Shown here: piece by piece, positions 1 to 64,000 of the stretch | Numbering within the stretch: position 1 is the first letter of the stretch | Layout: every line of letters starts with the position of its first letter | IMG/VR virus record: IMGVR_UViG_3300027708_000054 | Length of the DNA stretch: 64,000 bases | Reading direction: 5' to 3' (one strand) | Source: an uncultured virus (IMG/VR IMGVR_UViG_3300027708_000054) | Taxonomy: Duplodnaviria > Heunggongvirae > Uroviricota > Caudoviricetes | Program-made: the position numbers and the translations under genes | Notes under the pieces: generated by a model | What the model was told of the DNA's origin: nothing | Database searches by the model: none | What the model saw: only the letters and a program-made list of their open reading frames with translations

Positions 1-95
1 TTAGTTTCATTCGCTTCCTTTTTTAATTAAATAATACCAAAGCCATATAGCCTTTCCTCTTATCAGCTCATAAGCTGCTATTGCTAATATATATT

Positions 96-1163
96 TCATT
101 CTCTTAAAAAATATGATTTGTTAGTAATTGCTTCATAGTCTGAATCAGTGATGTCTTTCTTTCTAGGCAACTCCTTGAATAAGCCTAATTCACCTAAGAA
201 ACCAAGACCAATTCTCACATCATCTTCACCATAACTATTTTTGATTAGTCGCAAGCTTCTGAAATACTTAGCACCATATTGATCTTTTAGTTTATCTAAG
301 TCATAACCACTAGGGTCTGCCACCTTGTATCTCATAGGATCAAATAAAGCCATAACAACATCAGCATCATTCTGTGTGCTTGAGCTATCACTGAAATCTT
401 CTAGTTGTGGTTCAACATCACCATTCTTTAATCTTGTAGGATTAGATATACTTCTGTTAAACTGACTTACAACAACAGGACTATACCCATAGAAGTCTCT
501 AGCATATCTAAGTTCATCAGACATTTTATCAATAGCATCTTTCTTAGTTGGTTGAGCTGTTGTTGTTTTAAGAAGACCAATATGATCTACAACCACCATG
601 GTGATTTGTGTTGGATCATTAGGAACATATATTTTGTTCCACTTGTCCAATTGCTCTATCCTACCATTAGCTTCAGCATAAGCTTTTAGTTCTTTTGCTA
701 TACCTACAGGATTCTCTGGTCCATCAATGATAGTGACAATCTCACTTAGCTTATCTATGTAGTCTTTATAATGTAAAAAAAGATCATGTTCATCTTTAGT
801 CATCTTCTCATTCCAACCTAACAGTTTACCTACAGGAATAATTATACCTTGGTCTAGAAATATTTTACGAGATACCCATTTGGCCATCTTGTAAGTTCTA
901 CTTCTCTCCATGGACCTATACCACACCTTCACTTTAATCCCTGAAGCTATTCCTTCTTTAGAAAGAGCCCAATCAACAGGATTAAGTACAAATGCATCAT
1001 CAATAAAAGATGTCTTTCCTGAACCAGTGTTACCACCTATCAAATAATACATACTCTTACGAATACCTACATATCTAGTTAAGCGATCAAAGCCCATAGG
1101 AATTCCTCTATTGAAATCACCTAGGCCTTTCTCAACTTCTGCATTTAATAGTTCAAAACTCAT
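96..1163 (-). CDS. DnaB-like (SF4) replicative helicase
   Basis: Walker A GGNTGSGKTS, Walker B VVVDHIG, SQFNR motif and SSSTQNDADVVMAL motif, all typical of DnaB family. Confidence 0.9.
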   Translation of the reverse strand: MSFELLNAEVEKGLGDFNRGIPMGFDRLTRYVGIRKSMYYLIGGNTGSGKTSFIDDAFVLNPVDWALSKEGIASGIKVKVWYRSMERSRTYKMAKWVSRKIFLDQGIIIPVGKLLGWNEKMTKDEHDLFLHYKDYIDKLSEIVTIIDGPENPVGIAKELKAYAEANGRIEQLDKWNKIYVPNDPTQITMVVVDHIGLLKTTTAQPTKKDAIDKMSDELRYARDFYGYSPVVVSQFNRSISNPTRLKNGDVEPQLEDFSDSSSTQNDADVVMALFDPMRYKVADPSGYDLDKLKDQYGAKYFRSLRLIKNSYGEDDVRIGLGFLGELGLFKELPRKKDITDSDYEAITNKSYFLRE

Positions 1164-1354
1164 AATAGCTCTATTTCTTGTTTAACTTCTTGCCAAAATG
1201 GTTTCATCACTTCATAACAATGTTTTAATATCTCATTAACTGCTATTAACGCAAATTCTTTTTCTCCTATATCATAATCACCATACATATCTGCTTTTTG
1301 CATAGCTGTGCTAAATTTATCCACTAATTCTTTTGCTTCATCTTTACTGTTCAT
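1160..1354 (-). CDS. small phage hypothetical protein
   Basis: 64 aa ORF overlapping both neighbours (translational coupling). Confidence 0.7.
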   Translation of the reverse strand: MNSKDEAKELVDKFSTAMQKADMYGDYDIGEKEFALIAVNEILKHCYEVMKPFWQEVKQEIELL

Positions 1355-1986
1355 TATATATCTGTACCTCCTGTTGGTTTTTGTGGAGCAATATCAATCT
1401 TAGCTCCATCATTAATTAGTTCAATAAATGGTTCAAAACTTCTTTGGTTTAAATATACAGAAGATCCTTGCATAAATGTTAATCTATTACTATTTGTAGC
1501 AACAGAATTCTCTTTCTTCTGTATGATTTCATAATTCAAAGCAGCTATAAGCTGTTGAGCTGTATATTCTCCTTCAAGAATTATCTTGTCAAATTTCAAT
1601 CTACAATCATCCTTATATAGTCTGAGTGCTCTTGTACCTTTAAAAGATTTACCTTTATATTCAAATGAATCAGTACCTGGATAAGTCTTCCACCATTCTT
1701 CAAAATCTGTTGTGGCAGGCTTTCTTCTTATTATCTTTCCAGTGGTCTTAGTATTCATGAATTCTAATAAGTCTTTGCCTACTAATGTGAGCTTTTCATC
1801 ATCAGGTGTTATAAGTCCTTTTCTTATTAAAGAATGATAGACAGAAGCAACCTTCATACTTCCATCACATAATGGGGAAACATCAAATTGTTCGTCTATC
1901 AACTTTAATAAAAATATTACATCTAGATTATAACCTCTTTTGATGAGCTCTTCGAACTGCTGTGGTGTCACAGTGAATTTCATCAT
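1354..1986 (-). CDS. putative replication initiator/helicase loader (winged-helix plus FEEWWxxYP domain)
   Basis: N-terminal wHTH-like segment; FEEWWKTYP motif typical of phage replication-protein C-termini; just upstream of the helicase. Confidence 0.55.
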   Translation of the reverse strand: MMKFTVTPQQFEELIKRGYNLDVIFLLKLIDEQFDVSPLCDGSMKVASVYHSLIRKGLITPDDEKLTLVGKDLLEFMNTKTTGKIIRRKPATTDFEEWWKTYPGTDSFEYKGKSFKGTRALRLYKDDCRLKFDKIILEGEYTAQQLIAALNYEIIQKKENSVATNSNRLTFMQGSSVYLNQRSFEPFIELINDGAKIDIAPQKPTGGTDI

Positions 1987-2140
1987 TTAATTTTGGTTTT
2001 TCTATTTTAATAATTGCAGGCTTTTTGTTTTTGCTTGCTTGTTCCTCTTCCCATTTTTGCCATGAAGCTTCAACATCTTTTTGTCTCTCCATAGCATATA
2101 TGTGATCATTGGGATATTCCCAATCTTCAAACCAATCCAT
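1928..2140 (-). CDS. hypothetical protein
   Basis: 70 aa ORF coupled to upstream gene; 3' end overlaps next gene. Confidence 0.55.
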   Translation of the reverse strand: MDWFEDWEYPNDHIYAMERQKDVEASWQKWEEEQASKNKKPAIIKIEKPKLNDEIHCDTTAVRRAHQKRL

Positions 2141-2400
2141 TACTTAGATATTTTAGGTCTTCCAACAGGTCTTTTCTCAACTATTGCATTTTGTGCAACA
2201 GCTGGTTTCTTCTTGTTTCTCTTTTTATATCTTCTCTTTGGTTTTTCTGTAACAACAGAATTATCTGTCACCTTTCTAGGTTCAAACTTAGTAATAGGTC
2301 TTTCATTCTCATCCACTTCTTGAGCATTTTTAATTCCAAAATACATAAGACAAGCAAATACAATAGCAGCTGCTATTACAATAATAATTGGTAAATTCAT
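2140..2400 (-). CDS. membrane-anchored basic protein with AT-hook-like motif
   Basis: N-terminal hydrophobic helix (IIIVIAAAIVFACLMYF), Lys/Arg-rich tail ending KRPVGRPK. Confidence 0.6.
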   Translation of the reverse strand: MNLPIIIVIAAAIVFACLMYFGIKNAQEVDENERPITKFEPRKVTDNSVVTEKPKRRYKKRNKKKPAVAQNAIVEKRPVGRPKISK

Positions 2401-2411
2401 AGTTTCTAGTT

Positions 2412-2669
2412 TTAATTGTTAATTCTTAAGCCAAATTGTAAGTTAAACCAGTCAAAGGTTTGTTCAGCTCTTGTTTTGTTAAATTTAAATATTTTCTTTA
2501 ATAAAGGAATAGCATAACGCTTGAATTCCTCATGTTGTTCTTGTGTCATAGTATTATTGAAATACCATTCTTCATCACCCTCAACATCTGAGAATGTCTT
2601 TCCAATCATCTTTAGTTGGTATTCAACTAAATGTTCAGAAATGTTCGTTCGATTAACTTTAGCTCTCAT
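2412..2669 (-). CDS. phage hypothetical protein
   Basis: 85 aa ORF coupled to the polymerase stop codon. Confidence 0.7.
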   Translation of the reverse strand: MRAKVNRTNISEHLVEYQLKMIGKTFSDVEGDEEWYFNNTMTQEQHEEFKRYAIPLLKKIFKFNKTRAEQTFDWFNLQFGLRINN

Positions 2670-4627
2670 TAGAATAAATTTAATTGGTTAGGGATAAACA
2701 CTGTATTAATTCTTTTTCCTTCAGTTTGAATCTTGGTGATTATTCTGTTAGCTTTCTCAATGTAATAATCATAGTTTACATTATCAGTGCTACTGCCTTT
2801 TGGTAGGAAATTACAAACTTTACACACCCATTCACCTGCTTCTATCTGACTGATAGCTGCAGCTCTGGTTTGACATTCAGGATTTTTCACCTTAAATATC
2901 TTATCACCTGTGTTAGACACATAATATCTAATGAGTTTATCATAAACTGTCACTTCACCTGTAGCTCTATTAGTTCCTTCATAATGGAAACTTCTAGTAG
3001 CTTTTTGTCTTAAACAAAAATCATATAGATTATCATGATTTCTAATAGTCTCAGCAACAGGAATACCACTAACAAAATAACGTTCAAGAGCAATGGGTAC
3101 AATCCTTGCACTCTTGTTCTTATGCAATTCAAAATCTGTAAGGAAATCACCTTTCTTTTTAATTTCTCCATTGGTCATAATAGCTAAATAATCATTCACT
3201 GTACTAAAGATAATCTTGGAATAGTCAGTTCTCTCTAACTCATATTGAGTGATGTCACACCACCATGCATTGATTTCATACATAAAAGGAATCTTGTCTT
3301 TCTTAATCTTGATAGTTACACCATCTGTATTTGCAGAGATCACCTGTATGCCACTGGTTTCATATTGTTCAATAAGCATCATTAAGCTAAGCTCACCAGT
3401 TATTGTGGTGAACATAGTTAATTGCCTATCATATATCCAATTTTGCATATCAGATGACTTACCATATACAGAGTTAACTGCAAGTTTAAGTGCTCCAACA
3501 ATTCCTTTAATCTTCTTATCACTCTTTGCAAGCGGTTTAAGCTCCAATCTCTTATCAAACATCTGTTTGTATCCTCTAAGGAATTCTTTTCCTAAATGAG
3601 CAGGAAACTTACCATTGTTGATAATAATAGCTGGATAGTAAGAACTAACATCCCAATCGATTATCTCATATTCTTCATCAGCTTCAAACACTTTAGGTTT
3701 GTTCTCTGTATGAAGACCACCTTTCATAAAAGAATATACATTTCCATAGAAATCTATATGCTCTTTGAAATCATCTTGAAGACCCAACTGCATTTTATTA
3801 ATCTTCTTTAGAAAATCTTTAAGTTGAGGGGTTTCAAATGTCACATATTTAGCAATGCAATTCTTTACATCTATACTCTTCCTGAAATATCCTTTCTTTG
3901 GAAGTTCTCTATAATCTATTCCTTTCTCAGAACAATAATACTTCTTAATCATCTCATCACCTATCTTACTATCAGAATAGTTAAGACAAGGAATACCAAA
4001 CTCTTCAAATATATCTTGTCTAAGCTCTATTTGATTGTTTCCTTTGTATAATGGATGATCTGTCTGGCCTAGTGTTATCTTATAGAATTCATATGTAGCA
4101 TCAACATCATTATAACAATAGTCAATTGTAAGAGCTATCTCTTCTTTGGTCATGTTAGTCTTGGTATGATGAATAGGCATTTCTTCTATGTTCTCTAGGT
4201 CCATCTCAAACTCTAGTCTTTTCAGAGAGACCATTCGATTTTTATTGTCGAAATGGCTTATCTTAAATAGATCTATCTGCTTAAGAGATAATTGTTCTTC
4301 TCTATATTCAGGGAATACATCATAGTTAGCATCATGTATAACATCTGCAGCTTTCTGTGCTATTCTAGAACATATTTCTAAGTTAGTTAGTTCATGCCAA
4401 TTGTCATAGTTTCTTAAGATCCATTCAACAACTTGACTATCAAAACGTAGATTATTATATCCTACCCAATAAGCATCAGGGTTTGCTTCTGTATATCTAA
4501 CAAAAGCATCTAATTGATTCTTCCATTTAGATACCTGAAAGCTTTTACCTGCTTTACCAGGCACCATACATACAACTAAGAATAGTTCTTGCATGGTTTC
4601 TATGTCATAAATTATTACATTTTTCAT
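2669..4627 (-). CDS. DNA polymerase family B (crAss-like)
   Basis: Exonuclease motifs YDIET, GYNNLRFD, YCYNDV; polymerase motifs DWDVSSYYP, KLAVNSVYG, ANTDG. ATG at 4627 preferred over TTG at 4633. Confidence 0.92.
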   Translation of the reverse strand: MKNVIIYDIETMQELFLVVCMVPGKAGKSFQVSKWKNQLDAFVRYTEANPDAYWVGYNNLRFDSQVVEWILRNYDNWHELTNLEICSRIAQKAADVIHDANYDVFPEYREEQLSLKQIDLFKISHFDNKNRMVSLKRLEFEMDLENIEEMPIHHTKTNMTKEEIALTIDYCYNDVDATYEFYKITLGQTDHPLYKGNNQIELRQDIFEEFGIPCLNYSDSKIGDEMIKKYYCSEKGIDYRELPKKGYFRKSIDVKNCIAKYVTFETPQLKDFLKKINKMQLGLQDDFKEHIDFYGNVYSFMKGGLHTENKPKVFEADEEYEIIDWDVSSYYPAIIINNGKFPAHLGKEFLRGYKQMFDKRLELKPLAKSDKKIKGIVGALKLAVNSVYGKSSDMQNWIYDRQLTMFTTITGELSLMMLIEQYETSGIQVISANTDGVTIKIKKDKIPFMYEINAWWCDITQYELERTDYSKIIFSTVNDYLAIMTNGEIKKKGDFLTDFELHKNKSARIVPIALERYFVSGIPVAETIRNHDNLYDFCLRQKATRSFHYEGTNRATGEVTVYDKLIRYYVSNTGDKIFKVKNPECQTRAAAISQIEAGEWVCKVCNFLPKGSSTDNVNYDYYIEKANRIITKIQTEGKRINTVFIPNQLNLF

Positions 4628-4651
4628 AGTCAAGTTTTTTAAAAAGGGTTA

Positions 4652-4695
4652 CAAATATAACTAAAATAATTATATTATTCTAACAATTTTAGTTA
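4652..4695 (-). promoter_or_regulatory. Bacteroidota-type -7 box upstream of polB with two operator-like palindromes
   Basis: TATATTTG on minus strand at 4652-4659; imperfect TAACTAA-N-TTAGTTA copies at 4658-4672 and 4681-4695. Confidence 0.5.
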
Positions 4696-5277
4696 TTAAA
4701 AATATATTCTGAAATGATCAGAGTGTAACATAATTCTCTTAGGTTTACCTTCGAATGTCATACCATGTGGTACTTCAACACCTATCTCTGCAGGTTTTTG
4801 TACCTTAACAGGAGTAGTGACTAATTTGTTCATTTTTCTTTTTCTAAGTTTAGGACCATTCCATTTATGTATAACAGGAATAGTTTTCTTTAATCCATAT
4901 AACTTTTGTTCCAATCCTGGAGCTGGTCTATTAAACTGTTTTGCTAACCTTCTTGCTATTTGTTTAATAGGTTCTCCTGTAGCAATATCAGTTTTCATAA
5001 TCATTATTTCTTCTACTGAATAAAAATTTAATTTGTTCATAGTATCTGTTTTTTTATTATAAGTTTCTGTTGTTTTTTTCTTTAGTATGTCTTCTATTGT
5101 GAATCCTTTTTCTAAAGCTCTTTTAATCTGTCTAATTTTTTTAAGCATACCATCTCCTTTTCTGTTAAAATCTATTCCTCTTAATCTAGCAATTCTTCTG
5201 ATAGGAACATTATTCTTAAGATCACATGCAATAATTTTAATTTCATCTGGTGTATAATAATGTGTTATATATGCCAT
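4696..5277 (-). CDS. tandem helix-turn-helix DNA-binding protein
   Basis: Internal repeat YTPDEIKIIACDLKNNVPIRRIARL..FNR / YSVEEIMIMKTDIATGEPIKQIARRL..FNR. Confidence 0.6.
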   Translation of the reverse strand: MAYITHYYTPDEIKIIACDLKNNVPIRRIARLRGIDFNRKGDGMLKKIRQIKRALEKGFTIEDILKKKTTETYNKKTDTMNKLNFYSVEEIMIMKTDIATGEPIKQIARRLAKQFNRPAPGLEQKLYGLKKTIPVIHKWNGPKLRKRKMNKLVTTPVKVQKPAEIGVEVPHGMTFEGKPKRIMLHSDHFRIYF

Positions 5278-5282
5278 AATTT

Positions 5283-5828
5283 CTAAATTTTAGCAAAACA
5301 ACACATAGCTGATGTGTCGAAATACTTAATGAATAAATAATTTCCTTGATTTGTTGTGTAAATTGTGTAAGGCATAGGTGATGAATAATCAACACTAGCT
5401 AACACTTTTTCTTTCCTAGCTTTAAAGAATGTATCAATTGTTTCTTGCACTCCTATTCTAGTGCTGAATGTCATAATGAAATTGTTTTTAAACTTAGCAA
5501 TGTGTTCTTTTAAGAATCTAACAGAAGCACAGAAGTCAAGATCAAATAATACATTTTGTTTATCTGGGTTTGCTTTGAGAATATCACCACATATCAATGC
5601 TATCTTAGATTTTGATCTAATTTTAGATAGTTGTTGCAATGCCACCATTGAGTTATTCTCATAGATTTCAAATTCTTTACATCCTTTGGATTCTAGATAA
5701 CCTAGATATTCATTGATGTCTGGACCTGCTAATCCAACTACTGATTCAAATTGGAATCTTTGGATTAAGAACTCTCTAACAGCATGTTTGTTACTTGAGT
5801 TTAAATAAGTTTTCTTTCTTTTAGCCAT
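5283..5828 (-). CDS. putative class I SAM-dependent methyltransferase-like protein
   Basis: Rossmann-like pattern VVGLAGP...IYEN...CGDI...FDLDFC. Confidence 0.45.
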   Translation of the reverse strand: MAKRKKTYLNSSNKHAVREFLIQRFQFESVVGLAGPDINEYLGYLESKGCKEFEIYENNSMVALQQLSKIRSKSKIALICGDILKANPDKQNVLFDLDFCASVRFLKEHIAKFKNNFIMTFSTRIGVQETIDTFFKARKEKVLASVDYSSPMPYTIYTTNQGNYLFIKYFDTSAMCCFAKI

Positions 5829-5830
5829 AA

Positions 5831-6247
5831 TTATTCTTCTTCTAGTTCTTCTTCTAATACAAGAGATAACACCACTCTATCTTCTATAAACACTACACCT
5901 TCATCTTCATCATATTCAATATCAACATAACCATCAAGTTCTCTTAATATGTAATTGATGTCTTCTAGTGTAATGTCTCTATATTCATCAGAATGATCTC
6001 CTTCATCCCACCAACCTATTTCATCATGTCTAGCAAGAACTTTATTATCATCATCAACAATAACTAGTTCTACAGGAGCACCATGTTTAGCCATAAATTC
6101 ATCAGCATCTTCTGGTATCTCTTCTAGCTCAAATAGCTCAATGTAGGGCTCTATAACACCAACAGATATTCTATTGATGAAAAGCATACCTTCCTGAAGT
6201 TCATCAGGAAGATAGCTTGACAATGATATTTCAGCTGGATACCACAT
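5831..6247 (-). CDS. acidic hypothetical protein
   Basis: 138 aa, very Asp/Glu-rich, in operon context. Confidence 0.7.
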   Translation of the reverse strand: MWYPAEISLSSYLPDELQEGMLFINRISVGVIEPYIELFELEEIPEDADEFMAKHGAPVELVIVDDDNKVLARHDEIGWWDEGDHSDEYRDITLEDINYILRELDGYVDIEYDEDEGVVFIEDRVVLSLVLEEELEEE

Positions 6248-6603
6248 TAGAATTCTTTTTTAGGTGTTGGTTCAGCAATTTGATATACACTATGTGTACT
6301 ATATAGTCTCAACAATATATGCAATTGTTCTGCTTCTAAATAGTTTAGATGTTTTTTAGTAAATGCACCAATGATTTCTATACCATTACCATTATCTAGT
6401 AATTGCATTGCAACTTGCTTTTTATGATCATCAGCCCATTCAAAATCATCACTATAATATAATGTATGAACTATTACATCTGGTGTAACTTGAAGTTTAT
6501 GATAATCATATTCATGTCTATCATTGATATAAATCTCTTGTCTATATAACACATCACTTGTGTTATCTAATACATCTTGTATTGCTTTTGTTAATGTTGC
6601 CAT
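6247..6603 (-). CDS. hypothetical protein
   Basis: 118 aa ORF coupled to neighbours. Confidence 0.7.
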   Translation of the reverse strand: MATLTKAIQDVLDNTSDVLYRQEIYINDRHEYDYHKLQVTPDVIVHTLYYSDDFEWADDHKKQVAMQLLDNGNGIEIIGAFTKKHLNYLEAEQLHILLRLYSTHSVYQIAEPTPKKEF

Positions 6604-6605
6604 AA

Positions 6606-6839
6606 TTAATATCCTGCTAGTTTAGAAATGTTATAATCACTGGTTAGTAGTTGAGCAAGACCATTCTCTTCTCTCTCTGATAAATCTTTTATAGAAGATA
6701 TAAGTTCTATTCTATTGTAAGTGATGTTTTCACCATACACTGCTGTCACCTTTTCTCCTATTTCTTTTAACTCATTGAAGTTAAATACTGTTACAGGATC
6801 ACCATATTGGTCTCTCCATTTTCCGTTTTCAATTTTCAT
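6606..6839 (-). CDS. hypothetical protein (probable start MKIENGKW)
   Basis: ATG at 6839 follows the upstream stop at 6842, avoiding the overlap in the ORF track. Confidence 0.6.
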   Translation of the reverse strand: MKIENGKWRDQYGDPVTVFNFNELKEIGEKVTAVYGENITYNRIELISSIKDLSEREENGLAQLLTSDYNISKLAGY

Positions 6840-6841
6840 AA

Positions 6842-7102
6842 TTAGTTTGTTATTTGTTCGTAGTTTTTTCTTATCACTGTATCTACCTTGTGGCAAAGAT
6901 CTATTAAATATGTTCCACTTCTCACTTGCTCACTATCAAATGATGCTTCTATAAATGGTTCTAATGCAATAATAAACTCTTTAGCCTTCTGATGCATGTT
7001 TGCACCAATCTCTGCTGTAGGTTTCATTTCATCTAGTTCCATTATTAATAGATTACTCAATGCTGCTAGTTTGTGATATAAGATTCTTTCTTTCTTTACC
7101 AT
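6842..7102 (-). CDS. hypothetical protein (probable start MVKKER)
   Basis: ATG at 7102 immediately after upstream stop at 7104. Confidence 0.6.
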   Translation of the reverse strand: MVKKERILYHKLAALSNLLIMELDEMKPTAEIGANMHQKAKEFIIALEPFIEASFDSEQVRSGTYLIDLCHKVDTVIRKNYEQITN

Positions 7103-7103
7103 G

Positions 7104-7475
7104 TTAATCGTTATGAAATTCAATATAATATCCATCATCAATAAGAAGTCTCATTGCTGTACCAGTATCAAACAATTGTAATGACATTTCTTTTCCATCT
7201 TCATTAATTACATTAATAATTTGATATTTCTCATCACCTTTAGTTTTGTCTTCTCTAACATCACCTACTTGTTGTAATACTTTTTTTCTACCATCTGAAT
7301 AATAGAATATAATATCACTGGTTTTGTTAGCATTAAACACCACTGTAAGATCTAAGACAACCCATGGTTGCATAACACCTTTTGATTGTGATACATAAGA
7401 TGTGTATCGTTTAACAAATGTCTCTTGTGAGAACATTGATGCACTAAACAATAGTGTTAATAATAGTTTTTTCAT
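7104..7475 (-). CDS. exported protein with Sec signal peptide
   Basis: From ATG 7475: MKKLLLTLLFSASMFS|Q, a classic Bacteroidota signal peptide with Gln at +1. Confidence 0.65.
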   Translation of the reverse strand: MKKLLLTLLFSASMFSQETFVKRYTSYVSQSKGVMQPWVVLDLTVVFNANKTSDIIFYYSDGRKKVLQQVGDVREDKTKGDEKYQIINVINEDGKEMSLQLFDTGTAMRLLIDDGYYIEFHND

Positions 7476-7479
7476 TTTA

Positions 7480-7722
7480 TTATTTTTTAAATTGTTCAAT
7501 AAATTCTTCAATGTATCTTGGATTTTCTGCCCTGAAAGTCAATAAGATTTCAATTACTTCTTCCTCATTATAACCTTGTTGTTCTTTTTCCATTTCCTTA
7601 CCTTGTTCAAGTAATTTAGTTTCTCTGTCATCAAACTCACTTGGTTTCATTTCTGTAAGTTCAGATTGTTTAATTAATTCTTTTAGTTCGTTATAGAACC
7701 ATTCTACTGCTGATTGTTTCAT
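7480..7722 (-). CDS. phage hypothetical protein (MKQSAVEW...EKEQ...EQFKK type)
   Basis: ATG 7722; C-terminal module shared with the next ORF. Confidence 0.65.
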   Translation of the reverse strand: MKQSAVEWFYNELKELIKQSELTEMKPSEFDDRETKLLEQGKEMEKEQQGYNEEEVIEILLTFRAENPRYIEEFIEQFKK

Positions 7723-7723
7723 C

Positions 7724-8356
7724 TTATTTCTTTTTAAATTGTTCAATCCATTTTTCAAAAGTTAAAAAAGAAGGACTTGTTTCATCATTATATCCAACGT
7801 TGAAACCTACATTAAATGCTTCTTTCATATCTTCCTCACTATAATTTCTTTCTTGTTCTTGTTTTATCTCATTAATATAAACATCAGTTTTTTTAAAATT
7901 ATTTACAACTTCTTCAAGAGTGGTTTCTTGTTTAGGTTTTAACCCTGCTGATTTCATAAACTCTTCTTCTCCTCCACAAGTTTCTATTATTTGTTTCCAA
8001 ACTTGTTTATGTTCTTCTTTTGGAAAAATTGTTTCGTACCAATTACCGCAAGAATTATCACAAATACCACATTCACCCATACATTGGTTATAGAAAAGTT
8101 TAACATCTACAAACTCAAAACTTGGATTTTTAACAAACCATTCTAAAAACTCATCATCAATAGCTTGTACACCATCTTTGATTAAGTCTTGGTCTGTTGT
8201 TAGGATGATTTTTTTATGCCATTCTCTTGCTCTCCAATAAGGTGCGCATTTTTCAACTCTTTTATCATCAGTTAAAAACCAATCTCCTTCTTTAATTTCT
8301 TCATCAGAAGTGATAAACAATTCTTTTCCTATTTTATGTATGTTTTTATTCTCCAT
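7724..8356 (-). CDS. phage hypothetical protein (KKIILTTDQDLIKDGVQAIDDEFLEWF type)
   Basis: 210 aa ORF with Cys cluster; ends YSEED...EQFKKK. Confidence 0.7.
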   Translation of the reverse strand: MENKNIHKIGKELFITSDEEIKEGDWFLTDDKRVEKCAPYWRAREWHKKIILTTDQDLIKDGVQAIDDEFLEWFVKNPSFEFVDVKLFYNQCMGECGICDNSCGNWYETIFPKEEHKQVWKQIIETCGGEEEFMKSAGLKPKQETTLEEVVNNFKKTDVYINEIKQEQERNYSEEDMKEAFNVGFNVGYNDETSPSFLTFEKWIEQFKKK

Positions 8357-8513
8357 AAGGCAATTCTGTTATTGTTGTTATACGTTTATATGCTTTTACT
8401 TCATTGTTGAATACATTTATAGCAGATGATATATCTTTTGCTTCTACAATGCGTTCTAGATCTGTACAGACATCATTTTGTTCTGTGTAATAATATAATA
8501 AATATCTTCTCAT
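8346..8513 (-). CDS. small hypothetical protein (55 aa, not in track)
   Basis: Manual translation MRRYLLYYYTEQ...LPYGE*; fills the gap with overlapping starts/stops. Confidence 0.5.
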   Translation of the reverse strand: MRRYLLYYYTEQNDVCTDLERIVEAKDISSAINVFNNEVKAYKRITTITELPYGE

Positions 8514-8689
8514 GATTTTTTAAATTTTATTTCTAATGATTGCATTATCTCTTCAAAATCTTTTTGTTTGATTGTTTTAGGTTTATTAATATACAATACA
8601 TGTGTTGAAGAACCTTCATTGTTTACAAAAGACACAATACCTGTATCTTTCTTTAATAACACTCTCTTTGTTTCTTTTAATAGACTCAT
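8510..8689 (-). CDS. small hypothetical protein (59 aa, not in track)
   Basis: Manual translation MSLLKETK...KFKKS*; ATGA overlap with the next gene. Confidence 0.5.
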   Translation of the reverse strand: MSLLKETKRVLLKKDTGIVSFVNNEGSSTHVLYINKPKTIKQKDFEEIMQSLEIKFKKS

Positions 8690-8746
8690 AATTTTATTGA
8701 TTTAAAGAATAAGGGCTCTTGTTACAGAGCCCATATATTCCCCTCC

Positions 8747-8893
8747 TTAATAACCCAACTTCTCTAGTTGGTCTATATTGGCTTCTACAATATACACACC
8801 ATGTGCTATTGTACATGCAAATGCAATACTCATTGCAAATGCTAATTGTCTGAACTGATAAAAATCAGTTGGTTTTAATGTGATTGTTTTCAT
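8747..8893 (-). CDS. small hypothetical protein (48 aa, not in track)
   Basis: MKTITLKPTDF...LEKLGY*, preceded by CCTTAATAA motif and A-rich leader. Confidence 0.55.
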   Translation of the reverse strand: MKTITLKPTDFYQFRQLAFAMSIAFACTIAHGVYIVEANIDQLEKLGY

Positions 8894-8920
8894 TGTTTTA
8901 TAATTATTAAGGATTAATAC

Positions 8921-8954
8921 AAAATAAAAAAGCCTCTAGGTCAGTAGAGGCTTT
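8921..8954 (-). terminator. intrinsic terminator downstream of the tmRNA locus
   Basis: 10 bp stem AAAGCCTCTA/TAGAGGCTTT, 6 nt loop, followed by a T-run on the minus strand. Confidence 0.75.
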
Positions 8955-8958
8955 AAAT

Positions 8959-9085
8959 GATAGAACTTCACATACTTGGTCTCTGACCTATTCTATCTGG
9001 TAACACTGAGCTGTTACAGGGCAATTCATGACACTTAGCTTTGTCCAATTGCTTGTTGTTTTCCTAGTGCTAAGATCAAACAACA
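8959..9085 (-). ncRNA. candidate structured RNA 3' of tmRNA
   Basis: Four consecutive hairpins with complementary loops (CUUAGC/GCUAAG); no obvious ORF. Confidence 0.45.
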
Positions 9086-9089
9086 GATG

Positions 9090-9416
9090 TGGAGGTGGGG
9101 AGAATCGAACTCCCGTCCAAACTACTTTCGTTAATACAATTTATACAGCTTATAGGGTCAAGCTCAGCTCAACGTTTCCACCACTCTATTTAATCTAATA
9201 GAGAAATCTTTGAATGTTTAGGCTGCTACACCAAGAATAACATCCTCATTTAATAATGAGAACACTTTGTTCATGTTAGCTTCGATTTGTGCGTAATCTC
9301 CTAGAGACACAACACGAGAATTGTTTTTGCCATTTAATTAAATTCACCTTAGTTTACAGTTATCTCTCTGGCTGATTGTATTAATTATTGGTAACCTGTC
9401 AAAACCAGTCACCCCC
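9090..9416 (-). ncRNA. ssrA: tmRNA (transfer-messenger RNA)
   Basis: 5' GGGGGTGACTGGTTTTGAC; 3' GGGAG-TTCGATT-CTCCC-CACCTCC-A; 7 bp acceptor stem with G3:U wobble (Ala identity); helix 2 9375-9384 pairs with 9131-9140; internal tag ORF ending ...LGVAA*. Confidence 0.92.
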
Positions 9417-9424
9417 ATAAATAA

Positions 9425-9454
9425 ATATCCCTGCAAATATAATCTACAGGGATA
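9425..9454 (-). promoter_or_regulatory. putative tmRNA promoter (-7 box TATATTTG) inside an inverted repeat
   Basis: TATATTTG at 9434-9441 (minus); TATCCCTG/CAGGGATA inverted repeat around it. Confidence 0.5.
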
Positions 9455-9631
9455 AATAAAACAAACAAATTAACCAAATTTATTGTTCAATGTTTTGTCT
9501 AACATCAATTGTCTTCTCTGTTACAATCCCATATCTGAAATTGTATAACACTTCAACTATTAACCTCTTAGCTTTTATCTTTCTAAGAGGATTAGTTGAA
9601 CCCACTAATGTTCCTTTGTATATTCTACGTC

Positions 9632-9874
9632 TCATGGTATAATAATATGAAGAATAGCTGAAATAACAAGTAATACAGAAAGACTTATAATTATTATATG
9701 AAGCTTATTAATATGACGTTTATATATCTCCACTTCTTCTTCACATAGTTCTACAATCTTGCTTTTCATATCAAGTAGATTGTTAGCCATGTCTAATGCT
9801 CTTTGTTGATCTTCTACAAGCTCTGTAAGCTTAATGATAGTCTCATCAATTGGTTCTTGTTTTTGTTTTCTCAT
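9632..9874 (-). CDS. coiled-coil protein with C-terminal TM helix
   Basis: Heptad-like region followed by IIIISLSVLLVISAILHIII. Confidence 0.6.
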   Translation of the reverse strand: MRKQKQEPIDETIIKLTELVEDQQRALDMANNLLDMKSKIVELCEEEVEIYKRHINKLHIIIISLSVLLVISAILHIIIP

Positions 9875-10052
9875 GTTATTTAGTTTTTATTGTTTTTAGA
9901 AACTATTTCCATACCAAGAATGATGGGAAACATAATTGGACTCAATAGCCATAAGAACCATATATAATATGGTACATCACTATTATGTGGGTAAGATTCT
10001 AATATAATTCCTAACATTATCATGTAGGAAAGAAAAATGTATAATAATATTA

Positions 10053-10244
10053 TCATAATCCTATCATTTGATCAAAACAACTCTCTAGTATGTCTTGAAG
10101 GTTATACTTCTCTTGTTGTAACTCTGTTATTCTTTCTTCAATGATATGAATATTCGTATCATCGTGACCATCTTTAAGACTATCTAATGAATGTAATTCC
10201 ATTCTGATATCTTGTAATCTCTGTTGTATTTCTTCTGCTCTCAT
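10053..10244 (-). CDS. small coiled-coil protein
   Basis: 63 aa ORF in the early gene array. Confidence 0.6.
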   Translation of the reverse strand: MRAEEIQQRLQDIRMELHSLDSLKDGHDDTNIHIIEERITELQQEKYNLQDILESCFDQMIGL

Positions 10245-10247
10245 GAT

Positions 10248-10388
10248 TTATACGCATCTATGTTTAGACCAATATCTTCTTTGTTGATTGCATCTTGATG
10301 CGCAACTCTCCATAGTAAATAGAACTAAGAGTAATAGTGCTGTAATAGTATACAATGATACTAATGTAATGTAAGGACGTTTCTTCAT
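10248..10388 (-). CDS. small putative lipoprotein/membrane peptide (46 aa, not in track)
   Basis: MKKRPYITLVSLYTITALLLLVLFTMES-C: basic N-terminus, hydrophobic core, then Cys. Confidence 0.45.
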   Translation of the reverse strand: MKKRPYITLVSLYTITALLLLVLFTMESCASRCNQQRRYWSKHRCV

Positions 10389-10597
10389 AGCCAATTGTCT
10401 TTAGTTTGTTTATTAAGGTCATATGCTACAATAACACTTGGTATCCAACCAAATATTAACATAAGCATTAATGTTACACCATGTGTGTAACATTCACGTA
10501 AGGATAGATCAGATAAGAAATATCCAATAAGACTCATAAGAGTCCATGTACCAATAGCTGTAAATATAACAGCCAACATAATTTTTGTTGATTTCAT
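10385..10597 (-). CDS. small two-TM membrane protein
   Basis: Two hydrophobic helices in 70 aa. Confidence 0.6.
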   Translation of the reverse strand: MKSTKIMLAVIFTAIGTWTLMSLIGYFLSDLSLRECYTHGVTLMLMLIFGWIPSVIVAYDLNKQTKDNWL

Positions 10598-10615
10598 TTG
10601 TTTGTTATTAAGGGT

Positions 10616-11032
10616 TTATCTATTTTCTTTTGTAAAACCTGATGAATCAGTTTCAGGACCATTATCAACAATAATTTCTTCAATTATTTCACCATCTACA
10701 AATCTTGATGTGCTTGCAAATTCTATGGTATCCATGCATTTACAAAAATCAACAAACTCATCATATCTTTCTTTGTCTTCTACTGCACCGCAATATGTCC
10801 CTAGATCACCATAATGCTTCAATCTGGTAGCAGCATAAGGTTTAACTTCTTCTATTTGCCAATCATCTTCTATCAATTCAGATAGATTTTTATCTCTATT
10901 GATAATAGTGATTGACTTACGATAACCACAACTATTGCAGTTAACATATGCTTCTCCTGTTTTGTAGTAAAAGTCACTAAATGCTTCTTGTTTGCAATTA
11001 GGACATTCAATGTAATCTATTACACTTCCCAT
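10616..11032 (-). CDS. zinc-ribbon protein
   Basis: CPNC...CNSCGY at N-terminus. Confidence 0.7.
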   Translation of the reverse strand: MGSVIDYIECPNCKQEAFSDFYYKTGEAYVNCNSCGYRKSITIINRDKNLSELIEDDWQIEEVKPYAATRLKHYGDLGTYCGAVEDKERYDEFVDFCKCMDTIEFASTSRFVDGEIIEEIIVDNGPETDSSGFTKENR

Positions 11033-11338
11033 AATGTTATTTTTTTGTTTATTATTAAGGATTATATTTAATTGTTGTTTTATCTATTAACCATCTCACT
11101 TTATATCTACCAAGTTTATCTTGTTTGATAGTCTGTTTAGACCAATCACCAAGTTTTGCCTTAAAGTCTTCAGCACTCTTAAGACTGTTGAAGACTCTTG
11201 TAGCATATTTCTGTTCAGCATTCTTCATAATATTAGCTTAATGCAGCATCTATTTGATTAATGATGTGTCTTTGTTCCCAAATGGTAAGCTCATCATAAG
11301 ACTTACCATAATACTTCTGTGCAAATTCTTCTTCCATA

Positions 11339-11659
11339 TTACCATCCTAATAATGATTTAGGAACAATAGGACATACATGATTTTGCCACCATTCACTTC
11401 CATCATATTCACCTCTATCTGCCCATGTACCATCTTTGAACCAAACAGTACCAAACAGTTCTTGTCCACCATAACCATGATCATATTCAAAATCTAATGA
11501 TTCAACAAAGTTATTGTATTCTTCTTCTGTATATGTTATAGGAAGTTTGTGTTCAGAACCTGGTATTTCATGTTCCCAACAATCTTGGTAAGATATCTCA
11601 GCACATAATACTATTTTATTCTTTACCATTTGTAAAAATTCTTCTTTAGCGTTTGCCAT
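11339..11659 (-). CDS. conserved phage hypothetical protein
   Basis: YDHGYGGQELFGTVWFKDGTWADRGEYDGSEWW motif. Confidence 0.7.
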   Translation of the reverse strand: MANAKEEFLQMVKNKIVLCAEISYQDCWEHEIPGSEHKLPITYTEEEYNNFVESLDFEYDHGYGGQELFGTVWFKDGTWADRGEYDGSEWWQNHVCPIVPKSLLGW

Positions 11660-11941
11660 AATTTCTATTTGTTATTAAGGAGTTTGTGTTGGCTACAATG
11701 TGTAGTCAACTGTATTAGTTAATAATTTGTTTTAAAATATAATTACCAAAGGCTTCCAACCCTAGCACTCCGTTTACTTGGTAATTACATAATAGCATCT
11801 CAATTATGGTAGGTTGCCAGTTCCTACTTTACTTCCCTAATTAGATGTTTGAGCCAAGAAACCTGGACTAAGGTGCATTGTTGTTCCGTCTTATGCTAAC
11901 TGATTCTAATTATAAAGGGCCCTAAGAAGAGCCCATTATTA

Positions 11942-12154
11942 TTATTCTATACATTGTTCTTTCCAGAATATATCATCATGATATCTATCAAGATCTATAT
12001 AAGAAGAAAACTCTTTCACTCCTCTATCAATAAGATCTGATTTAGTATCATTAGTAATAGTAGATGAATGAAAATGATCACCTGCATATAATCCTTCTAT
12101 GTATAATGTATTATCTACAATACCTATTAGTCTTGTCTTCATAAATGTATCCAT
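11942..12154 (-). CDS. hypothetical protein
   Basis: 70 aa ORF. Confidence 0.5.
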   Translation of the reverse strand: MDTFMKTRLIGIVDNTLYIEGLYAGDHFHSSTITNDTKSDLIDRGVKEFSSYIDLDRYHDDIFWKEQCIE

Positions 12155-12460
12155 AATGCTATATATAATGTGTTAGTTTGTTGATCTTCTGTTTTGTTAT
12201 TTATGCTTTATTATAGTGTAGAGGTACACACTGCTACTTATTCACACTCCATGAATATATATAATTCTTGAAAGATTATCAGTATTTCAAGCATTTCATT
12301 GAAAGAAAGTTAATACGCTCCTCGTAAAAAGTTTATAAAACTGAGAATAATGCAATGAAGCATATTACACATATATATAAGGAGTGAATAAACTATTCAT
12401 CACTCCTTATTATATACATATGTCTGATGATGTATTATAGATATATATAAATTAACAGGC

Positions 12461-12835
12461 TTAATAGCCTGCTAATTCATTATAACTAACTGCATCAAGT
12501 TGTTTAACAACAACATCATCAACATCACCCAATGCTCTAACTTTAGGAGCAACAAAGTAAAGACCATCATTATCACCACGTAGTACAGTAAAACCTAATA
12601 AGTGGTTAATATTAATCTTTCCTGCTCTAACAGGTTCTTCTAATGCGCTTTCTACGCATACAGTGATAGACTTATCAGTAGCAGGATCAATAAAAGTGAC
12701 CGAAGGTCGCTTATCCTTTCTAACATTAAGGACATATTTTAATCCTTTAAATAAATCTTTTGCAATACCACTTTCAATAGTGCTTGCACTTTCTTTTAAG
12801 CCTAACTCTTCTCTTGTTTTTAATACGATTTCCAT
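12461..12835 (-). CDS. hypothetical protein, first gene of the leftward arm
   Basis: 124 aa ORF with A-rich leader. Confidence 0.65.
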   Translation of the reverse strand: MEIVLKTREELGLKESASTIESGIAKDLFKGLKYVLNVRKDKRPSVTFIDPATDKSITVCVESALEEPVRAGKININHLLGFTVLRGDNDGLYFVAPKVRALGDVDDVVVKQLDAVSYNELAGY

Positions 12836-13150
12836 TTTCTGTTTTTTTATGGATTAATAATTAAGTGTAGGAGGTGTCCCCACTTCCCAAAAATAGGTGG
12901 GGTGGTTGGTTGGAATGGGTCTCTATCAGTACATACATAACACCTTTCTAAATTTTGGAAAAAAAAATTTTAAAAAAATTTGGTGGATATAAAATTTATG
13001 TTATACCTTTGGGGCGGTGGTTGGGCTTGGTCTTCTATATAGATCTATATAAAAAAGTTTTCATAATATAGCATAGGAATAAAATATTTCTTCTATATAT
13101 GTATTTTATATATTTTTATTATATATCTTTGTCAGTATTAAAACTAAATT
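12836..13150. promoter_or_regulatory. divergent intergenic control region (strand switch)
   Basis: Gene orientation flips here; TACCTTTG (~13004) and TATCTTTG (~13124) -7 boxes on plus; G-rich tracts and A/T runs. Confidence 0.6.
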
Positions 13151-13555
13151 ATGATAGTACAAAGACTAAAGAAGAATATATCTACAGATATGGAATTAGC
13201 CATCTTATACTACAGTGTATTATCTTCTATAAACACTCTTAAGTTAACAGAGAGAGAAATACAACTCATATCCTTTACAGCTATTAAAGGGAATATTACA
13301 TATGCTAATGTAAGAGAAGAATTCTGTAAGACATATAATAGTACATCTCCTTCTATTAATAACATCATCAGTAAGCTGAAGAAGGTGGGTATATTTGTTA
13401 AGGAGAATGGAAAGGTGAAGGTAAATCCAATCATCTCTATAGATTTCACTAAAGATTTAACGTTAGATATAAAACTAATACATGGAGAAGCCACAATCAA
13501 TGTCAGTGAAGGAGTGGATAATAAAGAAGATGGCAATCAACATGGTGATATCTGA
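13151..13555 (+). CDS. winged-helix DNA-binding protein
   Basis: LTEREIQLI...SINNIISKLKKVGIFVKENGKVKVNP (MarR/wHTH-like). Confidence 0.6.
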   Translation: MIVQRLKKNISTDMELAILYYSVLSSINTLKLTEREIQLISFTAIKGNITYANVREEFCKTYNSTSPSINNIISKLKKVGIFVKENGKVKVNPIISIDFTKDLTLDIKLIHGEATINVSEGVDNKEDGNQHGDI

Positions 13556-13871
13556 GAAGATAATTGATGCTGTTGTTACACATCAGTTTGATTCTGCACA
13601 TGATGCTGTAAACATACATAAGAGTGTTGAGATTTCTGGGTTTGGTAAGTTTTTATTTAACACAAAGAAAGCTATTACACATTATAATAAGTTGTTGGCT
13701 ATTGAACAAGCGTATAAGAATATGCTTCTAGATGAAAACATTACACCAGCAAAAAGAGATGCTGTTGAATTAAAATTAAAAATAATAGCAACTAGTATAT
13801 ATTCATTAAAACCAAAAACAAATGAAGATAGCGCAAGTGATAGAGGGATGGAAGAATCATCTTCTTCCTGA
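13482..13871 (+). CDS. HU/IHF-like protein
   Basis: VEISGFGKF resembles the HU/IHF GFG.F signature; IHF-like genes are known in crAss-like phages. Confidence 0.6.
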   Translation: MEKPQSMSVKEWIIKKMAINMVISEKIIDAVVTHQFDSAHDAVNIHKSVEISGFGKFLFNTKKAITHYNKLLAIEQAYKNMLLDENITPAKRDAVELKLKIIATSIYSLKPKTNEDSASDRGMEESSSS

Positions 13872-14085
13872 AGAAAGAAAGAAAGCTTTTATAGAACATG
13901 TTAGCAATTCAAGAATGGATATATGTAATGGATGTGAACATGTTTCTACAAAACATAAAACAATAAGACCTGATGTACATTGCACAGAATGTGGATGTAC
14001 ACTCTCTGCAAAAACAAAATGTTTAACATGTGAATGTCCATTGAAGAAATGGCTTCCTGAATCTATACCAGATGAGACTACGTAA
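13822..14085 (+). CDS. Cys-rich zinc-binding protein
   Basis: RMDICNGC...CTECGC...K...CECPLKKW. Confidence 0.7.
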   Translation: MKIAQVIEGWKNHLLPEERKKAFIEHVSNSRMDICNGCEHVSTKHKTIRPDVHCTECGCTLSAKTKCLTCECPLKKWLPESIPDETT

Positions 14086-14353
14086 AATTCCTTTAGAAAA
14101 CCTTATTAATTTGTTAGCAGATCTATATGATGGTGGTGCTGATTATATTGATATAACAGCTGAATCAACAGAAACAGATGAACCAGATCAAATGAAGATA
14201 ACGGTGAAACCTGAATACATCTCTGAAGATCTTGACACTATAAGAAAGATAGAGATAGATTTTACAGATGAGGATGAGGAGGATGATGTAATAGATAACA
14301 AAAAGAATACAAACATAAGTCTTTCTGAAGAAGATATAAATGATCTTATATGA
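14072..14353 (+). CDS. acidic hypothetical protein
   Basis: 93 aa ORF in terminase operon. Confidence 0.65.
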   Translation: MRLRKIPLENLINLLADLYDGGADYIDITAESTETDEPDQMKITVKPEYISEDLDTIRKIEIDFTDEDEEDDVIDNKKNTNISLSEEDINDLI

Positions 14354-14619
14354 TGAAACACCCAAACTATTATCGCCAAATACTAAAAGCTTTAGATCGT
14401 TTACATAAAGCTCATCCTACATATAATATGGGAAGACATCTTGCCACAGCATTAGATGAATCTAATCTATGGGGCCTAGATGATAGAGAGCTTTTATTTG
14501 CTATACAGAAATATGAAATAGAGCTTAATATAGATCATGCCCATACAGATGAGATAGAGGAGATAATAAAAGATGGCATGAATTTGGAGAGAACATTATT
14601 TGAAGAGGAGGAAGACTAA
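14350..14619 (+). CDS. hypothetical protein
   Basis: 89 aa ORF coupled to neighbours. Confidence 0.65.
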   Translation: MMKHPNYYRQILKALDRLHKAHPTYNMGRHLATALDESNLWGLDDRELLFAIQKYEIELNIDHAHTDEIEEIIKDGMNLERTLFEEEED

Positions 14620-14630
14620 AAACAAACACA

Positions 14631-14963
14631 ATGGCAATAAAGAAAACTACATATATTAATACAGAACTTGATTGGGCTGAGGAACAATTATCAAGCTGGA
14701 AACAATACGTTGATGCTAATCCCTTACATACATTAGAGGATAGAATCAAATGGAAAGAAACTAAAGCTGGTGGTGCTATGCCTATGGTGATAGCATCTAT
14801 TGAGGCTCAAGGAAAGTTTGTCCAAGAGACAATGAAAAACTATCTAGCTCTGCTTGAGCAAGTGGAGAAACTTAGAGAGAAAGAAGAAGCAAAGGTGGTG
14901 CCTGTTAGAGGTGGTGCTGAGCTTGGAAGTATGGCAGAAGATTTCTTAAAGGGTAGAAAATAA
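14631..14963 (+). CDS. possible terminase small subunit
   Basis: Helical 110 aa ORF directly upstream of and coupled to terL; positional inference only. Confidence 0.4.
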   Translation: MAIKKTTYINTELDWAEEQLSSWKQYVDANPLHTLEDRIKWKETKAGGAMPMVIASIEAQGKFVQETMKNYLALLEQVEKLREKEEAKVVPVRGGAELGSMAEDFLKGRK

Positions 14964-16987
14964 TGGAAGGATTACAAAGTATTGATTATAAAGATTGGTT
15001 TATAAATCAGAAGAGAGTTCCTCAAAAAGACTCAGATGAATATAGAGCATTCTATGCCTACCATAAACAACTATGTATTGATGGTTGTACAATGGGTGGT
15101 GTATATATCAATCCTTTCTTATATTGGCATTTGAACTTCTGGAATACAGAGGTAGATATTATAGATGATAGAGGACGTATATCACAGAAATATGCTAACC
15201 CATATCTACGTGATAACGAGTGGATTATTACAAACGAAATAGATAGAGCACATACAGAAAAGAAAGGCCTAGTAATACTAGGTATTAGACGTTTGGCTAA
15301 GAGTGTAATTGAGAGTTCCTACATAGGTCATGGTGCAACGTTCGATGAGAACTCCCAGAACATTATTGCAGGACTAAATGCACCAGATATAAAACTAATC
15401 ACAGATAAGATTGATAAAGGATTAAACTTCTTACCAGAAGCCTGGAGATGGCAGAGGGTAGAAGACAATTGGAAAAACCAAGTTACTTTAGGGATCAAGA
15501 CAAAAGCAGGAGAGAGAATCCCCTTTTCTCAGATCCTTATTCGTAACTTAGATGGTGGTAATAATGAGGAAGCTATTGCAGGTACAAAACCTAGAAGGCT
15601 TATTATTGATGAGATAGGTAAGGGTAATTTCCTTAGAGGATTACAAGCTGCAACACCAGGATTTACAACACCATTTGGTTGGGGATGTTCTCCAATTCTT
15701 ACAGGTACAGGTGGAGATATGCAAAACTTCATGGATGCAAAGAGTTTAATGTTTGATGTACAGAATTTCAACTTCTTAGAATACAATAGTGCTAAAGATG
15801 ATCAAAGAATCCATGGACTATTCATCTCCCATAAATATAGAATGGAAGCTAAAGAAGATTCTTCTTTAGGAGCTTATTTGGAACAACCAAAAGAATCAGA
15901 GCTACATAATGTAAAGATGTTAGTCTCTAATCAAGAGACAGCAGATAAGATTACAAATGAAAATCTTGAAAGATTAAAGAAAGCTGGTGATAGACTAGCT
16001 TATTTAAAAGAGAAGATGTATTACCCACAAGAGGTGGATGATATATTCTTAAATGAAGATACAAATATATTTGATATAGAAGCAGCTAAACGTCAAAAGA
16101 CTAGGTTATTAAATCAAGAAAGAACAGGAACACCTGTTGTTCTTTATGATGATGGTCAAGGAGTGAAACATGAGTTTACAGATAAACTTCCTATATCAAA
16201 CTTTCCTTTAAAAAATAGTGATAACAAAGATGCTCCTGTAGTGATATATGAGTTTCCTATTGATAGTCCTCCTTATGGATTATATGTTGCAGGGATTGAC
16301 CCTTATAGACAGGGTAAGTCTGCTTATAGTGCATCATTAGGATCTGTCTATATATACAAACGTATGCATGCTATTTCAGGAGAGAAGTATCAAGATATGT
16401 TTGTAGCTAGCTATTGTGCTAGACCAGATAAGAAAGAAACATGGGAAGAACAAGCTCGTTATCTTATCAAGTATTATAATGCTAGAGCTCTATGTGAGAA
16501 TGACGAAATCTCGTTCATTGATTATATGATAGCTAAAGGAGATCAACATTATTTAGAAAGACAACCTGAATGGTTAAAAGAAATAGTTCCTAATACAACA
16601 GTGCGAAGGGATTATGGAATACATAGATCTTCTGAGAAAATACGAGACTTCTTACATGGATGTCTTAAGAAGTATTCAGAAGAAGCTATACATGTAGAGA
16701 AGGATGAAGATGGTAACATCATATCAGAGATAAAAGGAATGTCAAAGATGTTTGATCCTGTTCTACTAGAAGAAATGATTCAGTATAATGAACAAGGTAA
16801 CTTTGATAGAATCATTGCTGCTGAGCTTGCAATAGCTTTAGCAATGAAACTAGATCCCATTATGGGAAAAATAGGAGGAGAGCAAGATGTAAGAATGAAA
16901 TCAATGTTCACAAAGAATAAAAAGAAGACACTGTTTACAGAAAGCAGATCAATGTTTAACACACCAAGAAATAAATTATTTACATAA
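14963..16987 (+). CDS. terL: terminase large subunit
   Basis: Walker A-like GIRRLAKS, Walker B LIIDEIG, GTGG coupling motif, RNase H AGIDPY and NFDR; precedes portal. Confidence 0.92.
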   Translation: MEGLQSIDYKDWFINQKRVPQKDSDEYRAFYAYHKQLCIDGCTMGGVYINPFLYWHLNFWNTEVDIIDDRGRISQKYANPYLRDNEWIITNEIDRAHTEKKGLVILGIRRLAKSVIESSYIGHGATFDENSQNIIAGLNAPDIKLITDKIDKGLNFLPEAWRWQRVEDNWKNQVTLGIKTKAGERIPFSQILIRNLDGGNNEEAIAGTKPRRLIIDEIGKGNFLRGLQAATPGFTTPFGWGCSPILTGTGGDMQNFMDAKSLMFDVQNFNFLEYNSAKDDQRIHGLFISHKYRMEAKEDSSLGAYLEQPKESELHNVKMLVSNQETADKITNENLERLKKAGDRLAYLKEKMYYPQEVDDIFLNEDTNIFDIEAAKRQKTRLLNQERTGTPVVLYDDGQGVKHEFTDKLPISNFPLKNSDNKDAPVVIYEFPIDSPPYGLYVAGIDPYRQGKSAYSASLGSVYIYKRMHAISGEKYQDMFVASYCARPDKKETWEEQARYLIKYYNARALCENDEISFIDYMIAKGDQHYLERQPEWLKEIVPNTTVRRDYGIHRSSEKIRDFLHGCLKKYSEEAIHVEKDEDGNIISEIKGMSKMFDPVLLEEMIQYNEQGNFDRIIAAELAIALAMKLDPIMGKIGGEQDVRMKSMFTKNKKKTLFTESRSMFNTPRNKLFT

Positions 16988-19572
16988 TGGCAATAATTAG
17001 ATATACAAAAGATGCAACTATCAGATACGCTTATCTGAATATATTCCCTGATCAGTTCAAAACAGAGAAAGAAAAGCAAGATGAGAGTTGGATAAAGAAT
17101 ACAATGGATTATTTCTCAAACAAAGCATACGCTGAGTATGTGAAGAACAGAGATACATTCGTTAAAAATTATGATCTTATGAAAGGAATCTTACGTATGG
17201 AAGATTTCTATCAAGAACCAGAAGTGAGAAGCTTTACAGATGTACTAACATCTGATTTAGAGCTTCCTGCTTATGTAAAGATGTATTCAATCATCACCAC
17301 TCCTGTAAATGAGTTAGTAGGAGAGATATCCAAAAGACCTGATACATTTAGAGTGAAAGCTTTTGATGATGATAGTCAAGCTGAAGAACTACAATTTAAA
17401 ACAGATACATTACAACAATATGTAATAAGTCAAGTTAAACAACAGATTGCTCAAAAAGCAGCATTGCAAGGACAAGAAATTGATGATGATGAATTGCAAC
17501 AAATGACAATGGAACAAGTTAAAGATCAGCTAGATAGCTATACATCTGTTGCTGAGAAATGGGCTAACCATGTTCTTACATGTCAAAAAGCTGAGTTTAA
17601 TATAAAAGAAAAATCAGAAGATGCATTTAGAGATATGTTAATATCTGCTAGAGAATTTTATCATATATATGAAGACAACTCAAAACTTGGATTTAATGTT
17701 GAAGTGGCTAACCCAAAGAATACTTGGTTTCTCACTACTCCTGATAGAAAGTGGATTTCAGATCCCACAGGAAGAGCTCAAGGTGCTTATGCTGCAGGGA
17801 CAGTACAAGTTATGGAGCTTTCAGAGATCATTGAAAGCATACCAGATCTTACAAAAGAGGAGATTGACCACTTACGTAGTTCATTACAAGATTATGGATT
17901 AATTAATGTTAGAGAATCTAATCTAGGTAATCCAGATGCTATCCCTGGACAAGACTCTGTAATGTATGATACATTTGATCCATTAGTGTTACAAACACGT
18001 ATGATTATAGAATCAGAAATGAAAGAAAATAACGATGGACTAAAAGACTTCTTAGGGCTAACTAATAACGTTAGTAGCTTTGGTTATAAATATGTAGTGG
18101 TTAGAAGTTATTGGATTTCTAAAAGAAAAATAGGAAAACTTATCTATATAGATGATATGGGTAATGAGCAATCAATGCTTGTAGATGAATCATATAAATC
18201 AGGAACTATTTCTACACAACAATCATTAGAATGGGGATGGGTTAATGAATGGTATCAAGGAACTAAAATAGGTCCAGATATATATCACATCAAACCATTC
18301 AAGCTTCTAAACTATTGTCCTATTATAGGTACAACATATGAGGTGAAGAATACAGAAGCAAAAAGCTTAGTAGATCTTATGAAACCTTTCCAGGTGATAT
18401 ACAATGTATGTATGAACCAATTATACAAACTTCTAGAAAAAGAAGTTGGTAAAGTGCAGCTTATGTCATTACGTCATATACCTATACCTAAAGATGGAGA
18501 TGCACAAGATGCTCTTGATATATGGGAAATGGAAGCACGTAATAGAGGAGTGGTATTTATTGATGACTCTCCAGAGAATTTGAAAGCTCCTAGTTCATTT
18601 AATCAATTTACAGCTCTTGATCTTACACGTACACAGGAGATACAATCTAGATATACATTAGCACAACAAATGAAAGCTGAATGTTGGGAACTTATAGGTA
18701 TGTCTAAACAACGTATGGGATCTGTATCAGCATCAGAAAGTGCTACAGGTACTAACACTGCTATGCAACAGAGTTATTCTCAAACAGAACCTTTATATGT
18801 AGCTCATGAATATGTTCTTGGACAATTTTATCAAGCTATAATAGATGCTGCATTATATGTAGAGAGTGCTAAACCACAATCTACACTTTCATATATTACA
18901 TCTGAAGGAGAATCTGCATTTGTACAAGTGAATGGATCAGATCTTAAATTCAGAGATTTGAAAGTATTCTTAACTAATAGACCTGAGGATCAACAGATGT
19001 TTAATGAACTTAGACAACTTTCTCAAGCTATTATTCAAAATGGTGGCACGCTTTATGATGTAGTAGAATTATACAGTTCTAAATCACAAAGAGAGCTTAA
19101 GAAGACATTCAAAGATCTTAGAGATAGACAAGTTGCTCAACAAGAACAACAACAACAGCTTGCTCAACAACAACAACAAGCTCAAGAACAACAAGCTCAA
19201 GCTCAACAAGAATTTCTTATTCAACAACATACAGAGCAATTGGCTCATGATGATTACCAAAAAGAACTTGATAGACTATCTAAAGAAAAGATTGCTATTA
19301 TACAAGCTACAGGATATGGTAAAGTGCAATCAGAAGATGTTAATACAAATGAAGTTCCTGATGTATTAGAAATAAGCAAATTAAATAGCGATCAAGAAAA
19401 AGCTACTAAAGACTATGGATTAAAGATGGCAGATATTCAAGCTAAGAATAAACAAGCATCTGATAAAATGTCTATAGAAAAAGAAAAATTACAAGTAGCT
19501 AGAGAGAATATGGCAAACGATTTAGCAGTGGCTAAAGAAAATGCCAAGGGTAGAAATAACAAAAAAGGTTAA
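16987..19572 (+). CDS. portal protein
   Basis: 861 aa ORF after terL; KSLVDLMKPFQ..YN motif and Gln-rich C-terminal coiled coil as in crAss-like portals. Confidence 0.85.
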   Translation: MAIIRYTKDATIRYAYLNIFPDQFKTEKEKQDESWIKNTMDYFSNKAYAEYVKNRDTFVKNYDLMKGILRMEDFYQEPEVRSFTDVLTSDLELPAYVKMYSIITTPVNELVGEISKRPDTFRVKAFDDDSQAEELQFKTDTLQQYVISQVKQQIAQKAALQGQEIDDDELQQMTMEQVKDQLDSYTSVAEKWANHVLTCQKAEFNIKEKSEDAFRDMLISAREFYHIYEDNSKLGFNVEVANPKNTWFLTTPDRKWISDPTGRAQGAYAAGTVQVMELSEIIESIPDLTKEEIDHLRSSLQDYGLINVRESNLGNPDAIPGQDSVMYDTFDPLVLQTRMIIESEMKENNDGLKDFLGLTNNVSSFGYKYVVVRSYWISKRKIGKLIYIDDMGNEQSMLVDESYKSGTISTQQSLEWGWVNEWYQGTKIGPDIYHIKPFKLLNYCPIIGTTYEVKNTEAKSLVDLMKPFQVIYNVCMNQLYKLLEKEVGKVQLMSLRHIPIPKDGDAQDALDIWEMEARNRGVVFIDDSPENLKAPSSFNQFTALDLTRTQEIQSRYTLAQQMKAECWELIGMSKQRMGSVSASESATGTNTAMQQSYSQTEPLYVAHEYVLGQFYQAIIDAALYVESAKPQSTLSYITSEGESAFVQVNGSDLKFRDLKVFLTNRPEDQQMFNELRQLSQAIIQNGGTLYDVVELYSSKSQRELKKTFKDLRDRQVAQQEQQQQLAQQQQQAQEQQAQAQQEFLIQQHTEQLAHDDYQKELDRLSKEKIAIIQATGYGKVQSEDVNTNEVPDVLEISKLNSDQEKATKDYGLKMADIQAKNKQASDKMSIEKEKLQVARENMANDLAVAKENAKGRNNKKG

Positions 19573-19578
19573 AAAACT

Positions 19579-19596
19579 TCTTTTCTTCGGAAGAGA
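19579..19596. other. C(UUCG)G tetraloop hairpin after the portal gene
   Basis: TCTTTTC-TTCG-GAAGAGA flanked by A-runs. Confidence 0.4.
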
Positions 19597-19715
19597 AAAA
19601 TATATTAATGCTATATTATCTTAAAAAATAGATCACATTGATAGATAACTCTTTGATATTAAAAACTCTTATTATACTTTTACATAAATAAAACCAAACA
19701 TAAATACAACTACAT

Positions 19716-20966
19716 ATGGCTGATAATTTAGAAACTATGGGTAACTTTAGTATCCAAGATACTATGGAAATGGGAATGGGTAACCAAGAACTATTAAATG
19801 ATTTGTTTTCCCCTGAAACATCTACTTCTAACCCAGAAGATGTTACACCAATCATTAAAGATGCAGAACCTGCTACACCTCCTGCTAAACCAGCAGTACC
19901 AAAAGGTAAAGAGGTAACACCAGTTGATGATGATGCTGATGATAAAGAAAAAGGACAATCTTTAATATCAAATTTCTTAGGTGATAACACTGATGATGAT
20001 GAAGATGAAGATCTTCCTCCAGTATCAAAACCTACAAAACCTGTAACTGATGATAATGATGCAGATGATGCTTCAGAAGAAACACAGTTCACTGCTCTTG
20101 CAAATGATCTTTATAAACTAGGTGTATTCACTAATGATGATGATGAAGATCAAGAACCAGTAAACACTGCAGAAGAATTTCTAGAAAGATTTAACAATGA
20201 AAAGAAAAAAGGTGCTACTGAATTAGTACAAAACTTTATTTCTCAATTTGGAGAAGATTATCAAGAAGCATTTGATGCCATATTTGTTAAGGGAGTTAAT
20301 CCTAAGGAGTATTTTGGTACATATAATCAGATAGTTAATTTCGCTGAGATGGATCTTAATAATGAGAACAATCAGATGAAAATAATGAAACAAGCTTTAG
20401 CTGATCAAGGATTTGAACCTGAAGATATAGATACAGAAATCGAAAGACTTCAAAACTATGGTGATCTTGAGAGTGTAGCTACAAAACACCACAAGGTGTT
20501 AGTTAAAAAAGAAGCAGCCAAACTGCAACAACTAGAACAGAAATCTGAAGCTGAGTTAATACAAAAAGCTCAAATCAGAAATCAATACATAGATAATGTA
20601 CAAACCATCTTACAAGAGAAGGTAAAAGCAAAAGATTTTGATGGTATTCCTATCAATCCAAAATTAGCAACAGAACTACAAGACTTCTTATTAGTTGACA
20701 AGTGGAAAACTCCTACAGGAGAAACACTAACAGACTTTGATCGTGCTATTCTAGATATGAAAAGACCAGAGAACCATGCAATGAAAGTTAAACTAGGACT
20801 TCTTATGAAAATGTTAGAAAAAGATCCTACATTATCAACTATACAAAGAACAGGTGTGACTAAACAGTCTAACCAATTATTTGGAGAAGTTGCAAGACAA
20901 GTAACTAAAGTTAAAACTTCAAGTGCTAGTGGTTCAGGAGCTAAATCTAATTCATGGTTTCAATAA
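19716..20966 (+). CDS. putative scaffold/capsid assembly protein
   Basis: Very acidic low-complexity N-half, helical C-half; lies between portal and MCP. Confidence 0.6.
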   Translation: MADNLETMGNFSIQDTMEMGMGNQELLNDLFSPETSTSNPEDVTPIIKDAEPATPPAKPAVPKGKEVTPVDDDADDKEKGQSLISNFLGDNTDDDEDEDLPPVSKPTKPVTDDNDADDASEETQFTALANDLYKLGVFTNDDDEDQEPVNTAEEFLERFNNEKKKGATELVQNFISQFGEDYQEAFDAIFVKGVNPKEYFGTYNQIVNFAEMDLNNENNQMKIMKQALADQGFEPEDIDTEIERLQNYGDLESVATKHHKVLVKKEAAKLQQLEQKSEAELIQKAQIRNQYIDNVQTILQEKVKAKDFDGIPINPKLATELQDFLLVDKWKTPTGETLTDFDRAILDMKRPENHAMKVKLGLLMKMLEKDPTLSTIQRTGVTKQSNQLFGEVARQVTKVKTSSASGSGAKSNSWFQ

Positions 20967-21002
20967 CAAAAAATAATTAATAATTAATAAAAACGAATAA
21001 CA

Positions 21003-22565
21003 ATGGCAATTCAAACAATCCCTGGGTTAACAGGTTTTACTTACGCTAGAGTAGCTTCTATGGATAAGCGTGCAGTAGGTAAACTTACAGACTCCAATCA
21101 CTTAGAGAGTTTTCACTCTACTGAGCCTGCAGATTATGACAAGAAAATCATTTCTTTATATACTCAGAGCTCATTGTACAGTAATGACTTTTTGGACATG
21201 ATCAACAAAAGCACACCTTATTACATTGATAATAATAGTGATGCATGGAAATGGCAAATAGCTGTTCCTTACAAATTCCCAAAAATCATTGACATTCCTG
21301 CTTCCACTCAAGATTTAATTGCAGCTGGTAAAACAGGTATTGATGGTCAAGAATTTTCTTTAGTATTAGATACTAATGAGTTTTCTAAAAATGCAATCGT
21401 ATCTGTAGGTACTCGTCAATACGGACCTAGATTCTATGTAATCAAAGATCCAGTGCCTTGGAACATGGGTTACTTGTATTCATTTACATTAGTAACTGAT
21501 AACCCAACAATTGATTTTGTTAATCCTATCTTCTTACAATATGGTGTTGAACTAGAATTAGTTGATGCTGCTATTGGTGAGTTTGATCAAGACTTATTAG
21601 GTCTTCCAAGATTAGGTGAGCAAATCACAATGTTCGAATCTTTAGGTTCTGCATATGGTTATGAGCACAAAATCACTGAATGGGCTGATGATAAAATGAT
21701 GAGAGATTCTTCTGGTAAACCATTAGACATCTTAGTATATGCTCCACAAAGAAGAAACCAATTACCTTTAACTCGTAATGATGTTAAATGGGAACCGTTC
21801 ATTGAATTCTGGATGCGTAAATCAATGTTAGAATTGAAAGTTAAACGTATGATTTGGGCTAAACCAGGTACAGTTAAAACTAATGGTTCTAAACAAGAAT
21901 TGAAACGTACATCTGCAGGTGTATACCACAGAATGCGTAACAATGGAAACTTGGTACAATATAACAGAGGTGAATTCTCTGCTAACTTAATCCGTTCAGT
22001 ATTTGGAGATTTATTCTACAGAAGAGTGGATGTGAAAGATAGAAGTGTTAAAATGTATACTAATGAGGCTGGTTTTGACGTGTTCCAACAAGCTTTGAAA
22101 AATGATGCATTAAACTCTGGATTAACTTTCATGGCTGATTCTGGAAACAGATATATGCAAGGTGAAGGACAACATATCACTTACAACTTTGCATTTGATG
22201 CAATGGTTACACGTGAGACTGGTAGAGTTGAATTGATTCACTTAAAAGAATTAGATTTACCACAAACTAACTTAGAGTTTGGACAAAACAAAAAATCTAC
22301 TCCAGTATTTATGGTGTTTGATGTTTCTCCAATGTCTGATGGTTCAATGGTGAATAACATTAGAGAAGTGAGAATGAAAGGTGCTCCTTCTATGACATGG
22401 GGTTATATTGATGGTACTCGTCACCACTTAGGTTTTGCTAAGTCTCAAGGTATGAGTTCAGCTAACAAATTCCCAGGATACGAAATCTGGATGAAAGACA
22501 GATGTGATGTATTCATTGAAGATTTATCAAGAACTGTGTTGATCGAGGAAATCCCACAATTCTAA
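21003..22565 (+). CDS. major capsid protein (crAss-like)
   Basis: 520 aa, position after scaffold, biased high-expression codons, resembles crAss-like MCPs. Confidence 0.85.
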   Translation: MAIQTIPGLTGFTYARVASMDKRAVGKLTDSNHLESFHSTEPADYDKKIISLYTQSSLYSNDFLDMINKSTPYYIDNNSDAWKWQIAVPYKFPKIIDIPASTQDLIAAGKTGIDGQEFSLVLDTNEFSKNAIVSVGTRQYGPRFYVIKDPVPWNMGYLYSFTLVTDNPTIDFVNPIFLQYGVELELVDAAIGEFDQDLLGLPRLGEQITMFESLGSAYGYEHKITEWADDKMMRDSSGKPLDILVYAPQRRNQLPLTRNDVKWEPFIEFWMRKSMLELKVKRMIWAKPGTVKTNGSKQELKRTSAGVYHRMRNNGNLVQYNRGEFSANLIRSVFGDLFYRRVDVKDRSVKMYTNEAGFDVFQQALKNDALNSGLTFMADSGNRYMQGEGQHITYNFAFDAMVTRETGRVELIHLKELDLPQTNLEFGQNKKSTPVFMVFDVSPMSDGSMVNNIREVRMKGAPSMTWGYIDGTRHHLGFAKSQGMSSANKFPGYEIWMKDRCDVFIEDLSRTVLIEEIPQF

Positions 22566-22576
22566 TAATAAAATTC

Positions 22577-22691
22577 GAGAAAAATCCCCTCACCTCCTCT
22601 CCCTCCTAGAGGGGATGATTCTCAACCCCAGAGTGATGAATACTAGACTTCATGTCTGTATTGCATTCCATTCAATTGGAACACTCTACTA
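22577..22691 (+). ncRNA. structured element after MCP (CCUCC-loop hairpin plus tRNA-like domain)
   Basis: Stems ATCCCCTC/GAGGGGAT, AGAGTG/CACTCT and TTCCA-TTCAAT-TGGAA. Confidence 0.45.
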
Positions 22692-22721
22692 AAATAAACC
22701 AAATTATTAAATTAACTACAT

Positions 22722-23690
22722 ATGGGTAAGACAGGTAAAATCTCTACGATAAAACGTGAGTACAACAATTCACAACTTCAAACAATGGATAGTGGATTAT
22801 CGCAAAAAGGTATGACAAGAATTCCTGGTACAGGAGTTTTTAAATATCCTTACAAAGAATTAGATGGTAAGTATAGAACAGGATTAGATCCAGATGCTAC
22901 TTACATTAAACGTATTCAAGATCCACTTGAAAAAGAATTGGAAATTGAAAGAGTGACTAATCTTAAAAAAAGACTTGAAGATGAAATTGGTGATATTGAT
23001 CTTGGTCCACGTTCTAAATTTTGGAACTATGGATTATCAACTTCAACAGATGACCAAACACACGTACAAGCAGTAAAGTTATTAGATGGTGATAATTATT
23101 TTGATCTATCAGTTCCTTTCCAAGAGATAGCCTTTTCATGGTTGAGAGTACATCCAACAATTGCATCTTCTTACCAATCTTGGGAAAGAGGAGAATATCC
23201 AGCAGATACACAATTTTATGTTGTTGATGATGAGATAGAGAATGCAGTGATCTTCAAGAAAAAACAATTGATCAATAAAGCAATTGTTAAGTTTGATAGT
23301 ATGACTCCTGAGAAGAAACGTAAAGTTGCAAGACTTTTAGGACTTCCAGTTTCAGAAGATTCAAAAGAAGAAGTGGTATACAACTTAGTAGATAATGTAT
23401 TGAAACAAACAGAATTCAAGAATGGTAAATATTCAGGATTGAATCCAGTTGAAGTTTTTAATAGATTTGCTGATATGAAAGAAGCCTTACTCCATATTAA
23501 AGATTTAGTAAAACAAGCTGTAGCACATTCAGTTTATAGAATCAAACCTAACGGTAAGGTTTATGAAGGTGAGTTTGAAATAGCTAAAGATGAAGATGAT
23601 TTAATTAAATTCCTTGCAGATGATGATAACCAAGATGAGTTATTGACATTAGAAGGTAAATTAAAAACTAAAAAACTAGCTTCTATATAA
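22722..23690 (+). CDS. conserved crAss-like protein downstream of MCP
   Basis: 322 aa ORF in the syntenic position after MCP. Confidence 0.7.
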   Translation: MGKTGKISTIKREYNNSQLQTMDSGLSQKGMTRIPGTGVFKYPYKELDGKYRTGLDPDATYIKRIQDPLEKELEIERVTNLKKRLEDEIGDIDLGPRSKFWNYGLSTSTDDQTHVQAVKLLDGDNYFDLSVPFQEIAFSWLRVHPTIASSYQSWERGEYPADTQFYVVDDEIENAVIFKKKQLINKAIVKFDSMTPEKKRKVARLLGLPVSEDSKEEVVYNLVDNVLKQTEFKNGKYSGLNPVEVFNRFADMKEALLHIKDLVKQAVAHSVYRIKPNGKVYEGEFEIAKDEDDLIKFLADDDNQDELLTLEGKLKTKKLASI

Positions 23691-23851
23691 TGGATGAAGA
23701 TATATTAAAAAATCATTTTGAAGAGCAAGGATTAGTTTCTTTAGAAGATATAGATAAATTAGTAAAACCTTTAACTAAAATTAATAATGTATCATTTGAC
23801 GAAGATGGTAAATTTATAGATGATACATTAATAGATTTTTTAAAAGAATAA
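23690..23851 (+). CDS. small acidic protein (53 aa, not in track)
   Basis: MDEDILKNHFEEQG...DFLKE*; TAATG coupling to the upstream gene, fills the gap exactly. Confidence 0.55.
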   Translation: MDEDILKNHFEEQGLVSLEDIDKLVKPLTKINNVSFDEDGKFIDDTLIDFLKE

Positions 23852-23855
23852 TAAT

Positions 23856-24587
23856 ATGATACCAGTAGATAGTTTATTATATAAGATCGATCAGAAACTA
23901 AATAAACTATCAACTAATGCACATCAACAAATTCAATTAGAAGATAAAATCTTAGCTCTTAATGAAGCTCAGATCAAGTTGATAAAACAAAAAGTTGATG
24001 GTCTTAGTGTTGCTAGTGGATTAGGACTTGATTCATTTAAAAAACGTTATGAAGACCTACAAAGTCTTGTAATGAATTATAATCATCAACCTTTAGAATT
24101 ATTCTTAAAAGATGCTGATCTAAACCAATGGGCTGCTAATGTCCATCTACTTGAGCCAAGATATATGTTCTATGTAGATAGTTATGTTCTAGCAGACAAA
24201 GGAAGATGTAAAGATAGAAAGATTTGGATCAATCGAGATCTTGCTAAACATGGTGATCTTCAGTTCATATTAAACAACGATCATTATAAACCTTCATTTG
24301 AATACCAAGAAACATTTAACTTCTTAGCATCAGATGAAATCAGTATATTCACAGATGGTACATTTACCCCTAAGAATATACAGATAATGTACATGAGATA
24401 TCCAGTGTACATAAATAAAACAGGATATATCATGTTAGATGGAACTCCATCATATGATGCTGATTGTGAACTTGAAACATATCTAGAAGATGAACTTTTA
24501 GATTTGACAGTTCAAAACTTAGCAATGTATACTGAAAATGCTGCAGCAGTACAAAGTGCTCAGTTCAGAATACAAACAAACGAATAA
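23856..24587 (+). CDS. putative tail ring/adaptor protein
   Basis: LNEAQ...Y.RYP...CEL...ELLDLTV pattern typical of crAss-like ring/tubular proteins. Confidence 0.6.
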   Translation: MIPVDSLLYKIDQKLNKLSTNAHQQIQLEDKILALNEAQIKLIKQKVDGLSVASGLGLDSFKKRYEDLQSLVMNYNHQPLELFLKDADLNQWAANVHLLEPRYMFYVDSYVLADKGRCKDRKIWINRDLAKHGDLQFILNNDHYKPSFEYQETFNFLASDEISIFTDGTFTPKNIQIMYMRYPVYINKTGYIMLDGTPSYDADCELETYLEDELLDLTVQNLAMYTENAAAVQSAQFRIQTNE

Positions 24588-24612
24588 ACTATTAACTTAA
24601 TAAATAAACAAA

Positions 24613-25830
24613 ATGGCTGATTTTTCATTAACCACGTTATTCGTGGTTCCAGTAGGGCAAGCTTCTGTCCCTAGCTCTGGCTCAACACAAAACCTTGCTA
24701 AAGGTGATGTGGGAATCTTTAAAAGCGATTATTCTGTAGCTACTGCTTCAAATATTGCTGCTTCTCCTTACTTCTATGTGGCGCAAGGTAGAATAAATAC
24801 GTATCTTCAAGGATCTAAAAGATCTGACAAGATTTCAGGAAATGGTCCAACGCAAACTTTTTCATTAACAGGTAATCCTCAAACTATTAATGTAGCTCCT
24901 TCTCCTGGTAAAAGTAATGTGACAGAATGGTACAAAGTATCTGGATGTCCAACTGCTGCTAATCAAATTACAGATGTAACTAATTTCACTGTACAATGTG
25001 GAGAAAGTATCACGTTAACTTTACGTGCTCACTCTTCTTACATTGATACATTGTATTTCAATGGATTTACACGTTCAGTAACTATACAAGCTCCTTGTTG
25101 TAACTGTGCAGATAATCCATGTGATGATGTAAGTGATAACACTATCATTGACTTATTGATTGCTAAATTAAGACAAGCTGCTCCAGGTAACAACCCTGAT
25201 AACATTAGCTTCAACACATTCTTTACATTTGAAAATGTAGGTGGTACAATTTTACGTATTACAGGAAAACCATTAACTAAATATGGTCAACCTTGTGATA
25301 TTGCAGCGTTCCCATTTGAATATGATAGAATGTCTTTCAGAACTTTTGTATATGCTGGTCCTGCTACCACTGCTGACTTTATTGTTGCTGATGCTTGTAA
25401 CTTTGTTGCTCAACCTATCATCACTCAACGTGCTTCTTATGCTACTGGTACATCTGCAGAAATTGCTCAATTAGAGAAAAACTTCTACAGCTACCAAGCT
25501 GGTTACTTGAAACATTTATATAGAATGAATGGATATAACGAGAACTTTGAGTCTTGGGTATCTGATGGTGCTATCTATAACACATTCTATATCAGATTTA
25601 ATGAGTACAACAGATCTGAGTACCAATGGGGTGATTACATCATGGAAGATTCTACAGTGATTCTTGCTATTCCTCAAGGTGGTTATGATCTTACTGCTGG
25701 ATTTGAAGCAATTTTAGTAGCTGCATTAGGTGCTGTAGTAGATCAAGGTATTCCTTGTATTACAACTACAACAACTACTTCTACTGCTGCTCCATCAACT
25801 ACAACTACTACTTCTACAAATATTCCTTAA
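24613..25830 (+). CDS. virion structural protein (auxiliary capsid-like) with Thr-rich tail
   Basis: 405 aa, high-expression codon bias, beta-rich, C-terminal TTTTTTSTAAPSTTTTTST. Confidence 0.6.
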   Translation: MADFSLTTLFVVPVGQASVPSSGSTQNLAKGDVGIFKSDYSVATASNIAASPYFYVAQGRINTYLQGSKRSDKISGNGPTQTFSLTGNPQTINVAPSPGKSNVTEWYKVSGCPTAANQITDVTNFTVQCGESITLTLRAHSSYIDTLYFNGFTRSVTIQAPCCNCADNPCDDVSDNTIIDLLIAKLRQAAPGNNPDNISFNTFFTFENVGGTILRITGKPLTKYGQPCDIAAFPFEYDRMSFRTFVYAGPATTADFIVADACNFVAQPIITQRASYATGTSAEIAQLEKNFYSYQAGYLKHLYRMNGYNENFESWVSDGAIYNTFYIRFNEYNRSEYQWGDYIMEDSTVILAIPQGGYDLTAGFEAILVAALGAVVDQGIPCITTTTTTSTAAPSTTTTTSTNIP

Positions 25831-25860
25831 GAATAAACAGTAGATAAATATTAATAACCT

Positions 25861-25901
25861 ATGCCAGGGGAAAGAGGATAAATCTCATATTCCTCTGGCA
25901 T
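25861..25901 (+). terminator. stem-loop after structural gene
   Basis: ATGCCAGGGGAA ... TTCCTCTGGCAT inverted repeat. Confidence 0.5.
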
Positions 25902-25918
25902 AATTATTTAAAACAAAC

Positions 25919-26482
25919 ATGGCAAACTTACAATTAGATATACTAGTAGTACCTACCTACGATGTTAATACTCTTGGTGTTGCAGATGCTTCTGTATATC
26001 CTACTAATCCTCCAGTGGTCTCTGCACCTACTATTGAGATTGAAATACCAGGATTCGGAACTAAAATATTACCATTCGTTCCTAACCAACTAAATGTATT
26101 TACATCTTCTAATTTAGGAATTACAGATCCTGGTTGTAATCAACCACTCCCTGATGGAGTGTATAGATTAAGATATTCTGTTGCTCCCTCATATCTATAT
26201 TATGTAGAGAAAACAATATTACGTGTTGATAGACTTCAAGAGAAGTTTGACAATGCGTTTTTACAATTAAATATGATGGAGTGTGACAGAGCACTTAAAA
26301 CACAATCTAGTGTACAATTAAATACAATTAACTTCTTTATACAAGGAGCTATTGCAGCAGCTAATAACTGTGCAGAATATGAGTCTAATACATTATATGC
26401 TCAAGCAGATAATATGTTAGATGGTTTCTTAAGATCTAACTGTGGTTGTTCAGGTAACAACTACCTAATAAACTTTTATTAA
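25919..26482 (+). CDS. virion/tail hub-like structural protein
   Basis: 187 aa; LPDGVY.L.YS motif; structural operon context. Confidence 0.55.
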   Translation: MANLQLDILVVPTYDVNTLGVADASVYPTNPPVVSAPTIEIEIPGFGTKILPFVPNQLNVFTSSNLGITDPGCNQPLPDGVYRLRYSVAPSYLYYVEKTILRVDRLQEKFDNAFLQLNMMECDRALKTQSSVQLNTINFFIQGAIAAANNCAEYESNTLYAQADNMLDGFLRSNCGCSGNNYLINFY

Positions 26483-26484
26483 TT

Positions 26485-26580
26485 ATGGCACAATGTTCAG
26501 GTTGCGGAGCTAATGTAGGGTGTGGATGTCAACTAACCAATGGGTTATGTGGACACTGTGCATCTAAAGTGAATAAATAA
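26485..26580 (+). CDS. 31 aa Cys-rich metallothionein-like peptide (not in track)
   Basis: MAQCSGCGANVGCGCQLTNGLCGHCASKVNK*; fits exactly between two genes. Confidence 0.6.
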   Translation: MAQCSGCGANVGCGCQLTNGLCGHCASKVNK

Positions 26581-26592
26581 AAAATAGATATT

Positions 26593-26955
26593 ATGTTATC
26601 ACCAAGATTAACTAATTGTCCAGAATGTGCTAACATTCCTTCTTTACTTAAAAAAATAGATTGCAAGTTAGCAGAGCTTGGTAATAATTTGTACAACAAT
26701 ATTTCATATATGTTGAACAAACCTGTTCCTGCTGATGACATTCTTCAGTTGATAGGATATAGAAGAATATTACAATATAAATATATAAACCCAAATTATG
26801 CTGGTATATATACAGTAAACATGATTGCTAGTAGAGTGATACGTCTTACAGTGGGATGTGTTAGTAGATGTAATACACCACCACCTTGTATAGAGGTTCC
26901 ATGTAATGTTACAATAGTTCCTAACCCTACCACTAGTACAACAACAACAGTTTAA
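26593..26955 (+). CDS. Cys-containing virion protein
   Basis: 120 aa, ends in Thr run. Confidence 0.65.
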   Translation: MLSPRLTNCPECANIPSLLKKIDCKLAELGNNLYNNISYMLNKPVPADDILQLIGYRRILQYKYINPNYAGIYTVNMIASRVIRLTVGCVSRCNTPPPCIEVPCNVTIVPNPTTSTTTTV

Positions 26956-26974
26956 ACCTTTTAAAATAAATAAT

Positions 26975-28084
26975 ATGTCAAATTGCTCAAATTGTTATAA
27001 CGGATGTACAGAGATTGTTTCTGATAAATGCGTTAGATATACAGGTATAGATGTTCCTGAATTAGGAATACAAACAGGTGATTCTTTATCATTTGTAGAA
27101 CAAGCTTTAATTACATTTCTAACATCTACAATAAATGGTACAGGGATAAAACCAATTATAGATGATACTATTATTTGTAATCTTGTAAAAAAATATTTAT
27201 TAAATTGTGGAGATCTTACATTAAATAATATATTATCAGCTATTATAAAAGCTACTTGTGATCTTCAAGTACAAATAGATACAATTAATACTACACTCAA
27301 TATATTAAATGCTGATTATACAATAGGATGTTTAACAGGTGTTACAGCATCTTCAGATACACATGCTATTGTACAAGCTGTTATAACTAAATTATGTTTA
27401 GTAGATGCTAATTTAACAGCATTAGCTGTTGACCTATCTACAAACTATTCAAGTAATGGAACTGAATTAGATGCTTATATTGCTAACTATTTAGCTACAC
27501 ATACATCTAATGCTAATTTAATTAGTAATAGAATGGTTCCTTATTCAGTGGTTCCATATTTTGGACCATTAAGTAATTTTTCTAGTACAGGAGTAGGAAT
27601 TGGTAATTGGGATAGAATATTCTTATGTAATGGATTTAATGGAACTCCTGATGTAAGAGGTAGAGTTCTTGTAGGTGTTACAGCTGTTCCTGGTGGAGGA
27701 GCATATCCTGCTCAAACTGATCCAGCTCTTGGTAATCCTGCTTATACATTGAATGTACCATTAGGTGCAAATGGTATTACATTATCATTAGGACAAATGC
27801 CTCAACATTCTCATCCTAATACTACAGCTACCACTGCTATATCTCCTAATCCTCATACACATGTTATATCTCCTCAAGTACCATTTTCAAATAGTCAAAC
27901 TACTGCTTCAGGTACTGGATCAACAGGAGCAACTGTTCCTGTGCTTCATACATTAACTTCTTCAGATGTTACATTAACAGCAGCAACAACAGTAACAGTA
28001 GCAAATCAAGGAGCATCAGAATCACATGCAAACTTTCAACCTGGAATAGGTTCTTATTATATTATGTACATACCAGCACCTTAA
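26975..28084 (+). CDS. tail fibre protein with tail-collar-like domain
   Basis: FLCNGFNGTPDVRGRVLVG collar motif; MPQHSH and HxH repeats; C-terminal HANFQP...YYIMY. Confidence 0.75.
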   Translation: MSNCSNCYNGCTEIVSDKCVRYTGIDVPELGIQTGDSLSFVEQALITFLTSTINGTGIKPIIDDTIICNLVKKYLLNCGDLTLNNILSAIIKATCDLQVQIDTINTTLNILNADYTIGCLTGVTASSDTHAIVQAVITKLCLVDANLTALAVDLSTNYSSNGTELDAYIANYLATHTSNANLISNRMVPYSVVPYFGPLSNFSSTGVGIGNWDRIFLCNGFNGTPDVRGRVLVGVTAVPGGGAYPAQTDPALGNPAYTLNVPLGANGITLSLGQMPQHSHPNTTATTAISPNPHTHVISPQVPFSNSQTTASGTGSTGATVPVLHTLTSSDVTLTAATTVTVANQGASESHANFQPGIGSYYIMYIPAP

Positions 28085-28096
28085 TAAATCAATAAA

Positions 28097-29563
28097 ATGT
28101 CATATCCTTATTTACCAGTTAGTCCTTGCTGCACAGATGTAGTTTTAAATAGTCCTTGTGGATGTAGTTCTACAATCACTAATAGTGGTTGTGGAAGTAA
28201 TGATCCATGTTCTACACACACTATCTTATCTAGTAATATTATCTATGATGGCCCTGTATTACCTTGTATTATAGCTGAACCATGTGATACACTTAATGTT
28301 ATATTACAGAAGATAGATCAGATTATATGTAATCTATTATCACAAATAAATACATTAAATATTCAAGTTAGTAACATCACTACACAAATAATAAATATTG
28401 AAGGTGATTTAATTAATATAAATAACCAATTAGTTCAATGTTGTAATGCTACAACAACAACTACCACTACAATGAGAAATCGTTGTGAAAGCTTCTCATT
28501 AACTAATACAGGATCTACACCAGTAGCTATAACTATTACTGATTGTGTTACAGGTGTACCATCTGCTATTGTATTATTACCAGGAGATACAAATATTTGT
28601 GTTATAACAGATAGTCCTCTAACTGTTCCAGGTACAGTGATTGTAACACCATTTGGTCCTTGTGGCACTACAACAACAACATCAACTAGTAGCTCAACCA
28701 CTACATCTACAACAACAGAAGCATTATATCCATGTGAATGTTTAACATTTAACAATAGAGATGTTGATAGTCATATCATAACTTATATAGATTGTAACAA
28801 CGATCCTAGTGGTCCTATAAAAATTTATGACAAAGAAGTTATAAGAGTTTGTGGATCTGAAGGATTTGCTAGTGATCCACTTGTATTAATTACAGTGGGA
28901 GTAGATTGTAGAGTTGGACATTGTGATCCAGTAACAACATCTACTACAACTAGTTCTAGCAGTACATCAACAACAACATCTAGTTCAACTAGTACATCAA
29001 CATCTACATCATCAACATCTACAACTACTACATCAACTACATGTAATCCTGCCACTCCTCATCCATTTACTGGTACAGTGGTGAATGGTACAAACACTAT
29101 TCCTGATTCAGGAAGTTTCTTAGTTGATGCATGTGATGCTGCTGCTTGTTTACAAGCTAACACTTGTACAATAACATCATCTTATATAGTTCATTGGAAT
29201 CAACTATATCCAGGAATAGGTGATGTAGCTTATCTAGGATCTACTGGATGTGCACTAAAAGGACTTAATGGATACTACCAAATTGATTACGATGGTATAT
29301 GGGTTGTAGTTCAAATTATAAATAGTGTAATAGTAGATTTTCCTAGTTGTATAACTACTACAACTACTACTACCACTGCAGCTTGTGCTAATTATAGTTT
29401 AACAGGAGGAATTGGAGGTGGTACATGGACAGGAATTGCATGTAGTACTGGATTACCAACAGGTGGATCTATTCCAGGAGGTGATACACAATTTACAGGA
29501 TGTCTAATTGCTTCATCATTAACTATTAATAACTTAACATTTAAAGGTGACACAACTTGTTAA
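28097..29563 (+). CDS. Cys-rich modular fibre protein with Thr/Ser linkers
   Basis: Coiled coil followed by repeated Cys domains separated by poly-T/S tracts. Confidence 0.7.
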   Translation: MSYPYLPVSPCCTDVVLNSPCGCSSTITNSGCGSNDPCSTHTILSSNIIYDGPVLPCIIAEPCDTLNVILQKIDQIICNLLSQINTLNIQVSNITTQIINIEGDLININNQLVQCCNATTTTTTTMRNRCESFSLTNTGSTPVAITITDCVTGVPSAIVLLPGDTNICVITDSPLTVPGTVIVTPFGPCGTTTTTSTSSSTTTSTTTEALYPCECLTFNNRDVDSHIITYIDCNNDPSGPIKIYDKEVIRVCGSEGFASDPLVLITVGVDCRVGHCDPVTTSTTTSSSSTSTTTSSSTSTSTSTSSTSTTTTSTTCNPATPHPFTGTVVNGTNTIPDSGSFLVDACDAAACLQANTCTITSSYIVHWNQLYPGIGDVAYLGSTGCALKGLNGYYQIDYDGIWVVVQIINSVIVDFPSCITTTTTTTTAACANYSLTGGIGGGTWTGIACSTGLPTGGSIPGGDTQFTGCLIASSLTINNLTFKGDTTC

Positions 29564-29583
29564 TCATTATATAAATATAAAAC

Positions 29584-29883
29584 ATGGCTAATTGTCCTCA
29601 AATAAATAATACAACAATAATAGGAACGAGTGCTATTGGATATGATAGCACTCCACTTCCTTGTACAGGTGTACAACCATGTGATGGATTAAATGATATT
29701 CTTGTTAAATTTGATAACATTATATGTAATGTAACAAATGATGTAAATATTCTTACAGAAGAAATAACAAACATCACTGAAGATTTAATGATTATAGGAG
29801 AAGATGTAATCAATACTCAAAATCAAATAGATATATGTTGTCCTATATGTGATTTCACAGGAACTGCTAATCAGCTTCCATAA
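29584..29883 (+). CDS. short fibre-module/coiled-coil protein
   Basis: Paralogous to the N-terminus of 28097 (YD..LPC...CD.LN.IL.K.D.IIC). Confidence 0.65.
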   Translation: MANCPQINNTTIIGTSAIGYDSTPLPCTGVQPCDGLNDILVKFDNIICNVTNDVNILTEEITNITEDLMIIGEDVINTQNQIDICCPICDFTGTANQLP

Positions 29884-29911
29884 TAAAAACCAATAATTAA
29901 ATTTAAAACTA

Positions 29912-30400
29912 ATGACAGTATTAATAACATTAACTATAGCTGGATCTGATACAGGTCCTTTTAGTCTTTTTTCAAATCTTGATGCATATACATCAGCATT
30001 CGAATCAGGAGTTTCTAAAGCATCTTTACTTGCAGGATATCCTTCTGCACTTGTTCCTGATTATACAACAGTTGTTAGACTTAGATCAACAGGAGATTGT
30101 ACTAATTTTATTGACATACCTTTATACACTTCTCCAACTACCACTAGTACTAGTAGTACAACAACTACAACCACTACTATTTTTGGTACTTGTTATCAAT
30201 TTCTAAGTGATCCTTACACCACTACATTTACAGCAAGTTATGTAGATTGTAATGGTATATCACAAACAGTTAATAATACATGTTTTAGTCCATCTTGTAC
30301 ATATTCTCTTTGTGCATTAATTGTAGGAACTAGTAGTGTACCTATGAATATTATAGGAGTTTGTACAACCACTACATCTACCACTAGTTCACCTTTATAA
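29912..30400 (+). CDS. modular virion decoration protein
   Basis: N-terminal GPF..Y/F module, Thr linker, Cys domain. Confidence 0.65.
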   Translation: MTVLITLTIAGSDTGPFSLFSNLDAYTSAFESGVSKASLLAGYPSALVPDYTTVVRLRSTGDCTNFIDIPLYTSPTTTSTSSTTTTTTTIFGTCYQFLSDPYTTTFTASYVDCNGISQTVNNTCFSPSCTYSLCALIVGTSSVPMNIIGVCTTTTSTTSSPL

Positions 30401-30411
30401 ATAATAAAACT

Positions 30412-31302
30412 ATGATAGCATTAATAACATTAAGTATACCAACTGGTGGAGATGCAGGACCTTTCAATTTATATTCAAATATAGATGGGTATGTAGCACC
30501 ATTTGCAACAAATATATCTGCAACAGTTTTACAAGCTGGTTATACATCAAATGTAGTTCCTAATGGAACAACTATTATTAGGGTTAAATCTATAGGATGG
30601 TGTACAAATTATATTGATATAACAGTTAATTTAGTAACTACTACAACTACTAGTTCTAGTACTTCTACAAGTACTTCTACAAGTACATCAACATCTACTA
30701 GCACAAGTACATCAACTTCTACTAGTACATCAACAAGTACATCAACAAGTACAAGTAGTACATCAACTAGCACAACTTCTACTTCTAGTAGTACAACTAC
30801 TACTACAACAACAGAAGTACCTCCACTTACTGGATGTTACACTGTAAACTTTGATGCTCTTTCTCCTGGATGTTCAGGTTATCCTGGTCATTGTGTAGGA
30901 CAATATACAGCTTGTGATGGAACAGATCAATTTATATCAGTTCCTATAGCTGGTCCTGGAACACAAGTTTGTGCATTAATAGATTTAGGTATAGAACCTA
31001 TATTTACTTGTGGAGCAGGAGTTGTAACAATACTTACACCTTGTGTACAAGAAGGTCGTATTTCATCAACATCTAATTCAAGTGATGCTTGTTCATTATC
31101 ATTAACACTTCCTTGTTGGATAACTGGTACAGGAGATGTTAATGCTAGTGATGTTGTATATACTGATGCTGCAATGACTACACCATTTGTAGGAGATGGA
31201 AGATATTATCATATTAAAATACTTTCATATTCAACTAGTTATAGTGGTAAGGTTAATAGTTTAGGAGTAATACAAAGTACAGGATATACTTTATGTCCTT
31301 AA
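30412..31302 (+). CDS. modular virion decoration protein with ~58-residue Ser/Thr tract
   Basis: Same N-terminal module as 29912; long (TS)n linker; Cys domains. Confidence 0.7.
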   Translation: MIALITLSIPTGGDAGPFNLYSNIDGYVAPFATNISATVLQAGYTSNVVPNGTTIIRVKSIGWCTNYIDITVNLVTTTTTSSSTSTSTSTSTSTSTSTSTSTSTSTSTSTSTSTSSTSTSTTSTSSSTTTTTTTEVPPLTGCYTVNFDALSPGCSGYPGHCVGQYTACDGTDQFISVPIAGPGTQVCALIDLGIEPIFTCGAGVVTILTPCVQEGRISSTSNSSDACSLSLTLPCWITGTGDVNASDVVYTDAAMTTPFVGDGRYYHIKILSYSTSYSGKVNSLGVIQSTGYTLCP

Positions 31303-31343
31303 TAATAATAAAAAAATTATAGTTTGTTGGTTTTCTATATTTT

Positions 31344-31379
31344 CTCCTAGTGGCAATTTGTCTCTAGGAGTTTTTGTTT
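31344..31379 (+). terminator. intrinsic terminator after fibre operon
   Basis: CTCCTAG...CTAGGAG stem followed by TTTTTGTTT. Confidence 0.75.
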
Positions 31380-31484
31380 CTAACTAATTTAGTTATAAAT
31401 AATTAACTCTCTAACTAAAATTATTTGGATTATATAAAAACTATTGTTTATCTTTACGATATTTTTTAACTAATATAAATACAT

Positions 31485-32690
31485 ATGTCTGAAAATCAAA
31501 GTTTATTGTACAGATTAGAAGAGTTGTTAACGCAGAAGAAAAGTAAAAAATTCTATGCTGAGAAATTAGGAATAAGTGAATACGAAGTGAATGAGCTCAT
31601 GAAAGAGCTTAGAGAAAAAGATAGTGAACCTGTAACAAATTATACAGGAGAACGTAAAGTGAATGTTGAAAAAGGTACAATAGAAAGTACAATTATATCA
31701 GACTTTGAACCTAAAGATGATATTGAATTAGCTAAGCTACATAAGATAAATTTAGATAAATACATCATAACCAACTATTGGTCTAAGATGTTACCAAGTG
31801 GGAAGTTTACTTCTTCAATCTTTTCAAAACTAAAACAAGCAAAAGATTATTCTCCTGAAGACTTTGCTAAGTTTTTACAAAACTACAAACCAAACAATAT
31901 AACAGTTGATAAGGTACCAAACTTTAAAGATGTTGTAAATGTAGAAATCTCTATAGCTGATTACCATTTAGCTAAGAAAACAATAGATGGTGATAACAGT
32001 CCACAAGCAAGAGCTCAAAGATATTTTGATGTGGCCCAATCTTTGATTAACAAAGTGGTATCTAATTATCATATAGATACTGTAGTGTTACCTATATCAA
32101 ATGATTTCTTTCATACTGATAACTATCAACACCAAACTACAAATGGTACACCACAAGATACTATAATGGATTATTCAGAAGAATATGAATTAGGTTTTGA
32201 TATTTTAGTTAAGACTATTAATATGTTAAGACAATATTCAAGTCAAGTGGTGGTAGTGTTAGTACAAGGTAATCATGATAGAACTAAATCTTTTTATTTA
32301 GCACATGCATTAGATATATTCTTTAAAGAAGCTATGGATGTAGAGTTTATAAGAGAGCATAGTGTTATTAAAGGATTGACATTAGGAAATACATTTATTG
32401 GTTGGCATCATGGTAATTGTAAGTTAGAAGATCTTCCATTATTATTTGCAACACATCCTCAGTATAGTCAAGCATTTGGTAATGCTAAATATAGAGAAGT
32501 ACATACAGGAGATAAACATCACTATATGGCTAAAGAAGTGAAGGGAGTAAGAATACAACAAATGCCTAGTCTTTCAGGAACTGATAGATGGCACTTAGAT
32601 AACAATTTTGTACATTCAGTTAGAGCTGCCCTAGCATTAGTATATGATATGGAGCTTGGTAAAATAGCTGAATTTGAAACAAGAATATAA
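31485..32690 (+). CDS. HTH plus calcineurin-like metallophosphoesterase
   Basis: N-terminal HTH (YAEKLGISEYEV); motifs IADYH, NDFFH, GNHD, HHG, HTGDKHH. Confidence 0.85.
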   Translation: MSENQSLLYRLEELLTQKKSKKFYAEKLGISEYEVNELMKELREKDSEPVTNYTGERKVNVEKGTIESTIISDFEPKDDIELAKLHKINLDKYIITNYWSKMLPSGKFTSSIFSKLKQAKDYSPEDFAKFLQNYKPNNITVDKVPNFKDVVNVEISIADYHLAKKTIDGDNSPQARAQRYFDVAQSLINKVVSNYHIDTVVLPISNDFFHTDNYQHQTTNGTPQDTIMDYSEEYELGFDILVKTINMLRQYSSQVVVVLVQGNHDRTKSFYLAHALDIFFKEAMDVEFIREHSVIKGLTLGNTFIGWHHGNCKLEDLPLLFATHPQYSQAFGNAKYREVHTGDKHHYMAKEVKGVRIQQMPSLSGTDRWHLDNNFVHSVRAALALVYDMELGKIAEFETRI

Positions 32691-32692
32691 TT

Positions 32693-33421
32693 ATGGCAAC
32701 ATTAAGAAAACTAGTATCAGATGTTAGAAGTGTCCACAAGATACTTTCTACAGATGCTCTTATTACAGATAGAGCAATTGCTTCTGAAATAAGAAACAAC
32801 TCTTTATTACTTATAAAGAGAGAAACCAATCTAAGAAAACTTTGGGCTACTGATACATTATTCACTACCATTCCTTGTTTAGAAATGGTAGAAGTACCTA
32901 TTTCTGAATGTTGCAACTATGTAGATGAGTGTAGTATTGCAAGAACTAAGTTTAAACTCCCACGTATATCAGAAGGTAATTACCAATATGTAATACAAGG
33001 AGTTTATTCTATTAATGCATTAAGTGGTAGAGGAAAGAAACTAAAAGAAATCACTGTCAATAGATATATCAATCTTTTAAAACTTCCTATAATTAAAAAT
33101 GAAGAATATTATTGGTTAACTAATGAATATCTATATGTAAATAATCCATTGCTTAAATCAATTAGATTAGTTGCATTTTTTGAAGAAGATGTAGATAATG
33201 AAATCTTATATCCAGAATGTGGATGTGGAAGTCCAGATTATACAAATGAACAATTATGTATGAACCCATTAGATAAAGAGTTTCCTCTTCCTGGATATCT
33301 AGAACAACAAGTCTTAGAGTTAACATCTAATAAACTATTACAGACATATTTTAATTTAAAAACAGATCAAACAGAAGAAGGAATAGATGGTCAAGCTCAA
33401 AATTCAAAGCCAACTAATTAA
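32693..33421 (+). CDS. putative tail ring protein
   Basis: 242 aa; position in tail module; FEE...PLDKEFPLP pattern. Confidence 0.55.
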   Translation: MATLRKLVSDVRSVHKILSTDALITDRAIASEIRNNSLLLIKRETNLRKLWATDTLFTTIPCLEMVEVPISECCNYVDECSIARTKFKLPRISEGNYQYVIQGVYSINALSGRGKKLKEITVNRYINLLKLPIIKNEEYYWLTNEYLYVNNPLLKSIRLVAFFEEDVDNEILYPECGCGSPDYTNEQLCMNPLDKEFPLPGYLEQQVLELTSNKLLQTYFNLKTDQTEEGIDGQAQNSKPTN

Positions 33422-33900
33422 TGAGAACAAAGATTGATTGGAGAAGTTCTAGCAAGGACAGTTATAACAATTTCTGTAAAAAACATTTATCTATTAAACT
33501 TACATATGATGAATGGAGAAATATCTTATACACATACAATGAATCTTTTAAAGAATATATATTAGAGACAGGTGAAAAAGCAAAACTACCTTTTGGATTT
33601 GGAGAGTTCTCAATTAATAAAAAGAAAAGAAGAAAACTAAAAAACAATGTAGATGGTAAAGAGTTTGTTAATTTACCAATAGATTGGCAAAAAACTAAAG
33701 AGAAGGGAAAGGTGATATACAACTTCAATTACCATACAGAAGGATTCTTTTTTGGTTGGATGTGGTTTAAGAACACAGCAAGATTTAAACATTCTGATCT
33801 TTGGTATTTCAAACCTTCTAGACTTACATCAAGATTATTATCACATTACTTAAAGACCAACGACAAGTATCAATACATCTATAATGAGTGGAAAAAATAA
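33421..33900 (+). CDS. IHF/HU-like basic protein
   Basis: KLPFGFGEFSI.KKK motif; IHF-like genes lie in crAss-like tail modules. Confidence 0.6.
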   Translation: MRTKIDWRSSSKDSYNNFCKKHLSIKLTYDEWRNILYTYNESFKEYILETGEKAKLPFGFGEFSINKKKRRKLKNNVDGKEFVNLPIDWQKTKEKGKVIYNFNYHTEGFFFGWMWFKNTARFKHSDLWYFKPSRLTSRLLSHYLKTNDKYQYIYNEWKK

Positions 33901-33906
33901 TGAACT

Positions 33907-34881
33907 ATGTCATACTACTATAAATATAATTTCGTATCCCCAGAGCCTGTCTATTCAACAATCAAAGAAGAACTTAAGAGTTATTTCGATACTGGTGCAA
34001 TAGATGATCTTTTATTTCCTACTTATTTAGATAAAGCTCTAAAGAAGTTAGGAAGAACTACATTTGTTATAAGTGAAGAAATCTTGTATATAGAAGATTT
34101 TCAAGCTAGACTTCCTGATAACTTCTATGCTGTAAGAGAAGCTTGGATGTGTACAGCAGTGGATGGTTTTCCATATCAAGATGCTAACTCATTCTATTCT
34201 CAAGCAGCTAGTGCAACCACTATACAAATTGCTCCATTAACTATTGGAGGTACACCTTGTAATAGACCTGGTTGTCAAGTTCCACAATGTGATGGTACAT
34301 GTATGCCAGAATTAGTACAAGCTGTTTATAAAACAAATAATAGTACAGCTAGACAATTTACTCATGAGTATTTACTTAGACCTGGAAATATATCTGCAAG
34401 ACAAAACTGTGGTGTAGACTATACAAACAATTGGGAAATGTATGCTCAAGCTCCTCCTATTCATGAATTCACTCCTGGAGCTGCTAGCTATGATAGTTTT
34501 GATATTAGAGATAATAAGTTTGTTACAAATTTCAGAAATGGAACAGTTCATTTATTATTCTATTCTACAGAGTATGATGAAATAGGAAATCAATTGATTC
34601 CTGATAACTATCGTATAAGAGAATATGTAGAAGCATTCATTAAGTTTAAAGTGTTTGAAATGCTTACTAACCAAACTAACGATGAAACTTTTAATCAGTT
34701 ACAACAGAAACTTGTATATCATAAACAGGCATATGAAGAAGCATTCATTATGGCTGATATAGAAATTAAAAAACAAACTCCTTGGGAGAAACAAAGAAGA
34801 ATCAAGAACGATCTTAATAGATTTAATATGTATGAACTTCCTAACCGTACTAATAGATATGGGAGAAGACGTAATAACTAA
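33907..34881 (+). CDS. putative tail ring/tubular protein
   Basis: 324 aa; ARLPDNF and LIPDN motifs; immediately upstream of muzzle gene. Confidence 0.55.
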   Translation: MSYYYKYNFVSPEPVYSTIKEELKSYFDTGAIDDLLFPTYLDKALKKLGRTTFVISEEILYIEDFQARLPDNFYAVREAWMCTAVDGFPYQDANSFYSQAASATTIQIAPLTIGGTPCNRPGCQVPQCDGTCMPELVQAVYKTNNSTARQFTHEYLLRPGNISARQNCGVDYTNNWEMYAQAPPIHEFTPGAASYDSFDIRDNKFVTNFRNGTVHLLFYSTEYDEIGNQLIPDNYRIREYVEAFIKFKVFEMLTNQTNDETFNQLQQKLVYHKQAYEEAFIMADIEIKKQTPWEKQRRIKNDLNRFNMYELPNRTNRYGRRRNN

Positions 34882-34889
34882 TATATATC

Positions 34890-37800
34890 ATGGCTGAAGA
34901 TCAAAAATCAGGAAGTAATATAAATCAAAATCCAAGTTCTGGAACTACTGGATTAAATTTAGATAGTTCTATTAATCAAGTTAAACCAGGATCATTAACA
35001 TATGCTTTAAATGCAGCTGTTGAGAATTTTGATGGTAACATTGTGAATTATCAAAATGAATTAGGAAATGATCTATGTGTCACTTTCCCAAAATCTTATT
35101 TACTAATTGGTACCCATTTTATTAACGAAAAAAATAAACATATATTCTTTCTTCATAATCCAGTAAATGGTGACTCAGAGATAGGATATATGGAAAACAA
35201 TGATTGTATATATCATACATTAGTTAATGCTCCATGTTTAAATTTCAATCTTAATAATCCAATACATAAAGTGGTGCATAAAATAACCAATTGCACTATA
35301 GAAATATATTGGACAGATGGATTTAATGTAAGAAGATATCTAGATTTAAATAATATTCCTTATTTAATACAACCTAATGCAAATCTTTGTAATCCTGCAT
35401 ATACAAATCAATTAGATTGTAATCAAATTAAAATACAACCAAACTTTTCTATTCCTCAACTTACTATTTCTAAAATTAGAAATGGAGGAGAACTTATATC
35501 AGGAACATATCAGTTTGCTATACAATATTGTGATGCTGTAGGTAATGGTTATACATCATACTATTCTGTTACAAATCCTACACCTATAATGGATGAACAG
35601 CAAACAACAGTTAATTTTAACACTAGTGTTAATAAATCTATTGTTGTAGATATATCAGATATTGATATTACAGGACAATATCAATACTATAACTTAGCTG
35701 TAATTAAAACAATTAATAATGCTACAGCTGTTGATCTAGTAGGTACATATTTTATAGAGCAATCTACAAATCAAGTTACATATACTGGAAGTGATCAATC
35801 TCCTATAAAACTATCTATCCAAGATATATTTGAGAAGTTTCCTTATTACGAAATAGCACAAGATATTACAGCTGTACAAGATATTCTTGTATGGGATAAT
35901 CTTACATCTATTAATAGAATTAACTATCAATCAATAGCTAATCAAATAACTGTTGGATGGGAGACATATAGAATTCCTGCTAGCGAAAACTATGCTGATG
36001 AATTAAATGCTACAAACTTACGTGGGTATCTACGTGATGAGGTGTATGCATTTGAAATTGTATTCTTATTAAAGAATGGAAAACAAACAGATGGTTTTCA
36101 CATTCCTGGAAGAGTACAAAACTGGAATGAATGGTCTCAACCAAATATACCAATTACAAGTGCAGATTTTATAGGTGATCCTGAAACAGGTACAAACTAT
36201 AGTCCTTATTGGAAAATATATAATACAGCTTCTGTAACTGGATTTGTTCCAGGATATTCTGTAGATGCTAATTATAAAGGACCATGGCAATATGGTGAAA
36301 TGGCTTTTTGGCAGTCAGAAGAAAAATATCCTTGTAATGTAGATGTATGGGGTGATCTTGCTGATCAATATATTAGACATCACAAGTTTCCTGATGTATT
36401 AATTTCTCCTATAAATGAATCTAAAATATTTGCAAGTTCTACATCAATGGTGATGGGGAATGATGCTGTGTTTCCTATTGGTCTTAGAATAGATCCAATA
36501 CAGATTTCATATCTTGTTTATAATTCTAATTTAACTGCTGATGAGAAAAGTGAGATAGCAGGATTTAAAATAGTCAGAGGTAATAGAGGTACACATAAAT
36601 CTATTGTAGCTAAAGGAATTCTTCGTAATGTTAACTCTTATGAAAGAGAAGGACAATATTATTACTATCCAAACTATCCATATAATGAAGTGGTAGGAAA
36701 TGATCCATTTGTAAATTCAGTAAATAATGCTTGGACTGAAATATGTGAGCCATGGAACATTGATATATTTCAATTTAATCTACCTAATACAGGTACTCCT
36801 ACATATGTAGAGATTGAATATACCAATTGTAATAATAATAAAACAGATACAATAAAATATACTACACTAGGTAGACAAATATTATGTTCTATCACTAGAC
36901 CTATTCCACAAGGAACTGGTTCATTCAATAGAATGACTACTAATAGAGCAGGAAGAGAAACACCTACTCCTGGAACAATATTAAATATAGGACCATCAAA
37001 TTATGATGTATGGGAAGTTGGTGTTGGTAAAACTAGTCTTGGAACTGGAAAAGCTGGATATGAAGTGCAATGGACAGATCCAGTAGCAGGACTTCAACAT
37101 GAATGGGTACCTGGAGGAATTTTTGGTGGAGGAACTTACCAATTAAATACTTTAGTAGATGGACGTCCTGTAAATATATCAACTGGTTCTGCTGCTAATA
37201 ATGAAGAGTTTGGTCGTATAGAACAAGTAAGATCAACTGCATGTAAAACAGAAACTCCTCAACCTGACATATCTTCTAAACCAGATCTAGCATATAGACA
37301 AGTATTTAATTCTCCTGAAACATCATTTGGTCAACCATTCTTAGGTAATGTATTAAAACTTGAGAATGTAATGTTTGGTAAAGGACTTGGTCACTTTGTA
37401 GAAGTGAGAGGTAATGCTAAATATAAATTACTTACTTATGAAGCTCAATATGATGCTCTTAGTAGTTCACAAGCTATAGCATCATATGGAGCACAATTTA
37501 ATGCAGGTGCAATGTTCACTGTATACCAATCCTATTTAACTATTTATATTAATGGTATTACAAGAAGAAACTATGCTTATTCATATAACTCAATAGCTGA
37601 TTATAATTATAATGTAGGTGTAGGTAATAACATCACTGTAGGAACTGTACAAGGTATTAAACAAAGAATGCTTGATATAGCTAGATATTTAATTCCTGGT
37701 GTTGAATCAGTTGGTGATACAATTAATGTACCAGGAGTTGGTGTAAGAAATGCTCCTATCAATAATTATAGAAGAGAATCTTCTGTTTATTTAAAAACAA

Positions 37801-40796
37801 TGGATGTTGGAGTGGATGGTGTTACACCAGTTGCACCATTACCATTACCAAGCAATAGTCCTAGTATGATTATAGGAGGAAAGTCTATTGTTACAGAAAA
37901 ATCTAGATTAACAATTGGAAGTAGTAATGCATGTGCAAGTCCTGCAAAAGAACAAGCCATTAGTGTTGTTTCTTATTATGCTTCATTAAAAAATATAATC
38001 CCAAATCAATGGGGACAAATATATACATACACTACAGTAGATACAGGATATCAATCAGTTATTAACCCTACAAAATCAGGACATGATGTAGTGTTTGGTG
38101 GAGATACATTTGTATCTAGATTTACATTTAAAACAAAACTACCATTCTTTATAGATAATAGAGTTAATGCTCCTGATGATAGTGATATCTTCTATGATGA
38201 GATTGGTAATATTGCCTATCCAATATATTGGCATTCTTCTAGATCTATATTAAAAGATTATGGTTATGCCCCTGATGGAGCTTTATCAAATGTTATTTCA
38301 TACAAAGCACATCATTTTGATTGTCCTAATAAACAAGATCCTGGACCAAATAGAACTTATTATAATGGATACTTTTATTTGTTTGCATATGGAATTCCTA
38401 ATTTCTATTGTGAGAGTTCTTATAATACAGATCTAAGACAAGCATTCAATAATAGAGAAGGTGATTTCTGGCCACATATTAGTTCTTCTATTCCTGATGA
38501 TTGGGTACAAGAAAACTATGTATCTATAGCATTTGATAATACGTACAACTATAATATAACATATTCAAAACAGAATAAAGAAAATGTATTTACACATTTA
38601 CCAGCTGATTGGAAAAAAGACTTCTGTTTTACATATTATCCATTTAGAACAATCTATTCAGATTCTCAGAATATAGATGCTGATAATAGAATAAATAGTT
38701 GGTTAACTTATAGATCAACTTCTTATTTTGATTTCCCTCAAAACTATGGAAACCTTATATCATTAGATGGTATTCAAAATAAAGCTATTTTAGCTAGGTT
38801 TGAGAATAAGTCTTTATTATATAATACATTACTTACAATTGATACAAGTAATCCACAAGCTGCTTATATGGGTAATCCTTCTTTATTTAGAAGTTCTCCT
38901 CCAATAGATTTTGCTGAAACAGATCTTGGATATGTAGGAAGTCAGAATAAGTTCTTATTGAAAATACCACAAGGACAAATAACAGTAGATGCTAAGAGAG
39001 GACAAATATTTTTACTTACAAGTGAAGGAGCTAAAGATCTTACATCATTCTCTTCAGGAATGAATAACTTCTTTACAAACCATTTACAATTTGAAATACT
39101 AAGATATTTTCCAAATAAAAACATAACAGTGAATGGTAAGACAGTTACTGTTCCAGGAGTTGATATAGATAATAGTTTTAATGGTATTGGTTTACATGGA
39201 GTGTATGATTCTAGATATGAAAGAATAATTATCACTAAACTTGATTATATTCCTATTGATAAAAATGTTAAATATGATTATGTAACAAAAGAGTTTTATG
39301 TAGATGAACCTATTGTTGGTAGTGCACCAATTAGAATAGTTGTAAGTTTATTAGATCCAGAATATTTCTGTAATAAATCTTGGACAGTTTCATATAATTT
39401 TAATACACAAAGCTGGGTATCTTTTCATAGCTACTTACCTAATTTCTATATGGGAGAAAATAACTTCTTCTATTCAGGAATTAATGGATGTTGTGATGAT
39501 TTTGATTTTGTTGCTGGAGAGATAGTTCCAGATCCACCAACTACAACCACTACAACCACTCCAAATACACGTAGACCAACAACATCAACCACTACAACAA
39601 TTAGTTCATATAATTGTGTATTGGAAGGAGATATTGTATTTACTGATTGTGTATTAGATGGTAATGGTATAATTACAGTGGGACCATTACCTCCACCTTG
39701 TGTAAGACCTGAAAATCTATCTCAAGATAACTTTGCTATTGGATATAGATTAACAGCACTTAATGTAGTTATTGATTCAACAGGTAGTGATGTAGAAGCT
39801 TGTAATGCAATGACATATTTAAACACTGTTCCACCTGACACTACAGTGAATACTATAATTGGAAGTTACTCATCTATTGGTCTTGGATCTATAATTTATG
39901 CAGGTCCTAATTATGAAACAGATTGTTCAGTGATACCTGATGGATGGTATTTTACAGATCAGAGTTCTAGTAATGAATTAACTTATGAAGTGGTAGATGG
40001 AATTATTATGCAAATAGTAGAATGTTGTGTAATAACAACAAGTACTACTACCACTGCACCAGTAGTATTAGAATGTTGTGGAGTTTTATTATCATCAATT
40101 GATAACATATACTATCTTAATAAATTAACAGATTCAGTGAATTTAATAAATGTTCCTGGGTATGTATCATCATTAGGAATAGCAATGACTGCTAATTACT
40201 TATGGAGTATTGATACCACTATAGAACAATGGGATATAGCTCTATCTCCATTTAGTGCTACATATAATACATCAATAGCTCTACCTATGGGATACACTCC
40301 AGGATTAGGAATATTTGCTAAAGATGAATATACATTAATTTCTACAGATACTTCTGCATCACCAAATAATGTAGTTGAATTAGATATTACAGGAGTGACA
40401 GCAGTGAGTACAATTATGTTTAGTTTACAAGCTAATAGAATTTCTGTAACTAATTTATTATATACAGTAGATGGTAAACTTATTGTAGCTAATCAAGATG
40501 TAATGACATCTGATTATTATATAACACAATATGATTATGCAACTAATGTAATAGAATTTGATCTTAATATTGGAACTATTGCACCTGCATCATTATTTGG
40601 ATGTAACTGTGATATATATGTAACTGATGCTGATAGTAATTTATATACATTGGTTAATATATCAGGATATGAATTATTATCTTTATCTGCTAATTTAGGA
40701 ATTACATCTATAGGTTCTGCTGCTCAAGTTGGTTCATGCGTACATAGTACTATTACTGAAGATATATTTACAACTACCACAACAACAACTATCTAA
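34890..40796 (+). CDS. tail stabilisation/muzzle protein (N-terminal part) with appended modules
   Basis: 1968 aa; GLNLD...YALNA, YWTDG, GYLRDEVYAF, IRHHKFP, FGGDTF, SWTVSY..SWVSFHSY motifs of crAss-like muzzle proteins. Confidence 0.75.
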   Translation: MAEDQKSGSNINQNPSSGTTGLNLDSSINQVKPGSLTYALNAAVENFDGNIVNYQNELGNDLCVTFPKSYLLIGTHFINEKNKHIFFLHNPVNGDSEIGYMENNDCIYHTLVNAPCLNFNLNNPIHKVVHKITNCTIEIYWTDGFNVRRYLDLNNIPYLIQPNANLCNPAYTNQLDCNQIKIQPNFSIPQLTISKIRNGGELISGTYQFAIQYCDAVGNGYTSYYSVTNPTPIMDEQQTTVNFNTSVNKSIVVDISDIDITGQYQYYNLAVIKTINNATAVDLVGTYFIEQSTNQVTYTGSDQSPIKLSIQDIFEKFPYYEIAQDITAVQDILVWDNLTSINRINYQSIANQITVGWETYRIPASENYADELNATNLRGYLRDEVYAFEIVFLLKNGKQTDGFHIPGRVQNWNEWSQPNIPITSADFIGDPETGTNYSPYWKIYNTASVTGFVPGYSVDANYKGPWQYGEMAFWQSEEKYPCNVDVWGDLADQYIRHHKFPDVLISPINESKIFASSTSMVMGNDAVFPIGLRIDPIQISYLVYNSNLTADEKSEIAGFKIVRGNRGTHKSIVAKGILRNVNSYEREGQYYYYPNYPYNEVVGNDPFVNSVNNAWTEICEPWNIDIFQFNLPNTGTPTYVEIEYTNCNNNKTDTIKYTTLGRQILCSITRPIPQGTGSFNRMTTNRAGRETPTPGTILNIGPSNYDVWEVGVGKTSLGTGKAGYEVQWTDPVAGLQHEWVPGGIFGGGTYQLNTLVDGRPVNISTGSAANNEEFGRIEQVRSTACKTETPQPDISSKPDLAYRQVFNSPETSFGQPFLGNVLKLENVMFGKGLGHFVEVRGNAKYKLLTYEAQYDALSSSQAIASYGAQFNAGAMFTVYQSYLTIYINGITRRNYAYSYNSIADYNYNVGVGNNITVGTVQGIKQRMLDIARYLIPGVESVGDTINVPGVGVRNAPINNYRRESSVYLKTMDVGVDGVTPVAPLPLPSNSPSMIIGGKSIVTEKSRLTIGSSNACASPAKEQAISVVSYYASLKNIIPNQWGQIYTYTTVDTGYQSVINPTKSGHDVVFGGDTFVSRFTFKTKLPFFIDNRVNAPDDSDIFYDEIGNIAYPIYWHSSRSILKDYGYAPDGALSNVISYKAHHFDCPNKQDPGPNRTYYNGYFYLFAYGIPNFYCESSYNTDLRQAFNNREGDFWPHISSSIPDDWVQENYVSIAFDNTYNYNITYSKQNKENVFTHLPADWKKDFCFTYYPFRTIYSDSQNIDADNRINSWLTYRSTSYFDFPQNYGNLISLDGIQNKAILARFENKSLLYNTLLTIDTSNPQAAYMGNPSLFRSSPPIDFAETDLGYVGSQNKFLLKIPQGQITVDAKRGQIFLLTSEGAKDLTSFSSGMNNFFTNHLQFEILRYFPNKNITVNGKTVTVPGVDIDNSFNGIGLHGVYDSRYERIIITKLDYIPIDKNVKYDYVTKEFYVDEPIVGSAPIRIVVSLLDPEYFCNKSWTVSYNFNTQSWVSFHSYLPNFYMGENNFFYSGINGCCDDFDFVAGEIVPDPPTTTTTTTPNTRRPTTSTTTTISSYNCVLEGDIVFTDCVLDGNGIITVGPLPPPCVRPENLSQDNFAIGYRLTALNVVIDSTGSDVEACNAMTYLNTVPPDTTVNTIIGSYSSIGLGSIIYAGPNYETDCSVIPDGWYFTDQSSSNELTYEVVDGIIMQIVECCVITTSTTTTAPVVLECCGVLLSSIDNIYYLNKLTDSVNLINVPGYVSSLGIAMTANYLWSIDTTIEQWDIALSPFSATYNTSIALPMGYTPGLGIFAKDEYTLISTDTSASPNNVVELDITGVTAVSTIMFSLQANRISVTNLLYTVDGKLIVANQDVMTSDYYITQYDYATNVIEFDLNIGTIAPASLFGCNCDIYVTDADSNLYTLVNISGYELLSLSANLGITSIGSAAQVGSCVHSTITEDIFTTTTTTTI

Positions 40797-40797
40797 T

Positions 40798-41664
40798 ATG
40801 TCAAAGACTATATCTATAAAATTAACACAAGTTGGACCAGTTGCTGGACCATTTAATATCTATGACCAGTTTGGTAATGTGATAGCAGAAGATGTATCTA
40901 AAAAAACTCTTATAAGAGGAATTAGTTATATTGTAGATAATAATGTTAACATTATAAATATTAAATCTACAGGTAAATGTAAAATAGAAAAAAGTATAAA
41001 TGTTGAAGATATTGAATTTAGTAATTATAATAACATAAATATAATACAGATTTCAACAGGATGTACTTGGACACATTCACTTAATATAAGAAACTATAAT
41101 ACATTCTATGGAAGTATAGCACCTTATATTATTGAATATCCAGTTGCTTATAGAGCTCAGGATGAACTATTGCAGAATATAGTGGATTACACATTAGCAT
41201 ATGAATATCTTCCTATATTAGATGGTGTATTTAATAGTAATACAAAAATAGAAACAAATGATAAATGGTTTAATAAAGCTATTATTTATAATGATCAACA
41301 GAGTTCTGGTGTTCTTGAGTTAGTAGCAAAACCAATGCATAACTTGCAAGCTTATAATCAATATCCTATCTTTAATACTGATAGTAAAACTATCACTTAC
41401 ACTAAGAGTGATAACTTCTATCAGTATAATACTTTCTGGGCATTAGAGAAAAGTTCTCAGGTTCCATTATTCAATACAACATGTGAGAGTTTATCAATTG
41501 ATAAAGTGGTAAATCAAGACAATATGGACTATGGACTTAGAAGTTTTAAGAAAGCTACATTAAGAGCTAAGAATGTTAAGATAAGACATATACTAGATAA
41601 TACATCAACAACTCACTTGGTAAGTCAATTTATTATTGCTCCAAGTCAAATATCTTATAAATAA
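40798..41664 (+). CDS. tail protein, probably muzzle C-terminal part with its own N-terminal module
   Basis: ATG 40798 directly follows the upstream stop; W.H...YNTFYG..PYIIEY, FNKAIIYNDQQSSG. Confidence 0.6.
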   Translation: MSKTISIKLTQVGPVAGPFNIYDQFGNVIAEDVSKKTLIRGISYIVDNNVNIINIKSTGKCKIEKSINVEDIEFSNYNNINIIQISTGCTWTHSLNIRNYNTFYGSIAPYIIEYPVAYRAQDELLQNIVDYTLAYEYLPILDGVFNSNTKIETNDKWFNKAIIYNDQQSSGVLELVAKPMHNLQAYNQYPIFNTDSKTITYTKSDNFYQYNTFWALEKSSQVPLFNTTCESLSIDKVVNQDNMDYGLRSFKKATLRAKNVKIRHILDNTSTTHLVSQFIIAPSQISYK

Positions 41665-44600
41665 TGAGTAGTGGTAAAGTAAATTGCACATGTGGATGGA
41701 GCTGGAACAAATCTGATTCTAGTAAGAAAGATATGTACATATGTCATGAGTGTGGAAGAGACAATAGTAATAATATTCCAAAAGCTCAATTAGGTGAAAA
41801 AGTTGTAGCAGAATCTACTGGTGTATATAAAAAACCTTTTAATGAAAGAGAATTAAAAAATATTATAAAGGATGATGTTGAATATACAAGAACAGGTGAT
41901 ATAAAAAAACCTAGAGCTGAAGCTAATAAATTTGAAAAGTTTTTACCAGATAAAAAAACTGTTAATTTCTTTAAAAAAATGAAAAAAGAAGTAGGACCTG
42001 CAATTTTTAGAGAAGCTTTAAAAATACAACATGAAAGAGGAAATCCTTCTGTTAACGTAGGAACAAATAAAGGTTTACCATTTCATAATAGAAGAAATTA
42101 TAATCCTTTTACCAACGAAATAAATATACCTAAAGGTTTACCTGATTCATATGATGATATAAATAATTATATAGAAGAAGTTGGACATGCTGGACAACCT
42201 TTGTCATATGTTATTCCTAGATTTTTAAAAAATGATATTCCAGGATATATAAAAGCATATACAACTGAAGGGGATAGTGGGGATAATACAGATAAATATG
42301 TTTATAATAATCCTAACACAGTAGAAAATTATACACATAATAAAGTTCAACCAAAATTAGAACAAAGAATAAACTCAGCATTTAGTTGGCCAAAATCAAA
42401 AGAAGAAGAGGAAGAATATCTAGATCTTATGTTAAAATATGATATGCCTAAACAAAAAAATGGTGGTTGGTTAGATAGCTATGTTGATGGTGGAACAATG
42501 CAAGAACACCAAGAGAATTATAATGATTCAGAAGCTTCTGCTCCTGAAGGAATGATAGGAGATGGATATTCTAATGTAGGTAGAAACTATTCTCCTGCAT
42601 GGGGTGGACAGTTTGAAGATGGTGGTTTTATTCCTATGGCTCAAAATGGTAAAGCTACATCAGCAGATAGTCTTGCTGTATATAATGATGTAATGAGAAC
42701 TAAAAATTATTATGAAACACATAATACTAAATATTTCAATAAACCAGAAATATCACCAGGATGGTGGGCAGATAAAATAATAATGGATAAGATCAAAAAA
42801 GATCATCTTAAACATCCAGATGTAACTGCAGCTAATAAACAAAAAATAAGACAAAATAAAAATCCTAATCAATATCTTTTATCAGATATGATTACAGGAG
42901 CAATTGATCCAAATGCACCATTATTTAGATATGATACAAGAATAGCTCCACAAGGAGAAATAACTTATAATCCAAAATCATATCTTGCACCAGCTATAAA
43001 AAAATTAGATCCTAATTTTGAAAAATTAAGTGATTCTGAAAATAGTGCTATTATAAAAATGTTGAGCGGTTATGGTAGTACAATGACTCCTGAACAAATT
43101 TTAATATATAGAAAATGGAAAGGTAAACATCCCCATGATCTTAAAAAAATGCAAGCTTTAGATAAATTAGACATAGAAGTTTCTAATCATACTCCTGGAT
43201 ATATTACCACTCTTCCTTATTATGATCCTCTTGCAGTTAAACCATATAATCTAAGAACTCCTCAAGAAAAAATAGATTGGCAAAAACAATATGGATCAAC
43301 TAAAGATAAAGATAAAGATAAAGATAAACCAATTAAAAATACTCCAGTAGTTGAAAGAGGAGAATTAACTTCTTTACAACCAATGAGCAGAGGATTAGAA
43401 AATACTAATATACAAATAGATAATTCTGATATTAATATTCCTATTCATGCAAGAGTTCCTCAGTCTTATGATGTAACATCTCAAAGACAAACAATGAATG
43501 GTCCTAATGATTATTATGATTATAATGAACAAGGAGTTAGTATAGAACAAGCAGTAAAAGCTAAACAAGCTGCTGATGCATACAATCAATCTATTCTAGA
43601 GAAATATGGAAATAATAAAAATCCTAAAGCACAAGAAAGATTAAAACAATTAAAACAAGATATAGAATTAACTCCTCATTATCAAATGGGTGGATCTGTC
43701 TATCCAGTTAATTATGTTCCTCAAGCACAGAATGGTTGGTTAGAAAATGCTGAAAACTCTGTAAATAAATGGTTAGGTAATCCTATGCGTACAGGAGAAA
43801 TTGCAGGAAATGTATTTGGAGAAAAATGGTTTAATCCTAAAACTAAAAAATGGGAAATAGAAGGTAGAGATAATGTTAGACATTCTTTTTCTGGTAGATA
43901 TACCTCTGAAGCTATACAAAATAAGTTTCCTTCATGGATGCAATATACAGGAATACCACAAGCAGCAGGAATTGTTGGTGCTACAGGATTAGGTGCTGGA
44001 CATGAATTATCTACACTTATAGGAACTAAAAATGACAAAAGATCATTGTATAACAAGATAAGAGAATCTGGAGAAGATGCTTTTAATAACATGATTGGTG
44101 CAGGAGTTGGTTCCTTACCAGTATCCTCAGAAATAAAAACTAATACATTAGGAAAATTATCTGATGATAATTTATTACCTGATGGTGTTTCTGGTAGAGC
44201 TAATAGTGTATATGTAAAACATGCAATGGGTGGTTCTATTCCAGGTGCTGTAGGATTTACATATGCACGTACACAATCTCCTGCTCCTAGTAATGGTCCT
44301 TATGCTAAGAAAACAAAAGCTAGTGCACAGAATGGTGGATGGTTAAATAAATATGATGTAGCACAAAATGGTAAAAGGCTTAATGATGCTGCTCAAATGA
44401 TTAATACTATAAATGCTAGAAAGCAACCTGGATATCATCGTGATTCTCCAAACATTAACATTAAAGAAATTCCTAGACAATCAATTAATGATAAAATTGC
44501 AGCTCCAAAAAAATTACATACAACAGATTTAGATAAACTTAATGTAAGAAATAAAACAAAAGCTGAATTAGATGCTCAAGAATTAGCTAATGATAATGCT

Positions 44601-46211
44601 ATTGCTGCACAAAGATTAGCTGTACGTAAAAATGCTGAAGCTAATCCTTTGCATAGTTGGGCAGGAACATTTGATTCTAAAAACTGGAATAGACAAAATG
44701 TAGAAGACTCTAGTGCTGATTTAGAATCAATGTTTAGAATGTCAGATAAGCCAAACTTTTTTGATGATTGGTTAAATCCTTTAAATCAAATAGGTGGTAT
44801 GGCTGCAGATCTTGGTGCTGCTCCTAATCAAATAGTTCAACAAAATTCAATGATGCCTCTTGTAACAGCTGTTGGTACACCATTATTAACAGGACTATTA
44901 GAAGGACATGGTGTAAAAAATAATAGACAGTTTGTAAATAATCTTATAAATCCAGTTAACTTTGTTCCTGGTTATCATGCTGCTGAAAAATATTTACTTC
45001 CAAAAATTAAAAAGACATTAGCAAAAGGTGCTTTACCTATGCTTAAAGAAGCAAAAAAAATAGAAACTTTAGGAAGAGAAACAGTTAGAGGAATAAATGA
45101 TAATGTTATTTATCCTATTAAATATAAAAAACAAATTGCTGATATAAAAAAATTACATGGTGAGTTAGCTTCACAATTAGGAGCAGATGAAGGAGTTAAA
45201 AGATTAAAGGGTGTGTTAGGAATAGATCCAACTAACTTAGATTACCCATCACTAACAACTACTCCAGGAATAGGTAGTCACTACAGTCCTCTTATGAATA
45301 ATATAAATATGGACTTTAGACAACTAAGTGAATTTAAAAACTCTCCTAAATATATGCTTCCTGCAAACACAGTACATGGTCATGAAGTTGGACATTGGAT
45401 GCAAAGAGAAGCTGATAGATTTGGTCCTGCATATCAAGAAGCATTAGCTAAGTATAATAGTAATAAAGCAATGTTTTTTGAACCTTCATTTCCTACATCA
45501 AACCCCACTGCAATAGATAGATTTGCACAACAATTATATGGATATGATAAAGGTACAAATATGATAGATATAAGTGGTGTATCAAATCAAGTAGATATGA
45601 ATACATTATATGATAATGCAAAATACTTTACAAATCGAGGAGCAGAACCTCTTGCACATCTTAGAGAGATGCGTCAGAATATGTTAAATAAAGGATATAT
45701 TAAAAATATATATGATCCAATTTCTGAAGAAACTATTAATAAGTTTATATCTGAAAATTTTAATGATAGAGTTTCAAGTTTTACAATACCTGGTTCTAAA
45801 CAAACAAAAGGTTTAGAAACTATATTTAGAAATCTTCCATCAGTAATTGGTGCTGCAGCTGTAGGTACAGGTGCTGCTTATCAAATGCAAAATCAAAAAC
45901 CAGTTTCAGGAATGAAAGAAGGAGGAGTTATAAAAGATGATAGAGGACAATGGGATCATCCTGGAGAAATAACAGAAATAGGTTCTAACAATATAACAAT
46001 GCAAGGAGTTCCTTATCCTGTTCTTGGTATATCAGATACAGGAGATACTAAACTAATGAAACCAGGAAAAAACTATAAATACAAAGGGAAGAAAGTAACA
46101 GAATATCCATTATCAAAAAATGGAAAAGAGTTGGTTAAGTTAGACCAATTAACTAATTTTACAAACTATAACAAACCACAACCAGGTGGATGGTTGAACA
46201 AATATAATTAA
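41664..46211 (+). CDS. large multidomain virion cargo protein (zincin-like domains)
   Basis: 1515 aa; CxC/CxxC N-terminus; EEVGH and HEVGH motifs; recurring AQNG/xxMGG motifs. Confidence 0.75.
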   Translation: MSSGKVNCTCGWSWNKSDSSKKDMYICHECGRDNSNNIPKAQLGEKVVAESTGVYKKPFNERELKNIIKDDVEYTRTGDIKKPRAEANKFEKFLPDKKTVNFFKKMKKEVGPAIFREALKIQHERGNPSVNVGTNKGLPFHNRRNYNPFTNEINIPKGLPDSYDDINNYIEEVGHAGQPLSYVIPRFLKNDIPGYIKAYTTEGDSGDNTDKYVYNNPNTVENYTHNKVQPKLEQRINSAFSWPKSKEEEEEYLDLMLKYDMPKQKNGGWLDSYVDGGTMQEHQENYNDSEASAPEGMIGDGYSNVGRNYSPAWGGQFEDGGFIPMAQNGKATSADSLAVYNDVMRTKNYYETHNTKYFNKPEISPGWWADKIIMDKIKKDHLKHPDVTAANKQKIRQNKNPNQYLLSDMITGAIDPNAPLFRYDTRIAPQGEITYNPKSYLAPAIKKLDPNFEKLSDSENSAIIKMLSGYGSTMTPEQILIYRKWKGKHPHDLKKMQALDKLDIEVSNHTPGYITTLPYYDPLAVKPYNLRTPQEKIDWQKQYGSTKDKDKDKDKPIKNTPVVERGELTSLQPMSRGLENTNIQIDNSDINIPIHARVPQSYDVTSQRQTMNGPNDYYDYNEQGVSIEQAVKAKQAADAYNQSILEKYGNNKNPKAQERLKQLKQDIELTPHYQMGGSVYPVNYVPQAQNGWLENAENSVNKWLGNPMRTGEIAGNVFGEKWFNPKTKKWEIEGRDNVRHSFSGRYTSEAIQNKFPSWMQYTGIPQAAGIVGATGLGAGHELSTLIGTKNDKRSLYNKIRESGEDAFNNMIGAGVGSLPVSSEIKTNTLGKLSDDNLLPDGVSGRANSVYVKHAMGGSIPGAVGFTYARTQSPAPSNGPYAKKTKASAQNGGWLNKYDVAQNGKRLNDAAQMINTINARKQPGYHRDSPNINIKEIPRQSINDKIAAPKKLHTTDLDKLNVRNKTKAELDAQELANDNAIAAQRLAVRKNAEANPLHSWAGTFDSKNWNRQNVEDSSADLESMFRMSDKPNFFDDWLNPLNQIGGMAADLGAAPNQIVQQNSMMPLVTAVGTPLLTGLLEGHGVKNNRQFVNNLINPVNFVPGYHAAEKYLLPKIKKTLAKGALPMLKEAKKIETLGRETVRGINDNVIYPIKYKKQIADIKKLHGELASQLGADEGVKRLKGVLGIDPTNLDYPSLTTTPGIGSHYSPLMNNINMDFRQLSEFKNSPKYMLPANTVHGHEVGHWMQREADRFGPAYQEALAKYNSNKAMFFEPSFPTSNPTAIDRFAQQLYGYDKGTNMIDISGVSNQVDMNTLYDNAKYFTNRGAEPLAHLREMRQNMLNKGYIKNIYDPISEETINKFISENFNDRVSSFTIPGSKQTKGLETIFRNLPSVIGAAAVGTGAAYQMQNQKPVSGMKEGGVIKDDRGQWDHPGEITEIGSNNITMQGVPYPVLGISDTGDTKLMKPGKNYKYKGKKVTEYPLSKNGKELVKLDQLTNFTNYNKPQPGGWLNKYN

Positions 46212-46212
46212 T

Positions 46213-49200
46213 ATGAAATCACAAATCTTAAAAATTGCTGGTGTTAAATCTGAAAAAGAGTTCTACAAAAAGTATCCTTCAGAAGAAGCATTTATGAAAG
46301 TTCATGGAAAAGCTTTTAAGAAAGCTCAAATGGGTACTCTTGTAGGTGGAGAAACTCCTCATCAATTTGTTCCTAAATCACCTGAATATGTTAACTTCCA
46401 AGATATATATGATAAGAATGAAAAACTAACCACTGGATCAACTCAAGCAGAGAGAGATAAAGCTATGTATGATCAAGCTATGCTTCAAGCTCAACAAACC
46501 AAAAGTGGTAGTGGTAGTGATGCTACTGGTGGTGCAGGTGGTGCAATGGGTGGTGTAGGAGATATCATGAAAATGCTTGGTGGTGGTAGTGGAGGTGCTG
46601 AAGGAGCTGGAGGTGCTGAAGAAATGGCTGCTATGGCTGCTAGAGATGGTATGAGTTTTCCAAGAGCATATAGTGGAATTAATATGAACAATTGGTTTAA
46701 TAATGCAACCACTTCTACACAAAGTACATATCCTCCTAATGCTGGTCAGACATATGGTATTGGTGCTCAGACAATGGGTAAAATGGGAGGAGGACCTGCA
46801 CCTGTAAATCAACCAGGAACACAAGGTAGTTATGGATTTGGAGGAACAAATTATGGAGGACCTCCAGGTGCATATGGACCAAATACAAGTAATCCTAATT
46901 GGATGAATAAAGGTACCAACACTCCACCATATCAAGGAGCTCCTTATGTTTCTGGATATAATGGACATGAAGGAGAAACACCAACAGACAGTGGTTTTAC
47001 TAAAGTAACAAAAGCATTAGGTCCATTAGCTGGACCTCTAACAAGTATTGCTCAAGGTTTTGATGCTTTGAAAGCTGAAAAGAATGCAAAAAAGAATGCT
47101 GAAAGAGATGCTAAAGTTAGTGAAGTTGCTAGAATAGCTTCTGGAACTAGAGAAGAAGAATCTAAAAGAAGATATGTTCGCCCAGAAGATATACAAAATA
47201 CAGGAGAAGAATTCTTTCCTATATATGGTGTTGGTACAAATATACTTTCTAGAAATGGTGGACAATTTCATAGAGCTCAAAATGGTAATTATATAGGAGG
47301 TAATCCTACAGAAATACAAAATACATATAGTAATGGAAATGATATCTATACAGATGGTGGTTATGAACCATTAGAAAATCCTTATCAAATGAAAGACTAT
47401 AGATATGGTGGTTATTTACATCGTGCACAAAATGGATTTCAGAACTGGCAAAACTCTATGAGTGGTGGTGGAAGTGGATTCTCTGGAAGTGGAGATTCAG
47501 GTGGAGGAACTCCTTGGGGAGCTATTGGACATACTGCTACAGGAGTAGGACAAGAAATAGCTGGTGGACAAAATGCTGGTGGAAATATTGGAGCAACTGG
47601 AGGTAAAGCCTTAGGAAGTATATTTGGACCAATAGGTGGAGCAATTGGAGAAGTTGTTGGTGGTGTAGCAGGAAACTTATTAGATACCAATCCAAGAGAT
47701 ATGAAAAAAGCTAATGATAAAACTAAAGCTAATATAAATGTAACATCTCTTAATTCTGCATTTCAAGGATTAGAAGGAGCAAATAATAGATTTGTAAGAA
47801 ACGGTGGTGATATTGCTAGCTATGAAGATGGTGGATATATGAATCCTAATTACAATCCACAATTGATTACAATGTTTGGTGATCACACTGCAGAAGACTT
47901 TGCTGACTATGCACATAAGTATAGAGCTGGTGGACATTTAAAATCATACACTCCTCCAAGTGAAAGAGCTTTAGAAACTTATGCTATGGGTGGACAACTT
48001 CAAACTCATTGGGGTGGAAAAGCTGAAACACTTTCTCATAATCCTTACATGCCAGGATCTGGAGAAACAGTTTTATTTAGAGGACAATCACACAATGAAT
48101 CTGATGGAGAAGGTAATACAGGTATTGGTATTACATATGGAGAAAATCCTGTAGAAGTAGAAAGAGGAGAACCTATGTTTGAAATGGGAGCTGGTGGTGA
48201 AATAGATCCTGCAACAGGAGAAGCAGAAAATACTGGTGTGGTATTTGGTAATATGCAAGTAGATAAAAAAGTGGCATCACAATTAAATGACCCAGACCTT
48301 ATGGAAATAGCAAATAAATATCATGGTAAGAAATTCAAAAACATTGGAATAGAACTTTCCAAACAAGAAGCTAAACAAAATAAAATCATTAATAAAAATT
48401 CTGATTTAATAGATTCATTTAAAGTGGAAACATCTCTTGATAAAGTAAAACTTGCTGGATTACAAGCTATGCTTGAAGGAGCAGATGCTAAACTTAGAAA
48501 CATAGCTAATACTAAAATAACACTAGCTAATTACCAAAATTCAATCAATGATGCTAAAGAAGAACTATCTGATGTTATTGGACAAAACCTTAGTGCAGAA
48601 GATCTTGCTAGAGGATATACTAAACTAGATAAAGATCCTGTAACAAAAGATGCTAAGTGGGGTGGAAATATTGTTAAGAGAGCACAAACTGGAGCTAAGG
48701 TGAAAGCATTTAAATCTGAAAGAGAAGCTGCAAATGCAGGATATTTTAAAGGTGCAGATGGTAAGTATCATAGAACTATTAAAAAGTTCTCTACTGAAGA
48801 TAAAGAAACTAAATCTGCAGATGCTCTTGACCATGTTCCTACAGGACAGAAGTATAATCCTAAAACAGGACTACATGGTAAAGTGACACCAGAGAAGTTT
48901 GTAGAAGCTAAAACAGCTAATGCTTGGTATCCAGGTTGGAGTACATTTAATCCTAAAGTTAAAGCAGATGTATTAGCTTATCAAAAAGCATTTAATGCTA
49001 GAGCTAAAGCAAATGGATCAACAGCACATATAGATGAAGATGGAGCATTTGGAGAACAAACTGTAACTGCAAGAATAGCTGAATCTAAAAAAACAACTCC
49101 TACTCAATCTGAAGAAGAATCAACAGCAGTGGTTAATGAACCAACCACTCCTGCTACACCAGCACAGAAAACTAAGTTTCCTTGGTTACCACTTGCTAAT

Positions 49201-49998
49201 CAAGCATTAAGATATTTTATGCCTACAGATCAAGAAGATTTAGATTATCAACAACTATATCCAGAAATGTATGCTATGGCTAGTAATCAATTAGAACCTG
49301 TTCCTGCACAGAGTTATCAACCAGAACTAATAGTTCCTTATGACATCTCTTTACAAGCACAACGTAATGCTGTAATATCTGGTCAACGAGCTCTTGAAAA
49401 ACAACTTGGATATAATCCAGCTGCTCAAGCTAATGCTGCTCCAGCAGGTTATAATGCAATAAACGAAATAAACGAAAAAGAGTTTATAGCTAACCAAGGA
49501 TTGAAGAATCAAGTTTATAATGCTAACGTTAATACAATGAATGATGCTAAGAAAATAAACTTAGGAATATTTGCTGATCAATGGGCTAAACAATCTCAAG
49601 CTAGATCTAACACTAAAGCTACAACACAAGCTGCTCTTAATTCTATTTCTGATAAATATGCTAAACATAAACTTGAGAATAGAAAACTTAGTATCTATGA
49701 GAACATGTACAACTATAGATTTGGTAAGAGTGGTAGAGCTCAAAACTGGAATGGTTTACAATTCTTTGATACCACTGTAGGTGGAAATGGTTCATCAGAT
49801 AAATCAGGAGGACTTGCTTCAGGTAAAGAATTTACATATGATGCTGCTGGTAATATTGTAGGAGTTAGATCTGCTGATAAAGATACTGTTACAGATGCTG
49901 ATCTTGAAGCAGTGGGAGGAACCAAAAATAAGAATGGAGGATACACCAAAATAAAAAGTAAAAATGGTTCAATACTAAAAGCTTTCAAAAATTTATAA
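46213..49998 (+). CDS. Gly-rich virion cargo/ejection protein
   Basis: 1261 aa; glycine-zipper segments, VEVERGE motif, DGAFGEQT peptidoglycan-binding-like motif, recurring xxxGG motifs. Confidence 0.7.
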   Translation: MKSQILKIAGVKSEKEFYKKYPSEEAFMKVHGKAFKKAQMGTLVGGETPHQFVPKSPEYVNFQDIYDKNEKLTTGSTQAERDKAMYDQAMLQAQQTKSGSGSDATGGAGGAMGGVGDIMKMLGGGSGGAEGAGGAEEMAAMAARDGMSFPRAYSGINMNNWFNNATTSTQSTYPPNAGQTYGIGAQTMGKMGGGPAPVNQPGTQGSYGFGGTNYGGPPGAYGPNTSNPNWMNKGTNTPPYQGAPYVSGYNGHEGETPTDSGFTKVTKALGPLAGPLTSIAQGFDALKAEKNAKKNAERDAKVSEVARIASGTREEESKRRYVRPEDIQNTGEEFFPIYGVGTNILSRNGGQFHRAQNGNYIGGNPTEIQNTYSNGNDIYTDGGYEPLENPYQMKDYRYGGYLHRAQNGFQNWQNSMSGGGSGFSGSGDSGGGTPWGAIGHTATGVGQEIAGGQNAGGNIGATGGKALGSIFGPIGGAIGEVVGGVAGNLLDTNPRDMKKANDKTKANINVTSLNSAFQGLEGANNRFVRNGGDIASYEDGGYMNPNYNPQLITMFGDHTAEDFADYAHKYRAGGHLKSYTPPSERALETYAMGGQLQTHWGGKAETLSHNPYMPGSGETVLFRGQSHNESDGEGNTGIGITYGENPVEVERGEPMFEMGAGGEIDPATGEAENTGVVFGNMQVDKKVASQLNDPDLMEIANKYHGKKFKNIGIELSKQEAKQNKIINKNSDLIDSFKVETSLDKVKLAGLQAMLEGADAKLRNIANTKITLANYQNSINDAKEELSDVIGQNLSAEDLARGYTKLDKDPVTKDAKWGGNIVKRAQTGAKVKAFKSEREAANAGYFKGADGKYHRTIKKFSTEDKETKSADALDHVPTGQKYNPKTGLHGKVTPEKFVEAKTANAWYPGWSTFNPKVKADVLAYQKAFNARAKANGSTAHIDEDGAFGEQTVTARIAESKKTTPTQSEEESTAVVNEPTTPATPAQKTKFPWLPLANQALRYFMPTDQEDLDYQQLYPEMYAMASNQLEPVPAQSYQPELIVPYDISLQAQRNAVISGQRALEKQLGYNPAAQANAAPAGYNAINEINEKEFIANQGLKNQVYNANVNTMNDAKKINLGIFADQWAKQSQARSNTKATTQAALNSISDKYAKHKLENRKLSIYENMYNYRFGKSGRAQNWNGLQFFDTTVGGNGSSDKSGGLASGKEFTYDAAGNIVGVRSADKDTVTDADLEAVGGTKNKNGGYTKIKSKNGSILKAFKNL

Positions 49999-50072
49999 CT
50001 AATTTAATTATAAAGAATTAACATATATCGTTATACACTATTGTATAATCTAATAATTCATATTATATTTGC
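49996..50072 (+). promoter_or_regulatory. palindrome plus Bacteroidota-type promoter for the cargo/RNAP operon
   Basis: TAACTAA-T-TTAATTA at 49996-50010; TATATTTG at ~50064-50071 with TTG about 20 nt upstream. Confidence 0.5.
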
Positions 50073-50086
50073 TTAATTAACTCGCT

Positions 50087-52786
50087 ATGGCATCATATAC
50101 AGATAAAATCCCAACTTTTAATCCTTACGTAGAGCAGCAACCTGTGGATGCAATGCTTAAGGTGGGTGTGTACAAACAACAAAAGTACGAAGAGGGTGTA
50201 AAGAAAATCCAAACTACAATAGATAATGTTGCAGGATTAGATATTGCTAATCCTGTTCAACAGAAATATCTACAATCTAAACTTAACTCTTTAGGTAATA
50301 ACTTAACATTCTTAGCTGCTGGAGATTTCTCTGATTTCTCATTAGTTAATTCTGTTAATGGTATGACTAAACAGATAACTAAAGATGAGGATGTTTTGAA
50401 TGCTGTTAGTTCTACAGCTAAACTTAGAGCAGGATATAAAAGAAAAGCTGAGTTAGCAAAGAAAGGACTTACAGATAAAAACAATGATGACTACTATGAT
50501 ATGCATGCTTCAGATTATGTTAATAGTAAAGATTTAAAAGCTAGTTTTAATTCTGACTATGTTCCTTATACAAATATTGTTAAGAAGTTACAACAAGCTC
50601 TTGTAGGTGCAGGAGAAAGTACCACTATAGCAGAACAATTATTTGTTACAGGTGCTGATGGAAAACCATTAGTTGATGAAACAGGTCATTACAAATATGC
50701 TGATGTTAAAACTATCAACAAGCTTGTTACAAACAAACCTGCTGTATTAGCTGCTATAGCTAATGTAATGAATGAAGGAGATGTAAAACAACAACTTGGA
50801 ATTGATGGTTGGGCTACATATAGAAATACAGAAGCTACAGATTTATTAGAACCTTTAAAGGTTGAGTATGATAATGAAAGAATTAGATTACAACAACAAT
50901 CAGTAGAAATTGGTGCTATGTTAAATGGTACAAATCTATCTCCTGAACAAAAAGAAATGTATACTAATGCGGCTGCTGAGAATGAAGCTGCTCTATTAAA
51001 GAATGATAATACATTCCTATCGTTATCTAAAGAAGCAGAAGAAAATCCAGAATCATTTAAACAAAGTTATTACACTCAAGAAACTAAACAACGTTTATTA
51101 AATCAATTCCTTAAAGAAGAAGATTCAAAAACTACAGGTGTTAATGAAGGATTGCAACAACAAAACTGGAGAGATGATATGGCATTTAAAAAAGCACAAG
51201 AAAGAAATAAGGTGGCTCTTGAAAATGCAAACTTAGCTATTAATCAATCTAAGAATCAATTAGAATGGTTGAAGTTTAGTTCAGACTATGAATTAGATCC
51301 TGTTACAGGACATTATAATAAAAAACCTGAACCAGGCAAAGGTACAGGTAAACCAGGTGCTGGTGGAACATATAATGCAAATCAACCAATATTCCAAGCT
51401 AGTACTCCTGGAGATAAAGTGAATCCTTATAATATTATTCAAACAGATATAACTAAATTAACTGAAGATAAAGGTGTTCAAGCAATTTCAATATATACTG
51501 ATTTTATTAGATCAACTAATAATGATCCTAGTCTTTCTGATGAAACTATTTTAGCCACTGCTAAAAAATATGCAAAAGCAAAAGGTATAACTATTGAAGC
51601 ATATTTAGATAGATTTGCATCGAACATTAAAAATAAATATGATGAGGAAGGAATAATGCCTCCACCTAATATAGATGATGAGCTTAATAATTATATTAAT
51701 ACTTCCACTACACTAAACAATAAAGTACGTTTAGTTGAACAATCTAGAAAATCAGCTAAAAAAGAAGCTGGTGTTGAATCAAAATTAAATGAAATATTAG
51801 CAGGTCATACTACATTAAACTTTAATATTCAGAATGAAAAGTTTACCATCACTCCTGAAGATATGATGACTATGGAAAAGAGTGGATGGATAAATCGATT
51901 AGCTCTTGGGTTTAGTAATCAAGCTCCAGAAAGACTTTTAATAGATGATGATAAATTAACTGATTCTCAAAATAGATTTCTTTCCAATTGGTATAAAATG
52001 TCTCCTCAAATGAGAACTCAAATACTACGTGAATCTGATAGTTATAAAGGTAAACAATCACAATATTATAATGCATTAGATAAATCTGAAAAACTATTTA
52101 ATGACAAACTAGCTAAAGTGGTTGGTGTTTCAGATGCTGTTTCAGGAACTTTACCTTTTGGTGATTCTGATCAGAAAAATGCTAGTATAGGTAAAGTGGC
52201 TGCATATATAAATGGTGGAGAAAGAAACTATGAATCAGGAGTAGATAAAACTACAATAATAAAAGCTTTAGATAATCCAACAGCTATATCTTGGAAAGGT
52301 AAAAAACCTACTAATTCTAGAGAAGACTGGATGGGTGAAATAATAGTTACTGGTAAAGATGGATCTTACACTATAACTAATGTAAACCATAAAGACTTAG
52401 AAACTTTTTCAGATGCTACATTCACACAATATAAAGAACAACCTATTCAGGATGCACTTAATATGAATGATAAAACCAAGTCTACAAATCCTGTATATAT
52501 GGTTAACTCACCTGATGCTTGGCGAACTGCTATGTATAAAGGTACTAACATTAATCCAGAAGTAACTAAAGCAGGTTGGAGTTATCGTGCTGATGTTATA
52601 AAATCAGGTGGAGGATATAGACTTGTTAATTATGTTAGACCTCCAGGAGCAAAAGGATACACCACTATATATGGTGCTGCAATTGCAACTGACGAACAGA
52701 TTATAGATAATACATATAAAACAACAACACCAGCAGAGCTAAGTGCTATGTACTTAAATTATCTACATAACCAAACAAAACAATAA
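50087..52786 (+). CDS. virion ejection/cargo protein upstream of RNAP
   Basis: 899 aa helical protein in the position of crAss-like RNAP-associated cargo genes. Confidence 0.7.
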   Translation: MASYTDKIPTFNPYVEQQPVDAMLKVGVYKQQKYEEGVKKIQTTIDNVAGLDIANPVQQKYLQSKLNSLGNNLTFLAAGDFSDFSLVNSVNGMTKQITKDEDVLNAVSSTAKLRAGYKRKAELAKKGLTDKNNDDYYDMHASDYVNSKDLKASFNSDYVPYTNIVKKLQQALVGAGESTTIAEQLFVTGADGKPLVDETGHYKYADVKTINKLVTNKPAVLAAIANVMNEGDVKQQLGIDGWATYRNTEATDLLEPLKVEYDNERIRLQQQSVEIGAMLNGTNLSPEQKEMYTNAAAENEAALLKNDNTFLSLSKEAEENPESFKQSYYTQETKQRLLNQFLKEEDSKTTGVNEGLQQQNWRDDMAFKKAQERNKVALENANLAINQSKNQLEWLKFSSDYELDPVTGHYNKKPEPGKGTGKPGAGGTYNANQPIFQASTPGDKVNPYNIIQTDITKLTEDKGVQAISIYTDFIRSTNNDPSLSDETILATAKKYAKAKGITIEAYLDRFASNIKNKYDEEGIMPPPNIDDELNNYINTSTTLNNKVRLVEQSRKSAKKEAGVESKLNEILAGHTTLNFNIQNEKFTITPEDMMTMEKSGWINRLALGFSNQAPERLLIDDDKLTDSQNRFLSNWYKMSPQMRTQILRESDSYKGKQSQYYNALDKSEKLFNDKLAKVVGVSDAVSGTLPFGDSDQKNASIGKVAAYINGGERNYESGVDKTTIIKALDNPTAISWKGKKPTNSREDWMGEIIVTGKDGSYTITNVNHKDLETFSDATFTQYKEQPIQDALNMNDKTKSTNPVYMVNSPDAWRTAMYKGTNINPEVTKAGWSYRADVIKSGGGYRLVNYVRPPGAKGYTTIYGAAIATDEQIIDNTYKTTTPAELSAMYLNYLHNQTKQ

Positions 52787-52792
52787 TAGATT

Positions 52793-55700
52793 ATGCCAGA
52801 TCCAACAAATCCAAATCTATACGGACAACCTTATACAAGAGGTCCTTTAAATCCTAATATTGGTTCAATTACTACCACTCCTTTAACTACAGGGTTTCCT
52901 GGATTAAGAACAGGAAAACCTCTATCTCAGGATGATAGAATTAATCTTCAGAATAGTCAATTAAATCCTAATGAAGTTAGACCAGGTAAAACCTATTTAG
53001 CTGATGTTGCAGGAGATTTAACTGGTAGATATGATACAGTTATATATGGAGCTAATAATGAAGATGCTTGGGGAGCACAACAATCTGTTTTATCAAAAGC
53101 TGTAAATGGTATATTAAAAGGTACTAATCTTGCAGCCACAACTGTTGTTGGTGGATTTGCTACAATGGGTGGTGCTATATCATCTTTGTTCACAGGAAGA
53201 CTTGCAGATATATGGGATAACCCTGTTATGCAAGGAATTGATAAATGGAATGAAAAGGTGGATCAAGAATACCTACCTAACTATTATACAGATCAAGAAA
53301 AGAATGCTGATTGGTATTCTTCTGATAACTGGTTTACAGCAAACTTCTTATTTGATAAAGCAATTAAAAACTCAGGATTTGCTGTAGGTGCTATTATTTC
53401 TGGTAACATGGCATCTGGTGCATTAGGTGCTGCAGGTACTGCTATTGGTGAAGGTGCTGCTACTTTAGAAGCATCTCAAACATTCAAAGCATTTTCTCCA
53501 TTATTAAAAAACACTGCAAGAGCTTTCTCTGCAGGTAAGAATGCTGAAGCTGCTGCATTGCTAGAAGGAGAGATTTCATCTATTGCTGATATTACACAAA
53601 GAACATCTAAGATGGCTGAGATTGCACAGCAAACAAATCAGTTCAATAAGATAAATGATATTGGTAAAAGATTTGGTATAGCTGCATACTCACAAGCTGG
53701 TGAATCTGCATTTGAAGGATTACAAACTTCTAATGAATTTAGAAAACAATTAATTGATCAATATACAAGAGGTAACTTTGGTGTAGCACCAAATGAAGAA
53801 GAGTTAAAGAAAATAGATCAAACAACAGCTAAAGTGGGGAAAGCATCTTTCCTTGCTAATATGGCTTTATTAACAGCTACAGAATATGTACAGCTTCCTA
53901 AGTTATTAGGAAGTACATATGCTTCTGAAAAACAAGCTGCAAATAGCTTAGCTGGAATGGCTGGTGATGTTGTATTAAAAGATGGTAAGTATGTTGCTAA
54001 AGAAGCAGCTACAACCAAATTTGGTAAACTATATAATAAAGTTAAAGGAGTAGGTAAGTATGTATTTGATCCTAAAGAGATGGGTCAAGAGATTGGTCAG
54101 TATGCTGTACAGATAGGAACACAAAACTATTATAATAAAGCATACCAAGGAAAGGATGCTAATTTATTAGTTGATGGTGTTTTATTTGGTTTATATGGAA
54201 CAGATCAATCTGGTAAAGGAATAGGAGCATTGAATTCTAAAGAAGGAATTGAAGGTGGTATTATTGGAGGTCTTACTGGAGGAATTATGCAAGCTAGAGG
54301 AAACTATATGATGGGTAAAGCTGTTAAGACTAACACTGCAACTTTCTTAAATGAACTTAATAATGCACCTACATACAAACAAGCTTTTCAATATAAATTA
54401 GATGCTGTAAATAGAGGTGTTGTGTTGCAAGAACAACAACAAGATGCTATTGAACAAGGTGATAAATTAGAAGCAAAAGATCTTAATGCTGATATGATGC
54501 ATAACTATCTAGCACCACGTATTAAGTATGGTAGAATGGATATGGTTATGGATGACATCAAAGAGATGAAAAAAGATTCTATGACACCTGAAGGAATGGC
54601 ATCTCTTAAACAAGCAGGTCTTGCTAATGTTAATGATACAGCTGAATCATTTGGTAACAGACTTTCATATTTTGAACAAACAGCTAAGAATACAGAACAA
54701 ATATATAAGTCTACAAATCTTAGATACTCTGGAGAGATATTAAAAGATGAAGAAGGTGAACCTATATTAAATGATAAAGGACAACAACAAAGAAAATACT
54801 CAGATACAGCAATTGAACAAATGGTTTATGCTGCTAGTAAAGTGGCAGACTATGATGTGCGTATTCCTCAAGTATCTGCTCTTCCTGTAAGTAATGGAAT
54901 TGATGTACAATCTGTTATTAATGAAGAGTTAACTAATCCAGAATCTACAGCTCTTGCTGATAAATTATCTGAGCTTGATGCTAATCCACAAATTAATACA
55001 GAAGAAATTAAACAAGATTTAACTGATTCTGTTGAGTTAGCAATGCGAAGAAAAGAATATCTTAAAGACTATAATGATATTATAAATAATCCAAGTAAGT
55101 ATATTCAACAAAGAGAAGAGTTTCAAACTCCTGAAGATACAGGAGAAACTAAAGAAAAAATCTCTATTAAGACTAAGAGAGGACCTAGAGATATTGAAAT
55201 AGGTACTGAATACTTTTTAGGAAAAGTGGTTGATCTTGATGAGAAAGGACATGAAGTATATCGTGCTCCTAGAATGGTTGTATTAGGTAAGAATGAAGAT
55301 GGTACAATCAAAGTGCAAGATTCTGATGGTGTTATCCATGATTTAAAAGAATCTACATTAGAGAGATACAATCTTGGAAAGGTTGATTCTACATTGAAAA
55401 ACAAAAAAGCCAAGTTCTATATGGAACATTGGAACATGGTGTATGAATTCAACTTTGGTAAAGATAAAGGAGGTAAACAAAAAGGTAGAATAGAATATGA
55501 TCCTGAAACAGATCAAATGCTCTTCAAGTATAAAAATAAAAAAGGAGAGATTAAAGAAATTGAAGTTACAGGAGATCAGTTTAAATTAACTGAAGCAAAT
55601 AAAAAGAAAGGTTTTACACAACCTATGATTACAGAAGTTGGAGAATTAACTGCAGTTCAACAAAAAGCAAAAGATGAATACACTGCTCAAGAAGACCCAC

Positions 55701-58700
55701 GTTTAAAATCTAAACTTGAAGCACGTCTTGCTATATTGAATGAACTTTTTGATGACTTATCTAAGTCACAAGATCAATCTAGAAAAGCTCTTGAACAAAA
55801 ACAAAAAGCTCTTGAGAATATAAACAAAGAACTTGAAGCATTAAAAAAACAAATAGAAGAAAATGCTAAAGTTGATAATAGATTTAAGAAAGGAATAAAA
55901 TTTAACACTGTAACTAAAAAAGCATTAGAAAATGCTATGAGGTTATCTAGAATGCAAGATCAATTAGAGAATGAGATTAAAACTCTTGAGTCTGATCTTG
56001 ATGATATAGATTTTAATATAAATTATATTTCTAATCTTGTTGATAATATAGATACCACTGCTACTAATTTTTATGATTTTAAAAATGACTTAGAAGATGA
56101 TCTTCTTAATTTAGAAGTGTTGAGAGAACAAACAGCTAAACAAATTAGTATTGTTTCTAAATTACTTAGTCAAGCACAGAAAGCTTTTGATTTTATTATA
56201 AATATGCTTTCAGATTTTATTCAAAAATTTGAAAGTAAGTATCCTGATGTTCCTAGATTAATGGGACAAGACTGGGTTGATTTCTTAAAAAATAATCCAA
56301 ATTTCTTAAAGTTAAAACCTAATTATAGAAGTGAGCTTGATGATTTAAATGACTTAATAGCGTTTCATGAAGATGGAGATATAACTCCTAGTGAAAAACG
56401 TATAGAAGATTTGAAAGATCATCTTGATATTATGCAAGAAGAATTTAAAAATCTAAGTAGAGAAATTGAAGCTAAGTCTCTTGTATTAGATAAGTTTTCT
56501 GCTATTGCTGAACAATATAAAAAGCAAGAAGCAGAAGCTAAACAAATGGAACGTAATGTAAAATTAGGGCAAGAACTTCTTGGTACATTAACAGGAAGTG
56601 TACAAAACTTTTTTGGTACAAAACCATATGAGCAAGAAGCTAAGAAAGATAAACTTGCTGTTGTAGGAGGTACTAAACCATTTACAGAAGATACAGAAGA
56701 GAGACCTCTTCCAGGATATGCTGCAAGAGTTAATCACTTTGGAGCTAGAGTGTCTAGTATGGATAATGCAGATGATTTAAGAGGAACTATTGTAACAGCT
56801 AATACAGAAGATCAAATACTTATTGGATTAACAGATAACTTCTTAAATGAAGATTCTAAGCCACTTAGTCCTGCAAGAAGAGAAGAGATTAGAAAAGAAG
56901 TTATATTCTTAGTTGTAACAGAGAATGGACAACTAGTAGATAAGAATGGAAAACTTATTCCTGGAAAATCTACTGAAGAAACACAAGAAGCTTATAACAA
57001 AAGACTTTATAATAATGCAATCTTTCAAGTGTTTCCTTCTGCTAGTTTAACTTCTAAAGGAAAAGATGGTAAAGTTGGTTCTATGTTTAGAGACACTGTT
57101 CCTCAATATGAAAGAGATTCTCTTAAAGAACAATACAAAGCATGGAGAGATGCACAACTAGCTAATACAAAATTAGATAAGAAAGGACAAAAGTTTAAGA
57201 CCTCTTTTGGTAATTTAGAATTTGTTAAGGTGTGGGATGATGCAAAGAAAGAATTTGTTAATGATACTGCTACAAGAACTTCTGCACAAGATGCTGGATT
57301 ATTAGATAAAGGTATTCTTAATAGAGATTCAGTTATCACTGTTGCTACAACTAATGATGATAAGTCTGAAGGAAATGTTTCTTTTAAATCTCCTAAAGGT
57401 AGAGTGTTCTTACGTATACCAGGACAAGGACTTGTTAGATTATTTAATAAGAAGTTTAGTAAAACAGAATCAGAAACTATTTTTGATGCTATGTTAAACT
57501 TAGCTAAAAATGCTTCTGAAAATGGATCATTATATGGTAATGATAAAGAAGATGTTAATAAGAATATTTTAAACTGGTTAAAGAGTGTTGTATATTGGGG
57601 TATTGCAAAAGATAAAGAAGGAAAGAGAAAACCTGCTGGATATAACAATATTTGGTTTGATAATGTATTAGTAGATGGTAAACCAGTTAAGAAGTTATTC
57701 ATGTCTGGTCTTCAAAAAGATTCTCAAAGTTATTTTGATTTTACTCCTCAAGGTTTAATTAATAGTAAACAAGATATTCTTGGATTGCTAGAGCAAATGT
57801 ATGCTAATACAGATGCTAAAAAAGTAAACATTGATAATTACAATGCTCCTTATGATGAGATATTAAGATTTGATAACTTAGGTAACCCTGTTACAAGAAC
57901 ATGGCCTAATTACCAAACATATTTATTATCATCAAACATTGTAGATAAAGATGGAAATATTACAGGTAAGAGAACAGGAAAAGAAATTCCTCTTACTACA
58001 CAAGTAAGACCTTTAACATCTGCAGAAGATACAAATAGAAAAGGTGTTTATTTTACATTAAATAGTTCAGTGGAATATAATGTACCTGCAGCACCTGTAG
58101 CAGCTCCTGCAATGGTTGTACCAGCACCTGTTGCCACTGCACAAGCCCCTGTAGCTACACCAGTTGTTAAACAGCAACAACCTACCACTCCTGGTAAATA
58201 TGATTTAAATGGAACAACAGAAAACAAAATTGTTATAGGTGGAAAACCAGATGGTAAAGGTGGCATCACTCCTATATATAATATAAACTTTACATTTGAT
58301 ATTAGTAAAATATCAGAGTTTTTAAAAGGACTTACAGATTTCACTAGTCTATATGAAAATGGTGGATTGACTAAAGAATTTTTAAATGTTCTTAAAGATA
58401 ATAAAGTAGTAACATATATTGATGTAGCAGATAATACTAATGGTATTTCAGCTTTTGTATCAGCAGTAGGTGAAAATATAGCAGAAGCAGTTTCTTTAAA
58501 TAAAATATTTGAAGCTGTTGCTCCACAAGTAGTGGCAGAAATGATTCCTGTTCAACCAGCAATAGCTGATGAAGCTCCTCAGGCTCCAGCTCCTACAGCT
58601 GCTACATTTACTCCAACAACACCTTATGGCACACCTACAGGACCAGAGTTAACAACTGCTTCTACCTCTGATATAGAAGCTAAGAAAGCTGAAGCTGATA

Positions 58701-61700
58701 AACTTACTCCTATTGAACAAAACTTTGCAGATGGTCAAGGTGGACGTAAAATGCAATCTAAGTTTGAAGGTAAATCTACTATGGATTTAATTCTTTCTGG
58801 AGATAGAACTAGAACTACTCGTGCTAATACTGATATACAAAGAATGTTAAAAGACTATGGTCTTACTAAAATTGAAGATTTAGTTGGTAAGGTTATTCGT
58901 ATGACAGATAAAAAAGGTAGAACTGTTTATACTGAAATTACAAAAGTTGCTCCTTTTACAAAAGAATACCAAGATGCTACTTGGCAAAAAGAAGGATGGG
59001 AAAAAGAAGTAACAGATAAATTAGTAGGACAATATCCTTATGCTATAGAATTTAAACTAGCTGCTTTAGAAGGTAGTGTAGAAGAAGAAGTAGTTACTCC
59101 TGAAGAAGTTACAACTGAACTTCCTACAGATTTTATTGATTTAGATGATTTAGATGATGATGATGTAGATACAAGTGCAATGAGAGTTGCTCAGCTTATT
59201 GATAAACTTAATCAATTTAAACCAGAGCAATGGAATAAAGTGGAAGAAGCAATGGCTAAAATGCTTCCTAACATTCCTTTCTATAGAACTAAAAATATAA
59301 TAAAAGGTACTAACGGTAGACAAGCATGGGGTATGCTTCATGATGCTGCTATATATGTATATGAAGGTGCAGAAGAAGGAACAGCTTACCATGAAGTGTT
59401 TGAAGCTGTGTGGAAAATGTTTGCTGGACCAGCTCAAAAACAAGCTATTATTAATGAGTTCAAAAGAAGAAAAGGAACATTTGTAGATAGAGAGTCTGGT
59501 AAAACTATTGAATATAAAAATGCTACAGCTTTTCAAATCAAAGAACAATTAGCTGAAGAGTTTAGAGAAGCAGTTCTTAAAGATAAACTAGGACTTCCAA
59601 AAGAATCAAAAACTTTAATAGGTAGATTGTTTTCTCAATTAATAGATTTCATCAAAGCTTTCTTTACAGGAGAAACTGCTCAACGTAATACCAAAGAATT
59701 ATTTAATAATATTGGTAATGGGTATTATGCACAATTTAATCCTTATCAATCACAATTATCATATGCTAAAAAAGGAATTATAGATATTGAAGATGCTCAA
59801 GCTACAGCTGATTCTGAAATGAGATCATTAACAATTCCTGAGATTGAAATGCATGATATAATTCAACACATGACATTCTTGACATTGACTAAACTATCTC
59901 TTAATAATGAGAGTGTATTCACTGTTAATGATTTAAATGAATCTGAATTGTATCCAGAATTAAAACTAGGTATATTAAAACTTCTTGCTAAACAAAACAA
60001 GTTAACAGCTAAATTAGTAGCAGAAGGAAAAACAACACAAGAGAAAGCTACAAGATTAATAAATAATAATAAATCTTTATCTATTAACATTCAAAATGAA
60101 TGGGCTCAAATCACTGCTAATCATAAAGCACATTTAAAAACATTTGATGTTCAATTTGATGAGAATGATGAAGACATATTAAACAGTGAAGAGAATACTG
60201 GTAGAGGAGAATTTGAAGCAGCTAACAAAATAGATTCATTTAGAAAAGCTAATGCTGCATTGAAACTTGTATTGAGTACTATTCCTATTACAGAAATGGT
60301 AGATGGAAGTATAAATTGGCAACCTTCTTCTATAGGAGGAGTTACACTTATCCCTGCAGAACAAATACACATTGATTTAAAAGCTAAGTTACATGGTTCT
60401 ATGGATATAGAAGATATGTTATTAGGACTTAAAACAATGGCAGAAAACAATCCTAACTACAATGCTTTATTTAGAAGACTAACAGGTAACTCAGCTGATG
60501 TAGGATTAGATATAAACACTATACAAGAACATGATTTTCAATTAGCTTCAGCATTATGGAAATCTATAAGTATGCAAAACCCTGATGTAATCACTGTATT
60601 CTTACAAGAGGATGGTGATGTAGTTGTTAGTAATTCTACGCTTAGTAGTGCAGCTAAATCAGCTAAAAAAGAAATGATTAATAACATTATATCTACATTA
60701 AAGAATGATCAATCTATCTATTTTAGATATGTTTCTTCTACAGGTAAATATTATGCTAAAGATAATTTAAAAGCATTATCATTTGATGGAAGTTTATTAA
60801 AACCATATACTGATTTTCTTAAACAACTTGGTATAGAATTTAATGAAAGAGATCTTGTAGATTTGAAACCAGACCAACTTGCAGCATTTAAAAAATCAGT
60901 AAGTGATATTAAAAATGAACTTTCTAAGGTGGGTGATAGTAAGATTGTTAAAGATGAAAACAATAATGATGTAGAAGAAGATGGTGGTATAAAATCTATT
61001 AGTACTAAAACATTAAACATTGATGGAGATTTACTTAGACTTGCTATTGTAAAAGCTGTTATTGATAATACAGAATTTCAATCTACATATTTCAATATTA
61101 ATGGAGAACGTACACAATCATTCATTGGAACTAATCTTATCAGTGCTTTACATAACACTCTATCTAAATTAAGAAATATAGAAGAGTTACAAAACGATCC
61201 TAGATATAAAAGGTTTGCTTACTTAGCTGCAGGTAATGATGTATTTGTACAAGGAAGTCAACTATTAAGAAAGATGTTTGATATAGTTGGACCAGATAGT
61301 ACAGGAAAACGTAGAGCTGGTACTGAAGATATTGGAAAACCTGTTATTGTAGATGGTATAGTAGATGAACAAACTGGTAAGAAAAAAGAAGCTTCTAAAG
61401 TTACATATAGACAAAGACTTATTCAAGAATTAAATCTTAATATATCTGGTATATTTATGAATCTTGTTCCTGGCGATGCTTCTCTTGAACATGCTATTAG
61501 AATGTTTAATCAAAAAGATCCATTTGTTTCAGAAAGTGATTTATCTAACAAGAACTATTTAGATATATTCAAAGATTATTTTGTGTCTGAAGTGGAACTT
61601 GTTAAAGAGAATAGAAATACAGCAAAAAATAATGGTAAAGATCTTCGTTTCTTCAAAGCTATTCTAGGAGAAGAGATGCATAAAAAGATTGCAAATAAAA

Positions 61701-64000
61701 TTAATGATGAAACTGATGCTGAGCAATTGTATAAAGATAATGCACAAGCTATAAACTCTGCAGTGGAAGCATTTATTAAACAAGATACAGCAGATACAGA
61801 AGAATTATTAAAAGCATATGATATTATCACTACAGAAGATAGTATAATTAATATAGATAAGGTGGCATTGTTTAATAAAGAAGAAACTATTACACAAGAA
61901 GGATTAAACTCAAAACTAAAAGCATTAACTATTAACTATATGATAGCTAATATAGAAATGCATAAAGTTTTATATTCAGATCCTTATCAATATAATGATG
62001 AGCTTAAACGTATTAAAAACTTTACATCTCCTGGACAACCATTAGTTCCTAGTTCACAAGCAATAGATGCTAGACTTAATGAGCTTTATAACAAAGGATT
62101 TAAACCTGGTGATATTGGTTATACAGATATGACACAAGATCATTTTAGATCTATAGCTTTACAAGATGTATTAAGTACAAATGAAAACTTAGGATATGAT
62201 GTTCCTTATGAAGAAACAGATGGTGGTGGATTAATTACACTTAAAGGATATAGAGTGTTTGCTTTAAGAGCTGGTACATGGACAGCTAATAATGAAAAAC
62301 AATATAGATTTGATATAGCATTTGAAGAATTAGTTAAATCAGGTGCTAATGAAACTACTATTAAAAAATTCCTAAAAGGTAATCCAGGAATCAAAGATAC
62401 ATACACACCTATTAAACCTATTGTTAGAGGAAGTAAAGATAATGGTAGAACTTACAATGATATTGTTCTTCACAAATTTGCACTTGCTCCATTATCATTT
62501 AGAATACTTTATGAGTTAAATCCTGATTCTAATGCAATCAAGTTATATAACAAGATGCAAAAAGAGAATATAGATTATGCTGTATTTGCTTCAGGAAGTA
62601 AAGTGGGAACAGAAAAGATATCTCCTTTATATAATGCAAAAGGTGAGTTTGATAATACACCATTTGAAGATGCTAGAGAAAAGAAAGGTAACTTACCTGA
62701 TAATGTTAAAAGAGCTGTAAGTAATATACCATTTACTATTGTAGCTGTACAATCAGAGGTCCCTTCTAAAGACACTCCAACTGTTACACAAGGATCTCAG
62801 ATTACTAAACTTGCTACAATGGATTATTTACAATCTGGTGTACCTATTGATTTTATGCCAGAGCTTCCTACATTTGAAGAAAGATTTTCTGAATGGTTAG
62901 GTCTTGATGATAAGTCAAGTTATAATGAAGGAAAGAATATTTATAATGAAATTGTAAACAATCAAAAACTATTAGAAGCTAGAATTGAAGATGGTATACA
63001 ATCTCTATATAAGAAACTTGGTATTGTAGAAACTACAAATGAAGAAGGAGATAAAAAATGGGTAATAGAAGATAGAGATAAGTTAGTTAAAACTCTTACT
63101 GAAGAAATTGGTAAAAGAGAAATCAATTATAATATTACAGATGCTTTTGCAGGATTTGTAAAAGGTGATGTTATATTAGAAGCTACTCCTGTATACCAAC
63201 AAGTTAGAAACATTCTTTATTCTATAGCTGATAAAACTATTGTACGTCCTAAAATATCTGGAGGTATGAAGGTGCAAGTATCTTCTGCATTATTAGAATC
63301 TGTAAGAGCAGTAGGAAAACCTGTATTAGATGATAAAGGTAAACAAGTATTTAATAAAGATGGTAGTCCTAAATTTACATATGAATCCACTGAACTAGAA
63401 TTCTATAAGAATGAAGATGGTAAGAGAGTATGTGAGATAATGATTGGTAGATGGTTTAAATCAAATAAAACAGATAAAGAGTTAATGGATTATTTTAATA
63501 ATGATCCAGAGGGTAAGAAAGAATTTGCAGCTCTTATGGGTGTAGCATTTCGTATTCCTACACAGAAACAAAACTCTATTGATGTATTCAAGATAAAACA
63601 ATTTCTTCCTAAAGACTTTGGAGATTCAGTAATTATTCCTTCAGCTCTTGTTAGAAAAGCAGGATCGGATTTTGATATTGATAAATTATCAATCTATTTG
63701 AAAAATGTATTTACAGATTCTCAAGGTAAAATAAGAGTGGTTCCATTTTTAGGAATTGGTCAAGAAGCTAAAGATAATTTCTACAAATTATTTGATGAAG
63801 GTAAGTTATTATCTAAATCACAAATAAAAGAATTAAATGATGAATTAGAATTATATAAGTCTGGTAAACTAGAAGGTAAACTTATAGAAGCTATTTTTGG
63901 TGATGCAGGTTTATTTACTGAAGAAGATGTATTAACAGACTTTATTGAAACATTAAAAGAAAATGGTATTAGAGAATCTGTTGTAGATAAATTTTACAAA
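52793..64000 (+). CDS. giant virion-packaged RNA polymerase (partial, >3736 aa, runs off window)
   Basis: ATG 52793 is in frame with FRIPTQ (~63548) and GSDFDIDK (DFDID at 63668-63682), the double-psi-barrel catalytic motif of crAss-like/phi14:2 gp66 RNAPs; no long + ORF is listed here, consistent with no stop before the window end. Confidence 0.9.
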   Translation, partial: MPDPTNPNLYGQPYTRGPLNPNIGSITTTPLTTGFPGLRTGKPLSQDDRINLQNSQLNPNEVRPGKTYLADVAGDLTGRYDTVIYGANNEDAWGAQQSVLSKAVNGILKGTNLAATTVVGGFATMGGAISSLFTGRLADIWDNPVMQGIDKWNEKVDQEYLPNYYTDQEKNADWYSSDNWFTANFLFDKAIKNSGFAVGAIISGNMASGALGAAGTAIGEGAATLEASQTFKAFSPLLKNTARAFSAGKNAEAAALLEGEISSIADITQRTSKMAEIAQQTNQFNKINDIGKRFGIAAYSQAGESAFEGLQTSNEFRKQLIDQYTRGNFGVAPNEEELKKIDQTTAKVGKASFLANMALLTATEYVQLPKLLGSTYASEKQAANSLAGMAGDVVLKDGKYVAKEAATTKFGKLYNKVKGVGKYVFDPKEMGQEIGQYAVQIGTQNYYNKAYQGKDANLLVDGVLFGLYGTDQSGKGIGALNSKEGIEGGIIGGLTGGIMQARGNYMMGKAVKTNTATFLNELNNAPTYKQAFQYKLDAVNRGVVLQEQQQDAIEQGDKLEAKDLNADMMHNYLAPRIKYGRMDMVMDDIKEMKKDSMTPEGMASLKQAGLANVNDTAESFGNRLSYFEQTAKNTEQIYKSTNLRYSGEILKDEEGEPILNDKGQQQRKYSDTAIEQMVYAASKVADYDVRIPQVSALPVSNGIDVQSVINEELTNPESTALADKLSELDANPQINTEEIKQDLTDSVELAMRRKEYLKDYNDIINNPSKYIQQREEFQTPEDTGETKEKISIKTKRGPRDIEIGTEYFLGKVVDLDEKGHEVYRAPRMVVLGKNEDGTIKVQDSDGVIHDLKESTLERYNLGKVDSTLKNKKAKFYMEHWNMVYEFNFGKDKGGKQKGRIEYDPETDQMLFKYKNKKGEIKEIEVTGDQFKLTEANKKKGFTQPMITEVGELTAVQQKAKDEYTAQEDPRLKSKLEARLAILNELFDDLSKSQDQSRKALEQKQKALENINKELEALKKQIEENAKVDNRFKKGIKFNTVTKKALENAMRLSRMQDQLENEIKTLESDLDDIDFNINYISNLVDNIDTTATNFYDFKNDLEDDLLNLEVLREQTAKQISIVSKLLSQAQKAFDFIINMLSDFIQKFESKYPDVPRLMGQDWVDFLKNNPNFLKLKPNYRSELDDLNDLIAFHEDGDITPSEKRIEDLKDHLDIMQEEFKNLSREIEAKSLVLDKFSAIAEQYKKQEAEAKQMERNVKLGQELLGTLTGSVQNFFGTKPYEQEAKKDKLAVVGGTKPFTEDTEERPLPGYAARVNHFGARVSSMDNADDLRGTIVTANTEDQILIGLTDNFLNEDSKPLSPARREEIRKEVIFLVVTENGQLVDKNGKLIPGKSTEETQEAYNKRLYNNAIFQVFPSASLTSKGKDGKVGSMFRDTVPQYERDSLKEQYKAWRDAQLANTKLDKKGQKFKTSFGNLEFVKVWDDAKKEFVNDTATRTSAQDAGLLDKGILNRDSVITVATTNDDKSEGNVSFKSPKGRVFLRIPGQGLVRLFNKKFSKTESETIFDAMLNLAKNASENGSLYGNDKEDVNKNILNWLKSVVYWGIAKDKEGKRKPAGYNNIWFDNVLVDGKPVKKLFMSGLQKDSQSYFDFTPQGLINSKQDILGLLEQMYANTDAKKVNIDNYNAPYDEILRFDNLGNPVTRTWPNYQTYLLSSNIVDKDGNITGKRTGKEIPLTTQVRPLTSAEDTNRKGVYFTLNSSVEYNVPAAPVAAPAMVVPAPVATAQAPVATPVVKQQQPTTPGKYDLNGTTENKIVIGGKPDGKGGITPIYNINFTFDISKISEFLKGLTDFTSLYENGGLTKEFLNVLKDNKVVTYIDVADNTNGISAFVSAVGENIAEAVSLNKIFEAVAPQVVAEMIPVQPAIADEAPQAPAPTAATFTPTTPYGTPTGPELTTASTSDIEAKKAEADKLTPIEQNFADGQGGRKMQSKFEGKSTMDLILSGDRTRTTRANTDIQRMLKDYGLTKIEDLVGKVIRMTDKKGRTVYTEITKVAPFTKEYQDATWQKEGWEKEVTDKLVGQYPYAIEFKLAALEGSVEEEVVTPEEVTTELPTDFIDLDDLDDDDVDTSAMRVAQLIDKLNQFKPEQWNKVEEAMAKMLPNIPFYRTKNIIKGTNGRQAWGMLHDAAIYVYEGAEEGTAYHEVFEAVWKMFAGPAQKQAIINEFKRRKGTFVDRESGKTIEYKNATAFQIKEQLAEEFREAVLKDKLGLPKESKTLIGRLFSQLIDFIKAFFTGETAQRNTKELFNNIGNGYYAQFNPYQSQLSYAKKGIIDIEDAQATADSEMRSLTIPEIEMHDIIQHMTFLTLTKLSLNNESVFTVNDLNESELYPELKLGILKLLAKQNKLTAKLVAEGKTTQEKATRLINNNKSLSINIQNEWAQITANHKAHLKTFDVQFDENDEDILNSEENTGRGEFEAANKIDSFRKANAALKLVLSTIPITEMVDGSINWQPSSIGGVTLIPAEQIHIDLKAKLHGSMDIEDMLLGLKTMAENNPNYNALFRRLTGNSADVGLDINTIQEHDFQLASALWKSISMQNPDVITVFLQEDGDVVVSNSTLSSAAKSAKKEMINNIISTLKNDQSIYFRYVSSTGKYYAKDNLKALSFDGSLLKPYTDFLKQLGIEFNERDLVDLKPDQLAAFKKSVSDIKNELSKVGDSKIVKDENNNDVEEDGGIKSISTKTLNIDGDLLRLAIVKAVIDNTEFQSTYFNINGERTQSFIGTNLISALHNTLSKLRNIEELQNDPRYKRFAYLAAGNDVFVQGSQLLRKMFDIVGPDSTGKRRAGTEDIGKPVIVDGIVDEQTGKKKEASKVTYRQRLIQELNLNISGIFMNLVPGDASLEHAIRMFNQKDPFVSESDLSNKNYLDIFKDYFVSEVELVKENRNTAKNNGKDLRFFKAILGEEMHKKIANKINDETDAEQLYKDNAQAINSAVEAFIKQDTADTEELLKAYDIITTEDSIINIDKVALFNKEETITQEGLNSKLKALTINYMIANIEMHKVLYSDPYQYNDELKRIKNFTSPGQPLVPSSQAIDARLNELYNKGFKPGDIGYTDMTQDHFRSIALQDVLSTNENLGYDVPYEETDGGGLITLKGYRVFALRAGTWTANNEKQYRFDIAFEELVKSGANETTIKKFLKGNPGIKDTYTPIKPIVRGSKDNGRTYNDIVLHKFALAPLSFRILYELNPDSNAIKLYNKMQKENIDYAVFASGSKVGTEKISPLYNAKGEFDNTPFEDAREKKGNLPDNVKRAVSNIPFTIVAVQSEVPSKDTPTVTQGSQITKLATMDYLQSGVPIDFMPELPTFEERFSEWLGLDDKSSYNEGKNIYNEIVNNQKLLEARIEDGIQSLYKKLGIVETTNEEGDKKWVIEDRDKLVKTLTEEIGKREINYNITDAFAGFVKGDVILEATPVYQQVRNILYSIADKTIVRPKISGGMKVQVSSALLESVRAVGKPVLDDKGKQVFNKDGSPKFTYESTELEFYKNEDGKRVCEIMIGRWFKSNKTDKELMDYFNNDPEGKKEFAALMGVAFRIPTQKQNSIDVFKIKQFLPKDFGDSVIIPSALVRKAGSDFDIDKLSIYLKNVFTDSQGKIRVVPFLGIGQEAKDNFYKLFDEGKLLSKSQIKELNDELELYKSGKLEGKLIEAIFGDAGLFTEEDVLTDFIETLKENGIRESVVDKFYK

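Follow-up and report, generated by a model that had tools for sequence, protein, structure and literature searches.

What occupies the stretch between a phage tmRNA gene and the terminator of its transcription unit, and is it an appendage of the tmRNA or an RNA in its own right? The question is raised by the window analysed here (a stretch of 64,000 nucleotides from an uncultured virus, IMG/VR IMGVR_UViG_3300027708_000054), whose Pfam matches (Crass_capsid with 97.5 bits, CrAss_Ring_1, CrAss_Ring_2 and a P22-like portal) identify it as DNA of a crAss-like phage. DNA near-identical to the window is contained in freshwater and lake metagenome runs, and the nearest virus record (G001) has no match to the stretch. 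Among the 53 ORFs of the window, which is only part of the genome, no RNA-processing enzyme was found with Pfam. The region of interest is framed by the following features:

9426 to 9454, minus strand: terminator-like hairpin assigned to the preceding unit, 9 nt ahead of the 5' end of the tmRNA; upstream boundary of the unit formed by tmRNA and element
9087 to 9416, minus strand: phage tmRNA gene, CCA-less (Rfam RF00023, 93.5 bits, model positions 1-374, full length)
8959 to 9088, minus strand: the whole element, type 1, with a 5' tail AUCU followed by hairpins A, B, C and D (130 nt)
8929 to 8954, minus strand: intrinsic terminator, a hairpin of 10 pairs with a loop of 6 and a T-rich tail (U-run), which ends the unit
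8747 to 8893, minus strand: 48-aa gene P0001, downstream and outside the RNA; anchor for collecting related loci (47 in IMG/VR)

The tmRNA gene was missed by ARAGORN, which found nothing in the window, and is recognised through its full-length Rfam alignment. The 3' strand of the acceptor ends with CCUCC at 9091 and is followed by the discriminator A (9090), a single C (9089) and then AUCUG; the end reads ...CCUCC-A-C-A-U, and therefore the CCA is not encoded. A first-pass annotation, made from the letters of the window, had described a CCA-less tmRNA standing directly before a structured stretch, and on this the Rfam alignment and the sequence agree. No intrinsic terminator was found between the tmRNA and the element, and the terminators at 9454..9426 and 8954..8929 therefore delimit one unit that holds both of them. 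Exact pieces of the tmRNA (9182-9390) are present in contigs of a lake RNA library; the lake metatranscriptome contigs over 8700-9500 consist of tmRNA parts only, and contigs cannot show RNA ends.

The element itself consists of four consecutive hairpins, given here in the order of transcription:

9054 to 9085, minus strand: hairpin A (stem 9085-9078 UGUUGUUU with 9061-9054 AAACAACA; 16-nt loop 9077-9062, with the kissing segment CUUAGC at 9074-9069)
9021 to 9052, minus strand: hairpin B (outer stem GCAAUU 9052-9047 with AAUUGC 9026-9021; bulge G9046; inner stem GACA 9045-9042 with UGUC 9033-9030; bulge AUG 9029-9027; loop 9041-9034, with the kissing segment GCUAAG at 9039-9034)
9000 to 9017, minus strand: hairpin C (GUAACA 9017-9012, loop GCUCAG, UGUUAC 9005-9000)
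8959 to 8997, minus strand: hairpin D (outer stem GAUAGAA 8997-8991 with UUCUAUC 8965-8959; variable interior, which includes UAGGUCAG at 8990-8983)

The arms of hairpin A are exactly those that had been proposed before, whereas hairpin C, which had been drawn over 9019-8997, exists in another register: the covariation described below supports 9017-9012 with 9005-9000, and G8997 belongs to stem D. The 162 nt that follow the tmRNA (the four hairpins and the terminator) reach -45.2 kcal/mol, against a shuffle mean of -34.6, and fold beyond their shuffles (z -2.84, with 1 of 200 shuffles equally good). The minimum free energy fold of the window sequence closes part of loop A by a helix UCUUA/UAGGA that competes with the pairing of loops A and B, and no conserved counterpart of this helix was found in types 2 and 3 of the element, which are introduced below.

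Is this architecture already known, and how widely is it distributed? The comparison with Rfam that had been recommended for this region (cmscan of 8800-9500 against Rfam 15) gave 20 matches in all at E up to 10, and no family matched the element either at the gathering threshold or at this relaxed limit. The downstream regions of 120 IMG/VR loci that have the exact tmRNA 3' end are not similar to the element. An exact 23-mer search led to two phage contigs of about 115 kb (L121 and L122), and the 38 loci with the same tmRNA 5' end yielded only these already-known contigs. Between the window and these relatives the element is 95.7% (L121) and 97.8% (L122) identical, while the same comparison gives 76% for the tmRNA body and 86% (L121) and 81% (L122) for the downstream gene. 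In both contigs an odd tRNA-like gene (Rfam tRNA, 34.5 bits in L122) lies between the tmRNA and the element, which begins directly after ...CUCAAUC-A-C.

Anchoring on the 48-aa gene gave 47 IMG/VR loci, in 33 of which the element is present and in 14 absent within the DNA fetched. One of the 47 (L184) holds a copy 81% identical to that of the window, and the type-1 copies also include seven metagenome loci. A covariance model built from four type-1 copies (R1: window, L121, L122 and L184) scores these same four at 131-168 bits, as expected by construction, and gives weak matches at the equivalent place in other loci (15.5-19.2 bits, E 0.012-0.12). The loci matched in this way have the same four-hairpin plan with other sequences, and are referred to as type 2 and type 3. 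Conversely, a model of types 2 and 3 (R2) detects type 1 in L122 with 16.1 bits (E 0.043). Since the mutual detection of type 1 and types 2/3 is this weak, their common descent is argued mainly by the shared architecture and context. Model R2 found nothing in Flavobacterium phage FpV4, in Cellulophaga phages phi14:2 and Calle_1 or in other tmRNA loci, a scan of genome contigs with the type-2/3 pattern gave 0 matches, and scans for further loop types returned types 1-3 only; all the homologues come from related uncultured phage contigs of about 110 kb. On the evidence of these comparisons, the element belongs, as a type-1 member, to a family of structured RNAs (~125-135 nt) without a counterpart in Rfam 15, and this family resides in the tmRNA/tRNA gene clusters of freshwater crAss-like phages. 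No description of the motif was found in the searchable literature, a scope outside which lie supplementary motif catalogues and subscription journals, where it may be listed without a name.

Covariation of the hairpins was examined within and across the types. From 21 type-2/3 sequences, with no structure supplied, RNAalifold predicted helices A, B (outer and inner), C and D. With the proposed structure, 98.5% of the cells of the type-2/3 alignment pair, as compared with 37-44% for partners shifted out of register; two-sided changes occur in six pairs, hairpin C having 2 pairs of this kind, and the observed covariation score was reached by none of 500 shuffles, a control that ignores relatedness. 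MAFFT was unable to align type 1 with types 2/3, and pair counts across the types were obtained by scripted anchored parsing. In the 24 distinct A-B modules, with the three types taken together, no cell of stem A or B-outer is unpaired, and each position has several pair types. The six core pairs of stem A are kept in 24/24 modules; its pair 4 is G-C in 10 and A-U in 14, its pair 5 is C-G in 21, U-A in 2 and U-G in 1, and pair 3 of B-inner appears as six standard pair types. Compared with the window, L184 has changed B-outer on both sides at 5/6 pairs and hairpin C, which reads GUAGAG/CUCUAC, on both sides at 3/6 pairs, with hairpin A, loop B and the outer D stem retained. This last stem is found in the relatives as GUUGAG/CUCAAC, GAUGAG/CUCAUC, GAUAAG/CUUAUC and GAUUAC/GUAAUU, while almost all variants have a D interior of their own.

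The commonest pair at B-outer position 1 is G-U (20/24 modules), which would be C-A on the other strand, and therefore the RNA lies on the tmRNA strand. Few unpaired nucleotides are common to type 1 and types 2/3 (the UGA that opens loop A and the G of the 3-nt bulge), and the junctions B/C and C/D differ between them. In all four stems, base changes on both sides have preserved the pairing, the pattern that the first-pass annotation had asked to be sought in related loci, and this indicates that the element is a real structured RNA. Its covariation, the strand and the shared unit bear out the earlier view of a structured RNA placed for co-transcription with the tmRNA, and the suggestion of a new small ncRNA agrees with a structure that is conserved in the relatives and matched by no Rfam 15 family.

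Another part of the proposal was a perfect 6-bp match between loops A and B. In type 1 this is CUUAGC (A) with GCUAAG (B); it is present as had been claimed, it exceeds chance, and its counterparts covary in the relatives. Type 2 has GUCAAAU (A) with AUUUGGC (B), which takes up the whole 7-nt B loop and includes one G-U, and type 3 has GCAAAU (A) with GUUUGC (B); in the L199-like copies of type 3 a seventh pair is gained (UGCAAAU/GUUUGCA). In every type the A segment follows a conserved UGA(U/C) at the loop start, and the pairing segments occupy the same loop positions. The duplex energies within a type are -7.3, -6.6 and -6.3 kcal/mol (types 1, 2 and 3), against -0.1 to -4.5 kcal/mol for loops taken from different types, and the proportion of shuffled loops that pair as strongly (5000 trials) is 0.34%, 1.6% and 2.8%, respectively; the loops of types 2 and 3 are related, and these two types do not count as wholly independent tests.

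An A loop with one of the three pairing segments occurs together with a B loop of the same type in 20/21 stem/loop combinations, and the twenty-first (L174/L256) has an altered A loop with a weaker complement (-5.2 kcal/mol). The A stem swaps G-C and A-U independently of the loop type. All type-1 copies, including the seven metagenome loci, have identical loops, and the three loop types could have been co-inherited through linkage. In L308 hairpins C and D stand directly after the tmRNA and A-B is missing, so that either at least one lineage can do without the kissing module or the L308 copy is decaying. Taken together, the three versions show that the A and B loops genuinely pair over 6-7 bp, the partner sequences having been rewritten and the pairing kept.

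A second complementarity had also been pointed out, this time between hairpin D and the terminator. The loop and first stem bases of the terminator 8954..8929 read CUGACCUA (8944-8937), and both this segment and UAGGUCAG lie where they had been reported and match in 8/8 positions; the match is neither beyond chance nor conserved. The reading built on it is an antitermination or attenuation switch, in which the D interior UAGGUCAG would pair with CUGACCUA and control read-through into the 48-aa gene. The perfect complement in the window and in L307, which has the same element and terminator, is what speaks for it. However, at least one perfect 8-mer complement arises in 22.8% of 1000 dinucleotide shuffles of the 162 nt, which puts the match at chance level. 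Of 8 distinct type-1 variants of the D interior (the terminator of L184 being excluded), only the one common to the window and L307 keeps the full complement: it is absent in L122, L302, L303/L305, L304/L306 and L308, and L121 keeps 6/8 pairs. Terminator types have been shuffled among the relatives independently of the element type, and the identical terminator accompanies a type-2 (L181) and a type-3 (L196) element without UAGGUCAG. Moreover, the element is ~1 kb from the 48-aa gene in L162, L171, L199, L201 and L184, some relatives have a tRNA instead of a terminator after it, and where it is absent the 48-aa gene retains its own conserved upstream motif. As regards the features of a terminator-coupled switch, the downstream intrinsic terminator is there (8954..8929) and a conserved alternative pairing between sensor and terminator is not. 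Given a chance-level match and no conservation, the antitermination reading is rejected as highly improbable.

Having established the fold, its surroundings in the relatives become informative. In 39/48 distinct contexts the element begins right behind the acceptor end of a tRNA-like gene or a tmRNA, with only the discriminator and one C in between: 17 after the CUCAAUCA tRNA-like gene, 10 after a tmRNA end and 12 after other T-arm/acceptor-like ends. In all, ~14 distinct end sequences precede it, 12 of them tRNA-like and at least 2 from tmRNA, the tRNA-like ends being mostly judged by eye and several confirmed by ARAGORN or Rfam. The remaining contexts are 5 after an HNH-like ORF, 2 after a small hairpin spacer, 1 at a contig end and 1 unconfirmed. 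Exact abutment to tRNA 3' ends is also expected of a cis-acting processing device. As an example of this abutment, the Rfam tRNA of L177 ends at 2280 and its element starts at 2282; in L181 the element, at 2303, is separated from a complete tmRNA at 1383-1705. Other tRNA ends in these clusters are likewise followed by C, so the C before the element is probably C74 and the element starts without a spacer. On its other side, a tRNA starts 4-5 nt after stem D in L221, L232 and L233. In L121 the insert after the element contains decaying tRNA-like pieces, and the region is mosaic.

There is one element per cluster. Five loci (L164, L169, L170, L180 and L186) have a tmRNA followed directly by a terminator with no element, and the same tRNA-like gene lacks an element after it in 6/20 distinct downstream sequences; contexts with no preceding tRNA still retain the 5' tail A-G/U-C-A/U-G. 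These contexts argue that the element is a distinct RNA gene module and no appendage required by the tmRNA.

The explanation favoured here, and held with about even confidence, is that the element is a stable ncRNA, released when the tmRNA/tRNA precursor is cleaved to mature the neighbouring RNAs, kept compact by the loop-loop helix and acting independently. It would be transcribed as the 3' part of the tmRNA precursor, and the cut that forms the 3' end of the CCA-less tmRNA (or of the tRNA in relatives) would also create its 5' end; this cut, of the RNase Z type, would fall at the discriminator and C74 or immediately behind them. The element would end with the intrinsic terminator 8954..8929 or, in relatives with a downstream tRNA, where RNase P cleaves that tRNA. 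Once released, the RNA of ~130-165 nt would be compact through the pairing of the A and B loops and would persist as a separate stable ncRNA, the element borrowing the tRNA-processing machinery for its own maturation without serving that of the tmRNA.

Two other explanations make the element an agent of that maturation. One is that it is a self-cleaving ribozyme of a new class, which would cut its own 5' edge and free the 3' end of the CCA-less tmRNA or tRNA, doing the job of theta ribozymes without the theta fold; we consider it rather unlikely. HDV-like ribozymes have the strand order P1-P1.1-P2-P3-P4 and are, in their minimal form, smaller than 130 nt. The covariation-supported helices of the element give no HDV nested double pseudoknot, hairpin A contains no P3 hairpin, and its loop has its partner in hairpin B and not after a P4; what stands instead are four consecutive hairpins and the A-B loop pairing, so that the misfit to the HDV/theta topology recorded at first sight is real. 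None of the HDV-type covariance models of Rfam matches the element, the 20 matches that cmscan gave with E up to 10 include no ribozyme family, and the hammerhead, twister, twister-sister, pistol, hatchet, hairpin and VS families, all of which are in Rfam 15, have no match in the element at that limit. The genomic signature, by contrast, is theta-like. Theta ribozymes lie directly downstream of CCA-less tRNA-type genes, the distance to the tRNA end being at most 1 nt in 77% of the tRNA-associated cases, in phages of Bacteroidota-type hosts that include crAss-like ones, and are compact RNAs with pseudoknot-type pairing (PMC10879173). The element shares the lineage of Bacteroidota-infecting phages, the start within a few nt of CCA-less tRNA 3' ends and a compact fold stabilised by pseudoknot-like pairing, and it keeps its 5' tail where no tRNA precedes. 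Against this stand the few unpaired nucleotides conserved between type 1 and types 2/3, the tmRNAs and the same tRNA-like gene that occur without the element, and its single copy per cluster, whereas theta ribozymes come one per tRNA and a cis ribozyme is needed at each. That the element is the first of a new ribozyme class locked by a covarying loop-loop helix, and a second, independent invention of the theta job, must be regarded as quite doubtful.

The other such explanation dispenses with catalysis: a structured 3' trailer would guide or protect the preceding tmRNA or tRNA as its 3' end matures; it might, for instance, offer the junction to an RNase or hold 3' exonucleases back ahead of the cut. 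The exact abutment in 39/48 contexts and the CCA-less upstream genes are what such a trailer would predict, but in relatives both the tmRNA and the tRNA-like gene can do without the element, and the element is intact behind the HNH-like ORF and the hairpin spacer, occurs only once in each cluster, and is conserved above the tmRNA body, which exceeds the need of a passive trailer; this, too, is an improbable account. A different possibility concerns the loops, which may pair between molecules and build head-to-tail dimers, rings or chains, as a small-unit analogue of ROOL or GOLLD. Covariation cannot separate pairing within one molecule from pairing between molecules, the A-B linker of 1-2 nt and the fully paired 7-nt B loop of type 2 would strain an intramolecular coaxial helix, and ROOL and GOLLD both lie near phage tRNA islands, a covarying kissing loop of ROOL, first read as tertiary, having proved quaternary (10.1101/2024.12.08.627333). 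In contrast, the flanks of loop A are asymmetric in all types (3-4 nt 5' and 5-8 nt 3' of the pairing segment), which by a geometric estimate would fit bridging to B within one molecule, and there is no similarity to ROOL or GOLLD in size or sequence. Intermolecular pairing seems unlikely, and it is compatible with the favoured reading of an excised ncRNA. Hardly credible is the view that the hairpins are chance structures in a non-functional spacer or decayed tRNA genes: the mosaic region with its decaying tRNA-like pieces, such as the insert of L121, lends it some colour, but it is contradicted by compensatory changes in all four stems and in the loop-loop pair, by conservation above that of the flanking genes, and by the lack of any tRNA match inside 9088..8959 at E up to 10 or of any tRNA found by ARAGORN in the window.

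If the element is an excised ncRNA, it has company among the RNAs of phage tRNA clusters. T4 RNAC and RNAD (PMC3014915), to which it is likened by context alone, are small non-tRNA RNAs of a phage tRNA cluster and are presumably matured from tRNA-cluster precursors. They belong to a different host phylum and phage lineage. We know of no kissing loop described in either of them. ROOL measures ~580 nt, and the element, with 130 nt and no Rfam match, falls below a size criterion of ~500 nt for the GOLLD/ROOL group. Many GOLLD members exceed 800 nt, and both kinds are structured ncRNAs of phages or prophages, often near tRNA islands, in which covarying kissing loops are central and, being partly intermolecular, build cages (10.1101/2024.12.08.627333); for the element, oligomerisation is only a possibility.

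Two further comparisons are with RNAs of other settings. A short Hfq-dependent sponge with a single-stranded seed, the 3'ETS-leuZ RNA, derives from the E. coli glyW-cysT-leuZ tRNA operon; like the element in the favoured reading, it is a functional RNA made from the 3' trailer of a tRNA-type transcript and ends at the terminator, whereas the conserved loop segments of the element pair with each other. Loop-loop Watson-Crick pairing locks the fold of the purine riboswitch (L2-L3) and joins ColE1 RNA I with RNA II. The element differs from the former in that it has no enclosing P1 helix, no three-way junction, no ligand-pocket consensus and no Rfam riboswitch match.

The ncRNAs of phage tRNA clusters are a recurring riddle (T4 RNAC/RNAD, GOLLD, ROOL), and the present one is, with its 130 nt, small enough for complete mutational, probing and structural work, all the more as its key tertiary contact exists naturally in three compensatory versions. 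Its placement at tRNA/tmRNA 3' ends makes directly testable how crAss-like phages mature their CCA-less tRNAs and tmRNA, and also whether tRNA processing is a phage route for delivering other RNAs. Should self-cleavage or self-assembly prove true, the element would represent a new class of ribozyme or a minimal unit of natural RNA assembly. In any case, a covariance model has been gained for an unannotated conserved region of uncultured freshwater crAss-like phages.

Some smaller observations complete the description of the locus. A further pairing, between AUCUG in the 5' tail and CAGAU where C and D join, was considered and discarded, as it is incompatible with stem D and weaker in L303. A small ORF (8988..9083) is contradicted by the compensatory changes in the stems and by length changes that are not multiples of three, and a hairpin acting at the level of DNA by the frequent G-U pairs on the tmRNA strand. 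Finally, inside the terminator-like hairpin 9426..9454 there is a box of the TAnnTTTG type (TATATTTG), which we take to be a candidate Bacteroidota promoter.

The tmRNA gene of the window (9087-9416) is missed by ARAGORN, which does call the tmRNAs of the related phage loci L121, L122 and others, and Rfam calls a tmRNA in all of them, the window included. The tag frame of the window tmRNA, read by eye, ends in ...NEDVILGVAA*.

In some relatives, the tmRNA gene or its junction with the four-hairpin element carries additional sequence, as follows.

L181:1383-1705, complete tmRNA
L181:1706-2302, HNH-like ORF inserted exactly between tmRNA and element
L177:1479-1702, group I intron inside a tmRNA gene whose 5' end is at 1177 (Rfam Intron_gpI, 94.8 bits)
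L165:1549-1764, group I intron inside a tmRNA gene whose 5' end is at 1256 (Rfam Intron_gpI, 94.1 bits)

The HNH-like ORF, which is also present in L163, L168, L192-L195, L204 and L205 and has the C-terminal sequence ...DRIDSSLGYVKGNVQFIS..., looks like a free-standing homing endonuclease. In a frame read by eye, its 3' end overlaps the start of hairpin A, with the conserved UGA of loop A as its stop. In the two intron-bearing genes the tmRNA appears to be split within the T-loop region, and the 3' exon, ...AUCUCCCCACCUCCA, directly precedes the element.

The element is also adjoined by abnormal tRNA-like genes of 97-112 nt with big insertions, several of which ARAGORN reports as 'tRNA-???' with 2- or 4-base anticodons, or as Thr(agt); these may represent tRNAs with introns, suppressor tRNAs or decoys.

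L122:1561-1672 (-), tRNA-like gene
L176:2177-2273, tRNA-like gene
L183:2185-2281, tRNA-like gene
L229 and L233, further tRNA-like genes

Between element and terminator, many loci hold a second recurrent non-coding module, GUGGUAUUACAUCCACA...AAACUCUC, which is about 90 nt long, and a small hairpin, ACAUCUCCCAAGGGAGA, likewise recurs there. RNA modules are arranged in this region as a mosaic.

L188:2354-2445, ~90-nt module
L189:2320-2420, ~90-nt module
L196 and L197, further copies

A natural variant of the element itself, at L308:470-600 (-), lacks hairpins A and B: only the type-1 hairpins C and D come after the tmRNA end, separated from it by CGAAAGC. Elsewhere in the window, at 13555-13662 (+), the covariance model built from type-2/3 elements (R2) gives a weak match (11.8 bits, E 0.69) that is probably noise.

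Downstream of the element, a strongly conserved motif, possibly a phage promoter or translation signal, lies approximately 10-15 nt upstream of the AUG of the 48-aa gene.

Window 8894-8925 (-), motif UUAAUCCUUAAUAA, at the equivalent position in each of the 47 loci collected with that gene (L161-L207)

The motif is kept with or without the element upstream.

Follow-up and report, generated by a model that had tools for sequence, protein, structure and literature searches.

The minus strand of the window, the whole 64,000-nucleotide stretch of an uncultured virus (IMG/VR IMGVR_UViG_3300027708_000054) analyzed here, carries a true one-piece tmRNA gene, which the Rfam model RF00023 matches at full length from 9416 to 9087 with 93.5 bits (E value, 4e-35; Rfam gathering threshold, 47) and whose parts are listed in Table 1. 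A two-piece (permuted) gene is ruled out by this full match, with RF04321 reaching only 15 bits. An earlier note on this DNA, made from the letters alone, had described a complete alanine-type tRNA-like domain with a G3:U pair, a TTCGATT T-loop and no encoded CCA, and had suggested Infernal and ARAGORN as checks; ARAGORN gave no call on the window gene at default or relaxed thresholds, and the described features were all seen, with covariation. The 7-bp acceptor stem, the G3:U pair (9414:9093), the T arm and the discriminator A at 9090 are present, the last followed by CAT, so that CCA is not encoded. Among 46 aligned family members, the acceptor and T stems were paired in 100% of cells with compensatory changes, including two-sided changes in 4 of the 5 T-stem pairs, and two-sided changes were also found in helix 2, which joins the tRNA-like and mRNA-like domains. 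With all named helices pooled, 86.6% were paired compared to 71.4% in shuffles and 40 to 47% when slid (46 of 97 full-length members). Canonical tmRNAs have four pseudoknots and a tag of about 10 residues, and the window copy has neither an H-type pk1, nor pk2 to pk4 after the tag, nor a tag of about that length. Since pseudoknots vary among accepted tmRNAs, as stated in passages of PMC3985003, the lack of pk1 to pk4 still leaves the gene in RF00023.

The window belongs to a crAss-related aquatic phage, as indicated by PHROGs matches for terminase, portal and major head protein and by CrAss tail-ring Pfam families, and its terminase matches those of Crassvirales, Cellulophaga, Flavobacterium and one Leptolyngbya-labelled phage at 25 to 40%. 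The cultured phages that carry the same tmRNA family suggest a host within the Bacteroidota. The multihairpin module behind the tmRNA, probably cotranscribed with it, is 84 to 98% alike over its length in loci L017, L086 and L279, with two-sided changes in 5 of 41 pairs (4 sequences) and a possible loop-loop pairing. Two small ORFs flanking the tmRNA, at 8747-8893 (-, 48 aa) and 9480-9635 (-, 51 aa), have no family match and recur near the tmRNA in 22 and 18 of 86 loci, respectively; no conserved phage partner protein was found next to the tmRNA, the commonest neighbor family occurring in 22 of 86 loci. Across 5 phage records, the ClpP family gave one subthreshold match only and bS21 none. An ORF of at least 3,736 aa at 52793-64000 (+) runs off the end of the window and has no PHROG or Pfam match, and the tmRNA region is absent from the nearest record (G001, 54% complete).

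Table 1. Features of the tmRNA locus, in window coordinates
Feature	Position	Strand	Basis
Intrinsic-terminator-like hairpin	8929..8954	-	Predicted
Multihairpin RNA module behind tmRNA, no Rfam family	8958..9088	-	Folding and relatives
tmRNA gene, G1 to discriminator A, 327 nt	9090..9416	-	RF00023, 93.5 bits; mapped helices
T arm (9114-9098), acceptor stem 3' strand (9097-9091), discriminator A	9090..9114	-	100% paired
Helix 2 3' strands: 2d (9149-9146), 2b (9140-9131), 2a (9125-9118)	9118..9149	-	Helix mapping, family alignment
Minimal 3' module: hairpin (9203-9184), UGGUGG (9183-9178), hairpin (9173-9157)	9157..9203	-	In place of pk2-pk4
Terminal VAA (putative degron) and stop	9218..9229	-	77 AA, 5 VA, 1 GV among 83 tags
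Tag reading frame, 37 codons and stop	9218..9331	-	Translation; frame conserved in family
14-codon core QxxANMxxVxx[LI][LI]N, predicted helix	9248..9289	-	81/83 tags match full motif
Frame-setting UAAAU, equivalent of E. coli U85-A86...C89	9332..9336	-	Host and family context
Conserved AGGUGA, 12 nt upstream of resume codon	9344..9349	-	95/97 phage vs 1/85 host tmRNAs
Hairpin at pk1 position, 3-bp stem, conserved purine-rich loop	9357..9370	-	Compensatory stem variants in relatives
Helix 2 5' strands: 2a (9398-9391), 2b (9384-9375), 2d (9374-9371)	9371..9398	-	79-98% of cells paired, covarying
Acceptor stem 5' strand, including G3 of the G3:U alanine determinant	9410..9416	-	G-U in 46/46 and 97/97 full-length members
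13-bp hairpin (leader) just upstream of tmRNA 5' end	9426..9454	-	Similar in 19 related loci

Tag frame, phage family and host tmRNAs

The frame from 9331 to 9218 encodes GKNNSRVVSLGDYAQIEANMNKVFSLLNEDVILGVAA, a 37-residue translation identical to that in the earlier note. Its start is fixed by homology, since the resume context, UAAnY followed by G (124 of 125 family loci), is common to hosts and phages and agrees with the role of U85/A86 in tmRNA frame setting described in passages of PMC2481249; most Flavobacteriales hosts resume at GGN or GAC after UAA(A/U/C)(U/C). Comparative fixing was preferred to the tag starts given by ARAGORN because the program missed the window gene and began the tags of relatives late, shortening them to 11 aa in phi14:2, 22 in phi40:1 and Calle, and 24 in FpV4. 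Alternative starts at an AUG two bases upstream, at the GUG in AGGUGA or at an internal Met were rejected because their frame or triplet is unconserved, and alignment with related phages and Flavobacteria, as the earlier note had advised, gave no later start that would leave a tag of about 10 aa. Translation of the long tag is, in our view, very likely.

By BLAST, this RNA was also present in Flavobacterium phage FpV4 and its relatives and in Cellulophaga phages phi14:2, phi38:1, phi40:1 and Calle, the tags of FpV4, phi14:2, phi40:1 and Calle being 35, 38, 30 and 30 aa long. The RNA motif upstream of the tag occurs at a minimum of 120 IMG/VR loci, and its single match in 185,579 prokaryotic genomes lies on a short, apparently viral contig (4,939 bp, agreeing in length and source number with viral record L119), on which ground a host origin of the long tag was rejected; a tag profile run against 301 Bacteroidota genomes returned the same viral-looking contig and two weak matches (E values, 0.0125 and 0.0153). 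Judged by these sequences, the long-tag tmRNA family is restricted to phages. Of 90 loci retrieved with a tag-based pattern, 55 have the upstream motif in its exact form, and the others listed are tmRNAs with variant hairpins; L230 and L276 were dropped as chance matches of this pattern, and L111, which was not parseable, was left out of the parsed set. Terminase similarity and length served to choose a further 23 records; a tmRNA is present in 12 of these (9 of the 11 near-complete ones), in each case with a tag of 34 to 45 aa that contains the core; in 2 of the 11, no tmRNA was detected by an RF00023 search, which undercounts relatives (record G417 contains locus L103 yet was unmatched). The 45-aa tag type falls in two clades of the terminase tree, which is only a hint of exchange. 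The GenBank tmRNA feature of phage Calle_1 (L004:2001-2360) lies about 52 nt off the position found here.

Chromosomal host counterparts differ from this family. RF00023 matched in 93 of 101 Flavobacteriales genomes, once on a viral contig, and of 90 host-type tmRNAs examined among the 93 matches ARAGORN called 86, with tags of 6 to 10 aa and none longer (9 aa in 75 of them, with the sequence GENNYALAA in 36; four calls are plainly wrong). The window tag is about four times as long, and hosts therefore do not share the long-tag character, a point on which the earlier note's reading depended. Flavobacteriales SsrA shares with the phage RNA a tRNA-like domain, a helix 2, the UAAnY-G context, a tag that starts with G or D and an AA end, but has a tag of at most 10 aa, a full pk1 and a 206- to 232-nt 3' structure, where the window tmRNA has 37 aa, a pk1 hairpin with AGGUGA and a 68-nt two-hairpin module with UGGUGG.

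According to passages in the respective sources, phage tmRNAs are known from mycobacteriophages and Bacillus phage G (PMC4131195), a survey counted 402 phages with tmRNA and includes phi14:2 and phi38:1 in its Table S1 (PMC9004378), and tmRNAs have been reported in Cellulophaga phage Calle (PMC8776804) and Maribacter phage Panino (PMC11590407); in PMC6235969, tmRNA appears only in a reference. The annotated tmRNAs of Calle, phi40:1/phi38:1, phi14:2 and FpV4 belong to the same long-tag family. The passages on annotated phage tmRNAs count or list genes and leave the tag undescribed, and we found no published account of the long-tag family in a search that had subscription papers and the tmRNA Website outside its scope. 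The Panino tmRNA (L005:1475-1683) scores as the permuted type (RF04321, 62 bits).

Selection on the tag peptide

Among the matches listed, 83 distinct tags from 125 loci whose retrieval made no use of the tag sequence are 24 to 49 aa long (median, 35), contain QxxANM in 82 cases and the full QxxANMxxVxx[LI][LIMV] in 81, and end in AA (77), VA (5) or GV (1), in keeping with the earlier remark that the terminal AA is retained. The sole exception to the core, at L039:1344-1490 (-), is a family member whose 49-aa tag ends in AA. Changes in tag length are all in frame and confined to two linkers, with 2 to 14 residues before the core Q and 15 to 31, never fewer than 15, from the core Met to the tag end. 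For the 73 distinct cores of the tag-independent set, pN/pS (counted pairwise between relatives at least 70% identical, with no tree correction) was 0.31 in frame with stops in 0 of 73, compared to 0.88 and 1.22 in the other two frames, with stops in 72 and 73 of 73; four core residues (Q, A, N and M) are invariant with free third positions. By these substitution patterns, the tag core is under protein-level selection, and the tag very probably binds something.

AlphaFold predicted a helix over tag residues 10 to 36, with a pLDDT of about 90 in the core. The amphipathic helix of the earlier note thus stands as a helix, whereas its amphipathicity is modest and not significant (hydrophobic moment, 1.29 compared to 0.83 +/- 0.31 in shuffles, 94 of 1,000 of which were as high). 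No homologue of the tag was found in PDB, Pfam or the ESM Atlas, three single-member Pfam matches (E values, 0.009 to 0.08) being taken as noise. A profile search of 1.84 billion representative proteins returned 90 matches of 27 to 94 aa, 87 of which end in AA or VA; all 90 read as ORFs called over such tags, and among these representatives the motif was found in no ordinary protein. The window's own proteins contain it nowhere besides the tag. Mimicry of the ClpX zinc-domain helix by the core was rejected at an hhalign probability of 0.1%.

Architecture of the pk1 region and 3' module

The hairpin at the pk1 position has a 3- to 4-bp stem in the family and lacks a conserved second stem, second-stem scores there being mostly 6 to 8 in phages compared to 10 to 15 in hosts. 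On comparative grounds, pk1 is lost as a pseudoknot and reduced to a covarying hairpin, whereas hosts have a true pk1. AGGUGA stands 11 to 12 nt from the resume codon in 198 of 210 parsed loci (among the matches listed), and a Shine-Dalgarno role for it is speculation. Loci L275, L280 and L301 have an extra hairpin between AGGUGA and the resume codon, and L275 is without the pk1-position hairpin.

Beyond the tag, UGGUGG follows the stop in 83 of 97 full-length phage members compared to 0 of 85 host tmRNAs; pairing is 73 to 83% in the first hairpin of the 3' module and 57 to 81% in the second, in a poorly aligned region. The gap that separates the tag stop from the 3' strand of helix 2d, put at about 70 nt in the earlier note, measures 68 nt compared to 206 to 232 nt in 68 parsed host tmRNAs, and no pseudoknot above chance was found in these 68 nt, 187 of 200 shuffles scoring at least as well as its best candidate. 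Where the 3' region of a family member is longer, a pseudoknot is a frequent addition (score of at least 12 in 15 of 54, compared to 6 of 270 shuffles), and the window copy is the minimal form of the family.

The earlier note had proposed that the long tag displaced most of the pseudoknots, and this did not hold up within the family: the 3' region, at a median of 110 nt, is shorter than the 212 nt of hosts, but its length showed no correlation with that of the tag (rho, -0.07; p, 0.49; n = 96; L298 left out), and tags of equal length occur with 3' regions anywhere from 65 to 277 nt. Displacement is therefore not a trade-off still under way. An ancient displacement of pseudoknots by the tag may have occurred. 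In E. coli tmRNA, pk2 to pk4 are dispensable in vitro and pk1 is replaceable by a hairpin, according to passages in PMC3985003, PMC4236655 and PMC13692277.

Expression and possible functions

RNA-library contigs, which carry no strand, level, ends or DNA control, cover the tmRNA in 4 of 4 runs examined of 24 listed. Run X1 holds two exact pieces of the tmRNA, and run X3 a relative's 328-nt contig over 9115-9405 with adapter at both ends, at a depth of 63 compared to 8 on the next-gene contig; a lack of contigs elsewhere is not taken as silence. In phi14:2, the tmRNA lies at 4031-4502 (+), between g004 and g006. Passages of a bioRxiv preprint (10.1101/2020.03.07.982082) describe two rightward, abundant and lasting noncoding RNAs of undetermined function in phi14:2, the RNA of this region being plentiful already at the first sampling time and remaining so; both reported junctions of the "lncRNA" fall in the g004-g006 interval that holds the tmRNA, and since g005 is absent from the record, the tmRNA may lie in either junction. 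The tmRNA offers an identity for part of this unexplained RNA.

SmpB was found in 0 of 5 and 0 of 23 phage records and in none of 48 window proteins scanned, so host SmpB would be needed, as the earlier note had concluded. A ClpX zinc domain is present in 40 of 41 Flavobacteriales genomes, and SspB in 0 of 41. We propose, with our confidence evenly divided, a host-SmpB-dependent rescue RNA that adds a two-part degron of binding helix, linker and terminal AA. The phage tmRNA would be charged with alanine, use host SmpB and EF-Tu and enter stalled host ribosomes during infection, where translation would resume at GGC (9331) and add A plus 37 residues. The tag would open with a host-like GxN, followed in turn by a linker that varies freely, the fixed helical binding motif, a second, acidic linker and an end of a hydrophobic residue and AA. 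A host ClpXP-type protease would read this AA, and docking of the core helix on a quality-control protein conserved among hosts, either a protease domain or an adaptor, would give the tag its own tether where SspB was not found. Charging, tagging in vivo and the binding partner are points that we infer.

Given that the long tag is translated, we lean slightly toward this role as a proteolysis tether. A fixed core, a minimal linker and a terminal AA would suit a tethered degron in hosts with ClpX and without SspB, and a tether fits the observation that both linkers vary freely while the distance from Met to tag end is never below 15 residues. The reading is weakened because a protease is just one of the specific interfaces that the polar, invariant Q and N would suit, and because no partner was found, the motif being unmatched in databases, dissimilar to the ClpX zinc domain and without a conserved neighbor. 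Tethered delivery through an internal binding site and a terminal degron is known from the E. coli ssrA-SspB-ClpXP system, and the phage tag resembles it in having a putative internal site besides its terminal degron; unlike in E. coli, SspB is absent from the 41 Flavobacteriales genomes, and no SspB-like phage protein was seen. To our knowledge, little is known about tag recognition without SspB in Bacteroidota. The Mycoplasma ssrA tag, described in passages of PMC8403727 and PMC3985003 as 27 aa long, Lon adapted and proposed to contact the protease at several sites, is like the phage tag in being long and gives a precedent for a long tag with several contact sites; it is chromosomal, ends in AFA and serves cells without ClpXP, whereas the phage tag ends in AA and its presumed hosts have ClpX, as judged by the 40 of 41 Flavobacteriales genomes with the domain.

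An unlikely but serious alternative is that the core of the trans-translated tag binds a nonprotease host target (a defense protein, chaperone or translation factor), with stalled ribosomes acting as a stress-triggered source of inhibitor or the AA end dragging the bound protein to ClpXP. Invariance of Q, A, N and M across phages of Cellulophaga and Flavobacterium suggests one conserved surface, and the confinement of the motif to phages and the early, lasting abundance of the phi14:2 region in the preprint passages point the same way, but the conserved AA end should shorten an inhibitor's life and no look-alike motif was found in host proteins. Somewhat more doubtfully, ribosome rescue could have been turned into a delivery device in Bacteroidota phages, a stalled ribosome yielding a protein with a phage-written helix and degron that blocks a conserved host factor or tows it to ClpXP only when translation is attacked.

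Core-to-stop distances of 15 to 31 residues, and a conserved AA and stop showing that ribosomes reach the end, make it improbable that the core acts in the ribosome exit tunnel, pausing or pacing translation while the RNA holds ribosomes or SmpB, even though its invariant small or polar residues are followed by acidic ones (E and D account for 195 of the linker residues counted) and the core may resemble MifM-type arrest peptides. We give slightly less credence to the absence of trans-translation, with the RNA soaking up SmpB or EF-Tu or the frame being an ordinary small gene. Though an SD-like AGGUGA lies 9 to 10 nt ahead of an AUG-like triplet, gene callers give the frame as a small ORF and a TLD-only phage tmRNA may inhibit tmRNA (a passage in PMC4131195), conservation begins at the host-type resume codon and the AUG frame gives unconserved peptides of 3 to 23 aa. 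Among the matches listed, 54 of 213 loci have ACG, UUG or CUG in place of AUG, and the GUG of AGGUGA is out of frame at the commonest spacing, 12 nt (126 of 210 loci); Flavobacterium ribosomes, moreover, ignore SD sequences according to PMC7797042. Least credible is a long frame that is mainly an RNA spacer by which the ring, its pseudoknots lost, would still encircle the 30S head, with a loosely constrained peptide, since the shortened 3' regions and a ring length of 192 to 445 nt compared to 284 to 309 nt in hosts are set against four invariant residues with free third positions and no inverse correlation between tag and 3' length.

Phage tmRNAs and the long tags of Mycoplasma were known already; new here is a tmRNA that is apparently restricted to phages, poor in pseudoknots and equipped with a long tag under selection at the peptide level. 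It bears on the question of what a lytic phage gains from a tmRNA of its own beside that of the host. The earlier note's idea that ribosomes stalled by host antiphage tRNA or mRNA nucleases might be rescued speaks to this question too, and tagged products might, as it also suggested, be redirected. The phage tmRNA is not a host copy, having a different, strongly selected peptide and an architecture rebuilt without clear pseudoknots, and these differences indicate a phage-specific job; the question is testable, since cultured members exist (phi14:2, phi38:1/phi40:1 and Calle on Cellulophaga). The tag possibly represents a new degron or adaptor site in Bacteroidota, and the window copy provides a natural minimal tmRNA for structural work. 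The hairpin-UGGUGG module also occurs in the short-tag tmRNA of crAss phage cr128_1 (L224:1198-1290), which has a group I intron at the T arm, and stands free in Lactococcus phage AM1 (L225:1198-1232), flanked by a tRNA and a tmRNA.
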